Assembly: GCA_965220745.1 (NCBI GenBank)
Contig: CBDCQT010000012.1
Span: 736,001 to 800,000, forward strand
Length of the DNA stretch: 64,000 nt
From: Alphaproteobacteria bacterium
Lineage (GTDB): Bacteria; Pseudomonadota; Alphaproteobacteria; UBA828
Direction of reading: 5' to 3'
The translations under genes and the position numbers were made by a program. Under the pieces are notes generated by a model. It saw only the letters and a list, made by a program, of their open reading frames with translations. It did not search any database and was not told where the DNA came from. The stretch's first letter is position 1; the number at the start of each line of letters is the position of its first letter. Of this stretch, positions 1 to 64,000 are shown in pieces.

Positions 1-1
1 G

Positions 2-1135
2 CAGGGCATCTACACCAACGCCTGCCTGATCCGCGCCTATCACGCCGCGCGGGGCGAAGGCGGCACGCGGGACGAGATCATCACCACCGCCTTTTCGCAC
101 CCAGCCGATGCGGCGACGCCGGCGGTGGCCGGTTTCAAGGTCATCACGCTCATGCCGGGCGAGATGGGCTTCGCCGAGGTCGATGCGCTGAAGGCCGCGG
201 TCTCCGAGCGGACCGCCGGGCTGATGCTGACCAACCCCGAGGATACCGGGCAGTACAACCCCAACATCCGCGCGTTCGTGGACATCGTGCACGAGGCCGG
301 CGGGCTCTGCGCCTACGACCAGGCCAACGGCAATCCGCTGCTGGGGGTCGTGCGCGCGGGCGACACCGGCTTCGACATGTGCCAGTTCAACCTGCACAAG
401 ACCTTCTCCGCACCCCACGGCGCGCTCGGGCTGGGCTGCGCCGCGGTCGGCGTCAAGGCGCATCTGGAGCGGTTCCTGCCGCGCCCTCTCGTCACCTACG
501 ACGGCGAGCGCTACGGCCTGGATTACGAGCAGGGCGACGGGATCGAGAAGATCCGCGCCTTCATCGGCAACGTGCACGCGGTGCTCAAGGCCTATGCCTG
601 GGTGCGCAGCCTGGGCGCCGAGGGCCTGCGCGCGGTCGCCGAGACCGCGGTGCTCAACAACAACTACATGCTGCACCACATCCGGCAGATCGAGGGCACC
701 ACCATCCCCTGGCCCAAGAACACCTATCCCAAGCTGGAGCAGGTGCGCTACAGCTGGGAGCCGCTCTACGAGGAGACCGGCGTCGCCAGCCACGACGTGC
801 TGAACCGCATGGTCGATTTCGGCGTGCAGCACTACATGGAGAGCCACGTGCCGATGCTGGTGCCGCAGCCTTTCACCTTGGAGCCCGGCGAATCGCTGAC
901 CATCGCGGAGATGGATCACGTGCTCGATGCGCTGCGGCGGATCGCCGAGGAGGCCCGCAACACGCCGGAGCACGTGACCGCGGCCCCGCACAGCGCCGCC
1001 ATCAGGCCCGTCGACGGCGATGTGCCGGAGGACCCGGACTGCTGGGCCTTCACCTCGCGGGCCTACCGGCGCAAGCGGGGCAACTGGGCCAACGTCAAGC
1101 GCGGCCTGGGCGGCCACGGCGGCGGCTACAGCTAG
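2..1135 (+). CDS. gcvPB: Glycine dehydrogenase (decarboxylating) subunit 2-like PLP enzyme, 5'-truncated by window edge, divergent
   Basis: Frame open from base 2 (QGIYTNACLIRAYH...). PLP-lysine motif NLHKTFSAPHG, TNP and AVLNNNY motifs match GcvP-beta; several active-site loops deviate. Confidence 0.8.
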   Translation, partial: QGIYTNACLIRAYHAARGEGGTRDEIITTAFSHPADAATPAVAGFKVITLMPGEMGFAEVDALKAAVSERTAGLMLTNPEDTGQYNPNIRAFVDIVHEAGGLCAYDQANGNPLLGVVRAGDTGFDMCQFNLHKTFSAPHGALGLGCAAVGVKAHLERFLPRPLVTYDGERYGLDYEQGDGIEKIRAFIGNVHAVLKAYAWVRSLGAEGLRAVAETAVLNNNYMLHHIRQIEGTTIPWPKNTYPKLEQVRYSWEPLYEETGVASHDVLNRMVDFGVQHYMESHVPMLVPQPFTLEPGESLTIAEMDHVLDALRRIAEEARNTPEHVTAAPHSAAIRPVDGDVPEDPDCWAFTSRAYRRKRGNWANVKRGLGGHGGGYS

Positions 1136-1145
1136 TCGGTGCGCC

Positions 1146-2267
1146 ATGGCCGGGCCAGCACTCGGCCTCATCGTCAACCCGATCGCCGGCATGGGCGGCA
1201 GCGTCGGGCTCAAGGGCACGGACACGGCGGCGATCCTGAGCGAGGCCCGCGCGCGCGGCGCGAGGCCGCAGGCAGCGACGCGGGCAGCGGTGGTTCTGGA
1301 TGCGCTTGCTGCGGCGCGGCCGGGACTGGAGCTGCTCGCGGCCCCCGGCGAGATGGGGGAGGGGATCGCGCGCGAGGTCGGTCTGCGCCCGTCGGTGGTC
1401 GGCGCGCCGGCCGAGAGCGAGACCAGCGCGGCGGACACGCGCGCGGCGGCCAAGGCGATGGCAGCCGCCGGTGCCCGGCTCATCGTCTTCGCCGGCGGCG
1501 ACGGCACCGCCCGCGACATGGCGGCCGCCGTGGGCGACCGGGTGCCGGTGATCGGCGTGCCGGCAGGCGTGAAGATGCACTCGGCGATCTACGCGACCAG
1601 CCCGCGCGCCGCCGCCGACCTCGCGCTGAGAGCGCTGGCCCAGGATATCGATGCGCGGCCGCGGGAGGTCATGGACATCGACGAGGAGGCGTTCCGGGCC
1701 GGCGCCGTCTCGGCGAAGCTTTACGGTTATCTTCCAGTGCCTTATGCGCCTGATCTGACGCAAAGCGTGAAGGCAGGCGGTGTCAGCAGCGACCGCGCGG
1801 CACTCGGTGGGATCGCCGCCGAGATTGCAGGCCGGATGGAGGCCGGGCGGCTCTACATTCTGGGGCCCGGCACCACCACGCGGGCAATCGCCGACGCGCT
1901 CGGACTGTCCAAGACCCTGCTCGGCGTCGACCTGGTGCGGGACGGGACTGTGATCGGTGCCGATGCGAGCGAGGAGGGCATTCTGCGCGCGCTGGCGGAG
2001 AGCCCGCCCGGCGGGATCGTGGTCACGCCCATCGGCGGCCAGGGGCATTTTCTCGGGCGCGGCAACCAGCAGATCGGCGCGCGCGTGGTGCGGGCGGTGG
2101 GTCTCGAACGGCTGCTGGTCGCGGCGACGCCCGAAAAGATCGCGTCGCTGCGTGACGGCACGCTGCACGTCGATACCGGCGATCCCGAGTTGGATCAGGC
2201 GTTCGCCGGCTGGCGCCGCGTCATCACCGGGCGCGGCAACGAGACGGTGTGCCGCGTGGCCGCTTGA
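1146..2267 (+). CDS. ATP-NAD kinase-like protein (AcoX/COG3199-type)
   Basis: GLIVNPIAGMGGSVGLKGTD, GGDGTARD, GVKMHS and GRGNQQ motifs. ATG at 1146, 10 nt after the upstream stop. Confidence 0.85.
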   Translation: MAGPALGLIVNPIAGMGGSVGLKGTDTAAILSEARARGARPQAATRAAVVLDALAAARPGLELLAAPGEMGEGIAREVGLRPSVVGAPAESETSAADTRAAAKAMAAAGARLIVFAGGDGTARDMAAAVGDRVPVIGVPAGVKMHSAIYATSPRAAADLALRALAQDIDARPREVMDIDEEAFRAGAVSAKLYGYLPVPYAPDLTQSVKAGGVSSDRAALGGIAAEIAGRMEAGRLYILGPGTTTRAIADALGLSKTLLGVDLVRDGTVIGADASEEGILRALAESPPGGIVVTPIGGQGHFLGRGNQQIGARVVRAVGLERLLVAATPEKIASLRDGTLHVDTGDPELDQAFAGWRRVITGRGNETVCRVAA

Positions 2268-2343
2268 GCCGCTTCCCGTCCCTTGAGCGGGCGGGGGGCT
2301 TCCCGCAGGATGGCGGCGCTCTGCCGGGGCGGGGAGTAGGGAG

Positions 2344-3354
2344 ATGACGGAACTTTCCTGGGGTGTGCTCGGCGCTTCGTTCTTCGCCGTCGAGCACATG
2401 ATTCCGGCGCTGCAGCAGTCTGCCGGCCTCCGCGTCCACGGCATCGCGAGCCGCGAGCTAGCCAAGGCCGAGGCGGTGGCCGAGCGCTTCGGCCTGGCCC
2501 AGGCCTATGGCGACTACGAGTCCATGTTGGCCGATCCCGCCATCGACGTGGTCTTCAACCCGCTGCCCAATCACCTTCACGTGCCCTGGTCGGCGAAGGC
2601 GGCGCGCGCCGGCAAGCACGTGCTCTGCGAGAAGCCCATCGCGCTCAGCGCGGACGAGGCGGTGCAGCTCATCGCCGTCCGCGACGAGACCGGCATGCAG
2701 ATTCAGGAGGCTTACGTCGTCACCCATCATCCGCAATGGAAGCGGGTGCGGGAGCTGGTGCGCGCGGGCCGCATCGGACCCGTGCGGGCGATCCAGGGCT
2801 GGGTCAGCTATTGGCTGGACGACCCCGAGAACATCCGCAACAAGCGGGAGATGGGGGGCGGCGGACTGCTCGACATCGGCGTCTATCCGCTGTTGACCGC
2901 GCGCTACGTGTTCGAGGCCGATCCGATCCGCGCCTTCGCCGCCATCGAGCGGCACCCGGAATGGGGGACGGATGTGCTGGCCAGCGCGGTGCTGCAGTTC
3001 CCCGCCGGCATTCTGAGCTTCACCTGCGGCACCCTGTCGGCGGTCCATCAGCACATGGCGATCCACGGCACCGAGGGGCGGATCGAGCTGCCCGATCCCT
3101 TCGCCCAGTCGCCGACCCGCGAGGCGCGCCTCTCGATCCTGGGTCCGCGCCAGATCTGGGAGCCGCTCAACGAGGAGGTCGAGACCCTGGAACGGGTCAA
3201 CCAGTACGTGCCGCAGGCCGAAGCGTTCTGCGCTGCGGTGCGGGGCGAGGCGCCGCCGGCGTTCCCGCTGGAGGAGTCGGTCAAGATGATGCGGGCGCTG
3301 GATGCGTTGGCGCGCTCGGGCGAGAGCGGCCGGTGGGAGGAGGTCGGCGCTTGA
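2344..3354 (+). CDS. Gfo/Idh/MocA family NAD(P)-dependent oxidoreductase
   Basis: AGKHVLCEKP and GGGGLLDIGVY motifs; GGGAG RBS. Confidence 0.9.
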   Translation: MTELSWGVLGASFFAVEHMIPALQQSAGLRVHGIASRELAKAEAVAERFGLAQAYGDYESMLADPAIDVVFNPLPNHLHVPWSAKAARAGKHVLCEKPIALSADEAVQLIAVRDETGMQIQEAYVVTHHPQWKRVRELVRAGRIGPVRAIQGWVSYWLDDPENIRNKREMGGGGLLDIGVYPLLTARYVFEADPIRAFAAIERHPEWGTDVLASAVLQFPAGILSFTCGTLSAVHQHMAIHGTEGRIELPDPFAQSPTREARLSILGPRQIWEPLNEEVETLERVNQYVPQAEAFCAAVRGEAPPAFPLEESVKMMRALDALARSGESGRWEEVGA

Positions 3355-3451
3355 GCGCCCGGTGCTGCGGGCTGCGGTCGCTGCCTCCGGCAGCGCGAGG
3401 ACGCAGTCACTGCTATAACGGGCCGGAACCGATCGGGGCAGGGAAGGGGAC

Positions 3452-5431
3452 ATGACGACGGCACCGAGCGAGGCGCTCACGCTCTACGGCACCGAGCAGG
3501 AGGCGCCGCAAGCGCGGACCATCACCGCCGGCGCGCTCACGGCTGAGCTCGAGGCCGGCAAGCTGCGCTGGATCCGCTACGGCGGCGTGGAGGCGCTGCG
3601 CGGCCTTGCCTTCGTCGTGCGCGGCGGCGGCTGGGAGACCTATGCGCCGCAGATCGCCAACCTGGAGATCGAGGAGACGGACGGCGGCTTTCGCGTGGGC
3701 TACGACGGGCGCATCGACTCCGCCGACGGCGTGCTCACCTACCACGCTGACATCGTGGCGGAGAACGAGCGGAGCCTGGTCTTCACGGTCGAGTTCACGC
3801 CCGAGACCGAGTTCAGGACCAGCCGGACCGGCTTCGTCGTGCTGCACCCGGTGGAGGGCGTAGCGGGCGAGGCCTGCACCATCACCCACGGCGACGGCGC
3901 GGTGGAGGAGACCGCCTTCCCCGGCCTGATCAGCCCGTTTCAGCCCTTCTACGACATCGCCGCCATGCGCCACCGGGTCTCGCCGGGGGTCTGGCTCACC
4001 TGCCGCTTCGAAGGCGCCGACCCGTGGGAGACGGAGGACCAGCGCAACTGGACCGATGCCTCCTACAAGACTTACTACCGCCCGCTCGCGCTGCCCTTTC
4101 CTTATACGCTGGCTGCCGGCGAGACGCTGCGGCAGGTCGCGACGCTCAGCATCGAGGGGGGCTCGGCTGCGGTGGCGACCGGGGCAGGCGGCGACGATAC
4201 GGTGGAGATCGCCGTCGGCGGTGCGACCGGAACGCAGATGCCGGAGATCGGGCTCGGCGTTGCCAACCTGGAGCACGATCATCTCGACCACGGGCTCGAT
4301 CTGCTCAAGGCGCTCGGGCCGGGGCACATTGTCTGCGAATGCGACCCGCGCGACGCGCACGCCGCAGACGCGCTCTCCGCCGGCCGGGGCCTCGCCAAAG
4401 CCCTCGATGCCGAGGTGGTGCTGGAAATCACGGTGCCCTGCGAGCGGCCGGTGACGGACGAGCTGGCGCAGGCCGCCGAGATCGCGGGCCGCGCCGGGCT
4501 TTCGCCTGCTGCCATCGTGCCGGAGCAGGCGCGCCTCCTGAAGTTCACGCTGGAGAAGATCGCGGCCCTCGGCATCCCCGACTTCGACAAGGTCTACGGT
4601 GCGGCGCGCGCGGCGTTCCCCGGCGTGCGCCTGGGCGGCGGCGTCTTCACCAACTTCACGGAGCTTAATCGCAACTGCGCGACGCCCGACCTGTTCGACT
4701 TCCTGACCCACGCCACCTGCGCCGTGGTGCACGAGCCGGACGACCTCTCGGTGATCGAGACGCTGCAGACGTTGCCGGATATCGTCGCTTCGGCCAAGGC
4801 GCTGGCCGGCAGCAAGCCCTACCGTATCGCGCCGAGCGCCATCGGCATGCGCTTCAACCCCTATGGGCCTGACGTCCACCAGAACGGCGACAACGGGCGC
4901 TACTCCTTCAACCGCCAGGACCCGCGCCACCGCGCGCTGCTCGGCGCGGCCTTCACCCTGGGCTATGCGGCTCGGGTGGCGCCGCTCGGCCTGGAAGCGT
5001 TGGCGATCGGCCAGCCCTCCGGCGCGCTCGGCATGGTCTATCGCCGGACCGAGCACCCGCAGCCCTGGTTCGACGATCTCGACGGGCCGGCGGTGATGCC
5101 GCTCTATCACATCGTGACGGCGCTCGCGGCGGCGAAAGGGGCGGCAGTCCGCGCCGTGTCCAGCAGCGATGCGACGCAAGTGTTGGGGCTCGCCTGCGAG
5201 AACGGAGGCGGCACCCTGCTCTGGCTTGCCAACCTCACGCCGGCGCCCCAGACCGTGACCGTCTCCGGCCTCTCGGGCGGCACGGCCACCATCGGCCGGC
5301 TCGATGCGAGCAACTTCGTGGACGCTGTGACCGATCCGGCGGGCTTCGCTGCAAGCCCAGGCCAGCCGGGCGACCCCGGCCGCCTCGAATTGGCGCCGTT
5401 TGCCGTCTCGCGCATCCAGATCGGCGTCTAG
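3452..5431 (+). CDS. apnL: D-apionate lactonase-like protein
   Basis: 659 aa. LYGT...AGALTAELEAGKLRWIR, RTGFVVLHP, ETEDQRNWTDASYKTYYRPL and FTELNR motifs are typical of the ApnL family. Substrate not proven. Confidence 0.7.
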   Translation: MTTAPSEALTLYGTEQEAPQARTITAGALTAELEAGKLRWIRYGGVEALRGLAFVVRGGGWETYAPQIANLEIEETDGGFRVGYDGRIDSADGVLTYHADIVAENERSLVFTVEFTPETEFRTSRTGFVVLHPVEGVAGEACTITHGDGAVEETAFPGLISPFQPFYDIAAMRHRVSPGVWLTCRFEGADPWETEDQRNWTDASYKTYYRPLALPFPYTLAAGETLRQVATLSIEGGSAAVATGAGGDDTVEIAVGGATGTQMPEIGLGVANLEHDHLDHGLDLLKALGPGHIVCECDPRDAHAADALSAGRGLAKALDAEVVLEITVPCERPVTDELAQAAEIAGRAGLSPAAIVPEQARLLKFTLEKIAALGIPDFDKVYGAARAAFPGVRLGGGVFTNFTELNRNCATPDLFDFLTHATCAVVHEPDDLSVIETLQTLPDIVASAKALAGSKPYRIAPSAIGMRFNPYGPDVHQNGDNGRYSFNRQDPRHRALLGAAFTLGYAARVAPLGLEALAIGQPSGALGMVYRRTEHPQPWFDDLDGPAVMPLYHIVTALAAAKGAAVRAVSSSDATQVLGLACENGGGTLLWLANLTPAPQTVTVSGLSGGTATIGRLDASNFVDAVTDPAGFAASPGQPGDPGRLELAPFAVSRIQIGV

Positions 5432-5468
5432 CCGACAAGTATTCCGACGGATCGAAAAAGGGAAGGAC

Positions 5469-6269
5469 ATGGCAGAACACGCCCTCAAGGAGATGTCCCG
5501 CCACGGCCGGCTCAAGGTCGGTACCTTCGTGGTCGAGTTCAGCACGCCGGGAATCGGCCAGATCCTGAAGGCCGCCGGCTGCGAGTACGTGCTGCTCGAC
5601 ATGGAGCATTCGGGCTTCGGCTTCGACACGCTGAAGCAGATGCTGCGCTACATGCAGGCTGGCGACATGCCGGCGATCGTCCGCGTGCCGTCGCGCGAGT
5701 ACCACCACGCGGCGCGCGCCATGGACATGGGGGCCGAGGGCATCATGCTGCCGATGGTGGGCTCGGCCAAGGTAGCGAGGGAGCTGCTGAGCTACGTCAA
5801 GTATGCGCCCGAAGGAGAGCGCGGCGTCGCGCTGCAGATCGCGCACGACCGCTACGCGCCGGGGGACACGAAGAAGAAGCTGCGCGACGCCAACCGGCGC
5901 TGCACCTTCGTGGCCTTGATCGAGACCGCCGAGGGCATCGAGAACGTCGACGACATCGCGGCGATCGAAGATGTCGACGTGCTCTGGATCGGCCACTTCG
6001 ACCTCTCGGTTTCCATGGGCATCGCCGGCCAGTTCGACCACCCTGACTTCATCGCGGCGGTGGCGCGCGTGGTGCAGGCGGCGAAGAGGAACAACAAGTC
6101 CCTGGGTCGGCTGGTGCCCAACGTCGATGTCGGCGTGGCGCTGTTCAACGAAGGCTTCGACTTCATCTGCTATTCGGGCGATGTCTGGCTGCTGCAGCAG
6201 GCGATGCGCGAGGGCGCGGAGGGCCTGCGCGCCCAATGCAAGCGCGGCCGGCGGCGGCCGAAGAGATAA
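5469..6269 (+). CDS. HpcH/HpaI aldolase family protein
   Basis: LLDMEHS, VRVP, LIETAEGIENVDDIAA and IGHFDLSVSMG motifs; GGAAGG RBS before ATG 5469. Confidence 0.9.
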   Translation: MAEHALKEMSRHGRLKVGTFVVEFSTPGIGQILKAAGCEYVLLDMEHSGFGFDTLKQMLRYMQAGDMPAIVRVPSREYHHAARAMDMGAEGIMLPMVGSAKVARELLSYVKYAPEGERGVALQIAHDRYAPGDTKKKLRDANRRCTFVALIETAEGIENVDDIAAIEDVDVLWIGHFDLSVSMGIAGQFDHPDFIAAVARVVQAAKRNNKSLGRLVPNVDVGVALFNEGFDFICYSGDVWLLQQAMREGAEGLRAQCKRGRRRPKR

Positions 6270-6285
6270 GGGAGATCAACGGGTT

Positions 6286-7338
6286 ATGGCTGAAAAGTTT
6301 AGGGTTGCACTGAGCAGGGACTTTCTCACGGCGGAGGGCGAGCCGCTCTTCCCCATGTTCGACCGCACGCCGCTGGACGACGACCCGGATATCGAGTGGC
6401 GCTATCTGGAGAACGGCGAGGGGCCAGTGGACGCGTCCGAGCTTGCCGGTCACGACGCGCTGATCCTGCTGGCCCAGCGCTTCGATCGCTCCAGCGTGCC
6501 GGCCGACGGCCGGCTCACCATGGTCGCGCGCTTCGGCGTCGGCTACGACAGCGTGGACGTGGCCGCCTGCACCGACAACGACATCGCGCTGGTCATCACG
6601 CCCAACGGCGTGCGCCGGCCGGTGGCGGTCGCCATCATCGCGCTGATCCTCGCGGTCACCTGCAAGCTCCTGCTCAAGCACCAGCTCACCCTGGAGGGCC
6701 CGCCCGGCTTCGCCCGCAAGGGCGCCCACATGGGGGTGGGCCTCGTCGGCAAGACGCTCGGCTCGGTCGGCATCGGCAACATCGGGGCCGAGATGTTCCG
6801 CATGGCCGCCCCCTTCGACATGAACTTCATGGCCTGCGACCCCTACGCCGACCCGGCGGTGGCCGAAGAGCTTGGTGTGCAGATGGTCGGTCTCGACACG
6901 GTCTGTCGCGAGTCGGACATCCTGACCGTGAACTGCCCGCTCAGCGACGAGACCCACCACATCGTCGATGCGCGGCTGATCGGCCTGATGAAGCCCACGG
7001 CCTATTTCGTGAACACCTCGCGCGGCGGCACGGTCGACCAGAGGGCGTTGTGCGCGGCGCTGCAGGAGGGGCGGATCGCGGGCGCCGGCCTCGACGTGCT
7101 CGACCCGGAGCCGCCGGACCCGAGCGATCCCATCCTCAAGCTCGACAACGTGGTGTTCGCACCGCACGCGCTGGCCTGGACCGACCAGTGCTTCGCCGGG
7201 CTTGGCGCCGATGACATCGTCGCCTGCCAGGCCTTGATGCGGGGCGAGGCGCCTGCGGCGGTCGTCAACCGCGAGATTCTCGATAACGCGGCTTGGCGGG
7301 CCAAGCTCGCGCGCTACGCCGAGACCTTCGGCCGCTGA
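6286..7338 (+). CDS. D-isomer-specific 2-hydroxyacid dehydrogenase
   Basis: RFGVGYDSVD, GIGNIG, VNTSRG, AGLDV and APH motifs; GGAG RBS. Confidence 0.9.
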   Translation: MAEKFRVALSRDFLTAEGEPLFPMFDRTPLDDDPDIEWRYLENGEGPVDASELAGHDALILLAQRFDRSSVPADGRLTMVARFGVGYDSVDVAACTDNDIALVITPNGVRRPVAVAIIALILAVTCKLLLKHQLTLEGPPGFARKGAHMGVGLVGKTLGSVGIGNIGAEMFRMAAPFDMNFMACDPYADPAVAEELGVQMVGLDTVCRESDILTVNCPLSDETHHIVDARLIGLMKPTAYFVNTSRGGTVDQRALCAALQEGRIAGAGLDVLDPEPPDPSDPILKLDNVVFAPHALAWTDQCFAGLGADDIVACQALMRGEAPAAVVNREILDNAAWRAKLARYAETFGR

Positions 7339-7399
7339 TCGCGCGTCTTTGCCCGGATGCAACTCGTTACTGCGCGCGAGACCCTGTGGGCGCGAGCGA

Positions 7400-7607
7400 C
7401 CCGCACCATGGTGCGGTGCACGGTGGGCGCCGGCTGCGTCACGAATGCGCCATGACGTGCGTGCGCTGTAGGACCACGGCCGGCGGCGGCATGATGAGCG
7501 GGCTCGCTCGGTACGATCCCGCGCGCGTGGCCGGTCGCCGTGGAATCCCATCCCATCACACTTATCCCGCCTAATCCCGGCGCGTCCCGCATGAATTTTA
7601 TGTTCGC
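7400..7607 (-). repeat. Dispersed intergenic element, copy 1 (homologous to 48741-48917, opposite orientation)
   Basis: Minus strand reads GCGAACATAAAATTCATGCGGGACGCGCCGGGATTAGGCGGGA ... CATG-N9-TGACGC-N12-CCGTGCACCGCACCATGGTGCGGG; both blocks recur at 48741-48917. Confidence 0.75.
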
Positions 7608-7670
7608 ACGATCCCACTGGGCCCGCCGCAGGCCAGAAGCCCGGCCCCGCGCCGGAGGCCGCGGCGCGCC

Positions 7671-8828
7671 GTGACGGGCTTCGACTTCCCGCCGCCGGCG
7701 ATGCCGCCCGGCACCGACGCGCTCCGCGCCGAGGTCCGCGCCTTCCTCGCGGACTCGCAGGAGGCCCTGGGCTGGCGGCCGGATTCCGACTTCGGCTCTG
7801 ACTGGTCGGCCACCTTCAGCCGTGCCCTCGGTGCGCGGGGTTGGATCGGCATGTGCTGGCCCCGGCGCTATGGCGGGCACGAGCGCTCGGCGCTGGAGCG
7901 CTACGTCGTGATCGAGGAGCTGCTGGCGGCCGGCGCGCCGGTCTACGCCCATTGGGTGGCGGACAGGCAGAGCGGCCCGCTGCTGCTGCGCTTCGGCACC
8001 GAGGAACAGCGCCAGACGATCCTCCCCCGGATTGCCGCAGGCGAGTGCTACTTCGCCATCGGCATGAGCGAGCCCGATTCCGGCTCCGACCTCGCCTCGG
8101 TGCGCACCCGCGCTGAACGGACGGCGAACGGCTGGCGCATCAATGGCACCAAGGTGTGGACCAGCAACGCGCAACGCTCGCAGTACATGATCGCGCTCTG
8201 CCGCACGGGACCTGCCGGCGAGAGCCGCCACGAGGGCCTCAGCCAGTTCCTGATCGACCTCGAAGCCGACGGCGTGAAGGTCAGCCCGATCGTCAACTTG
8301 GCCGGCAAGCACGACTTCAACGAATGCGTCTTCGAGGATGTGGTGATTCCTGCCGACCGGCTGATCGGCCAGGAGGACGACGGCTGGCGTCAGGTGACCG
8401 GCGAGCTCGCACTGGAGCGGAGCGGGCCCGAGCGCATTCTTAGCACCTTCCATCTCTTCGCCGCGCTGGTCGAAGCGGTAGGCCCCGAGCCCGAGTCGCG
8501 GCTCGCCGAGGCGATCGGGCGCCTCACGGCGGAGTTCTACGCGCTGCGGGCCATGTCACTCGCGGTCGCCGGCCAGCTGGAGAAGGGGGAGCTACCGGAC
8601 GTCGAGGCCGCCATCGTCAAGGACATGGGCACGCGCTTCGAAGCCGAGGTCGTGGAGACGCTGCGCCACGCCGTGCCGGTCGAGCCCGTCGCGGGCGGAA
8701 GCGCCAACGCGCCGTCGCTCGAAGCCGCGTTGGGTGCGACGGTGCTGGGGCTGCCCTCGTTTACCCTGCGCGGCGGCACCAACGAGATCCTGCGCTCGAT
8801 CATCGCCCGTGGCCTGGGAGTCAGGTGA
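7671..8828 (+). CDS. Acyl-CoA dehydrogenase (alpha-type chain)
   Basis: IGMSEPDSGSDLASVRT, NGTKVWTS and TLRGGTNEILR motifs; GTG start with GGAGG upstream. Confidence 0.92.
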   Translation: MTGFDFPPPAMPPGTDALRAEVRAFLADSQEALGWRPDSDFGSDWSATFSRALGARGWIGMCWPRRYGGHERSALERYVVIEELLAAGAPVYAHWVADRQSGPLLLRFGTEEQRQTILPRIAAGECYFAIGMSEPDSGSDLASVRTRAERTANGWRINGTKVWTSNAQRSQYMIALCRTGPAGESRHEGLSQFLIDLEADGVKVSPIVNLAGKHDFNECVFEDVVIPADRLIGQEDDGWRQVTGELALERSGPERILSTFHLFAALVEAVGPEPESRLAEAIGRLTAEFYALRAMSLAVAGQLEKGELPDVEAAIVKDMGTRFEAEVVETLRHAVPVEPVAGGSANAPSLEAALGATVLGLPSFTLRGGTNEILRSIIARGLGVR

Positions 8829-8835
8829 AGGTGCG

Positions 8836-9909
8836 ATGAGCGACGAGACAACACGCTTGGTCGAGCAAATCGCTGACGACCTGTTCGCGGCGGAGAGTGA
8901 GGCTGCGCGCGAGGCGCTCGTCCAGAATAGGTGGCCGCAGCGGATTTGGCAGATTTTCGCCGAGACCGGGCTGGCGCACGCGGCATTGCCGGAGGAAGCG
9001 GGCGGTGCGGGCCTCGCGGCGGGGCTTGCGGTGCTGCGCGCGGCAGGGCGCCATGCCGCGCCGATCCCGGTCGCGGAGACGATGATCGGAACCCTGCTTT
9101 GCCACCGCGCCGGCGTCGAGGCGCCGGACGGCCCGCTCACCCTCTATGCGCCGCCGACCGGGGCGTTGGCTGCTCAGCCGGAAGTGCTGGACGATATCGA
9201 CGCCGCCACTCTGCCGCGGGTGCCGTGGGCGCGAATCGCCGCTGTGCTCGCGGTGGGCGCTCCAGGCCATGGTCTGGCTTTCGTCAAGCCCAGCAACGTG
9301 ATCGAGGGTGCGAACCTGGCCGGCGAGCCGCGCGACGATGTGGTCGTCTCCGGCCCACCGGACCGCCTCCTTCCCCTGCCGCCGGAGGTGGACGGCTTCG
9401 CCCTCATGGCGCTCGCCCGCGCCGCCCAGTTGCGGGGCGCGATGGAGCAGGTGCTCGCCATGAGCCTGCAGTATGCGAGTGATCGCGTGCAGTTCGGCCG
9501 CCCGCTCAAGCGCTTCCAGGCAATTCAGCACTACTTGGCCGAAATTGCCGGGGAGGCCGCAGCCACCGGGGCTGCGGTGGATGCGGCGGCGCAGGCGTCG
9601 AATACCTTCGGCTTCGCTGCGGCCAAGGCGCGGGCGAGCCAGGCGGCGGGCACGGTCGCCCGTCTCGCCCATCAGGTGCACGGCGCCATCGGCTACACCG
9701 CCGAGCACGACCTGCACCACTGGACCAAGCGGCTCTGGGCCTGGCGCGACGAGTGCGGCAACGAGGCCTACTGGTGGCAGGGGCTCGGTGCGCACGCCGC
9801 GCAAGGCGGCGGTGCGGCGCTCTGGCCGGCGATGGTCGCTGCCTCCGGCAGCGCGGTATCAAGAGCCGCCTCCGGCAGCGCAGTAGCAGAGGAGGGAGAT
9901 CGCCCGTGA
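8836..9909 (+). CDS. Acyl-CoA dehydrogenase (short, partner-type chain)
   Basis: RVQFGRPLKRFQAIQH and HQVHGAIGYTAEH motifs; lacks the N-terminal SEP..GSD motif. Confidence 0.88.
   Translation: MSDETTRLVEQIADDLFAAESEAAREALVQNRWPQRIWQIFAETGLAHAALPEEAGGAGLAAGLAVLRAAGRHAAPIPVAETMIGTLLCHRAGVEAPDGPLTLYAPPTGALAAQPEVLDDIDAATLPRVPWARIAAVLAVGAPGHGLAFVKPSNVIEGANLAGEPRDDVVVSGPPDRLLPLPPEVDGFALMALARAAQLRGAMEQVLAMSLQYASDRVQFGRPLKRFQAIQHYLAEIAGEAAATGAAVDAAAQASNTFGFAAAKARASQAAGTVARLAHQVHGAIGYTAEHDLHHWTKRLWAWRDECGNEAYWWQGLGAHAAQGGGAALWPAMVAASGSAVSRAASGSAVAEEGDRP
9838..9891 (+). repeat. Imperfect 27-bp tandem duplication in the 3' end of the acyl-CoA dehydrogenase gene
   Basis: GCTGCCTCCGGCAGCGCGGTATCAAGA / GCCGCCTCCGGCAGCGCAGTAGCAGAG, encoding AASGSAVSR-AASGSAVAE. 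Confidence 0.7.
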
Positions 9910-10697
9910 GCGACGAGATCCGCCTGGAGGTCGCGGAGCGCATCGCGACGATCACGCTCAACCGGCCCGAGCGGCGCAACGCCTTCACCCGCTCCATGAT
10001 CGACGCCTGGGCGGCAGCGCTCGCCGAGTGCCGCGACCGCGAAGACGTGAACGTGGTGGTGGTGACCGGGGCGGGCAAAGCCTTCTGTAGCGGCGGCGAC
10101 ATCAAGGAGCTGATGGGGGAGGGCCTGGAGCAGGCGCCGGCCGAGCAGCGGGCGACGATCGGCGAGCACGTGCATCGCATTCCGCTCACCCTTGCCGACA
10201 TGGACAAGCCGGTGATTGCGGCGATCAACGGCGCGGCCATCGGCGCCGGCCTCGACCTTGCACTCGCGATGGACCTGCGCTTCGCCGCAGCCTCGGCCAG
10301 GTTCGCGGAGACCTACGTCAAGGTCGGGCTCGCGCCCGGCGCCGGCGGCGCGCACTGGCTGCCGCGGCTGGTGGGATCGGCGAAGGCGCTGGAATTGCTG
10401 TGGACGGGCGAGGCCATCGACGCGGCGGAGGCCGAGCGCATCGGCCTGGTCAACCGGGTCTGCGCCGACGACGCGCTGATGCCCCAGACCATGGAACTCG
10501 CACGCCAACTGGCGGACGGTCCGACTTTGGCCATCCGCGCCATCAAGCGGCTGGTGCGAGACGGCATCGGCGGCGATCTTCGCGCCGGACTGGATCGGGC
10601 TTCCGCTACCTACGGCGTGCTCGGCTCCACCGACGATCACCGTGAGGCGGTAATGGCGTTCGTCGAGAAGCGCGCGCCGCGCTTCCGGGGCCGGTAG
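9906..10697 (+). CDS. Enoyl-CoA hydratase/isomerase (crotonase family)
   Basis: ITLNRPERRNA, AFCSGGDI and KPVIAAINGAAIGAG motifs; GTG start overlaps the upstream TGA (GTGA). Confidence 0.92.
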   Translation: MSDEIRLEVAERIATITLNRPERRNAFTRSMIDAWAAALAECRDREDVNVVVVTGAGKAFCSGGDIKELMGEGLEQAPAEQRATIGEHVHRIPLTLADMDKPVIAAINGAAIGAGLDLALAMDLRFAAASARFAETYVKVGLAPGAGGAHWLPRLVGSAKALELLWTGEAIDAAEAERIGLVNRVCADDALMPQTMELARQLADGPTLAIRAIKRLVRDGIGGDLRAGLDRASATYGVLGSTDDHREAVMAFVEKRAPRFRGR

Positions 10698-10701
10698 GTC
10701 G

Positions 10702-11691
10702 GTGGCGGCGGAGAGCGAGGCCCCGCCGGACCTCGCGGCGATCGAGGCGGCACGGGCCACCCTCGGCGATCTGATCGTGGAGACCCCGGTGCACCGCTGG
10801 CGCGCGCCGGCGGTCGCGGACGCGCTCGGGCCCGAGAGCGCAGTCTTCCTCAAGCTCGAGCTGTTCCAGCGCACCGGCACCTTCAAGGCGCGGGGCGCGC
10901 TGCTCAACGCGCTGGCTCTCGACGAGGCGGGGCGGAAGCGCGGCGTCACCGCCGTCAGCGCCGGTAACCACGCCATCGCCGTGGCCTTCGCCGCGCACCG
11001 CGTTGGCACGTCGGCCAAGGTGGTGATGATGGAAGGCGCCGATCCCTTCCGCGTCGCCCAAGTGCGGCGCTACGGCGCTGAGCTCGTGCTGGTGCCGGAC
11101 GTGCACGCCGCCTTCGAGGCCGTGCGCGCCATCGAGGCGGACGAGGGGCGCACCTTCATCCATCCCTTCGAGGGCCGGACCATCGCGCTCGGCACGGCGA
11201 CGGTGGGCCTGGAGCTCGCGCGCCAGGTGCCGGTGCTGGATGCGGTGATCGTCCCCATCGGTGGCGGCGGGCTCTGCGCCGGCGTCTCCTGCGCCATCAA
11301 GACTGCCCAACCCCATTGCAAGGTCTACGGCGTGGAGCCCGAGGGCGCGGACACCATGCACCGCAGCTTCGCCGCAGGCTCGCCCCAGGCTATCGACAGG
11401 GTCACCACCATCGCCGACAGCCTCGGCGCGCCTTACGCCCAGCCCTACTCTTACGAGCTCTGCCGGCGCTACGTGGACGAGCTGGTGACGATCGACGACG
11501 AGGCCATGCGCCGCGCCATGGGGCTGCTCTTCGCCGAGATGAAGCTCGCCGTGGAGCCGGCGGGAGCTGCGGCGACGGCCGCGCTGTTCGGTCCGCTCGC
11601 CGGCCGGCTACGGGGCAAGCGCACGGCGGTCATCGTCTGCGGCACCAACATCGATGCGCGAAAGTTCATGGCCCAGGCGCTGTTCGCTTGA
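10702..11691 (+). CDS. PLP-dependent threonine/serine dehydratase family protein
   Basis: KLELFQRTGTFKARGA, SAGNHA, PIGGGGL and VEPAGA motifs. Confidence 0.9.
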   Translation: MAAESEAPPDLAAIEAARATLGDLIVETPVHRWRAPAVADALGPESAVFLKLELFQRTGTFKARGALLNALALDEAGRKRGVTAVSAGNHAIAVAFAAHRVGTSAKVVMMEGADPFRVAQVRRYGAELVLVPDVHAAFEAVRAIEADEGRTFIHPFEGRTIALGTATVGLELARQVPVLDAVIVPIGGGGLCAGVSCAIKTAQPHCKVYGVEPEGADTMHRSFAAGSPQAIDRVTTIADSLGAPYAQPYSYELCRRYVDELVTIDDEAMRRAMGLLFAEMKLAVEPAGAAATAALFGPLAGRLRGKRTAVIVCGTNIDARKFMAQALFA

Positions 11692-11736
11692 TGCGGCCGA
11701 TGCAGCGCCGGCATTATCTGCCCCGTCCTTGGACGG

Positions 11737-13488
11737 TCATTCGCTCTCTACGCCGTATGACCGGTACTCCACCAGTGCCGACCGACCTAAAACTTCCACA
11801 ATACGTACCAGCATCGTTCGACCTTCAGCGTCGGTCAGGCGCAGCTCGTCTCCCAGAACGAAGGAGACCGGCTGCTGACGCCCCTCGTTAATCGCGATGT
11901 TGGAGGCGTAGAGGTAAGTCCGGTCATGGGTATCTCGAATTGGGTTCAACCTACCGGAGAGCCCCGGCAGGTGACCGGTTGCTTCTGGGAAGACGACCGA
12001 GCCCCCGGAGGGTAATGGGTCCAGCTCCACGGAGAGCGGACGGTTCGCAGGCGTCCACTCTCGTTCCAGATGGGCAGCATATCCATCAGCGGCCACGAAC
12101 ACCGTCATGGGCAGATGCGTCGTGTGTAGATCGACAGCTGCCTCACCGTTCTCGTCGGTGGTCGCGCGCTTCCAAGTCTTGTTAGGGAAAAGAGTCAGCA
12201 GGTCAGCGCCAAGAACAGGCTGGCCGGCCGAGCGCACGGTGATGACGGCCAAGGCGGGACTCAGCTCTTGCGCCGCGGCGGGTATGGTGAGGCGGACCTC
12301 CGACCTGTCAATCAGGCAGTATTCCGGCATCCTACCGGTAAGTTCGCGGGTCTCCCGTTGGATAATAGGAACCCCGTCTCCTCGACGCTCCATAAAATAG
12401 CGTCTGTCCTCCGAGCCCCGGACCCCACCCACCGGCATCCGCCCCAACACGGAGGTCAATGCTTCATTGCGGGTCGCTTGCCGCATCGCCATGCTCTCTA
12501 CCGTCAGGTTGTTCGGGAGCGAGCCAGGCGACTGAATCTCCATACGATCGTCGAACATCGACAGGCGAATTTTGCTACCGCGCATCGAGTAGTCACGATG
12601 TGCGACGGCGTTGACCAGAGCCTCGAACAGCGCCCTCTCGCTGTATTCTGGTAAGTCGACGCGCTCCGGCTGCTTTCGTGCTGCAACCCGCATGTTTCTC
12701 AAGGCGAATGCTACCGCGTCGGCGATTTGCCGGTTCAGTGGGCCAATAATTTCCTGCGCGTCCATCTGCCCGGAGGCGCGATCATTTTCCCGATAACGGA
12801 CCGCCGTGACGCAGGCGTTAGGAAACCAGCGCTCGGGGTTACGCGTGCACAGCAATACGCCGGCCACCGTGGCGCGAGTCACACCAGCCTCGTCGGGAGC
12901 CAGGAGAGCCAGCTTACCCAGTGCTGCTTCGGGATCAGCCGCGCCCTCGGCGCTCAACAGCGGCTTCCAGAGCGAATCGTCAAGCGTCCCGAACCCGGTG
13001 CCCGGAACCGGTTGTTCGTCGAATGACTGAAAGCGCGCCTGTCCGCGCCGCTGCGCAAGGCGCAGCCGTTCGTCGCTGGACATCCTCCGTTTGGAGCCAC
13101 CCACCCGAAGGTAGCTACCGCCGGGGCTGTCATGCAGCGCTTCGCCCTCCGGAATGTGAACCAGTAGCACTTTCTTGTCGTCCTGGGGTTGCATGTGATG
13201 AGTGCCGATGCGTACCGCCGGTTTGATGGAATCCGTGCTGATCCCGACCAAAATCGCGTCCAACGCCACGATCTGGTCGCGTGAGAGGCCCTGCACGTCG
13301 CCTTGGTCGGTGACGCCGCAGAGCAGCACGCCTCCCTCCGAATTGGCGAACGCCGCGATCTCGTCAGCCAGATCGTCCCGGCGTGGGCTGGTCAGGCGAT
13401 CTCCGGCGAACGCAACCTGTTTGAATTCCCAGAGACTATCTTCGCCCAGCTGTAGCTGACGCAGGATATCTTGATCGCTGTATCTCAT
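11737..13488 (-). CDS. Schlafen/AlbA_2 + HATPase_c_4 (RecG-C-like) protein with a beta-rich C-terminal extension
   Basis: GEDSLWEFK and IAAFANSEGGVLLCGVTD (AlbA_2); EALVNAVAHRDY, IQSPG and ERRGDG (HATPase_c_4). Visibly lower GC than the flanks. Confidence 0.85.
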   Translation of the reverse strand: MRYSDQDILRQLQLGEDSLWEFKQVAFAGDRLTSPRRDDLADEIAAFANSEGGVLLCGVTDQGDVQGLSRDQIVALDAILVGISTDSIKPAVRIGTHHMQPQDDKKVLLVHIPEGEALHDSPGGSYLRVGGSKRRMSSDERLRLAQRRGQARFQSFDEQPVPGTGFGTLDDSLWKPLLSAEGAADPEAALGKLALLAPDEAGVTRATVAGVLLCTRNPERWFPNACVTAVRYRENDRASGQMDAQEIIGPLNRQIADAVAFALRNMRVAARKQPERVDLPEYSERALFEALVNAVAHRDYSMRGSKIRLSMFDDRMEIQSPGSLPNNLTVESMAMRQATRNEALTSVLGRMPVGGVRGSEDRRYFMERRGDGVPIIQRETRELTGRMPEYCLIDRSEVRLTIPAAAQELSPALAVITVRSAGQPVLGADLLTLFPNKTWKRATTDENGEAAVDLHTTHLPMTVFVAADGYAAHLEREWTPANRPLSVELDPLPSGGSVVFPEATGHLPGLSGRLNPIRDTHDRTYLYASNIAINEGRQQPVSFVLGDELRLTDAEGRTMLVRIVEVLGRSALVEYRSYGVESE

Positions 13489-13607
13489 CGCCGGTCTCTA
13501 GCCTCCGGCGTGGTCAACCTGTCGGTGTCGGACGCATCGGGTGGTGTGTCAGCGTCGTCCGAGCCGTGGAGCCTACCCCCACCGTCGCCCTTTCCGCATA
13601 TCTATTC

Positions 13608-14399
13608 CTACCAGCTATTCCGGAGTTCGCGGAGCTTGAGGAAGACCTCGCGTGGGCCGGGATCGTCCGAGAGGTCGGGGAAGGCCTCGCGCAGGCGCGC
13701 GATCACGCTCGGGCTATGGAGGCGGAAGAAGGTGTTGATCTCCTTCTCCAGCGCGAGCGTCGAGACCAGCGCGTCGTCGGGGTCCTGCGGCCCTATCTCC
13801 TCAAGCAACGCCGCCGCTCGCGCGTTGTCGGGCTCCCGGTCCAGGGTGAACTCCAGGTTGTTCTCGATGTAGTCGTGGCCGGGGTAGATCAGGGTCTCGT
13901 CCGGCAGCTTCGCGAGCTGTCCGGCGAAGGTCTCGTAAAGCTCCGCCGGGTGGCCGCCGGAATGGCAGTTGCCGGCGCCGGCGTTGAAGAGGGTATCGCC
14001 GCAGAAGAGGGCGGGTGTGTCGGTGCGGGACAGCAGGCACACGTGGCTCATGGTGTGGCCGGGGGTGTCCAGCGCTTCCAGCTCCACCGTGGCGCCCACC
14101 TTGATCACGTCGCCCGCGCCGAGCCCGCGGTCGATGCCGGGAATCTTGCCTTTGGCGTTGGCGTGGGCGAGCAGGCTGGCGCCGGTGGCCTTGACCACTG
14201 CCTCGTTGCCGCCGGTGTGATCGCCGTGCTCGTGGGTGTTGAGGATCTGGGTGATCTGCCAGCCCTTGTCCCTGGCCGCCTTGAGGCAGCGCTTGTGGTC
14301 CAGCGGGTCGACCGCGAGCGCTTCGCCGGTCTCGGGACAGGCGATGAGGTAGTTGAAGTTGCGGTAGGCGTTGGCGGTCCAGACTTGCTCGACGAGCAT
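13608..14399 (-). CDS. gloB: Hydroxyacylglutathione hydrolase (glyoxalase II)
   Basis: THEHGDHTGG metallo-beta-lactamase motif, TPGHT, FCGDTLF, YPGHDY; GGAG RBS before ATG 14399. Confidence 0.88.
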   Translation of the reverse strand: MLVEQVWTANAYRNFNYLIACPETGEALAVDPLDHKRCLKAARDKGWQITQILNTHEHGDHTGGNEAVVKATGASLLAHANAKGKIPGIDRGLGAGDVIKVGATVELEALDTPGHTMSHVCLLSRTDTPALFCGDTLFNAGAGNCHSGGHPAELYETFAGQLAKLPDETLIYPGHDYIENNLEFTLDREPDNARAAALLEEIGPQDPDDALVSTLALEKEINTFFRLHSPSVIARLREAFPDLSDDPGPREVFLKLRELRNSW

Positions 14400-14423
14400 G
14401 TGCAATCTCCCGCGTGTGCGGCG

Positions 14424-14987
14424 TTAGTCGGGGTCCAGCTCGGAATCCCAATAGAGGTAGTCACCCCAGCTCTCGTGCAGGTAACGGGGCGGGAAGCGCC
14501 GGCCCGCCTGGTGCAGGTCGTAGGCGCTGGGCGGACGCGGCTTGCGCGCCGGCCGCATGCCGCACTCCCGCGGCAGCCGGTTGCCCTTGGCGAGGTTGCA
14601 GGCGCTGCAGGCGGTGATGACGTTGTCCCAGGTGGTGCGCCCCCCGCGCGAGCGCGGCACCAGGTGGTCGAAGGTGAGGTCCTCCACCGGAAAGGGCGCT
14701 ACGCAGTATTGGCAGGTGAACGAATCCCGCAGGAAGACGTTGAACCGCGTGAACGCGGGCCGGCGCGCGAGCGGGCGGTAGCGCTTGAGTGCGACCACGC
14801 TTGGCAGCCGGATGGCAGTGCTGGGGGAGCGGATCGCCCGGTCGTATTCCGAGAGGATGGTCACCCGGTCGAGGAACGCCGCCTTGACCGCGTCCTGCCA
14901 GCCCCAGACAGAAAGCGGGAAGTAGCTGAGCGGGCGGTAGTCGGCGTTGAGCACGAGGGCTGGGCAGCTCTCCAAGGATGCTTGCAC
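14424..14987 (-). CDS. HNH endonuclease (McrA-like)
   Basis: ALVLNADYRPLS, CQYC, TFDHLVPRSRGG and CSACNLAKG motifs. GTG start at 14987 is inferred. Confidence 0.88.
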   Translation of the reverse strand: MQASLESCPALVLNADYRPLSYFPLSVWGWQDAVKAAFLDRVTILSEYDRAIRSPSTAIRLPSVVALKRYRPLARRPAFTRFNVFLRDSFTCQYCVAPFPVEDLTFDHLVPRSRGGRTTWDNVITACSACNLAKGNRLPRECGMRPARKPRPPSAYDLHQAGRRFPPRYLHESWGDYLYWDSELDPD

Positions 14988-15139
14988 GGTTCCAGGCCCC
15001 CTCAACACGGCTCCGGCGCGCCTGCCAGCGGCCTAATCTCCGCCGGCGCGCCAGATTGCGGGCGCATCATGCCAAAGAGAAGCCAAAGGGCAAAGCCGGG
15101 AGAGGGTCGCCGCGCCCGGCCCCCGTCGCCCGTCGGCGC

Positions 15140-16249
15140 CTACTCGACCACGAATGTCGGCGAGAAGTCGGCGGGTGCGAGCGAAAGGCGTGTGTTGAAC
15201 GAGTCGAGATTGGCCTGCTCGACGATGTGGATCAAAGGCCCGGCGTGCGGGTGCTCGAGCTTGCCTTCGAGGAGCCGCACGGCCATCTCGATGCCCATGC
15301 GGCCTTGCAGGGCGGGGAAGTCGGTGGGCGCGGCGAGAATCTTGTCACGTTTGATGCCGCGATAGACCGCGTGGGTGAAGTAGTCCGCCAGCACCCGGAT
15401 CTGGCCGGTGAGGCCACGCGCCCTGAGCAGGCTCACCGCCGCGCCTGCGGTAACCGCGCTGCCCACGATGTAGTCGACATCGGGGCGTTCCTCCAGCGCT
15501 TCCTCGACCAGGATCAACTGGATTTCACGGCCGGTGTCGCCCCACTTTCTCACGACGATGTCGACCGCGCTGCCCGCGAGTGCCTCGGTGAACCCTTCTT
15601 CGACGAAATAGGCCCACTGCGATTCCCGCGGGCCGGGGAACCACGCCACCTTGACCGTCGGCGTGCCCGCCGGATGGAGGCTGGCGAGGTAGGCACCGGT
15701 GACCGCCCCCATCGTGACCCAGGAGACGGCGGCCTTGGCACTGATGCCGGCGTCGGCGATGTCGTTGACCACGGCGAGCACAGGGATTTCCTCGCTGATC
15801 GCGAGCACCGCCTCGGTCAGCCCGTTGAAGCTCACCGCTCCCAGCGCCAGGATGTCGGCGTCCTGGGCGCATTCGGTGATCTGGGCGATCTGGCGTTCGA
15901 GATTGGGGTAGCCTCCCGCCTCGACAACGCGAAGCGCGACGCCGAGCCGCTTCGCCTCCTCGACCATGCCGTAGTTGACGCTGAGCCAGTACGAATCCTT
16001 GAGGTGGGGGTATGAGGCGCAGATGCGCCACTTCTGCGACGCGCGCTCGAGGGGGCGATAGGTGATGGTCGTCGTCGGGCTGCGGAAGTCGAAGGGCGGC
16101 GACCAGGCTTCGAGCGCCCACGTCGAGGGGGACGCGGAGGCCTCCACTGCTTGTCGCTCTGACCCCAACGTCGGCCCCGCGGCCAACGCCAAGCCCGCGA
16201 GGAGGCCGAGCAACAGGCTTGGTAGGCACCGTAATCTCATGGCTGGCAT
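15140..16249 (-). CDS. torT: TMAO-sensing periplasmic protein TorT
   Basis: Signal peptide; YPHLKDSYWLSVNYGMVEEAKRLG, WGDTG and YFTHAVYRGIKR motifs; divergent from torS. Confidence 0.9.
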   Translation of the reverse strand: MPAMRLRCLPSLLLGLLAGLALAAGPTLGSERQAVEASASPSTWALEAWSPPFDFRSPTTTITYRPLERASQKWRICASYPHLKDSYWLSVNYGMVEEAKRLGVALRVVEAGGYPNLERQIAQITECAQDADILALGAVSFNGLTEAVLAISEEIPVLAVVNDIADAGISAKAAVSWVTMGAVTGAYLASLHPAGTPTVKVAWFPGPRESQWAYFVEEGFTEALAGSAVDIVVRKWGDTGREIQLILVEEALEERPDVDYIVGSAVTAGAAVSLLRARGLTGQIRVLADYFTHAVYRGIKRDKILAAPTDFPALQGRMGIEMAVRLLEGKLEHPHAGPLIHIVEQANLDSFNTRLSLAPADFSPTFVVE

Positions 16250-19232
16250 GATGCGGCCGATTGCCTTTCAATTCCAACCGGTGTTCTAATTTCGCGATGT
16301 TCGGCCGCTTCGGCATTGCGAGCCGCCTGTTCGCCTCGTTTGCGGTGGTGGCGGCTCTCTCCATCGCAGCCGGGATCATCGGCTGGGTCGTTCTGCGTAA
16401 CGTCGACACTGCGCAGACCACCATCGTCGACGAGGCCATGCCGGCGATCGCCGAGGGGCGGATCATCGCCGAGACCTCCACTCAGATTGCAGCGCACGGC
16501 GCCCTGCTCGCCACGGCCGAAAGCCAGAGTGAGCGGCAGACCCAGGCCAATATCCTGCGCTCGACCACCGATCTGCTCTCTGCGCGGCTCGATGCGCTGG
16601 AAGGCTACGGCTTCCCCGAACAGGAAGTGGACGAACTTCGGGGCGTGGTCTCGGCGCTCTCGGCCAACCTGGACAGACAGAACGAGCTCGTCGACGCCCG
16701 GATCGGGATGACTGCGGCCCTCGCCGCGTCCATCGCGCGCACGCTGGATGCGGCGGGCGAGCTCTCGGCGCTTTCCGAGACGCTGACCTCCAACGCGGCG
16801 TCCGGGGCCACCGTCGTCATCTCCAACCTCTACGAGCTTGCCGAGGATACGGCGCGCCTCGCAGCCATGCTGGATGCCTTCGACCGGCTGGTGGAGGCGG
16901 ACCTCTTCCTGCTTGAGCGGATGTTCGAACTCAGGATGCGCGCCTCGGAGCAGGGTTTGCTTCTGAACCAGCTCGGCCGCGCGCGGGATACCGGCGAGAT
17001 CGAATGGATCGAGGAGCGCTACAGCGGCAACCTCCGCATTCTCGAGCGCCGGGTGGCTCTGATCGATGACCCGATCCGCCGCGAGCAGGCGGGGTCGCTC
17101 GTCGCGGCGCTCTCTTCCGACGGGCCGCCCGGCACGCTCGGCCTGTTCAGCCAGCGCCGCCGGGCGCTGCACCTCGACGCGGCGCTCGCGGTCCTGGCGG
17201 ACGACAACCGCGCCCTGACCGACCGGATGAACGAGGGCGTCGCTGCGGTCGTCTCCCGCTCCCAGCAGATCGCCGCCGACGCATCCGCGGCGGCGGATAG
17301 TGCCGTCGAGTTCGGCGGCCTCACCGTCCTGCTCCAGATTGTGCTGTTCATCGCGATCGCAGTCGCCATTGCCTGGCTCTACGTCCATCGCAACATCGTC
17401 CACCGGCTCACGTCGCTGCACAGGGTCATGCAGAGCCTCGCGGCCGGGCGGCTCGACGTGGCGGTGCCGACAGGCGGACGGGACGAGCTCTCCGACATGG
17501 CCGATACGGTGCGCGTCTTCCGCGACCAGGCGATCGACAAGCGGGAGCTTGAGAAGGAGCGGGAACAGACCAACGCTGAGTTGCGGCAGCACAAGGAACA
17601 CCTGGAGAGACTGGTCGCGGAACGCACGGCGCAGCTGACCGAGGCCAATGCCCGGCTGGTCGAGGAGGTGCGGAACCACGATCGCGCCCGTGCCCGCGCC
17701 GAGCAGGCGAGTCGTGCCAAGTCGGAGTTCCTCGCCACCATGAGCCATGAGATCCGTACCCCGATGAACGGGGTTCTCGGCATGCTGCGGCTCATGGCCG
17801 ACGGTCCGCTCAACGAGCGGCAGCGCCAGCAGGTCAGGGTCATGCGCTCGTCGAGCGAAATCCTACTGGGCATTCTCAACGACATCCTCGACTACTCGCG
17901 GGTCGAATCGGGTGAGATCGAAGTGGAGCGCGCGGTCTTCGACCTGCACGAGCTGGTCGAGGACATCGTGGTGCTGATGCAGGGCCGCGCCAGGGAGAAG
18001 GAGCTCGCCCTAGACCTGGCGATTGAGGACGGCGTGCCGGCGGCGGTGACCGGCGATCGCCAGAAGCTGAGCCAGGTGCTGCTCAACTTGCTCGGCAACG
18101 GCATCAAGTTCACGGACCGCGGCGCTGTCACGCTCGAGGTCTCGAACGGCGCGGAGCCCGATGCGATCCGCTTGGCCGTGCGTGACACCGGCCCCGGTAT
18201 CGCCAAGGCCGACCTCGCCCATCTCTTCGAGCCCTTCTATCAGGCGGCCGCGTCGCGCCGGCACGGGCAGCAGACCGGCACCGGGCTCGGACTCGCCATT
18301 TCGAGGCGGCTGGTCACGGCGATGGGGGGCGAAATCGGAGTGGAGACGGAGCCGGGAGACGGAAGTTGCTTCTCCGTCACGCTGCCGCTGCCGCGGGGCG
18401 AAGCGGCCGCCCAGCCGCCGGTCGAGGCGGTAGCATACGAGGCAGCTGGCCACGGCCAATCGCTCGACGTCCTTATCGTGGAGGACAACGTGGTCAACGC
18501 CATGGTGGTGGAGGCCTTCGTCGCCAGGATGGGCCACAAGCCCCTCGTCGCGCCCACCGCGGAGGAGGGGCTCGAACTGCTGGAGGAGCAGGCGTTCGAT
18601 CTTGTCCTCATGGACATCAGCCTGCCCGGCATCGACGGCATCGAGGCGACCCAGCGCATCCGCGCCCACGCCGATGCGGCGATCCGCTCGCTGCCGGTCA
18701 TCGCCATGTCGGCTCACGTGTTCGACAACGAGGTCGCCCAGCACCTGCAGTCAGGGATGGATGCCTTCATCGGCAAGCCCATCGCGCCCGACGGCCTGGC
18801 GCAGACCATCGCCAGCGTTCTCGGCCGCACGCCCGGCGAGCGCGCCGCCATGGACGGCGGCCGTGCCGGTGACAGCGGGGAGTCGATCATTGATCCCGCC
18901 GTCCTCGCGCAGGATCGCGCGGTGCTGGGGGCGGAGCGCGGCGGCTTGATGGTCGATACCTTTATCGAGACGGCGCCGGCTCAGATTGAGGGCATCAGGC
19001 AGGCGCTGGCCGAGGGGCGGACGGAGCGGGCGGCCGACCTCGCCCACGCGCTGAGAGGAGCCGCCGGCAGCCTTGGGCTGCGCCGCCTCGCGGACCGCTG
19101 CGGCGTGCTCGAGGCGCGCGCCCGCACGCCGGAGGCGGCGGCAGTTGCCGAGGACCTGGACCGGTTGTTCGACGAATCGCGCGAAGCGCTGGTGACGCTC
19201 TGGGCGGGTCTCGAAACGGCCGAACGTGAGGG

Positions 19233-19937
<705 letters not shown>

Positions 19938-19967
19938 CTCCGGGCCCCGCGCCTCGATCTCCACCTC

Positions 19968-20029
19968 ATTTTCACATCTTTCATGATCTTTTACAGGCTG
20001 TTTATCGCAAGGGTCTGTCTTGTTCACAA
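19968..20029 (+). promoter_or_regulatory. Candidate TorR-binding direct repeats in the torR/tmoX divergent promoter
   Basis: AT-rich patch with TTCACAT (19971), TTCATGA (19980), TTTACAG (19990), CTGTTTATCG (19998) and TTGTTCACAA (20020); resembles the E. coli tor box CTGTTCATAT. Confidence 0.5.
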
Positions 20030-20109
20030 CGCCCCTCTAGGCTTGCAGGCTCGGCGCGGAGGGCCCGCGCACGAGACACGCTCATGCGAGCACTAACGAG
20101 GAGGCGACT

Positions 20110-21078
20110 ATGGTGGGTACAAATATGAGACGGTGGACAATCGCGCTCGTCGCAGGGGCCGCGATCGGCCTCTCGGGCGCCGTGTCCGGCGTGGCTCAGG
20201 CCGCGGATTCCGACGACCCGATCAAGATCCCGATCCATAACTGGTCAAGCCAGATCGTGGGTGCCCACGTTTTGGGCAAGATTCTGAACGGCCAGGGCTT
20301 CGAGACGGAGTTCATCCCCGCCGACAGCCAGGTGGTGTACACCTCCATGTGCGAGGGTGACATCGACGTGGTCCACGAGGTCTGGCAGGGCGCGTTCGGC
20401 GTGGCGTTCGAGCAGGTCGTTGGCGAGGGCTGCGTGATCGACGCTGCGACCCACGACGCGAAGACCCGCGAGGAGTGGTGGTATCCCAGTTATGTCGAGG
20501 AGCAGTGCCCAGGCCTGCCCGACTGGGAGGCGCTGAATGCCTGCGCTGAGATGTTCGCAACTGCCGAGACGGCCCCGAAGGGTCGCTTCCTCGGCGGGCC
20601 GGTCGACTGGTTGAAGCACGACGCCGAGCGCGTCGAAGGCCTCGGCATGGACTTCGAGGTGGTGAACGCTGGCTCGGCTGCGGCCATTTGGGCGGAGCTG
20701 GCATCGGCGTTCGAGCGCAAGGCGCCGATCGTGCACTTCAATTGGACGCCCAACTTCATCGAGGCGATCTACGACGGCAAGTTCGTCGAGTTCCCGGAGT
20801 ATGGCGAGGGCTGCAAGGACGACCCGGCCTGGGGCCCCAACCCCGACATGACCTATGACTGCGGCAACCCGAAGGACGGTTATCTCAAGATCGGCGTCTG
20901 GAAGGGAATGCCCGACAAGTGGCCGACGGTCTATGCCATCGTCTCGAAGATGAACCTGACCAATCTCGATATCGCGGTGATGTCCAAGCTCGTCGACATC
21001 GACGGCATGGAGGTCGAAGAGGCGGCCGACAAGTGGCTCGCCGACAACGAAGCCAAGTGGATGTCCTGGGTTAACTAA
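20110..21078 (+). CDS. tmoX: TMAO ABC transporter substrate-binding protein
   Basis: DPIKIPIHNWSSQIV, TREEWWYP, CPGLPDWEALNAC, GPVDWLKH, FNWTPNF and YDCGNP motifs match TmoX; context of tor and tdm genes. Confidence 0.88.
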   Translation: MVGTNMRRWTIALVAGAAIGLSGAVSGVAQAADSDDPIKIPIHNWSSQIVGAHVLGKILNGQGFETEFIPADSQVVYTSMCEGDIDVVHEVWQGAFGVAFEQVVGEGCVIDAATHDAKTREEWWYPSYVEEQCPGLPDWEALNACAEMFATAETAPKGRFLGGPVDWLKHDAERVEGLGMDFEVVNAGSAAAIWAELASAFERKAPIVHFNWTPNFIEAIYDGKFVEFPEYGEGCKDDPAWGPNPDMTYDCGNPKDGYLKIGVWKGMPDKWPTVYAIVSKMNLTNLDIAVMSKLVDIDGMEVEEAADKWLADNEAKWMSWVN

Positions 21079-21095
21079 CCCAGAGTCCTTGGCTA

Positions 21096-21141
21096 CGGGG
21101 GCGCCGCCTTGACTCCCTGTGGCGGCGCCCTCGCTTTATTT
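21096..21141 (+). terminator. Stem-loop with U-rich tail after tmoX (partial terminator or mRNA stabiliser)
   Basis: CGGGGGCGCCGCC / GGCGGCGCCCTCG stem followed by CTTTATTT. Confidence 0.65.
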
Positions 21142-21250
21142 CATGCCCCTGCCGGCACATAGTATTCGCGCCCATCGCCGCCAACGATGGAGCGAAAGGC
21201 CGACGAGGTGGGGCAGCGGCACGCGCTCTGCCGTGGCGGGGAGGTGCGAT

Positions 21251-22273
21251 TTGGCCGAACCTATTCTCACGTGCAGCAGCGTCTGGAAGCTGTTCGGCCC
21301 CAAACCCCGGCCGTTCATGGACAGGCACGGGGGCGCGCCCGGTCTCGCCGCCATTCTTGACGAGGGCTACATCCCCGCCGTCCGCGACGCCTCGCTGGAG
21401 GTCAACGCCGGCGAAATCCTGGTGATCATGGGGCTCTCGGGCTCCGGCAAGTCCACACTACTCCGTTGCCTTGCACGCCTGATCGAACCCACCGCCGGCG
21501 CGATCGTGTTCGAGGGCCAGGACCTGCTCAAGGCGACCAATCGCGAGCTGACGCAGCTGCGCCGCCACAAGATGGGCATGGTATTTCAGCACTTCGCGCT
21601 GCTTCCCCACCGCACGGTGTTGCAGAACGTGGCCTTCCCGCTCGAGGTCCAGGGCATCGATCGCCGCACGCGGGAGACTCGTGCCCGCGAGATGATCGAG
21701 CTCGTCGGCCTCGAAGGGCGCGAGCGCTATTACCCGCGCGAGCTCTCCGGCGGGCAGCAGCAGCGCGTCGGAATTGCCCGTTCGCTCGCAGTGGGGCCCG
21801 AGCTCTGGTTCCTCGACGAGCCCTTCTCCGCTCTCGATCCGCTCATCCGCCGCGAGATGCAGAACGAGTTCCTGCGCCTACAGAACATGCTGCACAAGAC
21901 GATCCTGTTCATCACTCATGACTTCGATGAGGCGATCCGGCTTGCGGACCGCATCATCATCATGAAGGACGGCATCATCGAGCAGGCCGGCACCGCCACC
22001 GAGCTGATCGAGAACCCCGAGACCGACTACGTGCGCGAGTTCACCAAGGACGTGGCGCGAGATCGCCTGCTCACAGTGGCGACGGCTGTACGCCCCGCCG
22101 CCGCGGGCGAGACGACGCAAGGCGAGGTCAAGGCGGGCGCCACCCTGGCAGACGTCGCGCCGCAGGTGATCGAAGCCGAGCGCCCGGTGGCAGTCGTCGA
22201 CGAGAGAGGCCGGATGGTCGGCGTGGTCGACCGCTACGGTCTCGTCGACGCGATGTACGCCGACCGCTCGTAA
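21251..22273 (+). CDS. tmoW: TMAO ABC transporter ATP-binding protein (ProV-like)
   Basis: GLSGSGKS, LSGGQQQRV and FLDEPFSALDP motifs; TTG start with GAGG RBS. Confidence 0.85.
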   Translation: MAEPILTCSSVWKLFGPKPRPFMDRHGGAPGLAAILDEGYIPAVRDASLEVNAGEILVIMGLSGSGKSTLLRCLARLIEPTAGAIVFEGQDLLKATNRELTQLRRHKMGMVFQHFALLPHRTVLQNVAFPLEVQGIDRRTRETRAREMIELVGLEGRERYYPRELSGGQQQRVGIARSLAVGPELWFLDEPFSALDPLIRREMQNEFLRLQNMLHKTILFITHDFDEAIRLADRIIIMKDGIIEQAGTATELIENPETDYVREFTKDVARDRLLTVATAVRPAAAGETTQGEVKAGATLADVAPQVIEAERPVAVVDERGRMVGVVDRYGLVDAMYADRS

Positions 22274-22276
22274 GTC

Positions 22277-24277
22277 ATGGCCGCAGAGCGGACCCTCGGA
22301 GGATCGATCGCAGGGTCGATTGCGACGACACGCCGCCTCTGGCGCACGCCGGGTGTGGGGCCGCTGCTCGTTCTGGTGCCCTTTGTGGTTTTGTTGGCGC
22401 TCAAGCCCGTTCTGCCTGAGGCCGGGATCGTCTGGCCCAGGGACATCGCGGTGCCCTTCATCGACTGGATCAACGTCGTCGTCAACGTCTTCCACAAGCA
22501 CGAGATCTTCGGCGTCTTCACGGTCAAGGATGTAACGCGGGCGATCGCCTTCGGGATTGAATGGCCGCTCGACATCGTTCACGGCCTGCTCGCCGGTGGC
22601 TTCAGGTCGATCGGCATCCCTGCCATCCCATGGGTGATGATCGCCGGCCTCGCTGCGGTCTTCGGTTGGTGGCTGAAGGGCTGGCGGCTCGCGCTGCTGG
22701 CCGGCGGCTGCATCGTCTATTTCGCCGTCTTCGGCAAGTGGTCGCTCTCGATGACGACGCTTTCCGTCGTTCTGGTCGCGGCGCCGATCGCAGCCGCCGT
22801 CGGCTTGGCGCTTGGCGTGGTGGGGGCCAAGTCACGGCCCTTCGAGCGGGCGCTCTGGCCGCTCCTCAACGTCATGCAGTCGCTGCCGCACTTCTCTTAC
22901 CTGATCCCGGTGGCGCTCTTCATCGGCGTCTCCCACCGGGCCGGCGCAATCGCCACCATACTCTTCGCCATACCGCCCATGACGCGGCTCACGCTGCTCG
23001 GGCTCAAGGGCGTCTCCGAGGAGGTGCGCGAGGCCGGCGTGATGGCCGGTTGCACGCGCTGGCAGATGCTCTTCAGGGTGGAGATTCCGGCCGCGCGCGA
23101 TTCGCTCATGCTGGGCGTCAACCAGGTCATCATGCAGTGCCTGGCGATGGTCGTGATCGCCTCCTTCGTGGGCGCCAAGGGGCTGGGACAGGACCTGCTG
23201 TTCCGCCTGCAGAGCCTGCGTCTCGGACAGGCGCTGGAGAACGGCGTCGCTGTGGTGCTGATGGCGGTGATGCTCGACCGGCTGAGCCGCGCACTCTCCG
23301 AGAAGCAGCCCGAGCGTCGCCCCGACGGCCCCTTCTGGCGCGTGCATCCCTATTTGATGGTGGCCGCTGTCATCATCGTCGTCTCGATTGTCCTGTCGCT
23401 GCTGACGCCCTACGCCCAGACGCTGCCCAAGAACGCTACGATCACAACCGCGCCCTTCTGGGACATGGTCGTGGAATTCATCACGTTCACGCTCTACGAC
23501 CCGCTTTCCGTCATTCGCGACGGCCTGCTCGTCCACGTGCTGATCCCGCTGCGCACGGGCTTCCAGTGGATGCCGTGGATCGCGGTGGCGTCGCTGGCCG
23601 GTGCCATCGGCTGGCGCCTTGCGGGCCCGCGGCTCGCGGCGACGGCGGCGAGCTTTGTCTGCTTCATCGCGCTCACGGGCTTCTGGGAGCGTGCCTCGAT
23701 CACCGCCTACATGGTCTTCTTCGCGCTGATCCTCTGCCTGATTTTCGGGCTGCCGCTCGGCATCTGGGCATCGAAAACCGCGGGGCGCACCCGGTTCGTG
23801 CAACTCCTCTGCGACACCTTCCAGACCTTCCCGTCGTTCATCTACCTGATCCCGGTGATCATGCTGTTCCAGGTTGGCGACGTGGCGGCGATCACCGCCA
23901 TCGTGATCTACGCGGCAATCCCCATCGTCCGCTACACGATCTTCGGCCTGCGCGGCGTGCCCAACGAGACCATCGAGGCGGCGATCACCGCCGGCTGCAC
24001 GCCCCGGCAGATCCTGTGGAAGGTGCGGATGCCGCTGGCCTTCCCCGAGATCATGCTGGGGGTCAACCAGACCATCATGTTCGGGCTCTTCATGGTGATC
24101 ATCGCGGCCTTCATTGGGACCAAGGATTTGGGGCAGGAGATCTTCCGGGCGCTCACCTTCGCTGATGCAGGCAAGGGTCTCGTCATCGGACTCTGTGTGG
24201 CGTTCATCGGCCTCACGGTCGATCGCCTGGTCGTGGAGTGGTCCGAGCAGCGGCGGCGCCAACTGGGCCTGGCCTGA
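22277..24277 (+). CDS. tmoV: TMAO ABC transporter permease (two fused ProW-like domains)
   Basis: Two permease repeats with EAG/EAA loops and LGVNQ motifs; 666 aa. Confidence 0.85.
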   Translation: MAAERTLGGSIAGSIATTRRLWRTPGVGPLLVLVPFVVLLALKPVLPEAGIVWPRDIAVPFIDWINVVVNVFHKHEIFGVFTVKDVTRAIAFGIEWPLDIVHGLLAGGFRSIGIPAIPWVMIAGLAAVFGWWLKGWRLALLAGGCIVYFAVFGKWSLSMTTLSVVLVAAPIAAAVGLALGVVGAKSRPFERALWPLLNVMQSLPHFSYLIPVALFIGVSHRAGAIATILFAIPPMTRLTLLGLKGVSEEVREAGVMAGCTRWQMLFRVEIPAARDSLMLGVNQVIMQCLAMVVIASFVGAKGLGQDLLFRLQSLRLGQALENGVAVVLMAVMLDRLSRALSEKQPERRPDGPFWRVHPYLMVAAVIIVVSIVLSLLTPYAQTLPKNATITTAPFWDMVVEFITFTLYDPLSVIRDGLLVHVLIPLRTGFQWMPWIAVASLAGAIGWRLAGPRLAATAASFVCFIALTGFWERASITAYMVFFALILCLIFGLPLGIWASKTAGRTRFVQLLCDTFQTFPSFIYLIPVIMLFQVGDVAAITAIVIYAAIPIVRYTIFGLRGVPNETIEAAITAGCTPRQILWKVRMPLAFPEIMLGVNQTIMFGLFMVIIAAFIGTKDLGQEIFRALTFADAGKGLVIGLCVAFIGLTVDRLVVEWSEQRRRQLGLA

Positions 24278-24301
24278 GCGAAGCCACGGAAAGGGCACGT
24301 C

Positions 24302-26632
24302 ATGGAACTCGTTTCAGCCGGTGGAGCTCAGTTTCCGCGCGGCGTGCGGCGGCCGGGCATTCTCGCGCTCCCGCCTGGAGTGGAACGCCACGTCGTTCCG
24401 GGCCGAAGCGCGCGGGCCATACGGATCGCGGGCGGCGACCTCATCCGTCTCGTCAATGCCGAAGGCGGGCAGACCTGCGAGCTGGTCAGCGTAGCGGACG
24501 ACGGCCGGTTCGTCGAAAGCCTGCTGGGGGAGAGGGCAGGGGGGAATGCCGCTGGCCTCCGCCGGCTTCTGGCCGACGGCGTGGCGCACGTCGACCGCGA
24601 CCTCAACGGCGCCTCGTCTCTCGACCTGTTCGGGCCGGAGAGCCGCGCCGGCGAGGAGGCGTCGTTCACGGCGAGCGGCGCCGGTACGGTGATCGTGGCG
24701 ACGCCCGGCGCGCCGATGGCGGCCGACGGGCAGGACCCGCCGACGCCCATCGTGGTGTTCGTGGAACGCGCCGCAGGTGCCGTGCCGGTGGGCGAGGCGG
24801 TGCTGCCCGAGCCGCTGGCTGACCCGCGCCTCGACCAGCGGATCGACCGCCGCACGGCCGCGAGCTACGAGGTGCGCGCCGGCGAGTGGCTCCAGATCAT
24901 CGATGTCGAAGGGCGTCAGTGTACCGACTTTCAGGCGTTCCATCGGGCGCGGCTGGACGAGGGAGTCGAGCGCTGCCTCGACGTGACCACCACCCGCTCG
25001 CTGATGGGGCTCGGCTATCCCCATCCGGGGCAGCGGGCAAAATATCTGGACCAGGATTTCGTGGCGCTGGTCGAGGTGGTGCAGGACACCTGCATGCGCC
25101 ACGACGCCTTCGGGCTGGCGTGCGCGGCCAAGTACTACGAGGACCAGGGCTACCCCGGCCACGCCAACTGCTCAGACAACTTCAATATGGCCCTGGAGTC
25201 GTATGCGATTCAGCCCCGGCGCGGCTGGATGGCCATGAACTTCTTCTACAACACCCAAGTCGACGGCCGGAACCTGTTCGTCCTCGACGAGCCGTGGTCC
25301 CGCCCCGGCGACTACGTCCTGCTGCGGGCGCTGACCGATCTGGTCTGCGTCTCGTCCGCCTGCCCGGACGATATCGATGCGGCCAACGGCTGGAACCCCA
25401 CCGACATTCACGTGCGCGTCTATCCGGAGACGGAGTCCTTCACGCGCGCCGTCGGCCACTACAAGCAACCGGATGCGGACGTGACCATGACCAAGGAAAC
25501 AGGCTTTCACGCCCGCACCAGCGGCCTCACCCGCGATTTCGTCGAGTACAACGGCTACTGGCTGCCCAACAGCTACACCGGCGTCGGGCCGATCGCGGAA
25601 TATTGGACCTGCCGCGAGCGGGTCGCCGCCATCGACCTCTCGCCGCTGCGCAAGTTCGAGGTGCTGGGGCCGGGGGCGGAGGCGCTGCTGCAGCACTGCT
25701 TGACGCGCAACGTGCGGAAGCTCGCGGTGGGGCAGGTGGTCTACACCGCCATGTGCTACGACACCGGCACGATGCTCGACGACGGAACCCTGTTCCGGCT
25801 GGGCCAGGACAACTTCCGTTGGATCGGCGGCTGCGACCAGGGCGGCGCCTGGCTGCGCGAGCAGGCCGAGGCGCTCGGCCTCGACGTGTGGGTCCGCTCG
25901 TCCACCGACCAGCTCCATAACCTCTCGGTTCAGGGGCCGCAGAGTCGGCGGGTGGTGAGCGAGGTCGTATGGACGCCGCCGACCCAGCCGAGCGTCGACG
26001 AGCTCGGCTGGTTCCGCTTCTCCATCGGCCGGTTGGGCGACCCGGACGGGCCGGCGCTGGTCGTCTCCCGCACGGGCTACACTGGTGAGCTGGGCTATGA
26101 GATTTTCTGCCACCCGACCGACTGCGAGGCGGTGTGGGATGCGGTGTGGGCGGCGGGCGAGCCGCACGAAATCAGTCCGCTCGGCCTGGAGGCCCTCGAT
26201 ATCCTGCGGATCGAGGCCGGTCTGATCTTTGCCGGCTACGAGTTCGACGATCAGACCGACCCCTTCGAGGCCGGGATCGGCTTCACCGTCCCGCTCAAGT
26301 CGAAGGAAGACGATTTCTGCGGCAGGGCGGCGCTGGTCAAGCGCAAGGCCAACCCGCAGCGCATGCTGGTGGGCCTCGAACTCACGGGCGACGAGGTTGC
26401 GAGCCACGGCGATGGCGTGTTCGTCGGCCGCCACCGGGTCGGCGTCGTCACGTCTGGCACCCGCTCGCCGATGACGGGCAAGTCCATCGCGCTTTGCCGC
26501 ATGGCGGTGGAGCACGCCGGGACGGGGACCGCCGTCGAGGTCGGCCAGCTCGACGGCGTGCAGAAGCGTCTCGAAGCGACGGTGGTGCCGTTCCCCTTCT
26601 ACGATCCCGACAAGTTGCGGGTCAGGATGTAG
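24302..26632 (+). CDS. tdm: Trimethylamine N-oxide demethylase (DUF1989 + GcvT domains)
   Basis: IIDVEGRQCTDF, HDAFGLAC, GHANCSDN, SSACPDD (DUF1989 Cys motifs), then GcvT motifs DLSPLRKFEV, SRTGYTGELGYE, LRIEAG. Confidence 0.9.
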   Translation: MELVSAGGAQFPRGVRRPGILALPPGVERHVVPGRSARAIRIAGGDLIRLVNAEGGQTCELVSVADDGRFVESLLGERAGGNAAGLRRLLADGVAHVDRDLNGASSLDLFGPESRAGEEASFTASGAGTVIVATPGAPMAADGQDPPTPIVVFVERAAGAVPVGEAVLPEPLADPRLDQRIDRRTAASYEVRAGEWLQIIDVEGRQCTDFQAFHRARLDEGVERCLDVTTTRSLMGLGYPHPGQRAKYLDQDFVALVEVVQDTCMRHDAFGLACAAKYYEDQGYPGHANCSDNFNMALESYAIQPRRGWMAMNFFYNTQVDGRNLFVLDEPWSRPGDYVLLRALTDLVCVSSACPDDIDAANGWNPTDIHVRVYPETESFTRAVGHYKQPDADVTMTKETGFHARTSGLTRDFVEYNGYWLPNSYTGVGPIAEYWTCRERVAAIDLSPLRKFEVLGPGAEALLQHCLTRNVRKLAVGQVVYTAMCYDTGTMLDDGTLFRLGQDNFRWIGGCDQGGAWLREQAEALGLDVWVRSSTDQLHNLSVQGPQSRRVVSEVVWTPPTQPSVDELGWFRFSIGRLGDPDGPALVVSRTGYTGELGYEIFCHPTDCEAVWDAVWAAGEPHEISPLGLEALDILRIEAGLIFAGYEFDDQTDPFEAGIGFTVPLKSKEDDFCGRAALVKRKANPQRMLVGLELTGDEVASHGDGVFVGRHRVGVVTSGTRSPMTGKSIALCRMAVEHAGTGTAVEVGQLDGVQKRLEATVVPFPFYDPDKLRVRM

Positions 26633-28055
26633 TCCACTCGGGCCGGCGGCCGATCCAGGGCCGCGCCTCTTCGAGCTGGGCGGCGAGACGGAAGAGCGTG
26701 GCCTCGTCGCCGTGGCGGGCGACCGCCTGCACCGCGACCGGGAAGCCGCTCTCGGTCGTGCCCAGCGGGATCATCATCGCCGGCTGCCCGGTGAGGTTGA
26801 ACCACACCGTGAACGGGCTGAAGCTGAACACCCGGCGCCAATACTCCTCCAGATCGTCCATCATCATGTCGAGCCAGCCGAGCTTGGGCGGCAGCGTGCC
26901 GAGGCCGGGGGTGAGCAAGATGTCCCAGTCCGCGTGGAACGCCGCCATCTGGCGGCCGAAGCGGTGCGCCGTGTGAACTGCCGCCATGTAGCTGGCACCA
27001 TCGATCGTCTCGGCAAGCTTGGCCGTGTCGGCGACCGTGGTCTCCAGCTCGCCAGGCGCAGGTGTCCGGCCCGAGGGGTGTGCGCGCAGCAGGTAGAGTA
27101 TCTGGATCGCGCTGATCGTGCGGAAGGTCGGTATCACGTCGGCCCGGTCGATTGTGGGATCGGCTTTCTCGACACGGTGGCCGAGGTCTGCGCAAAGCGA
27201 CGCGGTCTCCTGCAGGACGCGCAGCGAATCGGCTGCTACCGGCGCGCCGTTGGGCGCCTGGCTGGTGAATGCGATGCGGAGCGTGCCGGGATCGGCGCTG
27301 ACCTCTTCGAGGAACGGGCGGGCCGGCTGCGGCGCGATGTAGGGGTCGCCGGGGACCGGGCCCGACGTGGCATCGAGGAGCGCCGCGCTGTCGCGCACCG
27401 TGAGCGATACCGCGTGCTCGATGGCGAGGCCGCCGAGGGACTCGCCGAAGTAGGGCGCCATGGTGTTGCGCGCTCGCGTGGGCCGCAGGCCCACCAGACC
27501 GCAGGAGGCCGCAGGCGCGCGGATCGAGCCGAAGCCGTCCGACGCATGAGCGATGGGCAGCAGGCGGGCAGCCACGGCCGCCGCAGCACCGCCGCTGGAG
27601 CCTGCCGGAGTCCGCTCCAGGTCCCAGGGATTGCGCGAGGGGCCGTAGAGCTGCGGCTCGCAGGTGAGGCTGAGGCCGAGCTCGCAGGTGCTGGTCTTGC
27701 CGTAGATCATCATGCCGGCACGCTTGAGGCGGGTGACATGGACGCTGTCCTCGGTGGCGGGCGGCAGGTCGGCAAAGAAGCGGCTGCCGCGTGCGGTCCT
27801 CGCGCCGGCGAGCGACGAGCCCAGGTCCTTGAGCAGGAACGGCACGCCCTTGAGGGGTCCATCCGGCAGGCCCGCCTCGATGGCCTGCGTTGCGTGGTCG
27901 TACAGCTCCATCACGACCGCGTTGATGGTCGGGTTGCGCGATTCCACGCGCGAGATCGCTGCCTCCAGTACCTCTGTCGCGCTGACTTCGCCGGCCTTCA
28001 CCAGCGCCGCGAGACCGAGCGCGTCGTATGACTCGTATTCCGCGAACCCGCCCAT
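26622..28055 (-). CDS. Amidase (amidase-signature family)
   Basis: [20 protein letters not shown] and [10 protein letters not shown] motifs; start at MGGFAEY. Confidence 0.9.
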
Positions 28056-28482
28056 CGTTCGTCTCCCGCTGCTCCCGTCGACTCGACGGAGCACCATAGC
28101 GCGCCGCGGCCTCGAGTGCCGAGCCTCGCCTCGGCATTTTCGCCACGGTAGCGGCCAGATTGGCACCCCACACGTCGCGCGCTTGACAGCCGGCAATGCG
28201 GAGTGCGAGCGTTGCAACGGCAAAAATATGCCGTCCCGATTGGCTGACAGGGAGTCACGACGGAGGCAGGGGACACTGAGGGCTGTCGGACCCAGCAAAG
28301 TGCCGATCGGCAGCCAACCCGTTGCCGGACTTTAGAGCAACGGTTTCAACCTCCTCACAATTCACGTGACTTGCTGTCGAATACGAAGGAAGCGGGACGG
28401 ATAGCAATGTCCGACGCCGCGGGTTGTGTGCGTGGCGCGGTCGGATCGGCGGAGACCTAGTCAGACGCACCCGGAATGAGCG

Positions 28483-29667
28483 ATGGCACAAGAAACGATA
28501 GAGCCCCAAGGTAGATCCGGCCGCCCGAAGTGGACGGGCTACGCGCAGCTGGTCCTGATATTGGCCGCCATCGGAGTCGCCCTCTACTTCGCACAGGCGC
28601 CGAGCCGTGTGGAGCGCGACCCGATCTCCGACATGGCGCTCGACCAGACGAAACCCACCGTTTCGGTGATTCAGCCGGCGCCAACCGAACAGGCGCTGAG
28701 GGTCGATCTGACAGGGGGGGTCACCCTGCACGGAAACGTGAAAGTCACCTCCGAAGTCGGCGGCCGTGTGGTCTGGGTCTCGCCCAGTTTCAGAAACGGC
28801 GGGTCGATTGCCGCGAACGAGGCCATCATCAGGGTCGATCCGGCCGAGTACGAGCTTGAGCTCGAAGTTGCCACCGCGAAGGTCGCAAAGGCAGAGGCCC
28901 GGGTTCAGATCGAAAAGGCCAAGGCGGAGGAAGCCGCGGCCGCCTTCGCGCGCGAGAACCCCGGAGCCGACACTCCCGAGCGGGTGCACCGCGCGCCGCA
29001 CATAGCGAAGGCGGAAGCCGGGCTCATGAAGGCGCAGGCCAAGATGAAGCTGGCGCAACTCCGGCTCGACCGAACCGAGATCTCCCTTCCATTCGACGTC
29101 CGGGTCGCAGCGGCGGATATCGACGTCGGCCAGTTCGTCGGCCCCGCCGAACTGGTCGGCCGCGCCTCGTCATTGGGCTCCGTCTACCGAACCGACGCGC
29201 TCCAGGTCAGAGCGCCCATCGAACAAGACAGCCTCGCCTATCTCGCGCCGGCCATCGGTCGCTCCGCCACAATTCGGACTGCGTCAGGAACATACGACGC
29301 TGTGGTGGAGCGCACGTCTGCGATCATCGGTCCCAAGTCTCGTCTCGCGAGGGTCTTCCTGAAATTCGCAGCGGCTCACCCGGCGGAAACGCTGCCGCTC
29401 CCTGGTTCGTTCGTGGAGGTTTCGATCGCGGGGCCCGTGCACGACAACGTGCTCGTCCTGCCGGAATCGGCCATGCAGGATCGGGGCAGCGTCTGGATCG
29501 TCGAAGGCGGCGCGCTGAAGGCCGTCATGCCGCGCACACTGGGACACGCCGACGGCGGCGTGGTGGTGGAGGCGTTCGACGTGGGCGACGGCATCGTCGT
29601 CGGCTCCTTGCCGGGAGCGCGAGAGGGATCGGCCGTCGAGGTCAGCGCCGCGCAGGCGTCGGAATAG
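28483..29667 (+). CDS. RND efflux periplasmic adaptor (membrane fusion protein)
   Basis: N-terminal TM, SEVGGRVV and TEISLPFD lipoyl halves around a coiled hairpin; directly upstream of the RND permease. Confidence 0.88.
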   Translation: MAQETIEPQGRSGRPKWTGYAQLVLILAAIGVALYFAQAPSRVERDPISDMALDQTKPTVSVIQPAPTEQALRVDLTGGVTLHGNVKVTSEVGGRVVWVSPSFRNGGSIAANEAIIRVDPAEYELELEVATAKVAKAEARVQIEKAKAEEAAAAFARENPGADTPERVHRAPHIAKAEAGLMKAQAKMKLAQLRLDRTEISLPFDVRVAAADIDVGQFVGPAELVGRASSLGSVYRTDALQVRAPIEQDSLAYLAPAIGRSATIRTASGTYDAVVERTSAIIGPKSRLARVFLKFAAAHPAETLPLPGSFVEVSIAGPVHDNVLVLPESAMQDRGSVWIVEGGALKAVMPRTLGHADGGVVVEAFDVGDGIVVGSLPGAREGSAVEVSAAQASE

Positions 29668-29679
29668 CGGAGCCGGGCC

Positions 29680-32600
29680 ATGAGCATGACCGACGCCGGC
29701 AGCACCAACGCCGGGCCCGCGGCGCAGCCGAGCCCGACTGGCCTCAAGTCGGGACTGATCGCCTACTTCGCCGGCAATCCGGTTGCCGCTAACCTGCTGA
29801 TGATTCTTCTGATCGTTGGTGGCGTGCTTTCGGGCCTCCAACTCATCGTCCAGTACTACCCGGATATCGAAGCGCGGCGGGCCGTCGTTTCAGTGCTGTA
29901 TCCGGGTGCCTCGCCCCAGGAGGTCGAGGAGGACATCAACCGCCGCATCGAGGAGGCCGTCGTCGGGCTGCCGGGCGTCGAGCGCGTGGTGTCGACCGCA
30001 AGCCAGGGCATCGGCAAGGTCATGGTGGAGATGGCGACCTTCGCGGATGCCGACGCCGTCTTCAACGATATTCAGAGTGCGATCGACAGCATCGAGAACT
30101 TTCCGCCAGTCAGGGCGGAACAGCCGGACGTCAAGCTTCTCAAGGTCGCTCACGAAGTCATGACGCTGGCGGTCGTGTCCTCCAGTCTGTCCGAGGACGG
30201 ACTGCGCCTCGCGGCGGAAGACCTGCGCGACAGGGTGTTGGCGCTGCCGTCCGTCTCTCAGGTGGGGCTGAAAGGAACCCGCGACCGCGAGATCACGATC
30301 GAGCTCAGCGAGGAGGAGCTGCGCCGCCACAGCCTTTCCATTGGCGAAGTGTCCAGAAAGGTGAGACAGGCGTCTCTCAACCTCACCATGGGCGAGATAC
30401 GCACGGACACGGGCAGCGTGATCCTGCAAACCGTCGCCAAGAGGAGCGTCGGCCAGGATTTCGAGGACATTCCGCTCATCACGCAGAACGACGGCACGAT
30501 CGTGACGCTCGGCGATGTCGCCACGATTCGCGATGGGTTCGTCGACCAGGAGGTGGTCACCGAGGTGAACGGCCATCCAGCGGTGCTCGTTCGCGTGGAT
30601 GCGACCGAGCAGCAGTCCGTCGTCGAGATGGCCGAAGATATCAGGAATCTGCTCGCGGTCTACAACCCGCCCGAAGGCGTGAGCGTCAGCATCTGGAACG
30701 ACAATGCCACTCCCATATTCGACCGGCTGCTGGAGATCGTGAAGAACGGAGCGATCGGTGCGATCCTGGTGTTCATCAGCCTCGTTCTCGTTTTCGAGCT
30801 CCGTATCGCACTGTGGATGACCGTCGGAATTCCCCTGTCCTTCGTGGGCTCGCTGCTCTTCTTCGATGCTGCAAACCTCACCCTAAATCTCGGCACGATT
30901 TTCGGCTTCTTCCTCCTGGTGGGCATCGTCGTGGACGATTCCGTCGTGGTGGGAGAAAGCATCGCCGCGGAACGCGAGAAGGGGAAGAACGCGCGGGACG
31001 CGGCGATTTCCGGCGCGCGGGCCATGGTAGGTCCGCTCACCATCGGCGCCATCACGACGATTCTGGCCTTCCTGCCGTTCCTCTTCATCACCTCGCCCGC
31101 ATTCCAGATCGTGAACGTGTTCCCCTATGTCGCGATCTTCGTTCTGCTCGTCTCCCTCGTTGCGGCGTTCTTAATCCTCCCGGCGCATCTCTCCCACGGG
31201 AGACGCTGGAGCCTCTCACCGCTGAGCGACGTGCAGAGCCAGGTCGGCGGATGGCTGGACGAGGTGCGCGATAGGGTCGTGGCGCCTGCGGCCTCATGGG
31301 CCGTGCGCAACGTCTGGCTGTCGATCGTTGGCGCACTCCTCGTTCTGGTCGCTGCTGTTCTGCTCCTTGGCTCCGATACCGTTCGGATCGTCCTTTTCGA
31401 CCAAAACCTGAGCAGCACCGACAACGTGCAGGCGGACATCTATCTGCCGGTGGGCGCGCCGTTCGAGGAGACGCTGGCCACAGCCGATCGCTTCGTCGAG
31501 GCGGCGCACAGCCTCAACGACCGGCTGGAGGGCACCCCCGTCGACGCGGTGAGCATGATCGTCGGCAACATCGAGACGGCGCGGAAAATCAGAGAACAGT
31601 TGAACAACAGCCATCTCGCCTCCGTGCGTCTGCATCTCAGCGACCAGGCCGACCGCAGCGCGAGCCCGGCCCAAATCGAGCGCGCGTGGCGCGAGGCCAT
31701 CGGTTCCGTGACGAACCTGGAGAAGGCCGAATTCCGCTCCCGGCGCGTCGAAGTCAGGCCGAGTGTTTCCTATTCGCTCAAGCACGACGACACGGAGACG
31801 TTGAGAAGCGCTGCCGCCGAGTTGAGGGCGGGGATGGCGACCGTGCCGGGCATCTACGGCATCCATGATGATCTGGCGCCGGGCAAGCGCCACTTCGAGA
31901 TCGAGCTGACCCCCGCTGGAAAGGCCGCAGGGCTGACGCCGGCACTGATCGGGAAGCAGCTTCGCTCCAGCTTCCACGGCGCGGACGTCCAGCGCATCCA
32001 GCGGGGCCGCGAGGAAATCAACGTGGTGGTCAGGTATCCGGCCGAGCGGCGCAGCCTGAGCGAGCTCGCCAGCGAACGGATCCAACGGCCGGGCGGCGGC
32101 GAAATGCCGCTCTCGCTGGTGGCGAACATTACCGAGAAGCGCGAGTCGGCGACGCTGACACGGATCGACGGCAAGCGGGCTGCGCGGGTCAATGGGCGGG
32201 CGGACACTGCGGTGATCACGCCGATTCAGGCGCGGCGTGAGGTTCGCGATCAAGTCATCCCCGACCTTCTGGCGAAGTATCCCGGCCTCGCCATCGAGGT
32301 CGAAGCCGGTGCGCGGGACGAGGGCGATATGCTCGAGACGCTGGCGCTTCTCGTCCCCATCGTCCTGATCGCGATCTACGCCCTTATCGCGGCATTCCTG
32401 CGCAGCTACTGGAAGCCGGTGATCGCGGTTGTGGGCATTCCGATCGCGTTCGCAGGTGCGATTGTGAGTCACTGGATACTCGGCTGGGATCTGACCACCA
32501 TGTCGATCTTCGGCATGATTGCCGTCGGCGGCGTGGTCGTGAACGACGCTCTCGTGTTGTTGGACCGCTACAACAAGATCCGGCAGGACAATGCGATGAT

Positions 32601-32832
32601 CCCCGCCATCGCTGCTGCAGCCGCAGCGACACGACAGCGATTCCGGCCGGTGTTCCTGACGACCCTCACCACGCTGCTGGGGCTCTCGCCCCTGCTCTAT
32701 GAGCGCGGCGACGAACTGATCGGATTCGTGCCCTTCGTCGTCAGCATGTTGGGTGGTCTTACGTTCTCCACCCTGTCGATCCTGTTCGTGCTGCCGGCGC
32801 TGGTGATGATCGTCGAGGGCCGCCGGGAGTAG
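29680..32832 (+). CDS. RND efflux permease (AcrB/AcrD/AcrF family)
   Basis: 1050 aa; NPVAANLLM, YPGASPQEVE, GIVVDDSVVVGE, GVVVNDALVL and RFRPVFLTTLTT motifs. Confidence 0.92.
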   Translation: MSMTDAGSTNAGPAAQPSPTGLKSGLIAYFAGNPVAANLLMILLIVGGVLSGLQLIVQYYPDIEARRAVVSVLYPGASPQEVEEDINRRIEEAVVGLPGVERVVSTASQGIGKVMVEMATFADADAVFNDIQSAIDSIENFPPVRAEQPDVKLLKVAHEVMTLAVVSSSLSEDGLRLAAEDLRDRVLALPSVSQVGLKGTRDREITIELSEEELRRHSLSIGEVSRKVRQASLNLTMGEIRTDTGSVILQTVAKRSVGQDFEDIPLITQNDGTIVTLGDVATIRDGFVDQEVVTEVNGHPAVLVRVDATEQQSVVEMAEDIRNLLAVYNPPEGVSVSIWNDNATPIFDRLLEIVKNGAIGAILVFISLVLVFELRIALWMTVGIPLSFVGSLLFFDAANLTLNLGTIFGFFLLVGIVVDDSVVVGESIAAEREKGKNARDAAISGARAMVGPLTIGAITTILAFLPFLFITSPAFQIVNVFPYVAIFVLLVSLVAAFLILPAHLSHGRRWSLSPLSDVQSQVGGWLDEVRDRVVAPAASWAVRNVWLSIVGALLVLVAAVLLLGSDTVRIVLFDQNLSSTDNVQADIYLPVGAPFEETLATADRFVEAAHSLNDRLEGTPVDAVSMIVGNIETARKIREQLNNSHLASVRLHLSDQADRSASPAQIERAWREAIGSVTNLEKAEFRSRRVEVRPSVSYSLKHDDTETLRSAAAELRAGMATVPGIYGIHDDLAPGKRHFEIELTPAGKAAGLTPALIGKQLRSSFHGADVQRIQRGREEINVVVRYPAERRSLSELASERIQRPGGGEMPLSLVANITEKRESATLTRIDGKRAARVNGRADTAVITPIQARREVRDQVIPDLLAKYPGLAIEVEAGARDEGDMLETLALLVPIVLIAIYALIAAFLRSYWKPVIAVVGIPIAFAGAIVSHWILGWDLTTMSIFGMIAVGGVVVNDALVLLDRYNKIRQDNAMIPAIAAAAAATRQRFRPVFLTTLTTLLGLSPLLYERGDELIGFVPFVVSMLGGLTFSTLSILFVLPALVMIVEGRRE

Positions 32833-32879
32833 TCCTAGCCCCGGCCAACGATCGTCCCGCGTAGGTTCTCGGCTGCGCG

Positions 32880-33353
32880 CTACGCCTTCACGATCGTCGC
32901 CTGGTGATCCACCGGGAAGTTGACCGAGCGGGCGACGAAGCAGTTGGCGTTGGCCTGCGCGTGCAGGCCCGCTGCGGCCTCGGCATCGCTCTCGGCCGTG
33001 ATCGTCACGCGTGGCCTGAGCCTGACCCGCGTGAACTCGCCCTCGCCCATGGGGGGATGGGTCTGCATCGTGCCCTCGGCCGAGTCCTCGTAGGCGGTAA
33101 CGACGATGCCGGCGGCGGAGCAGAGGTGCAGGTACCAGAGCATGTGACAGGCGGAGAGCGCGGCCACCAGCAGGTCCTCCGGATTGTGTCGGCTCGCGTC
33201 GCCCCGATAGGCGGAGTCCGCCGATCCCGCAATCGTCGGCTTGCCGGCGCAGGCGATGTCGTAGTCGCGCGTGTACGCCTTGTAGCCGGCCGTGCCCTGG
33301 CCGCTGTTTCCTGTCCAGGTCACCGTTGCGCTGTAACTGTGTTCCCGCGCCAT
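32880..33353 (-). CDS. OsmC family protein
   Basis: NPEDLLVAALSACHMLWYL and CFVARSVN motifs; CAGGAG RBS. Confidence 0.88.
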   Translation of the reverse strand: MAREHSYSATVTWTGNSGQGTAGYKAYTRDYDIACAGKPTIAGSADSAYRGDASRHNPEDLLVAALSACHMLWYLHLCSAAGIVVTAYEDSAEGTMQTHPPMGEGEFTRVRLRPRVTITAESDAEAAAGLHAQANANCFVARSVNFPVDHQATIVKA

Positions 33354-33458
33354 GCCTGTCTCCTGCTTCCCCGACATCTGACCCGACGATAGCGATGACG
33401 TCCCGAACATGCGACGCCGGCCGATCGGTTGCACGACCGGCCGGCGCGCAACACGTGT

Positions 33459-34019
33459 TCAGTAATCCTGCTTCGCGCTGAAATCCTGCTTTACGCTGAC
33501 TTGCACGGTCGCGACCGCGTCGGCGACTGGCTCGATGGTCTTGCGGCCCTCATCGTAGCCGATATCGAAGCGGTCGAGGCCGACGGACATGGGCTCGCCG
33601 TTCAACTGCACGACCGCCGTCACGTAGTGGTCCTCGTACATGGTGGGTGCCACCATCACCAGCACACGGACTTCCTCCGCGTGGCTCGCCACCTCGAAGG
33701 TGATGGACTTGCCCGGCGCGAGCAGGACGCCGGGGGGGCCGTCCATGCCGTGGGCGACCGCGGCCTCGGCGCCGATGGCCTCTGCGAGCATTCCGGGGTC
33801 TCCGGTCAGAATCTGGTGCTCCGCTTCCGGCGAGACGTAACGCTCGACGAAGATCTTTCCGTCTTCGGAAACCGGCGCCACCAGCACCGGCGCGAGCAGC
33901 TCATCCTCCATGTTGTTCGTGACCGTGACCTCGTAGGACATATGCGAGGATGCCAGGCTGACCCCGGTCGTCAGGCCAACGACGGCAGCCATTGCCGTCA
34001 ACCCAAAGAGATACTTCAT
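33459..34019 (-). CDS. Secreted spondin_N-like protein
   Basis: Signal peptide MKYLFG...SLA; YEVTVTN, APVLV, GD, APGKSITFEV, MVAPT and FDIGYDE follow the bacterial spondin pattern; GAGGAG RBS. Confidence 0.6.
   Translation of the reverse strand: MKYLFGLTAMAAVVGLTTGVSLASSHMSYEVTVTNNMEDELLAPVLVAPVSEDGKIFVERYVSPEAEHQILTGDPGMLAEAIGAEAAVAHGMDGPPGVLLAPGKSITFEVASHAEEVRVLVMVAPTMYEDHYVTAVVQLNGEPMSVGLDRFDIGYDEGRKTIEPVADAVATVQVSVKQDFSAKQDY
33464..33499. repeat. 18-bp tandem duplication at the 3' end of the spondin-like gene
   Basis: AATCCTGCTTCGCGCTGA / AATCCTGCTTTACGCTGA (16 of 18 identical), giving SVKQDF-SAKQDY. Confidence 0.75.
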
Positions 34020-34331
34020 GTGCTCACTCTCCTCTGAGGGCGGGAGGACGCGACGCGCTACTCCGCCTGTTTCGTGCCGCGCGGGGGAGAGAGTTCCACC
34101 GCGCCTCCCTTGCTGCTGAGGTAGGCGCCGCCCCAGGCGGTTACAACTGGCGCGCCGACCGTTATGACGATACGCGTTCCCCAATTGCGAACCGCCGCAT
34201 AGCCGGGCAGACTCCCGCCGACAGCGCGCGACGGCGAAAGGCTCTCGGTTGTCGAGAGGACGGTTGCGTGCGGGAGCAACTGTTCTGCGCCGAGGCCGAA
34301 AGCCGGCGCGCATAGAGGGAGGAAAGCGACC

Positions 34332-35693
34332 ATGATCATCAGACGCCGCGGAACACGCAGAGAGGAAGGCGCGCGCAAGCGCTTCATCGCGAGCAGGCGT
34401 AACTTCATGAAGGGCGCGGGGCTCGCCGGTTTCGGCGCCGCCGCCATGTCGAGCGGTCTGCTGGCCGACATCAACGACGGCGTCCGCGCCGAGGGCGAGC
34501 CGATCCCGGTCGGCGGCTGCGTGCCGCTCACCGGCTGGGCCGCCGCCGACGGTCTCTCGTTCAAGAGCGGGCTCGAGCTCGCCTGCGAGGAGATCAACAT
34601 GATGGGCGGCATCCTGGGCCGGCCGCTCGCGCCGGTCTTCGAGGACAGCAAGGAGCAGGGCGCCGACAACATCATCCCGGCGATGCAGCGCCTGCTCGAC
34701 CGTCACGAGGTGCACGCCATCATCAACGGCTACAACACCGGCGCCGTCACAGCGGAATACGACACGATCGCCGATGCCGGCGTGCCCTATCTCCACCACA
34801 ACACCGACATCGTGCATCACGAGACGGTGGGCAGCGATCCCGAGCTCTACTTCAGCAACTTCATGGCCGACCCTGCCGAGTACTGGTACGGCGAGGGCTT
34901 CATGAAGTTCATCAGCGACCTCAACGACACCGGCAAGTGGGAGGCGCCCAACAAGAAGGTCGCCATCGTCACCGGCTCGCAGAACTACAGCGTGGTGATC
35001 GCCAACGCGATGCGCGATTCGGCGGAGAAGTACGGCTGGGAGATCAGCCTCTACGAGACCGTGGTGGTGCCGATCTCCGAATGGGGGCCGACGCTGCAGA
35101 AGATCCGCAACGATCCGCCGGCGGCCATCGCGATCACCCACTGGGTGCCGCAGGATCTGGCGCAGTTCATGATGCAGTTCGTGCCCAACCCGACGCCGAG
35201 CCTGGTCTACATGCAGTACGGCCCGCTGCTCGCGGCCTTCCGCGAGATCGGCAAGGAGGCCACCAACGGCGTGCTCTTCGCCACCGTGGTCGGCGCGCTG
35301 CAGGACGAGATCGGCCAGGATTACTCCGCGCGGTTCAACGCGAAGTTCGGCGAGAGCGCGAGCCCGCTCACCGGCTCTCAGCCCTATGACTCGTGCCACT
35401 ACTGGGCGATCGCGGCGGCCATGGCCGGCGGCACCGGGGCGCCCGGCGAGTTCGAGCAGAACGAGAAGGTATGCGATCGCATTCGCCGCAACATCTATCG
35501 CGGCGTGCAGGGCGCGACGGCGTTCGTGCTGCCCTACCAGGCGGCCCGGACCTATCCGACCGAGACCCGCGATGCCTCGCTCGGCATGCCGCATCAGTTC
35601 CTCCAGGTCCAGAACCACCTGGAGCAGGGCAAGCTGATCGCGCCGGAGCCGTACGAGACGGCTGCGTTCCAGGTCCCGCCGTGGATTAGCTGA
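34332..35693 (+). CDS. Branched-chain amino acid-type (Liv) ABC substrate-binding protein with Tat signal
   Basis: SRRNFMK twin-arginine motif; PIPVG..VPLTG and EEIN..GGILGRP motifs; GGAGG RBS. Confidence 0.88.
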   Translation: MIIRRRGTRREEGARKRFIASRRNFMKGAGLAGFGAAAMSSGLLADINDGVRAEGEPIPVGGCVPLTGWAAADGLSFKSGLELACEEINMMGGILGRPLAPVFEDSKEQGADNIIPAMQRLLDRHEVHAIINGYNTGAVTAEYDTIADAGVPYLHHNTDIVHHETVGSDPELYFSNFMADPAEYWYGEGFMKFISDLNDTGKWEAPNKKVAIVTGSQNYSVVIANAMRDSAEKYGWEISLYETVVVPISEWGPTLQKIRNDPPAAIAITHWVPQDLAQFMMQFVPNPTPSLVYMQYGPLLAAFREIGKEATNGVLFATVVGALQDEIGQDYSARFNAKFGESASPLTGSQPYDSCHYWAIAAAMAGGTGAPGEFEQNEKVCDRIRRNIYRGVQGATAFVLPYQAARTYPTETRDASLGMPHQFLQVQNHLEQGKLIAPEPYETAAFQVPPWIS

Positions 35694-35701
35694 GACCTGC
35701 C

Positions 35702-36526
35702 ATGGAGCGGACGGCGTCCGAGCCGCTACTCTCCTGCCAGGGCGTCGACAAGTATTTCGGCGCCCTGGCCGCCGTTCGCGATATGACCTTCGACGTCTTC
35801 CCGGGCGAGGCGCTCGGGATCGGCGGGCCCAACGGTGCCGGCAAGACGACGCTGTTCGACGTCATCTCGGGGCTAAACCCGGCCACGGCCGGCAGCATCA
35901 CTTTCGACGGCAGGACCATTACGCGTGCGACACCGGACCGTACCTGCCAGCTCGGCATGGCGCGCACGTTTCAGCTGAACGCCGGTTTCGACACGCTTTC
36001 GGCACGCGAGAACACGCTGATCGCGGCCTATTTCGGGCGCCACAATCGGCTGGTTCCCGGCATGCGCTTCGACCGGGAAACCCAGCGCCTCGCCGACGAG
36101 GCGATGGAGTTCGTCGGCCTCGATGAGGTCGCCCACGAAGCGACGCAGACGCTTCCCGTCTATCACCGCAAGCTCCTGATGGTGGCGGGCGCGCTCGCCA
36201 CCCAGCCCAAGATGCTGTTGATGGACGAGCCGGTCGGCGGCCTCAATCCACGAGAGATCGACGACGTGATGGCGCTCGTCCGGCGGCTCAAGGAGCGCGG
36301 CCTCACCATCATGCTCATCGAGCACGTGATGCGCTTCCTGGTCAGGCTCTCGGACCGGGTGCTGATCATGCACCACGGCGAGAAGATCTTCGAAGGCTCG
36401 GCTTCGGGCCTCGTCTACGACAAGACCGTGGTCGACGTCTATCTGGGGGAGGGCTCGTCGCGGCGGCTCCGACACCTGCTCGAAGACCAGCCGTCGCCCG
36501 ACGAGGGCGCGCCGGGCGCCCCCTGA
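35702..36526 (+). CDS. Liv-type ABC ATP-binding protein (LivG-like)
   Basis: GPNGAGKTT, GMARTFQ, LMDEPVGGL and IEHVM motifs. Confidence 0.9.
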   Translation: MERTASEPLLSCQGVDKYFGALAAVRDMTFDVFPGEALGIGGPNGAGKTTLFDVISGLNPATAGSITFDGRTITRATPDRTCQLGMARTFQLNAGFDTLSARENTLIAAYFGRHNRLVPGMRFDRETQRLADEAMEFVGLDEVAHEATQTLPVYHRKLLMVAGALATQPKMLLMDEPVGGLNPREIDDVMALVRRLKERGLTIMLIEHVMRFLVRLSDRVLIMHHGEKIFEGSASGLVYDKTVVDVYLGEGSSRRLRHLLEDQPSPDEGAPGAP

Positions 36527-36544
36527 GCGGCGCTTGAGGGGAGC

Positions 36545-37261
36545 ATGAGCGAGCCGTTGCTCGAAGTCGACTCGCTCGACGCCGGCTATCACGGCCAGCG
36601 CGTGCTGCGCGACATCTCGTTCGGGGTGCCCGACGGCGGCCTCATCACCATCATCGGACCCAACGGCCACGGCAAGACGACGCTGCTGCGCGCCGTCTCC
36701 GGCCTGATTCATCCGATGGCGGGGGAGATTCGCTTCGACGGCAAGGCGCTCGGCCGCGCGCGGGTGGATCAGATCGTGGCGCGCGGCATCGTGCACATCC
36801 CGCAGGGGGACATGATCTTCTCGGAGATGACGGTGCGCGACAATCTCCTGATGGGGGCCTACCTGCCCGTGCCCTTCCGCCAGGCCGACGCGAACCTGAA
36901 GGAGGTCTACGCACTGCTGCCCAGGCTGGAGGAGCGGGAGAGCCAGACCGCGTCCACGCTCTCCGGCGGCGAGCGGCGGATGCTGGCCATCGGGCGCGGG
37001 ATGATGACAGGCGGGCGCATCCTGCTGATCGACGAGCCCTCGCTGGGCCTCGCCCCCATCGCGATCGACACCATCTACGGCCTGATCCAGACGCTCAAGG
37101 AAGCGGGCCGGACGATCCTTCTGGTGGAGGAGAACGCGAGCCGCGTCGCCGATCTCGCGGATCGCATCTATCTGCTCGACCACGGCGAATTCGTCTGGCA
37201 GGGCACCGCCAGCGAGCTCGACCTCCACGAGGAAATCGTCGAGACCTATCTCGGAGCCTGA
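36545..37261 (+). CDS. Liv-type ABC ATP-binding protein (LivF-like)
   Basis: GPNGHGKTT, LSGGERRML and DEPSLGLAP motifs. Confidence 0.9.
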   Translation: MSEPLLEVDSLDAGYHGQRVLRDISFGVPDGGLITIIGPNGHGKTTLLRAVSGLIHPMAGEIRFDGKALGRARVDQIVARGIVHIPQGDMIFSEMTVRDNLLMGAYLPVPFRQADANLKEVYALLPRLEERESQTASTLSGGERRMLAIGRGMMTGGRILLIDEPSLGLAPIAIDTIYGLIQTLKEAGRTILLVEENASRVADLADRIYLLDHGEFVWQGTASELDLHEEIVETYLGA

Positions 37262-37270
37262 GGCGGCGCG

Positions 37271-38149
37271 GTGGAAACCTTCGTTCAGATCCTCGTCAGC
37301 GGGCTCACGCTCGGCGCCATGTACGCCGCGAGCAGCATCGGGCTCTCGCTCGTGTGGGGGGCGATGGGTGTGCTCAACATGGCCCACGGCGCCCTGCTCA
37401 CCATCGGCGGCTATGCCTCCTATTCGGCAGTGATCCACCTGGGCCTGCCCTGGTACCTCGGGCTGCCGGCGGCGATGATCGTGAGCTTCGTGGTGGGGCT
37501 CCTGATCTACCACATCATCTTCCGCTTCATGTACCGGCACCCGGCGTTCGAGACCAACGTCATCATCGCGACCGTCGGCCTCGCCATCTTCCTCGAACAG
37601 GTGACGCTGCTGATCTACGGCGCCTATCCGTTTCTCCAGCCCTTCTCCATCGAGGAAGGCTTCTTCGTCTCCGGTGTCTTCATCCGCTTCCAGAACGTGG
37701 TGATCCTGGTCCTCGCGGTGGTCACCATGCTGCTGGTCGCAGCGTTGCTCTCGCGCACGCGCATGGGCCGCGCCATCCGGGCGACGGCGCTGAATCGCGA
37801 GGCGGCGCAGCTCATGGGTGTCAATGTCGGGCGGGTCTTCGCCCAAGTGATGGGGATCGCCGGCGTCGTGGCCGCAATCTCGGGCGTCATGCTGAGCTCG
37901 ATCACGACGCTCGCGCCGACCATGGGCTACGACCCCATGCTCAAGGCCTTCATCATCTGCGTCATCGCGGGGCTCGGTAACGTGCCCGGCGCGCTCATCG
38001 CCGCCTTCGTGCTCGGCCTGTTCGAGTCCGTGGTGCAGTTCGCCGTCGGCGTTCGCTTCGGGTTTCCTGCGCTGCTGCTGCTGGTCATCATCGCGCTGAT
38101 CTGGCGGCCCTACGGTGTGTTCGGGCGCCGCCAGGTGCGCCGCGTCTGA
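37271..38149 (+). CDS. Liv-type ABC permease (LivH-like)
   Basis: GLSLVWG..LNMAHG, TRMGRAIRA and GLGNVPGA motifs; hydrophobic. Confidence 0.9.
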   Translation: METFVQILVSGLTLGAMYAASSIGLSLVWGAMGVLNMAHGALLTIGGYASYSAVIHLGLPWYLGLPAAMIVSFVVGLLIYHIIFRFMYRHPAFETNVIIATVGLAIFLEQVTLLIYGAYPFLQPFSIEEGFFVSGVFIRFQNVVILVLAVVTMLLVAALLSRTRMGRAIRATALNREAAQLMGVNVGRVFAQVMGIAGVVAAISGVMLSSITTLAPTMGYDPMLKAFIICVIAGLGNVPGALIAAFVLGLFESVVQFAVGVRFGFPALLLLVIIALIWRPYGVFGRRQVRRV

Positions 38150-39213
38150 TGTTCGAGACGGGCCCCAACTGGCGGCGGGACGTCGCCTTCGGCGTCGTGC
38201 TCATCGCGGTGATGATCGCGATCCCGCTCCTTGGGCCGTCGCGCTATTTCATCGGCCAGCTCACGCTCTTCTTCATCTGGGCGACGGTGGTTTCCCAGTG
38301 GAACCTGGTATTCGGCGTCGCCGGCGTTTTCTCGCTGGCGCAGATGGCGATCTTCGCCTTCGGCGGCTTCGCCACAGGGATGATGGGGCTCTACCTCGAC
38401 ATCTCGCTCTGGATCGCGCTGCCGCTTGCCGGCGTGGGCTCGATCCTGTTCAGCCTCATCATCGGGCTCGCATGCCTCAGGCTGCGCGGCCCCTACGTGG
38501 CGCTGCTGACGCTTGCCATCGCCCAGGTGATGTACCTGCTGATCATCACCGACACCGCCTGCTTCTACATGGAGGGTGTGACCTGCCGTAATTTCACGGG
38601 CGGCACGCGCGGCCTCGCCAAATTCGGCGACTTCGGCTTCCGCGAGATGCTCGGCCGCCGCGAGTACCTGAAGGGCGATTATTACCTCTCGCTCTTCCTG
38701 CTCGTGTTGGCGACGGGCTTCTCCTTCGCCATCATTCGCAGCCCGTTGGGCTTCGCCTTTCGGGCGCTGCGCGACAATCCTGAATACGGTGTCTCGCGCG
38801 GGCTCAACCGCTTCAAGTACCAGCTCCTCGTGTTCGCCATGACGGCCTTCTTCACCGGGCTCGCGGGCGGCGTCTTTGCCGGGCACTTCCGGGTCATCGG
38901 CGCCAACGTTCTGTCGCTGCCGCTGCTGCTCTTCCTGATCTCGATGATGGTGGTGGGCGGGCTGGGGCGGGCCTGGGGGCCAATCCTGGGCGCCGCCCTG
39001 GTGATGCTGGCAGACGAGGGGATGAAGGACTTCGTCGAGATCAGGAACATGGGCTATGGCGCGCTGATCGTCGCCATCGTCGTGCTCCTGCCCCAAGGGG
39101 CTGCGGGCGGGCTGGAGCAGGTGTGGGAATGGGGGCGCCGGCAGGTGCTCGCGCTGTGGGGAGGCGCCGGGCGCCCGGCCGCCAGGCGTGCCGGCGAGGA
39201 GCGGCGCGAGTGA
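38149..39213 (+). CDS. Liv-type ABC permease (LivM-like)
   Basis: WNLVFGVAGVFSL, LRLRGPYVALLTL, SPLGFAFRALRDN and VVGGLG motifs. Confidence 0.9.
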   Translation: MFETGPNWRRDVAFGVVLIAVMIAIPLLGPSRYFIGQLTLFFIWATVVSQWNLVFGVAGVFSLAQMAIFAFGGFATGMMGLYLDISLWIALPLAGVGSILFSLIIGLACLRLRGPYVALLTLAIAQVMYLLIITDTACFYMEGVTCRNFTGGTRGLAKFGDFGFREMLGRREYLKGDYYLSLFLLVLATGFSFAIIRSPLGFAFRALRDNPEYGVSRGLNRFKYQLLVFAMTAFFTGLAGGVFAGHFRVIGANVLSLPLLLFLISMMVVGGLGRAWGPILGAALVMLADEGMKDFVEIRNMGYGALIVAIVVLLPQGAAGGLEQVWEWGRRQVLALWGGAGRPAARRAGEERRE

Positions 39214-39274
39214 CGGCCGGTGCCGGCCTCGTCATCGCCGCCAACGTCCTCTAACCAACCACGGAATGCGTGCA

Positions 39275-40171
39275 ATGGTCGAGACGCCCAACGAGCCCAT
39301 CGTCTACCTGAACGGTGATTTCGTGCCGCTCAGCGAGGCGAAGATATCCGTGCTGGACCAGGGGTTCCTGCTCGGCGACGGGGTCTTCGACGTGGTCTCG
39401 GCCTGGCGTGGATCGATCTTCAAGCTCGATGAGCACATCGACCGTTTCTTCGATTCGCTGCGCGCGACGCGGCTGGAAACCGCGATGACCCGCGACAATT
39501 GGCGCGCGGCGATCGTCCAGACCTGCCGGCGCAACGGGCTGCGCGACGCCAGCATCCGCTTCATCGTGACGCGCGGCGCGCCCAACGCCGTGGTCGCCGA
39601 CCCGCGCGACTTCGAGCCGACGCGGATCGTCTGGGCCGCGCCCTACATCTTCCTCGCCGACGAGGAGACGCGGCGCTCGGGGATTCGCCTTCACATCACC
39701 CACCTGCGGGCGTTCTCGCCGGACACGCTCGATGCCCGCTACAAGTGCCTCGACCGGCTGCATTCGCAGATGGCGCGGTTGGAAGCACTGGAGGCCGGCT
39801 ACGACGACGTGATCTGGCTCGACCAGGCCGGCTATGCCTGCGAGGGGCCAGCGTCGAACATCTTCGCGGTGAAGGACGGGGTGGTGCACACGCCGGGACG
39901 CAATGTGTTGCGCGGTATCACGCGACAGACCTTCATCGAGCTTGCCAGGGACGCCGGGCTCCCGCTCAGGGAATGCGATCTCACTGCTTTCGATCTCTAC
40001 GCCGCCGACGAGGTGTTTACCTGCAGCACCGCCGGTGGTGCCTTGGCGGTGCGCGAGATCGCCGGCCGCCGGTTGCCTCAGCCCTGCCCCGGCCCGGTCA
40101 CCGAGCGGCTCGACCGGCTCTACTGGGCGCTAAGGGACTCAGGGGCCCACGGCACGCCTGTGTTCGATTGA
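39275..40171 (+). CDS. PLP fold-type IV aminotransferase
   Basis: VYLNGDFVP..EAKISVLDQGF, catalytic Lys in ARYKC, EGPASNIF and LRGITR motifs. Start 39275 or 39266. Confidence 0.9.
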   Translation: MVETPNEPIVYLNGDFVPLSEAKISVLDQGFLLGDGVFDVVSAWRGSIFKLDEHIDRFFDSLRATRLETAMTRDNWRAAIVQTCRRNGLRDASIRFIVTRGAPNAVVADPRDFEPTRIVWAAPYIFLADEETRRSGIRLHITHLRAFSPDTLDARYKCLDRLHSQMARLEALEAGYDDVIWLDQAGYACEGPASNIFAVKDGVVHTPGRNVLRGITRQTFIELARDAGLPLRECDLTAFDLYAADEVFTCSTAGGALAVREIAGRRLPQPCPGPVTERLDRLYWALRDSGAHGTPVFD

Positions 40172-40174
40172 GCG

Positions 40175-41197
40175 TTACCGGCCGAATCTACTTGGGCCGC
40201 ATGGAGGGGGTTCCGCATAGGGCCCCCGGTCGTAGAGCGCCGCCTCGAAGGCACGCAGGCGCTTATAGACCGAGATCAGCTCGACGATAACTGTCCAGCT
40301 ATGAACGAGGTATTGGAACGAGCCTTCCACGCGCCCGAAAGCACGGACGATCTGCTGCATCACTCCGAGGGTGATGGCGCCGGCGACGATGGTCGGCGCC
40401 AGCGCGATATAGGGAACAAGAACGCCGAACTGGAGATACGACCACTTCGCGATATCGAAGTACATGTAATGGAAAAATAGTCTGAAGTAGTTTCGCCTGA
40501 CGTTGAAAAACAGCTCTCTCACCGTCGGCGGATCGGCGCGCTCTTCGTGGTCCTCGCCGTAAACCAGTTCCTTCCTGTAGGCGGCTTCCACCACCTGGTT
40601 GTTGAACTCCAATCCTGGAAGCCTGATGCCGACAACGGCGAGCACCGCCGTGCCGAACAGCGCAAAGATGATGGCGGCGTAGACCAGCGCATGATCCAGC
40701 TCGCCGATCACCGGCACCACCTTGATCGACTTCGAGAGCTGCCAGAGAATCGGCAGGAAGGCGATCAGTGTCATGACGGAATCGAGCAGACGGCTGCCCA
40801 GGGATTCCATGATGATCGCGAAGCGGCGGGTATCTTCCTGGATGCGCTGGCTTGCGCCTTCTATGTGCCGCAGGCGCTCCCAGCGGTCCATGTAGAAGTT
40901 GTTCATCGCGTGGCGCCAGCGGAACACCCAATGCTTGGTGAAGAAGCTGAGCATCACGGCGACGACAATGTAGATGCCAGCGATGCGACCGAAGGAGAGC
41001 AACAGCGTGTAGAACTCTTCGATGGTCATGCTGCCGGGTTCGCCCAGCGCCTTCTGGACACCGTCGTAGAATTCGCCGAACCATTCGTTGATCTGCACGT
41101 CGATCTGCACCTGATACCAGGTGCCGCCGATGATGATCGCCATGCCGCCCCAGGCCCAGAGCGACCATTCGCGCGAAAGAAAGAACGATCGAAACAT
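40175..41197 (-). CDS. sbmA: SbmA/BacA-like peptide transporter
   Basis: MFRSFF, HWVFRWR.AM, IEGASQRIQEDT, LPGLEFNNQVVEAAYRKELVYGED and ELISVYKRL motifs. Confidence 0.85.
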   Translation of the reverse strand: MFRSFFLSREWSLWAWGGMAIIIGGTWYQVQIDVQINEWFGEFYDGVQKALGEPGSMTIEEFYTLLLSFGRIAGIYIVVAVMLSFFTKHWVFRWRHAMNNFYMDRWERLRHIEGASQRIQEDTRRFAIIMESLGSRLLDSVMTLIAFLPILWQLSKSIKVVPVIGELDHALVYAAIIFALFGTAVLAVVGIRLPGLEFNNQVVEAAYRKELVYGEDHEERADPPTVRELFFNVRRNYFRLFFHYMYFDIAKWSYLQFGVLVPYIALAPTIVAGAITLGVMQQIVRAFGRVEGSFQYLVHSWTVIVELISVYKRLRAFEAALYDRGPYAEPPPCGPSRFGR

Positions 41198-41298
41198 GAA
41201 GCCTCCCGTGATCTTATGTCGGCCGCAAAAGCGTGATATGTCAAATTAACACTTTGTAATGTGAGAGTGATTCGTTATTTACTATCTGTTTCTGTGCG

Positions 41299-41314
41299 AT
41301 TTCTCATGAGAAAT
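41299..41314. promoter_or_regulatory. Perfect 16-bp palindrome (candidate operator) in the AT-rich region upstream of sbmA
   Basis: ATTTCTCATGAGAAAT, about 100 nt upstream of the sbmA start. Confidence 0.5.
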
Positions 41315-41429
41315 ATAGATGTATAGAAAAAAACACACAGTGGTGTCATCTTTTATTTTCCAATCACAAAGTATTGAGTGCCTGCTCTGGTAGAGGCGCG
41401 CGAGATACCGCCGATTGCGCCCGCGCCTT

Positions 41430-41885
41430 TCAGCCCCAATAGTGGCCGGTGGTGGCAATCACCAGGGTCACGACGCCGAGGGCCAGGTTGACGGTGATGA
41501 TCCAGCGAATGCCCTCGATCGCACGGCCGGCGGCTGGCAGCGTTCCCGCATCCAGCGCCTTCAGGAAGCGGCGATAGGGGCCGACGAGAAGCCAGAGGTA
41601 GAGCAGGGCCATCAGCACGCCGATGCCTTGCATCAGGTGTATCGACATGTCGATTGCGCCGAAGCCGCCGAACTCGACCAGGATCATCGCGTGCCCGGTC
41701 GCGAGCAGCGCCAGCACGGAGACGCCCACGGCCGGGAAGAAGCGCGCGAACACCCGGCGCCAGAGCGCGAGCCTGACCGCAGGCTCCAGCGGCCCGACCG
41801 CCGGCCGCAGCACGAGGAGCGCGAAGAACATGCCGCCCACCCAGACGACGGCGCTCAGGACATGGATCGTGAGTAGATAGGCCAT
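41430..41885 (-). CDS. CopD/DUF4149-like four-helix membrane protein
   Basis: HVLSAVVWVGGMFFA..VLRP motif; four hydrophobic segments. Confidence 0.8.
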   Translation of the reverse strand: MAYLLTIHVLSAVVWVGGMFFALLVLRPAVGPLEPAVRLALWRRVFARFFPAVGVSVLALLATGHAMILVEFGGFGAIDMSIHLMQGIGVLMALLYLWLLVGPYRRFLKALDAGTLPAAGRAIEGIRWIITVNLALGVVTLVIATTGHYWG

Positions 41886-41940
41886 GGCTCACCCTCGCTG
41901 GGTAGACGGCTGGTTCAAGGCAGGGACCGGGCGATGAGAG

Positions 41941-42201
41941 TCACGACGGTAGTTCGTCACCCGGCTCGGGCACCGAATCGGACGACCTGTTCAGATAGCG
42001 CGTCAAGTCGCCCTCGACCGCGCCTGCCGCTCGCTCCCTCAGGAAGGTCTCCGCGGTCTGGACGGCCCCGATCTTCTGCGCGACCGCCGCGACGATCCAC
42101 TGGTTGAGGGATACGCCGTCCTCTCGAGCAAGCCGTGCCGCCGTGTCCTTCAGGGATGCCGGCAATTGCAACGGATACTTGTAGCGCCGGGGATCGGTCA
42201 T
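41941..42201 (-). CDS. HicB-like / ribbon-helix-helix antitoxin
   Basis: YPLQLPASL...AREDGVSLNQWIVAAVAQKI pattern and P.PGDEL C-terminus. Confidence 0.8.
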   Translation of the reverse strand: MTDPRRYKYPLQLPASLKDTAARLAREDGVSLNQWIVAAVAQKIGAVQTAETFLRERAAGAVEGDLTRYLNRSSDSVPEPGDELPS

Positions 42202-42278
42202 GACGTCAGTCTCCTCACGATGTCGCCAGGGGTCACGATCTCAAGCCCCAAGTCCTGGATCGTGAGAAGATAGGCCAT
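42198..42278 (-). pseudogene. Chimeric 26-codon ORF: duplicated CopD-like start fused to a probable PIN-toxin C-terminal remnant
   Basis: Translates MAYLLTIQDLGLEIVTPGDIVRRLTS*; stop overlaps the antitoxin start (ATGA). GLEIVTPGDIVRRL resembles PIN-toxin C-termini. Confidence 0.6.
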
Positions 42279-42359
42279 GGTCGATCCTCACTGGCTCCCA
42301 AGGGCACGTAACACGGGATCGCGGTGGAGACCACGGTAAGCAAGTTACACGCCCGTCGA

Positions 42360-42389
42360 TTGACAAGTGCTCGGGCGGCGCTATCTAAT
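42360..42389 (+). promoter_or_regulatory. Candidate sigma70 promoter of erpA-xth
   Basis: TTGACA at 42360 with TATCTA/TCTAAT 16-18 nt downstream. Confidence 0.5.
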
Positions 42390-42421
42390 CCTCAGGAGTT
42401 CAGACGGGGCCAACCGACGCC

Positions 42422-42796
42422 ATGGCACGCTCATTCGACACAGTGGTACCGATCGCCGCCGGGGACGAGCAGATCACGCTCTCGGCCAGCGCCGCGCGGC
42501 GGATCGCGGTGCTGATCGCCGATGAGGCCGATGCGGGGACGATGCTGCGGGTCAGCGTCTCGGGCGGCGGCTGCTCGGGCTTCCAGTACGGCTTCGCCTT
42601 CGAGACCGAGCAGCGGCCGGACGACATCGCCATCGAGCGGGACGGCGTCGTGGCACTGGTGGACCGGGTCTCGGCCGGCTACATGGCGGGCTCGGAAATC
42701 GACTACGTGGAAGACCTGATCGGCGCCTCCTTCCAGGTGAAGAACCCGAACGCGGTTTCCGGCTGCGGCTGCGGCACGTCCTTCTCCCTCGTCTGA
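42422..42796 (+). CDS. erpA: Iron-sulfur cluster insertion protein (A-type carrier)
   Basis: GGGCSGFQY and NPNAVSGCGCGTSF motifs; erpA-xth order. Confidence 0.9.
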   Translation: MARSFDTVVPIAAGDEQITLSASAARRIAVLIADEADAGTMLRVSVSGGGCSGFQYGFAFETEQRPDDIAIERDGVVALVDRVSAGYMAGSEIDYVEDLIGASFQVKNPNAVSGCGCGTSFSLV

Positions 42797-42800
42797 GCCC

Positions 42801-43574
42801 GTGCTCAAGATCGCGACCTGGAACGTCAATTCCATCAAGGTCCGCCTGCCCGCCGTGCTGGAGTGGCTGAGCAGCGCCGAGCCCGACGTGGTGCTGCTGC
42901 AGGAGACCAAGTCGCTGGACGAGGCGTTTCCGCGACTCGAGATCGAAGACTGTGGCTACAATCTCGCCGTCCACGGGCAGAAGACCTACAACGGCGTCGC
43001 GATCCTGAGCAAACGGCCGCTGGAGGATGTTTTCATCGGGCTTCCGGGCGACGAGGAGGACGAGCAGGCGCGCTATGTCGAGGCCACCACCGGCGGCGTC
43101 CGGGTCGCCTCGATCTACCTGCCCAACGGCAATCCGGTCGCGACTGAGAAGTTTCCCTACAAGCTCGCATGGATGGACCGGCTCACCGCGCGCGCAGACG
43201 AACTGCTCGGCCATGAGGAGCCGGTCGTGCTCGGCGGCGACTACAACGTCATTCCGGCCGATCTCGACTGCTACGATCCGCAGGCTTGGCAGGACGATGC
43301 GCTGTGCCGGCTCGAGTCGCGCTCGCGCTTCCGCACGCTGCTCTATAGCGGCTATACGGAGGCGTACCGCACGCTGCACCCGTATCGGCGGGCCTATACC
43401 TTCTGGGACTATCAGGCCGGTCGCTGGCAGCGGGGCGAGGGGCTCCGGATTGACCACCTGCTGCTCTCGCCCGAGGCAGCGGACCGCCTGGAAGCCTGCG
43501 AGATCGACGAGGGGCCGCGCGGCGGCGTGAAGGCCTCCGACCACACGCCGATCTGGTGCGCGCTGCGGGAATGA
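42801..43574 (+). CDS. xth: Exodeoxyribonuclease III
   Basis: KIATWNVNS, LQETK, GQKTYNGVAILS, YLPNGN, GDYN, LRIDH and SDH motifs. Confidence 0.95.
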   Translation: MLKIATWNVNSIKVRLPAVLEWLSSAEPDVVLLQETKSLDEAFPRLEIEDCGYNLAVHGQKTYNGVAILSKRPLEDVFIGLPGDEEDEQARYVEATTGGVRVASIYLPNGNPVATEKFPYKLAWMDRLTARADELLGHEEPVVLGGDYNVIPADLDCYDPQAWQDDALCRLESRSRFRTLLYSGYTEAYRTLHPYRRAYTFWDYQAGRWQRGEGLRIDHLLLSPEAADRLEACEIDEGPRGGVKASDHTPIWCALRE

Positions 43575-44002
43575 GCGAGGCGCCCGTCATCGAGGGCGGC
43601 TGCCGCTGCGGTGCCGTGCGCTACCGGGCCGAAGGCGGGCCGCTCTGGGTTTCCCATTGCCACTGCGAGGAATGCCGGCGGTCGTCCGGCGCGCCGGTCT
43701 CGACCTTCCTCGGCGTGCGCGACACCGGGTTCGCCTTCGTCGCCGGCACGCCCGGCATCTACGATAGCTCGCCGGACGTCGTGCGGAAGTTCTGTGGCGC
43801 CTGCGGCACACCGCTCACCTACGAGGCGGCGGTCTACCCCGGCGAGGTCCACATCATGGCGGGCACGCTCGACGAGCCGGAAACCCTCGCGCCGGAGCGG
43901 CACGTCTTTCTTCGCGACAGCATGCCGTGGCTGCCGATCGCGGACGACCTTCCGCGGCACGACACCCTGCCGCGCGGCGTGCCTCGGGTTCCTCGCGGCT
44001 AA
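43571..44002 (+). CDS. GFA (glutathione-dependent formaldehyde-activating) family protein
   Basis: GGCRCGAVRY, CHCEECRR and FCGACGTPL motifs; ATGA overlap with xth. Confidence 0.88.
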   Translation: MSEAPVIEGGCRCGAVRYRAEGGPLWVSHCHCEECRRSSGAPVSTFLGVRDTGFAFVAGTPGIYDSSPDVVRKFCGACGTPLTYEAAVYPGEVHIMAGTLDEPETLAPERHVFLRDSMPWLPIADDLPRHDTLPRGVPRVPRG

Positions 44003-44078
44003 AGCGAGCCGCCTGGCTTCTTGACGGGAGAAATGTTGCGGGGCGAACGGCCTCGCCGCCCCGCGTCGCGTGGCCGCC

Positions 44079-44540
44079 TCAGGCGGCGGCGCGGAACATG
44101 CCGAATTCGTATTTCTTTTGCCCGGACGGGCCCTTGCTGTCCTTGGGCTCGCTGTCCACCTCGAAGTTCAGTTCGATGACCACCCCGCTCGGGTCGAGCA
44201 CGAAGAGTTGCCAGAGTCTGAAGTCCGGGATGTTCATCTGGCGCCACTCGCACTTGTGCTTCCTCAGCTTCTTCTTCATCTCGTCGAAGCCCGTCGCACG
44301 GAGCGCGATATGGTCTATCGGCGAGACCCGCTGGCTGTACTTGTAGTTCCCGCTGTGGGTCTTGGCGGGGTCGCCGCCGTAGATGTGGAACATGGTCTCG
44401 CCCATTTGGAGCCAGGCGCCGGGGAACGGGAATTCCGGGCGTTCGACCTGCTCCATGCCGAGCACGTCACGGTAGAACTTCACCGTCTCCTCAAGGTTCT
44501 TGGACTTGATGGCCACGTGGTGCAAGTCAAGCAAGGGCAT
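44079..44540 (-). CDS. VOC/glyoxalase family protein
   Basis: LHHVAI...FYRDVLG, RPEFPFPGAWL, IDHIAL and DPSGVVIELNF motifs; AGGAG RBS. Confidence 0.88.
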   Translation of the reverse strand: MPLLDLHHVAIKSKNLEETVKFYRDVLGMEQVERPEFPFPGAWLQMGETMFHIYGGDPAKTHSGNYKYSQRVSPIDHIALRATGFDEMKKKLRKHKCEWRQMNIPDFRLWQLFVLDPSGVVIELNFEVDSEPKDSKGPSGQKKYEFGMFRAAA

Positions 44541-44660
44541 GGCATCTCTCCTTCGCGCGCGCAGAGCGTGGCCGTATCTTAGCCCCTCAGCCGGGGGAGA
44601 CAACGGGCTATCGGCGGAAACGCGCCCGCCAGGCGCGGCGCATCGGAGGAGGAACGCGAC

Positions 44661-45635
44661 GTGAGTATGCTGCACGAGGACCTGATCGTCATCGACGGGC
44701 TCATCGTCTCTAACTGGTCGGAGGACGTGTTCCGCGACATGCGCAAGGGCGGGCTCACCGCCGCCAACTGTACCTGCTGCGTGTGGGAGGGCTTCGCCGA
44801 GACCATGGCCAACATCGCCCAGTGGAACGGCTGGTTCCGCGAGCACGACGACCTGATCGTCAAGGCGCGCACCACCGCCGACATCCGCAAGGCCAAGGAA
44901 GACGGGCGCACGGCGATCATCCTCGGCTTCCAGAACACCTCCGCCTTCGAGGACAAGCTGGGCGCGGTGCAGCTCTTCAAGGACGTGGGCGTCGGCATCG
45001 CCCAGCTCACCTACAACACGCAGAACCTCGCGGGCTCCGGCTGCTACGAGAGCCGCGATTCGGGGCTCAGCGACTGGGGCCGCGAGCTGGTGGCCGAGAT
45101 GAACCGGGTGGGGGTGCTGATCGACCTCAGCCACGTCGGCTCCAGGACGTCCGAGGAGACCATCCGAGAATCCGCCAAGCCCGTCGCCTACACCCACTGC
45201 CTGCCGTCCGCGCTCAAGCCGCACCCGCGCAACAAGGGCGACGGCGAGCTTCGCTTCATCGCAGAGCAGGGCGGCATGATCGGGGTCACCATGTTCCCGG
45301 CGTTTCTCAAGGGCGGCGAGAACTCGACGGTGGACGACTACGTGGAGGCGATCGAGCACGTGATCGGGGTCGCCGGCGAGGACTCGGTCGCCTTCGGCAC
45401 CGATTTCACCCAGGGATACGGCCAGGACTTCTTCGACTGGATCACCAACGACAAGGGCGACGCCCGCTCGCTCATCAAGTTCACCCCGCTCTCGAACCCC
45501 AAGGGCGTGGAGACCATCGGGCAACTCCCCAACCTCACGGCGGCCATGGAGCGCGCCGGCTGGACCGAGGGGCGCATCCGCAAGGTCATGGGCGAGAACT
45601 GGCTGCGCTTCCTCGCCGAGGTGTGGGGGGAGTGA
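44661..45635 (+). CDS. Membrane dipeptidase (peptidase M19) family hydrolase
   Basis: IVIDGL, QLTYN, EMNRVG..IDLSH, HPRNK and FGTDF motifs. Confidence 0.88.
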   Translation: MSMLHEDLIVIDGLIVSNWSEDVFRDMRKGGLTAANCTCCVWEGFAETMANIAQWNGWFREHDDLIVKARTTADIRKAKEDGRTAIILGFQNTSAFEDKLGAVQLFKDVGVGIAQLTYNTQNLAGSGCYESRDSGLSDWGRELVAEMNRVGVLIDLSHVGSRTSEETIRESAKPVAYTHCLPSALKPHPRNKGDGELRFIAEQGGMIGVTMFPAFLKGGENSTVDDYVEAIEHVIGVAGEDSVAFGTDFTQGYGQDFFDWITNDKGDARSLIKFTPLSNPKGVETIGQLPNLTAAMERAGWTEGRIRKVMGENWLRFLAEVWGE

Positions 45636-45639
45636 AGAG

Positions 45640-46263
45640 TTACGGTCTCAACGTCATGGTGCCATCGCGGACCTCGTAGCCGCTCAGGCGCTCGAGCGCG
45701 CTGATCCCGAGCAGCGAGTGCGGCAGGCGCTCGCCGTTGACCACGGCGCGCACGTTGCTCAGGCGGATGTCACCGAGCTCGAGCGAGCGGATGACGACCG
45801 GCGCGGCGCGCACGATGCCGCCGGCGGTGTGCAGGCGTTGGGAGAAGTTCAGCTCTGAGCGGTCGAAGCCGATGCGCTCGGCGTCGTCAGGGCTGAGCGC
45901 CACCAGGCTCGCGCCGGTATCGATCAGGAATCGGACCTCGGCGCCGTTCACGCGGGAATCGATGTAGAAGTGGCCGTCGCGGTGGGCGCGCACGCGCACG
46001 GCGCCCTCCTCGGTGGTCACCGCCGCGTAGGGGACGATCTCACCGCTCAGCCGGTTCACGAGGTCCGTGAGCTCGAAACGGTAGCTGTAGCCGATCGCGA
46101 GAATGCCCGCGAGCGCGAGCCAGATGGCTGCGTGGCGCAGCCGGCGCAGCAGCGCGCCGGGCGCGGGCTTTCGCGGCGGTGGCGGGGGCTGCGGAGACGA
46201 CCCCAGCCGATGCCAGCCGGTCTCCCGGCGCAAGCGGCTCCAGGGGCCGCGTTCGGCGCTCAT
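45640..46263 (-). CDS. Clan AA retropepsin-like aspartic protease, membrane-anchored
   Basis: DGHFY..VNG, FLIDTGAS and SLLG motifs; one N-terminal TM segment. Confidence 0.88.
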   Translation of the reverse strand: MSAERGPWSRLRRETGWHRLGSSPQPPPPPRKPAPGALLRRLRHAAIWLALAGILAIGYSYRFELTDLVNRLSGEIVPYAAVTTEEGAVRVRAHRDGHFYIDSRVNGAEVRFLIDTGASLVALSPDDAERIGFDRSELNFSQRLHTAGGIVRAAPVVIRSLELGDIRLSNVRAVVNGERLPHSLLGISALERLSGYEVRDGTMTLRP

Positions 46264-46544
46264 GGCCGGTCCGTCCGGACTACCCCACGACTCTCCCTCG
46301 CGCTGCGCGGAAGAGGCCCAAGCCAGCCTATCGCGATGCCGCCCATATGTACCGATCTGGTGTCGCGGAGCGGACTTTTCCAGTCGCAGCGCTCGGCCCG
46401 CGAACCGCTTAGGGACCATCTATTGGTTTTTTCTATGAGGGTGGCCTCTCTTTTGTATTTGGCATTATGGCTATGCCGATTACGTGAGTCCTCAAGAGAC
46501 GCCCTTCGGATTGTTCCCGGAGGGAAACGCGAGGACTCAGGAGC

Positions 46545-46799
46545 ATGGCCGTTTACGCAACGGGCACACGGTCAACGAATCCAATCGACGCGACGCGGTC
46601 CGCTTCGGCGGAGCCGATGCTTGTGGAACGCTCAGGCACCGACCTGGTGGTCCGCGCCCCGGCCGGACATGCGAAAAGGTCCACGTCGGAGGCCCGCGAC
46701 GGCGTGCGCGCGGCTGCCTCGGTCATGGGCTGGGTCCTGTGGATCTTGTTGGCGCTGACAATGGCGGCGTTCCTGGCCTTCGCGCCGTCGATGCTGTAG
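46545..46799 (+). CDS. Small hypothetical protein with a C-terminal transmembrane helix
   Basis: AGGAG RBS; fills an otherwise empty gap; hydrophobic tail VMGWVLWILLALTMAAFLAF. Confidence 0.55.
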   Translation: MAVYATGTRSTNPIDATRSASAEPMLVERSGTDLVVRAPAGHAKRSTSEARDGVRAAASVMGWVLWILLALTMAAFLAFAPSML

Positions 46800-46824
46800 C
46801 CGCCGGGCCGCGCGCTTTCCCGTC

Positions 46825-47838
46825 TCATCCGGGACCGCCCGAGCCGTCAGCCGCTGTCCCGGTCTCCTTCGCGGTCTTCGCCAGCAGGTGCGCGCCCGAG
46901 GTCGTCGGCGCGTAGCGGGGCGGCTCCTCCGGGCTCCGGCAGGTCGGCAGGCATTCGATCAGGGCGTCGTAATTCGGTTGGTGGAAGAAGGCGATGGAGG
47001 CGCGCCGGCTGCCCGCGCGCCGCTCCGCCGGCGGGTTGACCACACGGTGCAGCGTCGAGACCCAGCGGTCGTTGGTCCACTGCGCCATGAGGTCGCCGAG
47101 GTTGACGATGAAGGTGTCGGGCACGGGCGCGACATCGCTCCACGTCCCGTCGCCGCCGCGCACCTGCAGGCCACCGGCGGCTTCCGTCGCCAGCAGTATC
47201 GTGAGGCTGCCGTAGTCGGAGTGCGCGCCGGCGCGCAGCTGATCGGGCAGGGGAGGGCCCTCGGCCTCCGCATAGTGGTTGAGGCGCATGGCGGTGATGT
47301 GACGGTCGATCTTGTCGGCGAAGAACGTCTCGGGCATGTCGAGCGCCAGCGCGAAGATGCGCATGAGGATGTCTGCCAGGCGCTCCATCGCGCGGTAGTA
47401 GGCGCAGAGGCTCCGCCGGAAGCCGGGCGGTCGGGCGGGCCAGATGTTGGGCTCGAACCAGGTCTCGCGGTGGGCGCTGTAGTAGGGGGCCTCCGGCAGA
47501 TCAAAGCGCCCGAAGGTGAAGGCCTCGATCAGGTCGGGCGGCGACTCGCGGTCGAGGGTGTAGGCCAACGCGTTGCCGCCGACCGGCAGATAGCCCCGGC
47601 GAAAGTCGCCCTTCGCCGATATCCACCGGCGCTTCTCGGCATCGTCCAGGTCGAAGAACGCCCAGGTCGCCTCCAGGCAGTCGTCCACGGCTGCGGGCGG
47701 GACGCCGTGGCCGGCGACGATCAGGAAGCCGATGCGGCGGCAGGCCTCATCGACGGCCTTGGCCACGGCGGCCTTTTCGGCGCCGTCACCGCTCAGGAAC
47801 GGCGCGATGTCGACCACGGGAACGGCGCTCTCGCTCAT
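46825..47838 (-). CDS. Isopenicillin N synthase-like 2OG-Fe(II) dioxygenase
   Basis: VPVVDI, HSDYGSLTIL, NLGDLM..WTND.W.STLHRV and RASIAFF motifs. Confidence 0.92.
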   Translation of the reverse strand: MSESAVPVVDIAPFLSGDGAEKAAVAKAVDEACRRIGFLIVAGHGVPPAAVDDCLEATWAFFDLDDAEKRRWISAKGDFRRGYLPVGGNALAYTLDRESPPDLIEAFTFGRFDLPEAPYYSAHRETWFEPNIWPARPPGFRRSLCAYYRAMERLADILMRIFALALDMPETFFADKIDRHITAMRLNHYAEAEGPPLPDQLRAGAHSDYGSLTILLATEAAGGLQVRGGDGTWSDVAPVPDTFIVNLGDLMAQWTNDRWVSTLHRVVNPPAERRAGSRRASIAFFHQPNYDALIECLPTCRSPEEPPRYAPTTSGAHLLAKTAKETGTAADGSGGPG

Positions 47839-47981
47839 GGCGCGGTCATGGTGTCACGGCGGAGGGGATCGGGCCACACCGGACCACGCCCGTGCTCTTG
47901 CCGGCCGCGCCGCAATGAGGCAAACAGCCGCAGCGGAGGGGCTCCCGAACGACCCCGTCCGGAAGGGAGAACACGAGTACC

Positions 47982-48692
47982 GTGACGCGGATCGTCCTGG
48001 TGACCCATTCGGAGCGCGCCAATCCCGGCAAGGTGCGCGAGGCGCTGCATGCGCGGGGTTGCGAGACCGAGGTCTGCTTCGTTGCCGGCGGCGCGGCGCT
48101 CCCGCCCATGAACGGCGGCCGCCTGCAAGGCTACGACGGGGCCGCGGTTTTCGGCGGCCCGATGAGCGCGTGCGATGTCGACGAGCATGCGTTCCTGCGT
48201 GAAGAGACCGAATGGATCTCCGCGCAGCTCGCGGCCGACGCGCCGCTTCTCGGCATCTGTCTCGGCGCCCAGATCATGGCCCGCGCCCTCGGCGGGCGCG
48301 TCTATCCCCATCCCGAGGGATTGTGCGAGGTCGGCTATCAGCCGCTCGATCCCGCCAACGAGGATTGTCCGCTGTTCCCGTCGCCCATTCATGTCTTTCA
48401 CTGGCACCGCGAAGGCTTCGACCTGCCGCCGGGGGCGGAGCTGCTGGCGCGGGGCGTCATCTTCGAGAACCAGGCGTTCAGCCACGGCGCGCGGGCGTTC
48501 GGGGTCCAGTTTCACCCGGAGATGACGCCGGTGACGCATGAGCGCTGGCTCAACAACCCGAAGGCCCAGAAATACTTTTCGCGGCCGGAGGTTCCCTCCG
48601 CCGACCGGCAGCGCGCCGACTCCGTGCGCTACGACCCGGCGGTGCACCGCTGGCTGGACGGCTTTCTCGATCTCTGGCTGGAGCGCTTTTAG
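47982..48692 (+). CDS. Class I glutamine amidotransferase-like protein
   Basis: FGGPMS, LGICLGAQ and QFHPE triad motifs. Confidence 0.88.
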   Translation: MTRIVLVTHSERANPGKVREALHARGCETEVCFVAGGAALPPMNGGRLQGYDGAAVFGGPMSACDVDEHAFLREETEWISAQLAADAPLLGICLGAQIMARALGGRVYPHPEGLCEVGYQPLDPANEDCPLFPSPIHVFHWHREGFDLPPGAELLARGVIFENQAFSHGARAFGVQFHPEMTPVTHERWLNNPKAQKYFSRPEVPSADRQRADSVRYDPAVHRWLDGFLDLWLERF

Positions 48693-48740
48693 CCCGCACT
48701 TCTCGCCAACGTCGCGATCCGGATCGGCGTCCCACCTGGG

Positions 48741-48917
48741 GCGAACTTAATTTCATGCGGGACACGCCGGGATTCTGCGGGACAGGCGGTCAAGGGGCGG
48801 GACGCGATCCCGGTGAGAGTTGCGTTTGGTCCTGCCGGTCGTGGCCACTCTTTCTTGCGCTGCATGAGGCGAGCCTGACGCGCCCGCCGCGTGCCGTGCA
48901 CCGCACCATGGTCCGGG
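48741..48917 (+). repeat. Dispersed intergenic element, copy 2 (homologous to 7400-7607)
   Basis: GCGAACTTAATTTCATGCGGGACACGCCGGGATTCTGCGGGA ... CATG-N9-TGACGC-N12-CCGTGCACCGCACCATGGTCCGGG; lies between two convergent genes. Confidence 0.75.
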
Positions 48918-48927
48918 CTCGATTCGT

Positions 48928-48960
48928 TAGAGCGTGTCCGTCAAAGACGAACACGCTCTA
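48928..48960. repeat. REP/MITE-like palindrome with TAGAGC ends
   Basis: TAGAGCGTGT-CCGTC-AAA-GACGA-ACACGCTCTA; 15-bp arms with one mismatch. Confidence 0.6.
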
Positions 48961-48990
48961 GTCGAGCTGGGCCGCCTCGCTCGACAGGAC

Positions 48991-49031
48991 AAGAAAAAGG
49001 GCGGCGGGGGGTCTTGCATCCCCCGCCGCCC
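48991..49031 (-). terminator. Rho-independent terminator of iorAB
   Basis: 12-bp GC stem (GGGCGGCGGGGG / CCCCCGCCGCCC) followed by TTTTTCTT on the minus strand, 14 nt after the stop codon. Confidence 0.85.
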
Positions 49032-49045
49032 GGTCGTCCGCGAGT

Positions 49046-51340
49046 TTACGCAGACATCAGTTGATCGCCGATCGGCAGCCTGCGGATGCGCTTGCCGGTG
49101 GCGTTAAAGATCGCGTTGACCAGCGCCGGCGTGTACGGCGGCACGCCGGGCTCGCCCACTCCGCACGGGCGCAGATGCGTGAAGTCCTCGACGATGTGCG
49201 TGCGCACATCGAGAGGTGCATCGTCCATACGGGTGATGGTGTAGTCGTGGAAGTTGCTCTGGTCGACCGCCCCCTGGGTGGTGGTGATCTGCCCATGCAT
49301 CGCGACCGAATGGCCGTAAATGGCAGCACCCTCCATCTGCTTCTTCACCCCTTCCGGATTGACATAGCGGCCGCAGTCGATCGCCATGTCCACCTGCGGG
49401 ATGTGAAGCGAGCCGTCGTCCCGGACGACAACATGCACCGCACACCCCACGTAGCTGTGGAAGCTGCGGTGGCACGCGATGCCCAGGCCATGGCCTGGCG
49501 GCATCGCCTTGCCGTAGCCCGACTTCTCGGTCACCACGCGAAGTACGTTGGAGAGCCGCTTCGGCATGATCGGCCAATCCTCGATCGAGTCGCCGTAGTT
49601 CCAGTGCTCCGGGACGCCGTCCTGGGTGAGGTCCATCACGTCCGCATCGCCGATCAGCTCCAGCAGGAACTCGACCGGGTCGCGGCCGGCAGCCTCCGCC
49701 AGCTCGTTCGCGAAGCAGTTCATCGCAAACGCGTGCTGGATGTTGTTGACCGAGCGATACCAGCCGACCCGGATCATGGCGTCGGCCTCGCCGTTCTCGA
49801 TGCGGAGGTTCGGCACCTGGTTATAGGGCGTGTCGATGAGGCCAAGCCCGTACTCAAGCGCATGGCCGGTCCGCATCGTCGGTGCCCAGAGCGCGATGAG
49901 CGTGGGCCACGCGCCCGAGTGATGCCACGCCGTGACATTGCCCGAGTCGTCGAGCCCTGCTCTCAGGCGATGGGCGCTCGCGGCGTGGTAGAAGCCCTGC
50001 TGGATCTCGTCCTCGCGCGTCCACTGCACCCGCACCGGGGCACCGATCTTGCTGGAAAGGATCGCCGCCTCGCACGCGAAGTCGGGCTTGGATTTGCGGC
50101 CGAAGCCGCCGCCCAGCAGCGTCACCTCGCACTCGACATCGGTCTGCTCGATGCCCAACGCGTCCGCCACGTATTGCCGGACCCAGTTGGGTGCCTGAGT
50201 CGAGGTCACGACCTTGACCGGCATCTGCGTGGCGTCGGCGAGCGCCACCGGCGGCTCCATCGGCGTGTGGATGAAGTAGGGCACGAAGTACTCGGCCTCC
50301 ATCACCTGGGCGGCCGAGCCCAGCGCCTCGTCGACGTTGCCGCGATCGCGGATGACGTGACCGCCGGCACGGGCCGAAGCCATGAGCTCGTCGTTGTAGG
50401 TGCTCGAATCGTGCCGGACGTTGGGGCCGCCATCCCACTCGATGACGAGCCTGTCACGTCCTTCCATTACCGACCACGTGTTGGTGCCGATCACCGCGAC
50501 GCCACCCAACGCCCGGAACTCGGCCGGCTTGTCGTCGGCAAGCGCCGGAATCTCGATCACCTGCTCGACGCCCGGAACCTTGAGCGCCTCGCTGGCGTCG
50601 AACGACTTCACCTTGCCGCGATAGACCGGCGGGCGCGCCACGACGGCGATCTTCATGCCGGGCACGCTGATGTCGGCGCCGTAGGTGGCGCCGCCGGTGC
50701 TCATGTCGTAGTTGTCGACCACCGGCATGTCGCGGCCGATGTACTTCCACTGCGACTTGTCCTTGAGCTTCGGCGCCGCGTCGCCGGTCGGCACCGCGAT
50801 GTCGGCGGCGGCGTCCACCACCTCGCCGAAGTCGAACCACTGGCCCGTACCGGAGTGGTAGAGGCGATGGTCCTTGGCATAGACCTCGCTGGGATCGACG
50901 CCCCACTTCCTGGCCGCTGCCTGCTCAAGCACATAGCGGCCGGCCGCGCCCAGCTCGCGCATGATTTCGAAATGGTGGCGGGTGCTGCGTGAGCCGTCGG
51001 TGTTCTGCTGGTCCTTGCCGGCGGGGTCGAACTTGGTCTCGTCGCCCGGTGCCTGCCAGATCTTGACCCGCTGCCAGTCGGCTTCGAGCTCGTCGGCCAG
51101 GATCATCGGTATGCCGGTGCGCACGCCCTGACCCATCTCGGAGCGGCTGCACGTGAGCGTGACCGTTCCGTCGTCCGAAATCTCGACGAAGAGATTGGGC
51201 TTGACCGAGTTGCCGTTGGCCTGGCCGCGCGCCGTCGAGATCAGGGAACCGGTGGAGACGTTGGCGCCGAGCACGAAGGCGCCCGTGACGCCGGCGGACT
51301 TCAGGAAGGTGCGCCGGCTGATGTTCTGCACGCCGAACAT
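49046..51340 (-). CDS. iorB: Isoquinoline 1-oxidoreductase beta-type molybdopterin subunit (xanthine dehydrogenase family)
   Basis: ISRRTFLK, SEMGQG, LGGGFGRK, WTREDE and GVGEPG motifs. Substrate unknown. Confidence 0.88.
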   Translation of the reverse strand: MFGVQNISRRTFLKSAGVTGAFVLGANVSTGSLISTARGQANGNSVKPNLFVEISDDGTVTLTCSRSEMGQGVRTGIPMILADELEADWQRVKIWQAPGDETKFDPAGKDQQNTDGSRSTRHHFEIMRELGAAGRYVLEQAAARKWGVDPSEVYAKDHRLYHSGTGQWFDFGEVVDAAADIAVPTGDAAPKLKDKSQWKYIGRDMPVVDNYDMSTGGATYGADISVPGMKIAVVARPPVYRGKVKSFDASEALKVPGVEQVIEIPALADDKPAEFRALGGVAVIGTNTWSVMEGRDRLVIEWDGGPNVRHDSSTYNDELMASARAGGHVIRDRGNVDEALGSAAQVMEAEYFVPYFIHTPMEPPVALADATQMPVKVVTSTQAPNWVRQYVADALGIEQTDVECEVTLLGGGFGRKSKPDFACEAAILSSKIGAPVRVQWTREDEIQQGFYHAASAHRLRAGLDDSGNVTAWHHSGAWPTLIALWAPTMRTGHALEYGLGLIDTPYNQVPNLRIENGEADAMIRVGWYRSVNNIQHAFAMNCFANELAEAAGRDPVEFLLELIGDADVMDLTQDGVPEHWNYGDSIEDWPIMPKRLSNVLRVVTEKSGYGKAMPPGHGLGIACHRSFHSYVGCAVHVVVRDDGSLHIPQVDMAIDCGRYVNPEGVKKQMEGAAIYGHSVAMHGQITTTQGAVDQSNFHDYTITRMDDAPLDVRTHIVEDFTHLRPCGVGEPGVPPYTPALVNAIFNATGKRIRRLPIGDQLMSA

Positions 51341-51342
51341 GG

Positions 51343-51795
51343 TCAGACCTCCTGTGCCGCTGTGCGGACCGCCGCGAAGATCCGCTGGTAGGTACCGCAG
51401 CGACAGATGTTGCCGGCCATGCCGTCAACGATCTCTTCGTCGCTGGGGTCGGGGTTCTCGTTGAGCAGCGCCGCCGCCGACATGATCTGCCCGGACTGGC
51501 AGTAGCCGCACTGCGGCACGTTGTGAGCGCGCCACGCCCGCTGCACGGGGTGGTTGCCCTCGGGATCGAGACCCTCGATGGTGGTGACGTCCCTGCCGTC
51601 GGCCTCCGATACCGGGGTGACGCAGGAGCGGACGGCCTCACCGTCCACGTGAATTGTGCATGCGCCGCAGAGCGCTGCGCCGCAGCCGAACTTGCTCCCT
51701 GTCAGTCCGAGCTCGTCTCGGACGTACCAGAGAAGCGGCATGTCAGGATCGCCGTGAAATTGGCGACTGACGCCGTTGATCTTCAGCGAAATCAT
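51343..51795 (-). CDS. iorA: (2Fe-2S)-binding subunit, IorA-type
   Basis: [18 protein letters not shown] and NICRCGTY motifs. Confidence 0.9.
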
Positions 51796-51960
51796 TGGCC
51801 CTCTCCTGTAGTCGCCGACCGGCCCTTTACGGGCAGCCTGATTCGGATGTTAGTCGATGCCCGGAACCGCCTCCAGCAAGATCGGGAGTTCCGGCGAATT
51901 TTGGAGAGGGGGCGTTGGAATCCGTCGCCGAGAGGGTGTATTGGCAGCGTGCCGGGTCGC

Positions 51961-52815
51961 TCAAAGCCCGTAGCGGGACCACCAGAGGCGGGCTTCGATA
52001 GCGCCGAGCAGGTCACCGGCCAGCGAGCCGGCCTCCTCGCCATCGCCCCCGAGAAGGAGGCCCGGACGCAAGCGCCGCGCCAGCCACCCGCGCGGGCGGC
52101 CGATCTTGCGCATGACCACCTTGCGGCCGTAGCGCTCGCGCAGAACGCTCCGGATATCGCCGATGCCGTCGGCGAGCCCCAGGCCGATCGCCTTTCGCCC
52201 CAGCCAGAACTCGCCGCTGAAGAGGTCGGGATCGCTCTCGGCGAGGCGGGCGCCGCGCCTGGCGCGGATTAGCTCCTTGAAGTTGTCGTGAATGTCCCCC
52301 TGCACCCGGCGCAGGCGATCGAGATCGTCCGGTTGCACGGCGATGAAGGGGTCGAGCAGCGACTTCTTCTCGCCCGCGGTGTAGAGCCGCCGCTCGACGC
52401 CGAGCTTCTCGATGGCTTCGTGGAAGCCGAAGCCCGAATAGATGACGCCGATGCTGCCGAGGATGGAGTTGTCGTCCACGAAAATCTCGTCGGCCGCCGC
52501 GGCGAGCCAGTATCCGCCGGATGCGGCGACATCCTCTACGAAGGCCATCACCGGCACGTCGCGTTCCGCCGCAAGCGCGCGAATCCGGTTGTGGATCAGT
52601 GCCGACTGCGCCGCGGAGCCGCCCGGCGAATTGATTTCGAGCGCCACGGCTTTCAGCCCCGGCTGGCGGAAGGCCCGTTGCAGCAAGGGAGCGACTCCCT
52701 CCATGCTGATCCGGCCGCCGAACATGCCAGGCCGCCCGATCACGCCGGAAAGCCGCACGACAGAGACCACCGGCGGCGGGCGCCGGAAGGTCAGGCGCGC
52801 CAGCAACCGCCTCAT
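51961..52815 (-). CDS. S49 family peptidase (SppA/SohB-like)
   Basis: INSPGGS, VAASGGY and GSIGV motifs. Confidence 0.9.
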   Translation of the reverse strand: MRRLLARLTFRRPPPVVSVVRLSGVIGRPGMFGGRISMEGVAPLLQRAFRQPGLKAVALEINSPGGSAAQSALIHNRIRALAAERDVPVMAFVEDVAASGGYWLAAAADEIFVDDNSILGSIGVIYSGFGFHEAIEKLGVERRLYTAGEKKSLLDPFIAVQPDDLDRLRRVQGDIHDNFKELIRARRGARLAESDPDLFSGEFWLGRKAIGLGLADGIGDIRSVLRERYGRKVVMRKIGRPRGWLARRLRPGLLLGGDGEEAGSLAGDLLGAIEARLWWSRYGL

Positions 52816-53606
52816 CAGTCCTCTTCCTCCAGGAGGGCGAGCGCGCCGCCGCCGCGCAGGACTCGGTCCGCCGTGTGGGAGTAGCTGCCGTCGTCGTCGT
52901 GCAGGATCATGCCGCAGGCGATCTGCAAGGGCCCGCCATGCTCGGCCGTCGCCTGCACGATGATGCGGTTCGCGGTCTTCTTGGTGCGCGCACCGCTGAA
53001 AGGATTATGAGACCACAGCGGATAGACGACGATGGCGCCGGCCCGGGCCTGTGACAGACCGCCCAGAATCTGGGCCAGACGCTCCGGCCGATGAATGATC
53101 GTGATGGAGCCGCCAGGGCGGACCATCCGGGCGCAGAACTCGAGCCAGGCGTCGAGGCCGGTCGCGCCTTCCACCGTCGCCTGCGCGCGGCTGCGGGAGG
53201 CCGGCACCTGGTTTGCGCCCTGCTCGAAGAAAGGCGGGTTCGCGAACACGTGGTCGAAGCCCTTCGGTGACAATTTGGGCGGCGGTCTCTCGAAATCGCC
53301 GACCCACACATCGAGCCATTCCTCCAGCCCGTTGAGCGCGGCGTTGTCCTTGGCGAGCTGGGCGAAGGCGCGGTCCACCTCGATCCCGGTGACGTGCAGG
53401 CCGGTGACACGGCTCGCGAGGCAGAGGGCGCCGGCGCCCACGCCGCAGCCGACATCGAGCGCGCGCTCGCCGTCCGAGGCCGGCACCGCGGCCGCGAGCA
53501 GGACCGGATCGATCGCGACCCGATAGCCCGCCGCCGGCTGGTTCAGCGCGACCCTGCCGCCCAGCAGCGTGTCGCTGGTGACCCGCGCGGACTCGGTCTC
53601 AGTCAT
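52815..53606 (-). CDS. tRNA1(Val) A37 N6-methyltransferase-like protein
   Basis: LLGG..QP..GYR..IDPVLLAA, LDVGCGVG and ANPPF motifs. Confidence 0.85.
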   Translation of the reverse strand: MTETESARVTSDTLLGGRVALNQPAAGYRVAIDPVLLAAAVPASDGERALDVGCGVGAGALCLASRVTGLHVTGIEVDRAFAQLAKDNAALNGLEEWLDVWVGDFERPPPKLSPKGFDHVFANPPFFEQGANQVPASRSRAQATVEGATGLDAWLEFCARMVRPGGSITIIHRPERLAQILGGLSQARAGAIVVYPLWSHNPFSGARTKKTANRIIVQATAEHGGPLQIACGMILHDDDGSYSHTADRVLRGGGALALLEEED

Positions 53607-53811
53607 CGAGCGCGCCGACTTCCCTCAAGATGCGCCGTGCCGCATCGGCGTCCTCGTCGGCGACCATGAGCCGGCGAGGGATCGCGCCTGCGCTCCCTTC
53701 CAGCACGCTCATGTGCTGATCGAGCACGATGGGCTCGATGCCGCCGTCTCTCAGCACGGCGCCGAGGAACGAGAGCTGCACCAGGTCGTTCGTGCGCAGG
53801 AGCTCGACCAT
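53599..53811 (-). CDS. DUF2007 family protein
   Basis: MVELLRTND...LDQHMSVLEGS.GAIPRRLMV; usual position between ispB and the methyltransferase. Confidence 0.85.
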   Translation of the reverse strand: MVELLRTNDLVQLSFLGAVLRDGGIEPIVLDQHMSVLEGSAGAIPRRLMVADEDADAARRILREVGALDD

Positions 53812-53936
53812 TCTGTCCCGACTCCCGTGGCGGGCCCACTCGATTCGTGTCGAACCGCGCGCCAAGTGTTACGTTGGCGCCGGCGCGGTTGCGCATGGAT
53901 GCCCTTGCGCGCGCGCGCCGTCAAGCGAGAGGGTCT

Positions 53937-54974
53937 ATGTCGGACACGGTCGTTCCGCTCGAAGGGCGGGCTGCTGCGCGGCGCAAGGCGGCCTCCGGGG
54001 CCTCGCTGGACCCGCTTCACGGGCTGGTCGCGGAAGATCTGCGTGCCGTCAACGGCGTCATTCTGGACAACATGGAAAGCTCGGTGATGCTCATTTCGGA
54101 GCTCGCCGCGCACATCGTCGCAGCCGGCGGAAAGCGTCTCCGGCCGATGATGACGCTCGGCGCCGCCCGGCTCTGCGGCTACACCGGCAAGCGCCACATC
54201 GACCTCGCCGCCTGCGTCGAGTTCATTCACACCGCGACCCTGCTCCACGACGACGTGGTCGACGACAGCGCACTCAGGCGGGGCACGGCGACCGCTAACG
54301 CGGTCTGGGGCAACAAGCCGAGCGTGCTGGTGGGCGACTTCCTGTTCAGCCGCGCGTTTCAGATCTCCGTCGCCGACGGCTCGCTCCGCGTGCTCGGCAT
54401 CCTCGCCGACACTGCTGCCACTCTCGCCGAAGGCGAGGTGATGCAGCTCACCACTTCGAACGACACCGAGACCAGCGAAGCCGCCTATATGAAGGTGGTG
54501 ACCGCGAAGACCGCAGCGCTCTTCGCCGCCGCCTGCCAGCTCGGCGCGGTGGTGGCAGAGCGCTCCGCCGCCGAGGAGGAGGCGCTCAGGAGCTTCGGGC
54601 TCAATCTCGGCATCGCCTATCAATTAGTCGACGACGCCCTCGACTACGGCGCCCGCGAAGCGGTGCTCGGCAAGTCGGTGGGCGACGATTTCCGCGAAGG
54701 CAAGATCACGCTGCCCGTGGTGCTGGCGTTTCGCCGGGGCGACGATGAGGAGCGCGCCTTCTGGCGGCGCACCATGGAGGACGAGGAGCAGGGAGACGAC
54801 GACTTCGCGCACGCGATGGCCCTGCTCACCCGCCATGACGCGATCGCCGATTCGGTGGAGCGGGCGCGTCACTACAGCGCGATGGCCCGCGACGCGCTCG
54901 GCCTGTTCCCCGCGTCCGAGGCGAAGGACGCCCTGCTCGACGTGGTGGATTTCTGCACCGAACGGGCGCACTGA
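53937..54974 (+). CDS. ispB: Long-chain polyprenyl diphosphate synthase
   Basis: GGKRLRP, LLHDDVVD and QLVDDALD..GKSVGDD motifs. Confidence 0.92.
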   Translation: MSDTVVPLEGRAAARRKAASGASLDPLHGLVAEDLRAVNGVILDNMESSVMLISELAAHIVAAGGKRLRPMMTLGAARLCGYTGKRHIDLAACVEFIHTATLLHDDVVDDSALRRGTATANAVWGNKPSVLVGDFLFSRAFQISVADGSLRVLGILADTAATLAEGEVMQLTTSNDTETSEAAYMKVVTAKTAALFAAACQLGAVVAERSAAEEEALRSFGLNLGIAYQLVDDALDYGAREAVLGKSVGDDFREGKITLPVVLAFRRGDDEERAFWRRTMEDEEQGDDDFAHAMALLTRHDAIADSVERARHYSAMARDALGLFPASEAKDALLDVVDFCTERAH

Positions 54975-54998
54975 CGCAAAGGCGCGCCCGGTCGCGCG

Positions 54999-55517
54999 TC
55001 AGCGCATCTCCTTCGGCATCCTGAAGGCCACCAGTCGCGCGCTCCCGTCCCTGAACGCGGCCCAGTCGTCGATCCCGGTCTCGAAGATGGCGAGCGCTGC
55101 CGTCGGGAACCGTGTGGAGAGCCGGGCGTAATTCGGTCCCGGCTCGCGTCGGCCGAGCGCGAGCGCCAGCGCGTGAATGCCGGGGTTGTGGCCGATGAGG
55201 AGGACGCCGGGCTCGCTGCCGCCGGCCTCGGCCACGGCGTAAAGGAGAGTCGACGGGCTGCCCATGTAGATGTCGTCGACGATTCGGCGCGGCGGGTTCT
55301 CGCCGAAGCCTTCGCAAAACGACTCGCAGGTCTCCACGGTGCGCCGCGAGGGCGAGCAGAGAATCAGCGTCGGCGGTTGCGCCTGGTCGCGGCAGAAGGC
55401 ACCCATGCGCTGGCTCTCTTTCCGGCCTCTGCCGACCAGCGCGCGTTCCAGGTCGCCGCCGCCGGGCGGCATGCCGGCCTGCGCCTTGCCGTGGCGCATC
55501 AGGTAGAGCCGCCGCAC
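54999..55517 (-). CDS. sixA: SixA-type histidine phosphatase
   Basis: LYLMRHGK, CSPSRRT, IGHNPG and FPTA motifs; GTG start with GAGGAGG upstream. Confidence 0.85.
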   Translation of the reverse strand: MRRLYLMRHGKAQAGMPPGGGDLERALVGRGRKESQRMGAFCRDQAQPPTLILCSPSRRTVETCESFCEGFGENPPRRIVDDIYMGSPSTLLYAVAEAGGSEPGVLLIGHNPGIHALALALGRREPGPNYARLSTRFPTAALAIFETGIDDWAAFRDGSARLVAFRMPKEMR

Positions 55518-55617
55518 GCCGCCTCCTCGCTCACGCTCGCCGTCCGCTCGTATTCGCCGTTTGCAATCGCGGTGGCGCGCGACCAGAATCGCGCCCCGTT
55601 TCGGCGATGGGGAGATC

Positions 55618-57261
55618 ATGATGGGCGGCACGCGCACCGACAAGAGCCCGTATGAGGCCGGGCTCGAGCGCAACGACGCGAACTACGTCCCTCTGACCCC
55701 GCTCTCCTTCCTGCGCCGCGCCGCAGCGGTATTCCCCGAGCGGACGGCCTGGATTCACGGTAGCCGTCACGCGAGCTACGCCGAATTCTACGCGCGCTGC
55801 CGGCGACTCGCGTCGGCGTTGGCGAAGCGCGGCGTCGGCCCTGGCGATACGGTCGCCATCATGTCCCCCAACACGCCAGCGATGCTGGAGGCGCACTACG
55901 GCGTTCCCATGTGCGGCGCCGTGCTCAACGCGCTCAACTACCGGCTGGATGCCGCCTCGCTCGGCTTCATCCTCGATCACGCCGATGCCAGGGTGCTGCT
56001 CACCGACCGCTCGTTCTCACCCGTCATTGCCGACGCGCTCGTGCGGGCCGAAGCGGCGCCGCTGGTCATCGATATCGACGATGCGCCCGAGGAAGGCGGC
56101 GACCTGCTCGGCGGGATCGAATACGAGGCGTTGTTGGCCGGCGGCGATCCCGAGTACGACTGGCGCTGGCCCGAGGACGAGTGGGAGGCGATCTCGCTCA
56201 ACTACACCTCCGGCACCACGGGCAACCCCAAGGGGGTTGTCTATCACCACAGGGGTGCTTACCTGAACTCGCTCGGCGACGGCGTCACCTGGGCCATGCC
56301 GCATGGGCCGGTCTATCTCTGGACGCTGCCCATGTTCCACTGCAACGGCTGGTGCTTCACCTGGGCGGTCAGCGCCTATGCGGGGACGCACGTGTGCCTG
56401 CGCAAGGTCGAGGCGGGCGCCATCTTTCAGATGATTGCCGAGCACGGGGTCACGCATTTCTGCGGCGCGCCCATCGTGCTCAACCTGCTCAGCAACGCGA
56501 GCGAGGAGGAGCGCGTGCCCTTCGACCACCGTGTCGAGGTGATGACCGCCGCGGCCCCGCCGCCCGCCGCCGTCATCGCGCGCATCGAGGCGGCCGGCTT
56601 CCACGTCACTCACGTCTATGGGCTGACCGAGGTTTACGGCCCGGCCACCGTGTGCGCCTGGCACGACGACTGGGACGCGCTGCCGCTCCAGGAAAAGGCG
56701 GCGCTCAAGGCCCGCCAGGGCGTCGCTTACCCCACCCTCGACGGGCTCATGGTGGCCGACTCCAAGACGCTGGAGCCCGTGCCGCCGGACGGCCAGACCA
56801 TGGGTGAGGTCTTCATGCGTGGCAACACCGTGATGAAGGGTTATCTCGCCAATCCCCAGGCGACCGAGGAGGCCTTCGCCGGCGGCTGGTTCCACACCGG
56901 CGACCTCGGCGTGGTTCACGCCAACGGCTACATCGAGCTCAGGGACAGGGCCAAGGACATCATCATCTCGGGCGGCGAGAACATCTCCACCATCGAGGTC
57001 GAGGGTGCGCTCTACCGCCACCCGGCGGTGCTGGAGGCTGCCGTGGTGGCGCGGCCCGACGAGACCTGGGGCGAGACGCCCTGCGCCTTCGTCACGCTGA
57101 AGGACGGCGAGCAGGTCGACGAGGCCGCGCTGATCGACTTCTGCCGGGGCGAGCTTGCGCGCTACAAGTGCCCGAAGACCGTGGTGTTCGGCGCGCTGCC
57201 CAAGACCTCGACCGGCAAGGTCCGCAAGTACGTACTGAGGGAGCGCGCCGCCGCGCTCTGA
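55618..57261 (+). CDS. Acyl-CoA synthetase (AMP-forming, DmdB/AAE7-like)
   Basis: ANYVPLTPLSFL, YTSGTTGNPKGV, YGLTE, GWFHTGD and PKTSTGK motifs. Confidence 0.92.
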   Translation: MMGGTRTDKSPYEAGLERNDANYVPLTPLSFLRRAAAVFPERTAWIHGSRHASYAEFYARCRRLASALAKRGVGPGDTVAIMSPNTPAMLEAHYGVPMCGAVLNALNYRLDAASLGFILDHADARVLLTDRSFSPVIADALVRAEAAPLVIDIDDAPEEGGDLLGGIEYEALLAGGDPEYDWRWPEDEWEAISLNYTSGTTGNPKGVVYHHRGAYLNSLGDGVTWAMPHGPVYLWTLPMFHCNGWCFTWAVSAYAGTHVCLRKVEAGAIFQMIAEHGVTHFCGAPIVLNLLSNASEEERVPFDHRVEVMTAAAPPPAAVIARIEAAGFHVTHVYGLTEVYGPATVCAWHDDWDALPLQEKAALKARQGVAYPTLDGLMVADSKTLEPVPPDGQTMGEVFMRGNTVMKGYLANPQATEEAFAGGWFHTGDLGVVHANGYIELRDRAKDIIISGGENISTIEVEGALYRHPAVLEAAVVARPDETWGETPCAFVTLKDGEQVDEAALIDFCRGELARYKCPKTVVFGALPKTSTGKVRKYVLRERAAAL

Positions 57262-57287
57262 CGCGGCGCCGGGTGGCCGGGCGAGCG

Positions 57288-58037
57288 ATGCGAACGACCC
57301 TGTCCGGCCTCGTCGCGCTTGCCGCAACGGCTCTGCTGCTTTTCGCGAACTCCGCCATCGCCGCGGCCGATGACGATCGGTTTGCCGAGGCGCGGGCGGC
57401 GATGGTGCGCGCCGTCGCGCTCGACGCCGAGCGCACCGCCGAGTGGATCGGCAAGGAAAAGCTGGCGCCTCGCGTGATGGAGGCGATGGGGCGGGTGCCG
57501 CGCCATCTCTTCGTGCCGCCGGAGCTGCAGGACTTCGGCTACCTCAACAGGCCACTCCCTATCGGCTACGGCCAGACCATCTCGCAGCCCTATATCGTCG
57601 CGTTGATGACCGACTTGCTGGCGCCGGAGCCCGACGATGTGGCGTTCGAGCTCGGCACCGGGTCGAGCTATCAGGCGGCGGTGCTGGCCGAGCTCGTCGC
57701 CCAGGTCTACACGGTCGAGATCGTGGAGCCGCTGGCCGCGAGCGCCACGGATCGGCTCGACGCGCTCGGCTACCACAACGTGACCGTGCGGGCCGGCGAC
57801 GGCTACTTCGGCTGGCCCGAGCACGCACCCTTCGACATCATCGTCGTCACGGCGGCAGCGAGCCATGTGCCGCCGCCGCTCATCGCCCAGCTCAAGCCCG
57901 GCGGGCGCATGGTGATCCCGGTGGGCAGCCCGTTCCTCACCCAGCAACTCCTGCTCATCCAGAAGGGGGAGGACGGCGCCGTGACCAGCCGCCAGATCTT
58001 GCCGGTCATCTTCGTTCCGCTGACCGGCGGGCACTGA
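57288..58037 (+). CDS. pcm: Protein-L-isoaspartate O-methyltransferase with a predicted signal peptide
   Basis: VPRHLFV, GQTISQPYIVA, ELGTGSSYQAA, GDGYFGW and LKPGGRMVIPVG motifs; hydrophobic N-terminus ending AIAA. Confidence 0.9.
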   Translation: MRTTLSGLVALAATALLLFANSAIAAADDDRFAEARAAMVRAVALDAERTAEWIGKEKLAPRVMEAMGRVPRHLFVPPELQDFGYLNRPLPIGYGQTISQPYIVALMTDLLAPEPDDVAFELGTGSSYQAAVLAELVAQVYTVEIVEPLAASATDRLDALGYHNVTVRAGDGYFGWPEHAPFDIIVVTAAASHVPPPLIAQLKPGGRMVIPVGSPFLTQQLLLIQKGEDGAVTSRQILPVIFVPLTGGH

Positions 58038-58043
58038 CACAGA

Positions 58044-60512
58044 GTGGCGGGCGAGGGCGCGGGAGAGGGAACGCACGGCCCGTCCCGTCTCGCCGTCTTC
58101 TTCGCCGTGGCGCTGCTCGCGGCCGGCATTCTGGGCTACGAGATCCTGCTCGCGCGCCTGCTGGCGATCGTGCACTGGCACCACTTCGCCTACATGATCA
58201 TCGCCGTCGCGCTGCTGGGTTTCGGCGCAGCGGGCAGTGTGGTCGCGGTATTCCAGACGCCGCTGCTCGCGCGCTTTCGCTGGACCTTCGGCGGCGCGGC
58301 ATTGGGTTTCGGGGCCGGGGCGCCCTTGGCCTTCGCGCTGGCGCAGTCGCTCCCGTTCAACGCGCTCGAGATCGCGTGGGACCGCGCACAGCTCGGCTGG
58401 CTCTTCGCTCTCTACCTTGTGTTGTCGGTGCCGTTCTTCAGCGCGGCGCTGGCCCTGGCGCTGGCCTTTCGGGCGCACGCCGAGCGCGCCGGCGCGCTCT
58501 ACCGCATGGACTTGGTGGGCGCGGGCCTCGGGGCGCTGGGCATGGTGTTTCTGCTGGACGCCCTGCCGCTCGCCGATGCGCTGCGGGTCGTGGGTGCGCT
58601 GGGCGCCGCTGCGGGCGGCATGGTCCTGCTGACCGGGAGCGTCCGCCGGCTCGCGCAGGGCGGCGCACTGCTGGCGGTGTGCGCAGGGCTCGCCCTGCCC
58701 GCGGCGCTCCCCGATCACTGGCTGCGCCCGCACCCTTCGCCCTACAAGGGCTTGAGCCTGGCGCTGACCGCGCCCGAGGCGCGCATCGTCGCGGAGCGTC
58801 ACGGCCCGCTCGGCTGGCTCGCCGCGGTCGAGAGTCCGGCCGTGCCCTTCCGCCATGCGCCCGGCCTCAGCCTGATGGCGCCGGCCGGCCCGCCGGAGCA
58901 GGTCGGGCTTTTCACCGACGGCGGTGCCCCCAGCGCGATCACCCGCGCCGATGCCGACCTGCGTTATCTGGAGGCCGAGACCGCCGCGCTCCCCTACCAT
59001 CTGGTCGAGAACCCGCGGGTGCTGGCGCTGGGTGCCGGTGGCGGGGCGGAAGTGCTGCGGGCATTGCGCCATGGCGCGAACGCCGTCGATGCGGTGGAGC
59101 TGAACCCGGACGTGCTCGCCATCGTGCGCCAGGTGCTGGCGGAGGCGGCCGGAGCCGCGTGGGAGGGAGAGAGCGTCCGCACCCACGTTGCCGACGCCCG
59201 AAGCTTCGCCGCACGCACCGCAGAACAGTGGGACCTGATCCAGATCGCGCTGGTGGATTCCTTCAGTGCCGCGGCGGCAGGCGTGCACGCCCTCGACGAA
59301 TCGATGCTCTATACGGTGGAGGCGTTCGAGACCTTTCTGGATCGTCTTGCGCCGGGCGGCGTATTGGCCGTCACCCGCTGGCTCAAGCTGCCGCCGCGGG
59401 ACTCGCTCAGGCTGCTCTGGACCGCGCGGCGGGCGCTGGAGGCACGGGGCGTCGCCGATCCGGCCTCGCATATCATCATGATTCGCGGCTGGAAGACGAC
59501 GACACTGGTAATCGGAAACGAGCCCTTCTCCGGTCTCGCAATGGACCGGCTGCGTGCCTTCGCCAACGACTATGCCTTCGATCTGGTCTGGCATCCGGGG
59601 ATCGCCGAGGGCGACGCCAACCACCACAACCGCCTGGCCGAACCCGAGTTCTATCGCGGCGCCTCAGCGATACTTGGCCCCGATCCGGAGGGATACGCGG
59701 CCCGCTACAAGTTCGCCCTCACGCCCGCGACCGACGACCGGCCATTCTTCTTCCACACGCTCAAGTGGTCGACCCTGCCCGAGCTGCTCGCGCTGCGTGC
59801 GCAGGGCGGGCTGCCGCTGATCGAATGGGGCTTCGTGATCCTCGTCGCGACCTTGGTGCAGGCGTTTGTCGCCGCGGCCTTGTTGATCCTGGCACCGCTG
59901 CTCGCGCTCCGCACCCGGCGCACGACGGACGCGCGTCCACCCGCCCGCTGGCGGGTGGTGCTCTTCTTCGCGTGCCTTGGGTTGGCGTTCCTCTTCATCG
60001 AGATCGCCTTCATGCAGCGCTTCGCGGTGTTTCTCGGGCATCCGCTCTACGCCATCGCGGTGGTGCTCGCCGGCCTCCTGGTCTTCGCCGGTCTGGGCGC
60101 GGGCGCGATCGATCGCCTCTCACGCCTGGCTGGATGCAGGCCGCCCATCGTGATTGTGGCGGCTGGGATCATCGCCGTCGGCGGTGCTTATCTGGGGCTG
60201 CTGCCCTGGGTGTTCGAGGCGGCGCAGGGCTGGCCGACCGCCGCGCGCCTCGCCGTGGCGCTCGCGCTGCTCGGCCCCATCGGCTTCTTCCTCGGGATGC
60301 CGTTCCCGCTCGGGCTCAAGGCCCTCGGCGCGCGCGCGCCGGCGCTGGTGCCCTGGGCCTGGGGGATCAACGCCTGCGCCTCGGTGGTGAGCGCCTCACT
60401 CGCGACCTTCATCGCGCTCCATGTCGGCTTCACGCCCGTGCTCGGCTGTGCTTTGGTGCTCTATGCCCTGGCTGCGGCCTTCCCGCCGCAGGCGGCGGAG
60501 GCCCCTCGATAG
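58044..60512 (+). CDS. Polytopic membrane protein with a central spermidine-synthase-like SAM-binding domain
   Basis: N- and C-terminal TM bundles; VLALGAGGG, AVELNP, ADARSF, YTVEAF, PATDDRPFF, GMPFP and WAWGINA motifs. Confidence 0.85.
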   Translation: MAGEGAGEGTHGPSRLAVFFAVALLAAGILGYEILLARLLAIVHWHHFAYMIIAVALLGFGAAGSVVAVFQTPLLARFRWTFGGAALGFGAGAPLAFALAQSLPFNALEIAWDRAQLGWLFALYLVLSVPFFSAALALALAFRAHAERAGALYRMDLVGAGLGALGMVFLLDALPLADALRVVGALGAAAGGMVLLTGSVRRLAQGGALLAVCAGLALPAALPDHWLRPHPSPYKGLSLALTAPEARIVAERHGPLGWLAAVESPAVPFRHAPGLSLMAPAGPPEQVGLFTDGGAPSAITRADADLRYLEAETAALPYHLVENPRVLALGAGGGAEVLRALRHGANAVDAVELNPDVLAIVRQVLAEAAGAAWEGESVRTHVADARSFAARTAEQWDLIQIALVDSFSAAAAGVHALDESMLYTVEAFETFLDRLAPGGVLAVTRWLKLPPRDSLRLLWTARRALEARGVADPASHIIMIRGWKTTTLVIGNEPFSGLAMDRLRAFANDYAFDLVWHPGIAEGDANHHNRLAEPEFYRGASAILGPDPEGYAARYKFALTPATDDRPFFFHTLKWSTLPELLALRAQGGLPLIEWGFVILVATLVQAFVAAALLILAPLLALRTRRTTDARPPARWRVVLFFACLGLAFLFIEIAFMQRFAVFLGHPLYAIAVVLAGLLVFAGLGAGAIDRLSRLAGCRPPIVIVAAGIIAVGGAYLGLLPWVFEAAQGWPTAARLAVALALLGPIGFFLGMPFPLGLKALGARAPALVPWAWGINACASVVSASLATFIALHVGFTPVLGCALVLYALAAAFPPQAAEAPR

Positions 60513-60536
60513 CAAGACACACCGGAGAAACGGCCG

Positions 60537-61256
60537 ATGAAGTTCCTCGTGCTCCAGCACATCGACATCGAGCATCCGGGCATCTTTCGCGACTTCATGC
60601 GCGCCGACGGAGTCGAATGGGACGCGGTCGAGCTCGACGAGGGCGAGGCGATCCCGCCCCTGGAGGGCTATGACGCGCTGATCTCCATGGGCGGGCCGAT
60701 GGATGTCTTCGAGGAGGAGGAGCATCCCTGGCTCGTGGACGAGAAGGTGGCCATTCGCGAGGCCGTGGCGGAGCGCGACATGCCCTTCCTCGGCGTCTGC
60801 CTCGGCCATCAGTTGCTTGCCGATGCACTCGGCGGCCGGGTGGAGACCATGGCCGAGCCCGAGGTCGGCATCATGACGGTCGATCTCACCGAGGCCGGGC
60901 GCGTGGACCCGCTGCTCGCCGGCCTCGATCCGACCGTGACCTGCCTGCAATGGCATGGCTGCGCGGTGACCGCGATGCCCGAAGGCGGCGTCAGCCTCGC
61001 CTCGTCGCCGCTCTGCGCAGTCCAGGCCTTCCGGGTCGGGCGCCACGCCTACGGGCTGCAGTATCACGTGGAGCTGACACCGACGACGGTTGGCGATTGG
61101 GGCGCCGTGCCGGCCTATCAGGATTCGCTGGAGCGGGCGCTGGGCTCCGACGGCCTCGCGCCGTTCGAAGCCGAGGCCGCGCGGAATATGCCCTCCTTCA
61201 ACCGGGACGCCCGCATCCTCTACGACAACTTCATGACGCTGGTGCGCAGCAGTTAG
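60537..61256 (+). CDS. Class I glutamine amidotransferase-like protein
   Basis: VLQH...EHPG, MGGPM, LGVCLGHQ and QYHVE motifs. Confidence 0.9.
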   Translation: MKFLVLQHIDIEHPGIFRDFMRADGVEWDAVELDEGEAIPPLEGYDALISMGGPMDVFEEEEHPWLVDEKVAIREAVAERDMPFLGVCLGHQLLADALGGRVETMAEPEVGIMTVDLTEAGRVDPLLAGLDPTVTCLQWHGCAVTAMPEGGVSLASSPLCAVQAFRVGRHAYGLQYHVELTPTTVGDWGAVPAYQDSLERALGSDGLAPFEAEAARNMPSFNRDARILYDNFMTLVRSS

Positions 61257-62365
61257 GGAGCGCTTTCCGGCGGCCAGTCCGGTGCCGGTGGTGGCGCGTC
61301 GAGGGGGCCGAGCCAGGTGACGTGGCCCATCTTGCGGCCGGCGCGGGTTTCCGCCTTGCCGTAGAGGTGGAGGTGCGCGGCCGGGTCCGCGGCGAGCGCC
61401 CGCCAGCGCTCGACATCGGCGCCGATCAGGTTCTTCATACAGGCGTTGGCCCGCCGTGCCGTGGAGCCCAACGGCAGGCCGCAGACGGCACGGATGTGCT
61501 GCGCAAACTGACTGGTCTCGCAGCCCTCGATGGTCCAGTGGCCCGAGTTGTGGACGCGGGGGGCGATCTCGTTGACCAGCAGCCGACCGTCCTCGGTGAC
61601 AAAGAGCTCGACGCAGAGCACGCCCACGTGGTCGAGCGCTTGGGCAATCCGTTCGGCGCCCTCCCGAGCAACCTCTGCGAGGGCAGGGGGGAGGCTCGCC
61701 GGCGCCAGCGTCACGTCGAGAATGCCGTTCACGTGGCGGTTCTCGACCGGGTCGAAGCATGCGATCCGCCCGTCCGGCGCGCGGGCCACGATCACCGAGA
61801 CCTCACGCTCGACGGGCGCGAATGCTTCCAGGATTGCCGGACGGCTGCCGAGGGTGTCGCGCCATGCCATGAGCAGATCGTTGCCTGCGGCCAGCACCAC
61901 CTGACCCTTGCCGTCGTAGCCGAGGGTCTGGGTCTTGAGCACGGCGGGCCGGCCGATGCGGGCATCGGCAGCTGCGTTGTCGGCACCCACCTCGACCGCC
62001 GCATAGGGTGTCGTCTCCAAGCCGAGGCCGCGCACGAAATCCTTCTCGGCGATGCGATTCTGGGCGATGCGGAGCGATCCGGCCGCCGGCCGCACCGGCA
62101 CGCGCTCCGCGAGCCGCTCCAGCGCTAGTGCCGGTACGTTCTCGAACTCCGTGGTGACGACATCCACCGCCGCGCCGAAGGCGTCGAGGGCCGCGCGGTC
62201 GTCGTAAGACGCGACGGTCTCGGCGGCCGAGACCTGTGCGGCAGGGCCGCCGGGCTCCGGCGAGAAGACGTGGCAGCGGTAGCCGAGAGGTGCTCCGGCA
62301 ATCGCCAGCATCCGGCCGAGCTGGCCGCCGCCGAGAATGCCGACCGTGGCGCCAGGCGCAATCAC
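61253..62365 (-). CDS. purK: N5-carboxyaminoimidazole ribonucleotide synthase
   Basis: GILGGGQLGRML, GYDGKGQ, NEIAPRVHNSGH and YGK...GRKMGH motifs; downstream of purE. Confidence 0.95.
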   Translation of the reverse strand: MIAPGATVGILGGGQLGRMLAIAGAPLGYRCHVFSPEPGGPAAQVSAAETVASYDDRAALDAFGAAVDVVTTEFENVPALALERLAERVPVRPAAGSLRIAQNRIAEKDFVRGLGLETTPYAAVEVGADNAAADARIGRPAVLKTQTLGYDGKGQVVLAAGNDLLMAWRDTLGSRPAILEAFAPVEREVSVIVARAPDGRIACFDPVENRHVNGILDVTLAPASLPPALAEVAREGAERIAQALDHVGVLCVELFVTEDGRLLVNEIAPRVHNSGHWTIEGCETSQFAQHIRAVCGLPLGSTARRANACMKNLIGADVERWRALAADPAAHLHLYGKAETRAGRKMGHVTWLGPLDAPPPAPDWPPESAP

Positions 62366-62369
62366 GGGA

Positions 62370-62861
62370 TCAGGACTGCGGCGATTCGGCGACTGCGGCG
62401 GTCTGATTGGCGCGCCACTCGTCGAGCGCGGCGGCCACCCGCTCGTCGCCGAGGGCGACGATGGCGGCGGCGAGCAGGGCCGCGTTGACCGCGCCCGCCC
62501 GCCCGATGGCAACCGTACCGACCGGCACGCCGGCCGGCATCTGGACGATGGAGAGCAGGCTGTCCATGCCCTTGAGGCTCTTGCTCTCGACCGGCACGCC
62601 GATGACGGGCAGCGGCGTCATCGAGGCGGTCATGCCGGGTAGATGCGCCGCTCCGCCGGCGCCGGCCACGATCACCCTGAGGCCGCGGTCGCGGGCTTCG
62701 TCGGCGTAGGCATAGAGCCGCCTGGGCGTGCGGTGCGCGGAGACGATGCGGGTCTCGAACGGGACACCGAGCGCCTCAAGGGTCTCGGCGGCGTGGTGCA
62801 TGGTCTCCCAGTCCGACTGGCTCCCCATGATGATCCCGACCTGGGCGGTGGCCTCGCTCAT
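62370..62861 (-). CDS. purE: N5-carboxyaminoimidazole ribonucleotide mutase
   Basis: [26 protein letters not shown] and SIVQMP motifs. Confidence 0.97.
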
Positions 62862-62947
62862 GGCGCTCTCCCTTTACGCCTCACAAATTGGGGCGCGGCG
62901 TGCTACTTTACCGCCAGCAAGCGGCCGCGGGCAGTGCCGGGGTCGCC

Positions 62948-62976
62948 TTCACAGCCTCGGCGCGGCGTGCTATAGA
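62948..62976 (+). promoter_or_regulatory. Candidate sigma70 promoter of rpsU
   Basis: TTCACA-N17-TATAGA with TG-N extended -10, 50 nt upstream of the start. Confidence 0.6.
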
Positions 62977-63026
62977 GCCGCCCGCCCAGGAATGAAACCC
63001 GAATTCTGAGGAAGGGAAGCAGAAAT

Positions 63027-63230
63027 TTGGTCCATGTAGTCGTACGCGAAAACAATGTCGATCAGGCGCTGAAGGCCCTCAAAAAGAAAATGCAGCGTGA
63101 GGGAATTTTCCGGGAAATGAAGATGCGCCGCCACTACGAGAAGCCCTCGGAGCGGCGGGCGCGGGAAAAGGCGGAAGCGGTCCGCCGTGCCCGGAAACTC
63201 GCTCGCAAGCGCGCCCAGCGGGAGGAATAA
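63027..63230 (+). CDS. rpsU: 30S ribosomal protein S21
   Basis: [21 protein letters not shown]...YEKPSE; TTG start. Confidence 0.95.
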
Positions 63231-63337
63231 CCCCCGCCAATTGCGGCCTCGCGACGCCGCGAATTACTCTGAGAAATTTTCACGCTGGGCCGGTTGCCGC
63301 GGCGCGGAGTTCGCCTGCATTTAAATGAAACGAGGGG

Positions 63338-64000
63338 TCAGAGGGACTTTACGATCTCTTCGACCATTTTCTTGGCGTCGCCGAAAAGCATCATCGTGTT
63401 GTCCCGGTAGAACACCGGGTTGTCGATGCCCGCATAGCCCGGCGCCAGCGAGCGCTTGACGAACAACACCGTCTTGCAGAGCTCCACGTCGAGAATCGGC
63501 ATGCCCGCAATCGGGCTCTGGGGGTCGGTCTTCGCAACCGGATTGACCACGTCGTTGGCGCCGATCACGAGGGCAACATCGGTGTTGGGCATGTCGCTGT
63601 TGATGTCCTCCAGCTCGAAGACCTCGTCGTAGGGGACATTGGCCTCGGCCAGCAGCACGTTCATGTGGCCCGGCATGCGGCCCGCCACCGGATGGATGGC
63701 GTAGCGGACGTCGACCCCCTCCTTTTGGAGCATACCGGCCATCTCGCGTATAGCGTGCTGGGCCTGCGCGACGGCGAGGCCGTAACCCGGCACGATCACC
63801 ACGGAGCCTGCGTTGCGCATGATGAAGGCGGCGTCGTCCGCGCTGCCCGCCTTGTGGGTGCGGTCGGTTGCGGAGACGGACTTCGAGGAATCGGTGCCGA
63901 AGCCGCCGAGAATCACGCTGATGAAGGAGCGGTTCATCGCGCGGCACATGATGTAGCTCAGGATCGCGCCGGCCGAGCCCACCAGGGCGCCGACCACGAT
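63338..64000 (-). CDS. pntB: NAD(P) transhydrogenase beta subunit, 5'-truncated by window edge
   Basis: [32 protein letters not shown] and GANDVVNP motifs. Confidence 0.97.

Follow-up and report, generated by a model that had tools for sequence, protein, structure and literature searches.

Small terminase genes with a pac site of short repeats inside or next to them are known from several phages, among them pacA of P1 (with hexanucleotide repeats), gene 3 of P22 and gene 1 of SPP1. Short repeats also make up the operator of E. coli MraZ, which consists of three TGGGN repeats at 10-bp spacing. In phage Mu, the site of the activators Mor and C is a 16-bp imperfect dyad with its centre at −43.5; the dependent promoters have −10 hexamers and no −35 hexamers, and the bases immediately downstream of the dyad matter (PMC4390567, PMC2582627). 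Gene transfer agents (GTAs) with multi-locus "genomes" are represented by RcGTA (PMC5026251, PMC6854486).

The element analysed here and its wider genomic setting share features with these systems. The element lies in a stretch of 64,000 nucleotides (hereafter the window; contig CBDCQT010000012.1, C12 below) from the genome of an uncultured alphaproteobacterial genus, in which the records and sequencing runs of the relatives are labelled as sponge-associated metagenomes. Both copies of a two-block element found in the window are probably gene-less relics of a module that comprised a Mor/C-type promoter (block B), a Mu gp27-like gene, since lost, and a repeat array (block A). Two decayed copies thus expose a wider system.

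Results

The window copies belong to a family of about fifty

The initial annotation reported a two-block intergenic element present twice. That count is correct within the window, but nhmmer recovered 51 copies of block B and 30 of block A across the 4.8-Mb genome, which bears out the suggestion of a repeat family and leaves no room for an isolated pair without further copies. The copies are arranged as 28 A/B pairs with both blocks on one strand, 23 lone B and two lone A, and the gap between A and B is 46–223 bp in 23 short pairs and 489–673 bp in five long ones. As they were collected by similarity to blocks A and B, the conservation described below is partly a matter of ascertainment.

In functional orientation each window copy is a module relic consisting of a promoter block B', a relic open reading frame (ORF) and a repeat array A'. 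Copy 1 occupies 7400–7617 on the plus strand, with nhmmer matches to block B at C12 743400–743457 (window 7400–7457) and to block A at 743555–743607 (window 7555–7607), a length of 208 bp. Copy 2 occupies 48729–48917 on the minus strand, as delimited by nhmmer and an ortholog alignment, with block A at C12 784746–784788 and block B at 784860–784917; within the limits of the initial annotation (48741–48917) it measures 177 bp. A MAFFT alignment of window positions 7280–7680 (minus strand) with 48680–49060 (plus strand) confirmed that the copies share both blocks, whereas the middle is diverged, as had been noted, and variable in length. In whole-genome blastn searches block A matched between the copies at 86% over 43 nt (E = 5.7e-6) and block B at 83% over 42 nt (E = 7e-5). 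The flanking genes are indeed unrelated, their metabolic-type products differing at each copy: a 2-hydroxyacid dehydrogenase and an acyl-CoA dehydrogenase at copy 1, and a glutamine amidotransferase and a molybdopterin-binding oxidoreductase subunit at copy 2.

Block B is built like a Mor/C-dependent promoter

A 16-bp dyad, with the consensus CCGGACCATGGTGCGG, was found exactly in 25 of the 51 block-B copies and with one mismatch in 16 more, and in 43 of the 51 an ATG lies exactly 43.5 bp from its centre. When this conserved ATG is taken as the start point, a −10-like hexamer falls at −12 to −7, with both A2 and T6 retained in 44 of the 51. At the −35 window, 38 of 51 copies have TGCAC[GA], which matches TTGACA at three of six positions, so that no good −35 is present. 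The conserved positions of the block occur at fixed linear spacings and not as paired columns.

In copy 1 the dyad (7401–7416) is CCGCACCATGGTGCGG, the perfect 16-bp palindrome already recognized in the initial annotation, with one mismatch to the family consensus. It is followed on the plus strand by the −35 window TGCACG (7417–7422), a poor −35 that is nevertheless strongly conserved across the family according to the information profile, and by the −10 window CACGAA (7440–7445; coordinates derived from the sequence), in which A2 is kept and T6 is lost, so that the predicted promoter of this copy may be weakened. The conserved ATG, the predicted +1 at 43.5 bp from the dyad centre, opens a 40-codon relic ORF (7452–7574, plus strand). 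Copy 2 has the consensus dyad CCGGACCATGGTGCGG without mismatch (48901–48916), a −10 window CAGGCT that keeps A2 and T6 (48872–48877, minus strand) and is found in three family copies, and an ATG at the predicted +1 (48865–48863) that opens a 58-codon relic ORF (48689–48865, minus strand). A palindromic mini-repeat at 48931–48959, separate from the module, adjoins the promoter block of copy 2 on its upstream side; it has further matches elsewhere in the genome and is missing at the same site in three relatives (G006, G015 and G008). The TGC-N3-GCA stretch, which had been likened to PhaR boxes (TGC-rich operators of phasin and PHA genes to which PhaR binds), falls within the conserved dyad-plus-TGCAC promoter core.

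Block B therefore resembles the Mu promoters Pm, Plys, PI, PP and Pmom in having a 16-bp imperfect dyad, a usable −10 and no proper −35; with the start predicted at the conserved ATG, the dyad centre would also lie 43.5 bp from it, as in the Mu middle and late promoters. Conserved bases just 3' of the dyad, a Mor-family gene in the genome and block-B copies ahead of Mu-like lysis-like, head and portal genes complete the likeness. Unlike in Mu, the dyad is GC-rich and unrelated in sequence to the Mu dyad, the presumed start coincides with the start codon, and there are about 50 copies per genome as against five per phage, most of which no longer precede a gene. By this anatomy, a dimeric activator would bind the dyad CCGGACCATGGTGCGG, its centre 43.5 bp upstream of the start point, and would substitute for the missing −35 contact; RNA polymerase would use a weak −10 of the CAGGAT type and start at or beside the conserved ATG, so that the message would have little or no leader. 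A scan of 7250–7750 with a strict sigma-70 consensus returned no promoter, as expected for an activator-dependent one, a negative result that gives no support either.

Intact copies carry a gp27-like gene of the small-terminase family

Eight copies in the genome were found to hold an intact gene resembling Mu gp27 and small terminases, which runs from a start in block B to an end in block A. The long-copy ORF, on the strand opposite to that read in the initial annotation, matched PF11985 (Phage_Mu_Gp27; E = 3e-27) and PHROG 426 "terminase small subunit" (E = 4e-33). All nine PF11985 matches in the genome lie outside the window. In other genomes block B' abuts the start of a gp27-like gene at 31 of 32 loci and block A lies at the 3' end of the gene at 21 of 32; in intact copies the conserved block-B ATG is the start codon of this gene. 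The dN/dS values of the intact paralogs (0.18–0.49 in 15 pairs) indicate that they are functional genes.

The AlphaFold model of the gp27-like protein (mean pLDDT 61.5) showed a confident helix-turn-helix at residues 30–90, long helices of medium confidence and a disordered tail; the part of the tail encoded across the array (residues 200–262) had pLDDT below 50. No PDB entry matched the model in Foldseek at E = 0.001 or better, no PDB sequence fell below E = 0.25 in a profile search, and no catalytic domain was found in the protein. A search of viral contigs returned a single distant relative, whose gp27-like gene lacks an array and is translationally coupled to the next gene, read by eye as a large-terminase gene.

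The module thus reads on the strand opposite to the initial annotation and is present in about 50 copies per genome in the genus, 8 with an intact gp27-like gene and about 40 degenerate. The short copies would seem to derive from the longer, gene-bearing module by internal deletion. No ORF with a PF11985 match remains in the window copies, only the ORFs of 40 and 58 codons, and among the 23 short copies the three possible frame offsets from the ATG to the block-A core are about equally common (8/7/8); from these two results we take the window copies to be relics. Deletion of the gene body would have left these short ORFs without a conserved frame, and the suggestion that the window copies are non-coding stands accordingly. 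In copy 2 the relic ORF differs in frame from the block-A core (offset 1), and in copy 1 the differences from the G011 and G015 orthologs mostly alter residues, as judged by eye, so that the ORF is not conserved as protein. Coding on the other strand, which had been raised with caution, was dropped in view of the opposite-strand gene: the 68-aa ORF at 48755–48961 (plus strand) does exist and the ATG at 7592 is in frame within an ORF at 7314–8453 (minus strand), but the doubt expressed about their common VHRTMVR frame was right, as that frame is on the wrong strand. A 15-codon upstream ORF (MVRCT...IAP) was also discarded, its stop not being conserved and its middle varying freely. The window copies most likely do nothing alone beyond providing a predicted orphan activator-dependent promoter and a putative protein-binding array.

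Block A is a helically phased repeat array

In block A, the 3' end of the module, between three and about eight GGGAT-type units (one copy has about eighteen) are followed by an AT-rich patch and then a further unit. Of 127 spacings between successive motifs in 30 arrays, 91 are 9–11 bp (60 of them exactly 10), against 7% in mononucleotide shuffles, so that the units follow one another at about one helical turn. This extends to the whole family the 10-bp spacing that had been seen in block A of copy 1, where the cores at 7564, 7574 and 7584 are exactly 10 bp apart. The complete array of copy 1 (7545–7615, plus strand) has TCCC cores at 7545, 7550, 7564, 7574, 7584 and 7611, the last two separated by the AT-rich patch ATGAATTTTATGTT. 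The array of copy 2 (48729–48803, minus strand) has cores at 48803, 48783, 48773 and 48763, followed by an AT-rich patch, and terminates in an inverted GTGGGAC (48735–48729).

The type of repeat follows the type of gene. Among the 20 of 42 examined loci that gave a row in the comparison, which fell into two gp27 subfamilies, 15 of 16 rows of subfamily I had an ATCCC-type 10-bp array and 4 of 4 rows of subfamily II a TTGGGCC-type array in the opposite orientation, although this link could reflect shared descent only.

We favour the view that the terminase-like protein would bind block A, which would make the array a pac-like site. The module resembles P1, P22 and SPP1 in having a small-terminase-family gene (PF11985, PHROG 426) with phased short repeats at its 3' end that flank an AT-rich patch, and the hallmark of pac-type sites, short repeats in or beside a small terminase gene, is thus present in form only. 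Unlike in those phages, the gp27-like gene stands alone, away from a large terminase gene, and each genome has 8 intact and about 40 degenerate copies. Plasmid-type iterons, which had been mentioned as a parallel, were discarded: such repeats measure about 17–22 bp and lie beside a replication initiator gene, whereas the block-A unit is 10 bp and its neighbours are terminase-like or metabolic. With a predicted activator dyad and phased repeats, the element does look like the protein-binding module that had been offered as one possibility.

Alternative explanations for the conserved blocks

The intergenic location and the conserved blocks could also suit a small non-coding RNA gene or a cis-acting structured RNA, as the initial annotation had considered, and a transcript on the strand that it read would hold many GGA motifs, as in a CsrB-like sponge. 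This reading is now close to refuted and we regard it as highly improbable: folding was no more favourable than in dinucleotide shuffles, whichever strand or copy was taken (z = +0.67, +2.18, +1.79 and +1.69), RNAalifold gave an empty consensus structure on both strands for 51 block-B rows, no Rfam family matched inside the element at the gathering threshold or at E values up to 1, and the conserved positions keep linear spacings in unpaired columns. The CsrA-sponge variant was dropped, as csrA was not found in this 99.96%-complete genome, while the control search had matches in 3 genomes. In two metatranscriptome runs 5–8% of the sampled words were present; the contigs over 6800–8200 belong to relatives (90–95% alike), cover the two flanking genes and come without strands or ends, and a thin signal at 7364–7457 probably stems from other copies. 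A family of small-protein genes, in which a short ORF would run from the block-B' ATG into block A' with conserved termini and a variable middle, seems just as improbable. The ATG is at its fixed place in all 23 short copies and one translation of block A' gives IPPNPGxSR, which is similar to the tail found in the intact proteins (IPADPGES), but the frame from ATG to block-A core shows no preference (binomial p = 0.52), a stop intervenes in 5 of the 23, conservation in both blocks extends to third codon positions, the ortholog differences of copy 1 point the same way, and the matching tail of the intact protein is itself predicted to be disordered.

A non-autonomous mobile element was another proposal of the initial annotation; in a MITE-like form of it, A and B would be the ends served in trans by a transposase or recombinase and the middle cargo or deletion scar. 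In its favour, the copies (about 50, dispersed) are short and intergenic like MITE and REP-type repeats, their ends are conserved, their middle varies, and close species differ in which copies they have. Copy 1 is missing in G008, which has 69 bp instead, and of two long-copy loci compared, G008 lacks both and G015 lacks the one that could be assessed there. The orientation relative to the upstream gene is also biased, being co-directional in 40 of 53 cases (binomial p = 0.0003, with a crude GC3 gene caller). Of this proposal, internal deletion in the short copies is what stands; inverted ends, a target duplication and a transposase were not found. Blocks A and B are unrelated in either orientation and not mutual inverted repeats, the two long-copy junction pairs (compared with G015 and G008) show no target-site duplication, and the inserted DNA at these two loci is a composite of several repeat families. 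The long copies encode solely the terminase-small-subunit-like protein, with no catalytic domain. All proteins with a Mu transposase C domain in the genome belong to an IS21-family element with unrelated ends (TGACCG repeats, 8-bp duplication), so that the element matches neither these IS ends nor, as stated, an Rfam family; the Mu DDE domain (PF02914) had 0 matches here and also 0 in the control genomes, which makes this search uninformative. Moreover, copies 1 and 2 are at the same sites in species whose flanks are only 83–85% identical, which indicates that they are old and stable, and the promoter and gene-3' anatomy accounts for the "ends". Mobility of this kind thus appears unlikely. For block A, finally, the arrays could be bound by MraZ or another host protein, the module carrying or mimicking host operator repeats. 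The genome has mraZ (PF02381; contig C5, 352.8 kb), and in the DNA upstream of the gene ATGG(G/T)A-type boxes, four to five in number, recur about every 10 bp, two of them containing GGGAT, the block-A core; since the native promoter has such GGGA(T)-type boxes, a host protein could bind the array, and the resemblance to MraZ sites that had been pointed out is real in form (direct repeats, 10-bp period, GGGA core, at least three units). The arrays, however, accompany the gp27-like gene (in other genomes, at 21 of 32 loci) and are limited to module-holding genomes of one clade, whereas MraZ is near-universal (control search matches in 7 of 14 genomes); the second gp27 subfamily has a different repeat in opposite orientation, and no array copy is located at mraZ or its promoter. 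We keep this as a rival, though an improbable one.

Mu-like genes at scattered loci and distribution of the module

The gene-less relics in the window precede no phage gene, but elsewhere in the genome a lone B' directly precedes each of three Mu-like late gene clusters, namely a head protease–scaffold–major head–adaptor–tail operon, a portal gene and a DUF5675/phrog_6637 pair; B' preceded the portal gene in all 4 genomes examined. A gene for a Mor-like activator lies on contig C10 (100895–101242). Its product matched phrog_836 "late transcriptional activator" (E = 8e-14) and, in a direct protein scan, just passed the cut-off of Pfam Mor (PF08765; 27.7 bits against 24.9), whereas the whole-genome search with Pfam Mor gave no match.

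When a 21-nt core motif was searched with up to two mismatches, it was found 9–69 times per genome in 18 of 21 genomes of the genus; the remaining 3 lacked it, as did 23 genomes from 9 further genera, and the reversed-pattern control gave 0. The Mor-like gene was present in 16 of the 18 core-bearing genomes; it occurred in none of the 3 core-less genomes of the genus and, as a weak match, in 1 of the 23 outside it, a co-distribution that covers one clade and hence counts as a single evolutionary event. The Mu-like head, portal and regulator genes are single-copy and occupy conserved, widely separated places in the genus, except that a search of G018 yielded no major head gene and G013 has a broken portal gene.

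Single-copy phage structural genes at conserved, distant loci among host genes, in most module-bearing species, recall RcGTA; in contrast to RcGTA, the source phage would be Mu-like and not HK97-like. A domesticated Mu-like analogue of a GTA, in which the scattered structural genes would be fired by one Mor-like activator through block B and the roughly 50 modules and relics would act as packaging starts, is nevertheless a rather doubtful explanation. If it were true, headful packaging would begin all round the chromosome and the modules would gain a transmission advantage of their own; a full-text literature search of partial coverage found no description of a Mu-derived transfer agent. If the arrays are packaging sites at all, they would provide a mechanism that spreads transduction start points across the chromosome.

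What the family appears to represent is a Mu-type activator-dependent promoter multiplied to about 50 per genome, to which a stand-alone small-terminase-like gene and a helically phased array are usually attached. On a plainer reading, its copies would be ready-made orphan promoters that could tie neighbouring host genes to a phage-derived regulator, one such neighbour, 64 bp downstream of copy 1, being the acyl-CoA dehydrogenase gene.

The two-block element and its orientation

Alignment of the minus strand at 7400–7607 with the plus strand at 48741–48917 confirmed that the two stretches have two conserved blocks in common, one on either side of a diverged middle. When scored against the whole 4.82-Mb genome, block A matched between the copies at 86% of 43 nt (E 5.7e-6) and block B at 83% of 42 nt (E 7e-5). 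All the features given in the initial annotation were found, namely the palindrome at 7401–7416, the three cores spaced exactly 10 bp apart and the ORFs, and the flanking genes of both copies are metabolic and unrelated. The element had been described as occurring twice, and iterated nhmmer searches did detect just two A/B pairs inside the window (copies 1 and 2), but the genome holds 51 block-B and 30 block-A copies. These form 28 same-strand A/B pairs, 23 with a gap of 46–223 bp (short copies) and five with a gap of 489–673 bp (long copies), and a further 23 B blocks and 2 A blocks stand alone.

Each of the five long pairs contains an ORF that begins within block B and extends across block A, reading in the opposite direction to the one originally chosen. 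Its matches are PF11985 (Phage_Mu_Gp27, E 3e-27) and, at E 4e-33, PHROG 426 (terminase small subunit). Nine PF11985 matches were located in the genome, corresponding to six close paralogs with 82–93% identity to the first of them, two diverged full-length genes and one truncated gene. The dN/dS values among the six paralogs (0.18–0.49, 15 pairs) show that they have been kept as proteins. In other metagenome-assembled genomes, block B adjoins the start of the gp27-like gene at 31 of 32 loci, the single exception being interrupted by a contig end, and block A lies at its 3' end in 21 of the 32. Due to this gene link, in the long pairs and at the 32 loci, the element is read here from block B to block A (hereafter B' and A'), so that copy 1 is on the plus strand and copy 2 on the minus strand, the reverse of the initial assignment. 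A single viral-contig relative was detected; its gp27-like gene lacks an array and is coupled to the next gene, read by eye as a large-terminase gene.

Block B' resembles Mor/C-dependent promoters

Lone B' blocks were found directly upstream of Mu-like late genes at three places on contig C10: the head-protease, scaffold, major-head, adaptor, neck and tail operon, the Mu-type portal gene (PF06074), and a DUF5675/phrog_6637 pair. The portal gene was preceded by B' in all four genomes checked. The vicinity of these late genes also contains genes for a CI-like repressor, for Gam-like and GemA proteins, and for a 115-aa protein with matches to phrog_836 ("late transcriptional activator") and, at 27.7 bits versus a cut-off of 24.9, to PF08765 (Mor).

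The conserved positions of the 51 block-B copies are linear, with fixed spacing. The dyad CCGGACCATGGTGCGG is exact in 25 copies and has one mismatch in 16, TGCAC[GA] occupies the −35 window in 38, a CAGGAT-type hexamer retains A2 and T6 in 44, and in 43 the dyad centre and the A of an ATG are exactly 43.5 bp apart, a spacing also kept in 23/23 short copies. Taking this A as +1, the hexamer falls at −12 to −7 and TGCAC[GA] at −35 to −30, separated by a 17-bp spacer that is GC-rich and variable. The same anatomy is described for the Mor- and C-dependent promoters of phage Mu in two sources (PMC4390567, PMC2582627): an imperfect 16-bp dyad with its centre at −43.5, which overlaps the −35 or takes its place, a recognisable −10 without a typical −35, and bases immediately downstream of the dyad that matter. 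Block B' thus appears promoter-like in its sequence; a Mor-like activator would bind its dyad, and transcription would start at or next to the conserved ATG.

At the protease operon (C10 9908–9787) the ATG at the predicted start point opens a 42-codon ORF, and at the portal gene (C10 117322–117428) a 17-codon ORF. By eye, the stops of both overlap the phage-gene start codons (ATGA / TGATG), which suggests leaderless translation coupled to the late gene.

Block A' is a phased array behind the gp27-like gene

Block A' is built of GGGAT-type units, which read ATCCC on the functional strand, three to about eight in most copies and about eighteen at C11 37558, followed by an AT-rich patch and one further unit. 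Successive units are 9–11 bp apart in 91/127 cases (60 exactly 10) compared to 7% in shuffles. In the six close paralogs the conserved unit ends within the array and the reading frames continue into unrelated flanking DNA; the protein tail encoded at the array is predicted to be disordered. A second gp27 subfamily (about 47% identical) has a TTGGGCC-type 10-bp array behind the gene, again ending in an AT-rich patch. A scan for array type placed 20 of 42 loci examined, and among these the ATCCC type was present in 15/16 subfamily-I loci (the exception, L051, has few units of either type) and the TTGGGCC type in 4/4 subfamily-II loci. Pac sites in phages P1, P22 and SPP1 offer a precedent for such arrays. 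We infer that the arrays may be binding sites of the terminase-like protein, i.e. pac-like sites, and shared descent alone could be behind the link between array and subfamily.

The window copies and alternative readings

Copy 1 (7400–7617, plus strand) combines a perfect dyad, a −10 window without T6, a 40-codon ORF (7452–7574, plus strand) and an array of six TCCC cores. Copy 2 (48917–48729, minus strand) has a consensus dyad, CAGGCT at −10, a 58-codon ORF on the minus strand, and an array of four cores with an inverted terminal unit. None of the nine PF11985 matches lies in either copy. The window element is probably a relic of a module formed by a putative Mor/C-type late promoter and the 3' array of a terminase gene, a variant form of known kinds of element.

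Several other readings were considered. A small-protein family is ruled out for the short copies, since the three possible frame offsets between the ATG and the block-A core are about equally common (8/7/8 in 23 copies, p 0.52) and five of the 23 have an intervening stop. The initial annotation had proposed a family of non-coding elements, namely an sRNA gene, a non-autonomous mobile element or a protein-binding module, and this interpretation is supported only in part. Against a structured RNA, fold z-scores ranged from +0.67 to +2.18, RNAalifold returned no structure, Rfam gave no match inside the element, and csrA was not found in the genome. Against a MITE, the element has no inverted ends, no target duplication was seen at the two loci compared, and no partner transposase was found, the ends of the genome's IS21-family element being unrelated. 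With its putative activator dyad and phased repeats the element does look like a protein-binding module. An MraZ operator is improbable: the form of the array agrees with it, and the region upstream of the native mraZ is similar, but the arrays travel with a phage-derived gene.

Mu-like genes and distribution across the genus

Mu-like genes in C10 are grouped in three clusters outside the window, at 4047–9966 (head protease, scaffold, major head, adaptor, neck and tail), 96858–101242 (lysis-like pair, CI-like repressor, Gam, GemA and Mor-like activator) and 115808–118666 (large terminase and portal), separated by tens of kb of ORFs whose translations, judged by eye, look like those of host genes of transporter and hydantoinase type. 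Over most of the clade the Mu-like genes are conserved in single copy, with orthologs 84–100% identical. The portal gene shows at least 84% identity in 17/18 motif-bearing genomes (only broken or distant copies were found in G013), and the major head gene 92–100% in 17 genomes, with none found in G018. The genes are widely separated: coordinates in G004 are 3.327 Mb for the major head gene, 4.987 Mb for the Mor-like gene and 5.004 Mb for the portal, and the Mor-to-portal distance is 16.5–23 kb in eight genomes. A Mu-type transposase was found neither with PF02914, whose control gave no signal anywhere, nor with PF09299, whose matches belong to the IS21-family element. The gene set looks domesticated, which motivates a speculative reading of it as a gene-transfer-agent-like system.

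Allowing ≤2 mismatches, the 21-nt core motif occurs 9–69 times per genome in 18/21 genomes of the genus, and is absent from G012, G016, G017 and the 23 genomes that represent nine further genera in the family; a reversed control pattern gave 0 in every genome. A Mor-like protein was detected in 16/18 core-bearing genomes, those without a match being G001 (92% complete, 460 contigs) and G007 (67% complete), in 0/3 genus genomes without the core, and in 1/23 from the other genera (39% identity). This co-distribution fits a shared system, and as a single clade is involved it counts as one event.

Site history and neighbouring repeats

The copy 1 site, between 2-hydroxyacid dehydrogenase and acyl-CoA dehydrogenase genes, holds the element in G011, G015, G006, G004 and G014, an A'-only remnant in G013 and G009, and 69 bp without the element in G008, while the genes abut in G012, G016 and G017. 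In G005, G002, G018 and G003 (L015–L018) it carries instead a two-gene insert that reads by eye as an AbrB/MazE-like antitoxin and a PIN-domain toxin, the second gene being truncated in G003. The site is a hot spot of small insertions. Copy 2 also occupies its site in G006, G015 and G008, and in part in G004, its middle being replaced in G008 and G004. Two long-copy loci are filled in the source genome and in G006 or G011, and unfilled in G008 (both) and G015 (one); the extra DNA is a composite of several repeat families, and no target duplication was found at these two loci. Filled and unfilled sites among relatives therefore indicate that module copies are gained or lost between species.

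Immediately upstream of copy 2, a palindromic repeat of ~30 bp (GAGCGTGT...ACACGCTC, 48931–48959) is inserted; G006, G015 and G008 lack it at this position, about 19 more copies exist in the genome, and its relatives occupy polymorphic intergenic sites elsewhere in G008. Just past the stop of the gene for a 764-aa molybdopterin-binding subunit (49046–51340, minus strand) lies a GC-rich hairpin with a T-run behind it (48990–49030), which is kept in four relatives and is probably the terminator of that gene; a sub-threshold Rfam P17 match on it (22.9 bits versus 45) is likely due to chance.

Upstream of mraZ (C5 352690–352745), four to five ATGG(G/T)A-type boxes with ~10-bp spacing lie on the strand opposite the gene, and presumably constitute the native MraZ operator. 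The IS21-family element is present as two identical 2,932-bp copies (C10 140231–143162 and 184119–187050), encodes IstA (rve and Mu-transposase-C domains) and IstB, and has multiple TGACCG repeats at each end and a target duplication of 8 bp (TTCCTTCT). Beside many module copies (e.g. C12 350090–350180 and C7 308385–308470) further intergenic repeat families cluster, among them a GGCAAACGCCTCGTCGGTTGCCGG hairpin unit, a GTCATGCCCGGACTTGATCCGGGCATC unit and CGCTGACTCTTTCA-type short repeats; the intergenic regions of the genus seem to accrete repeats.
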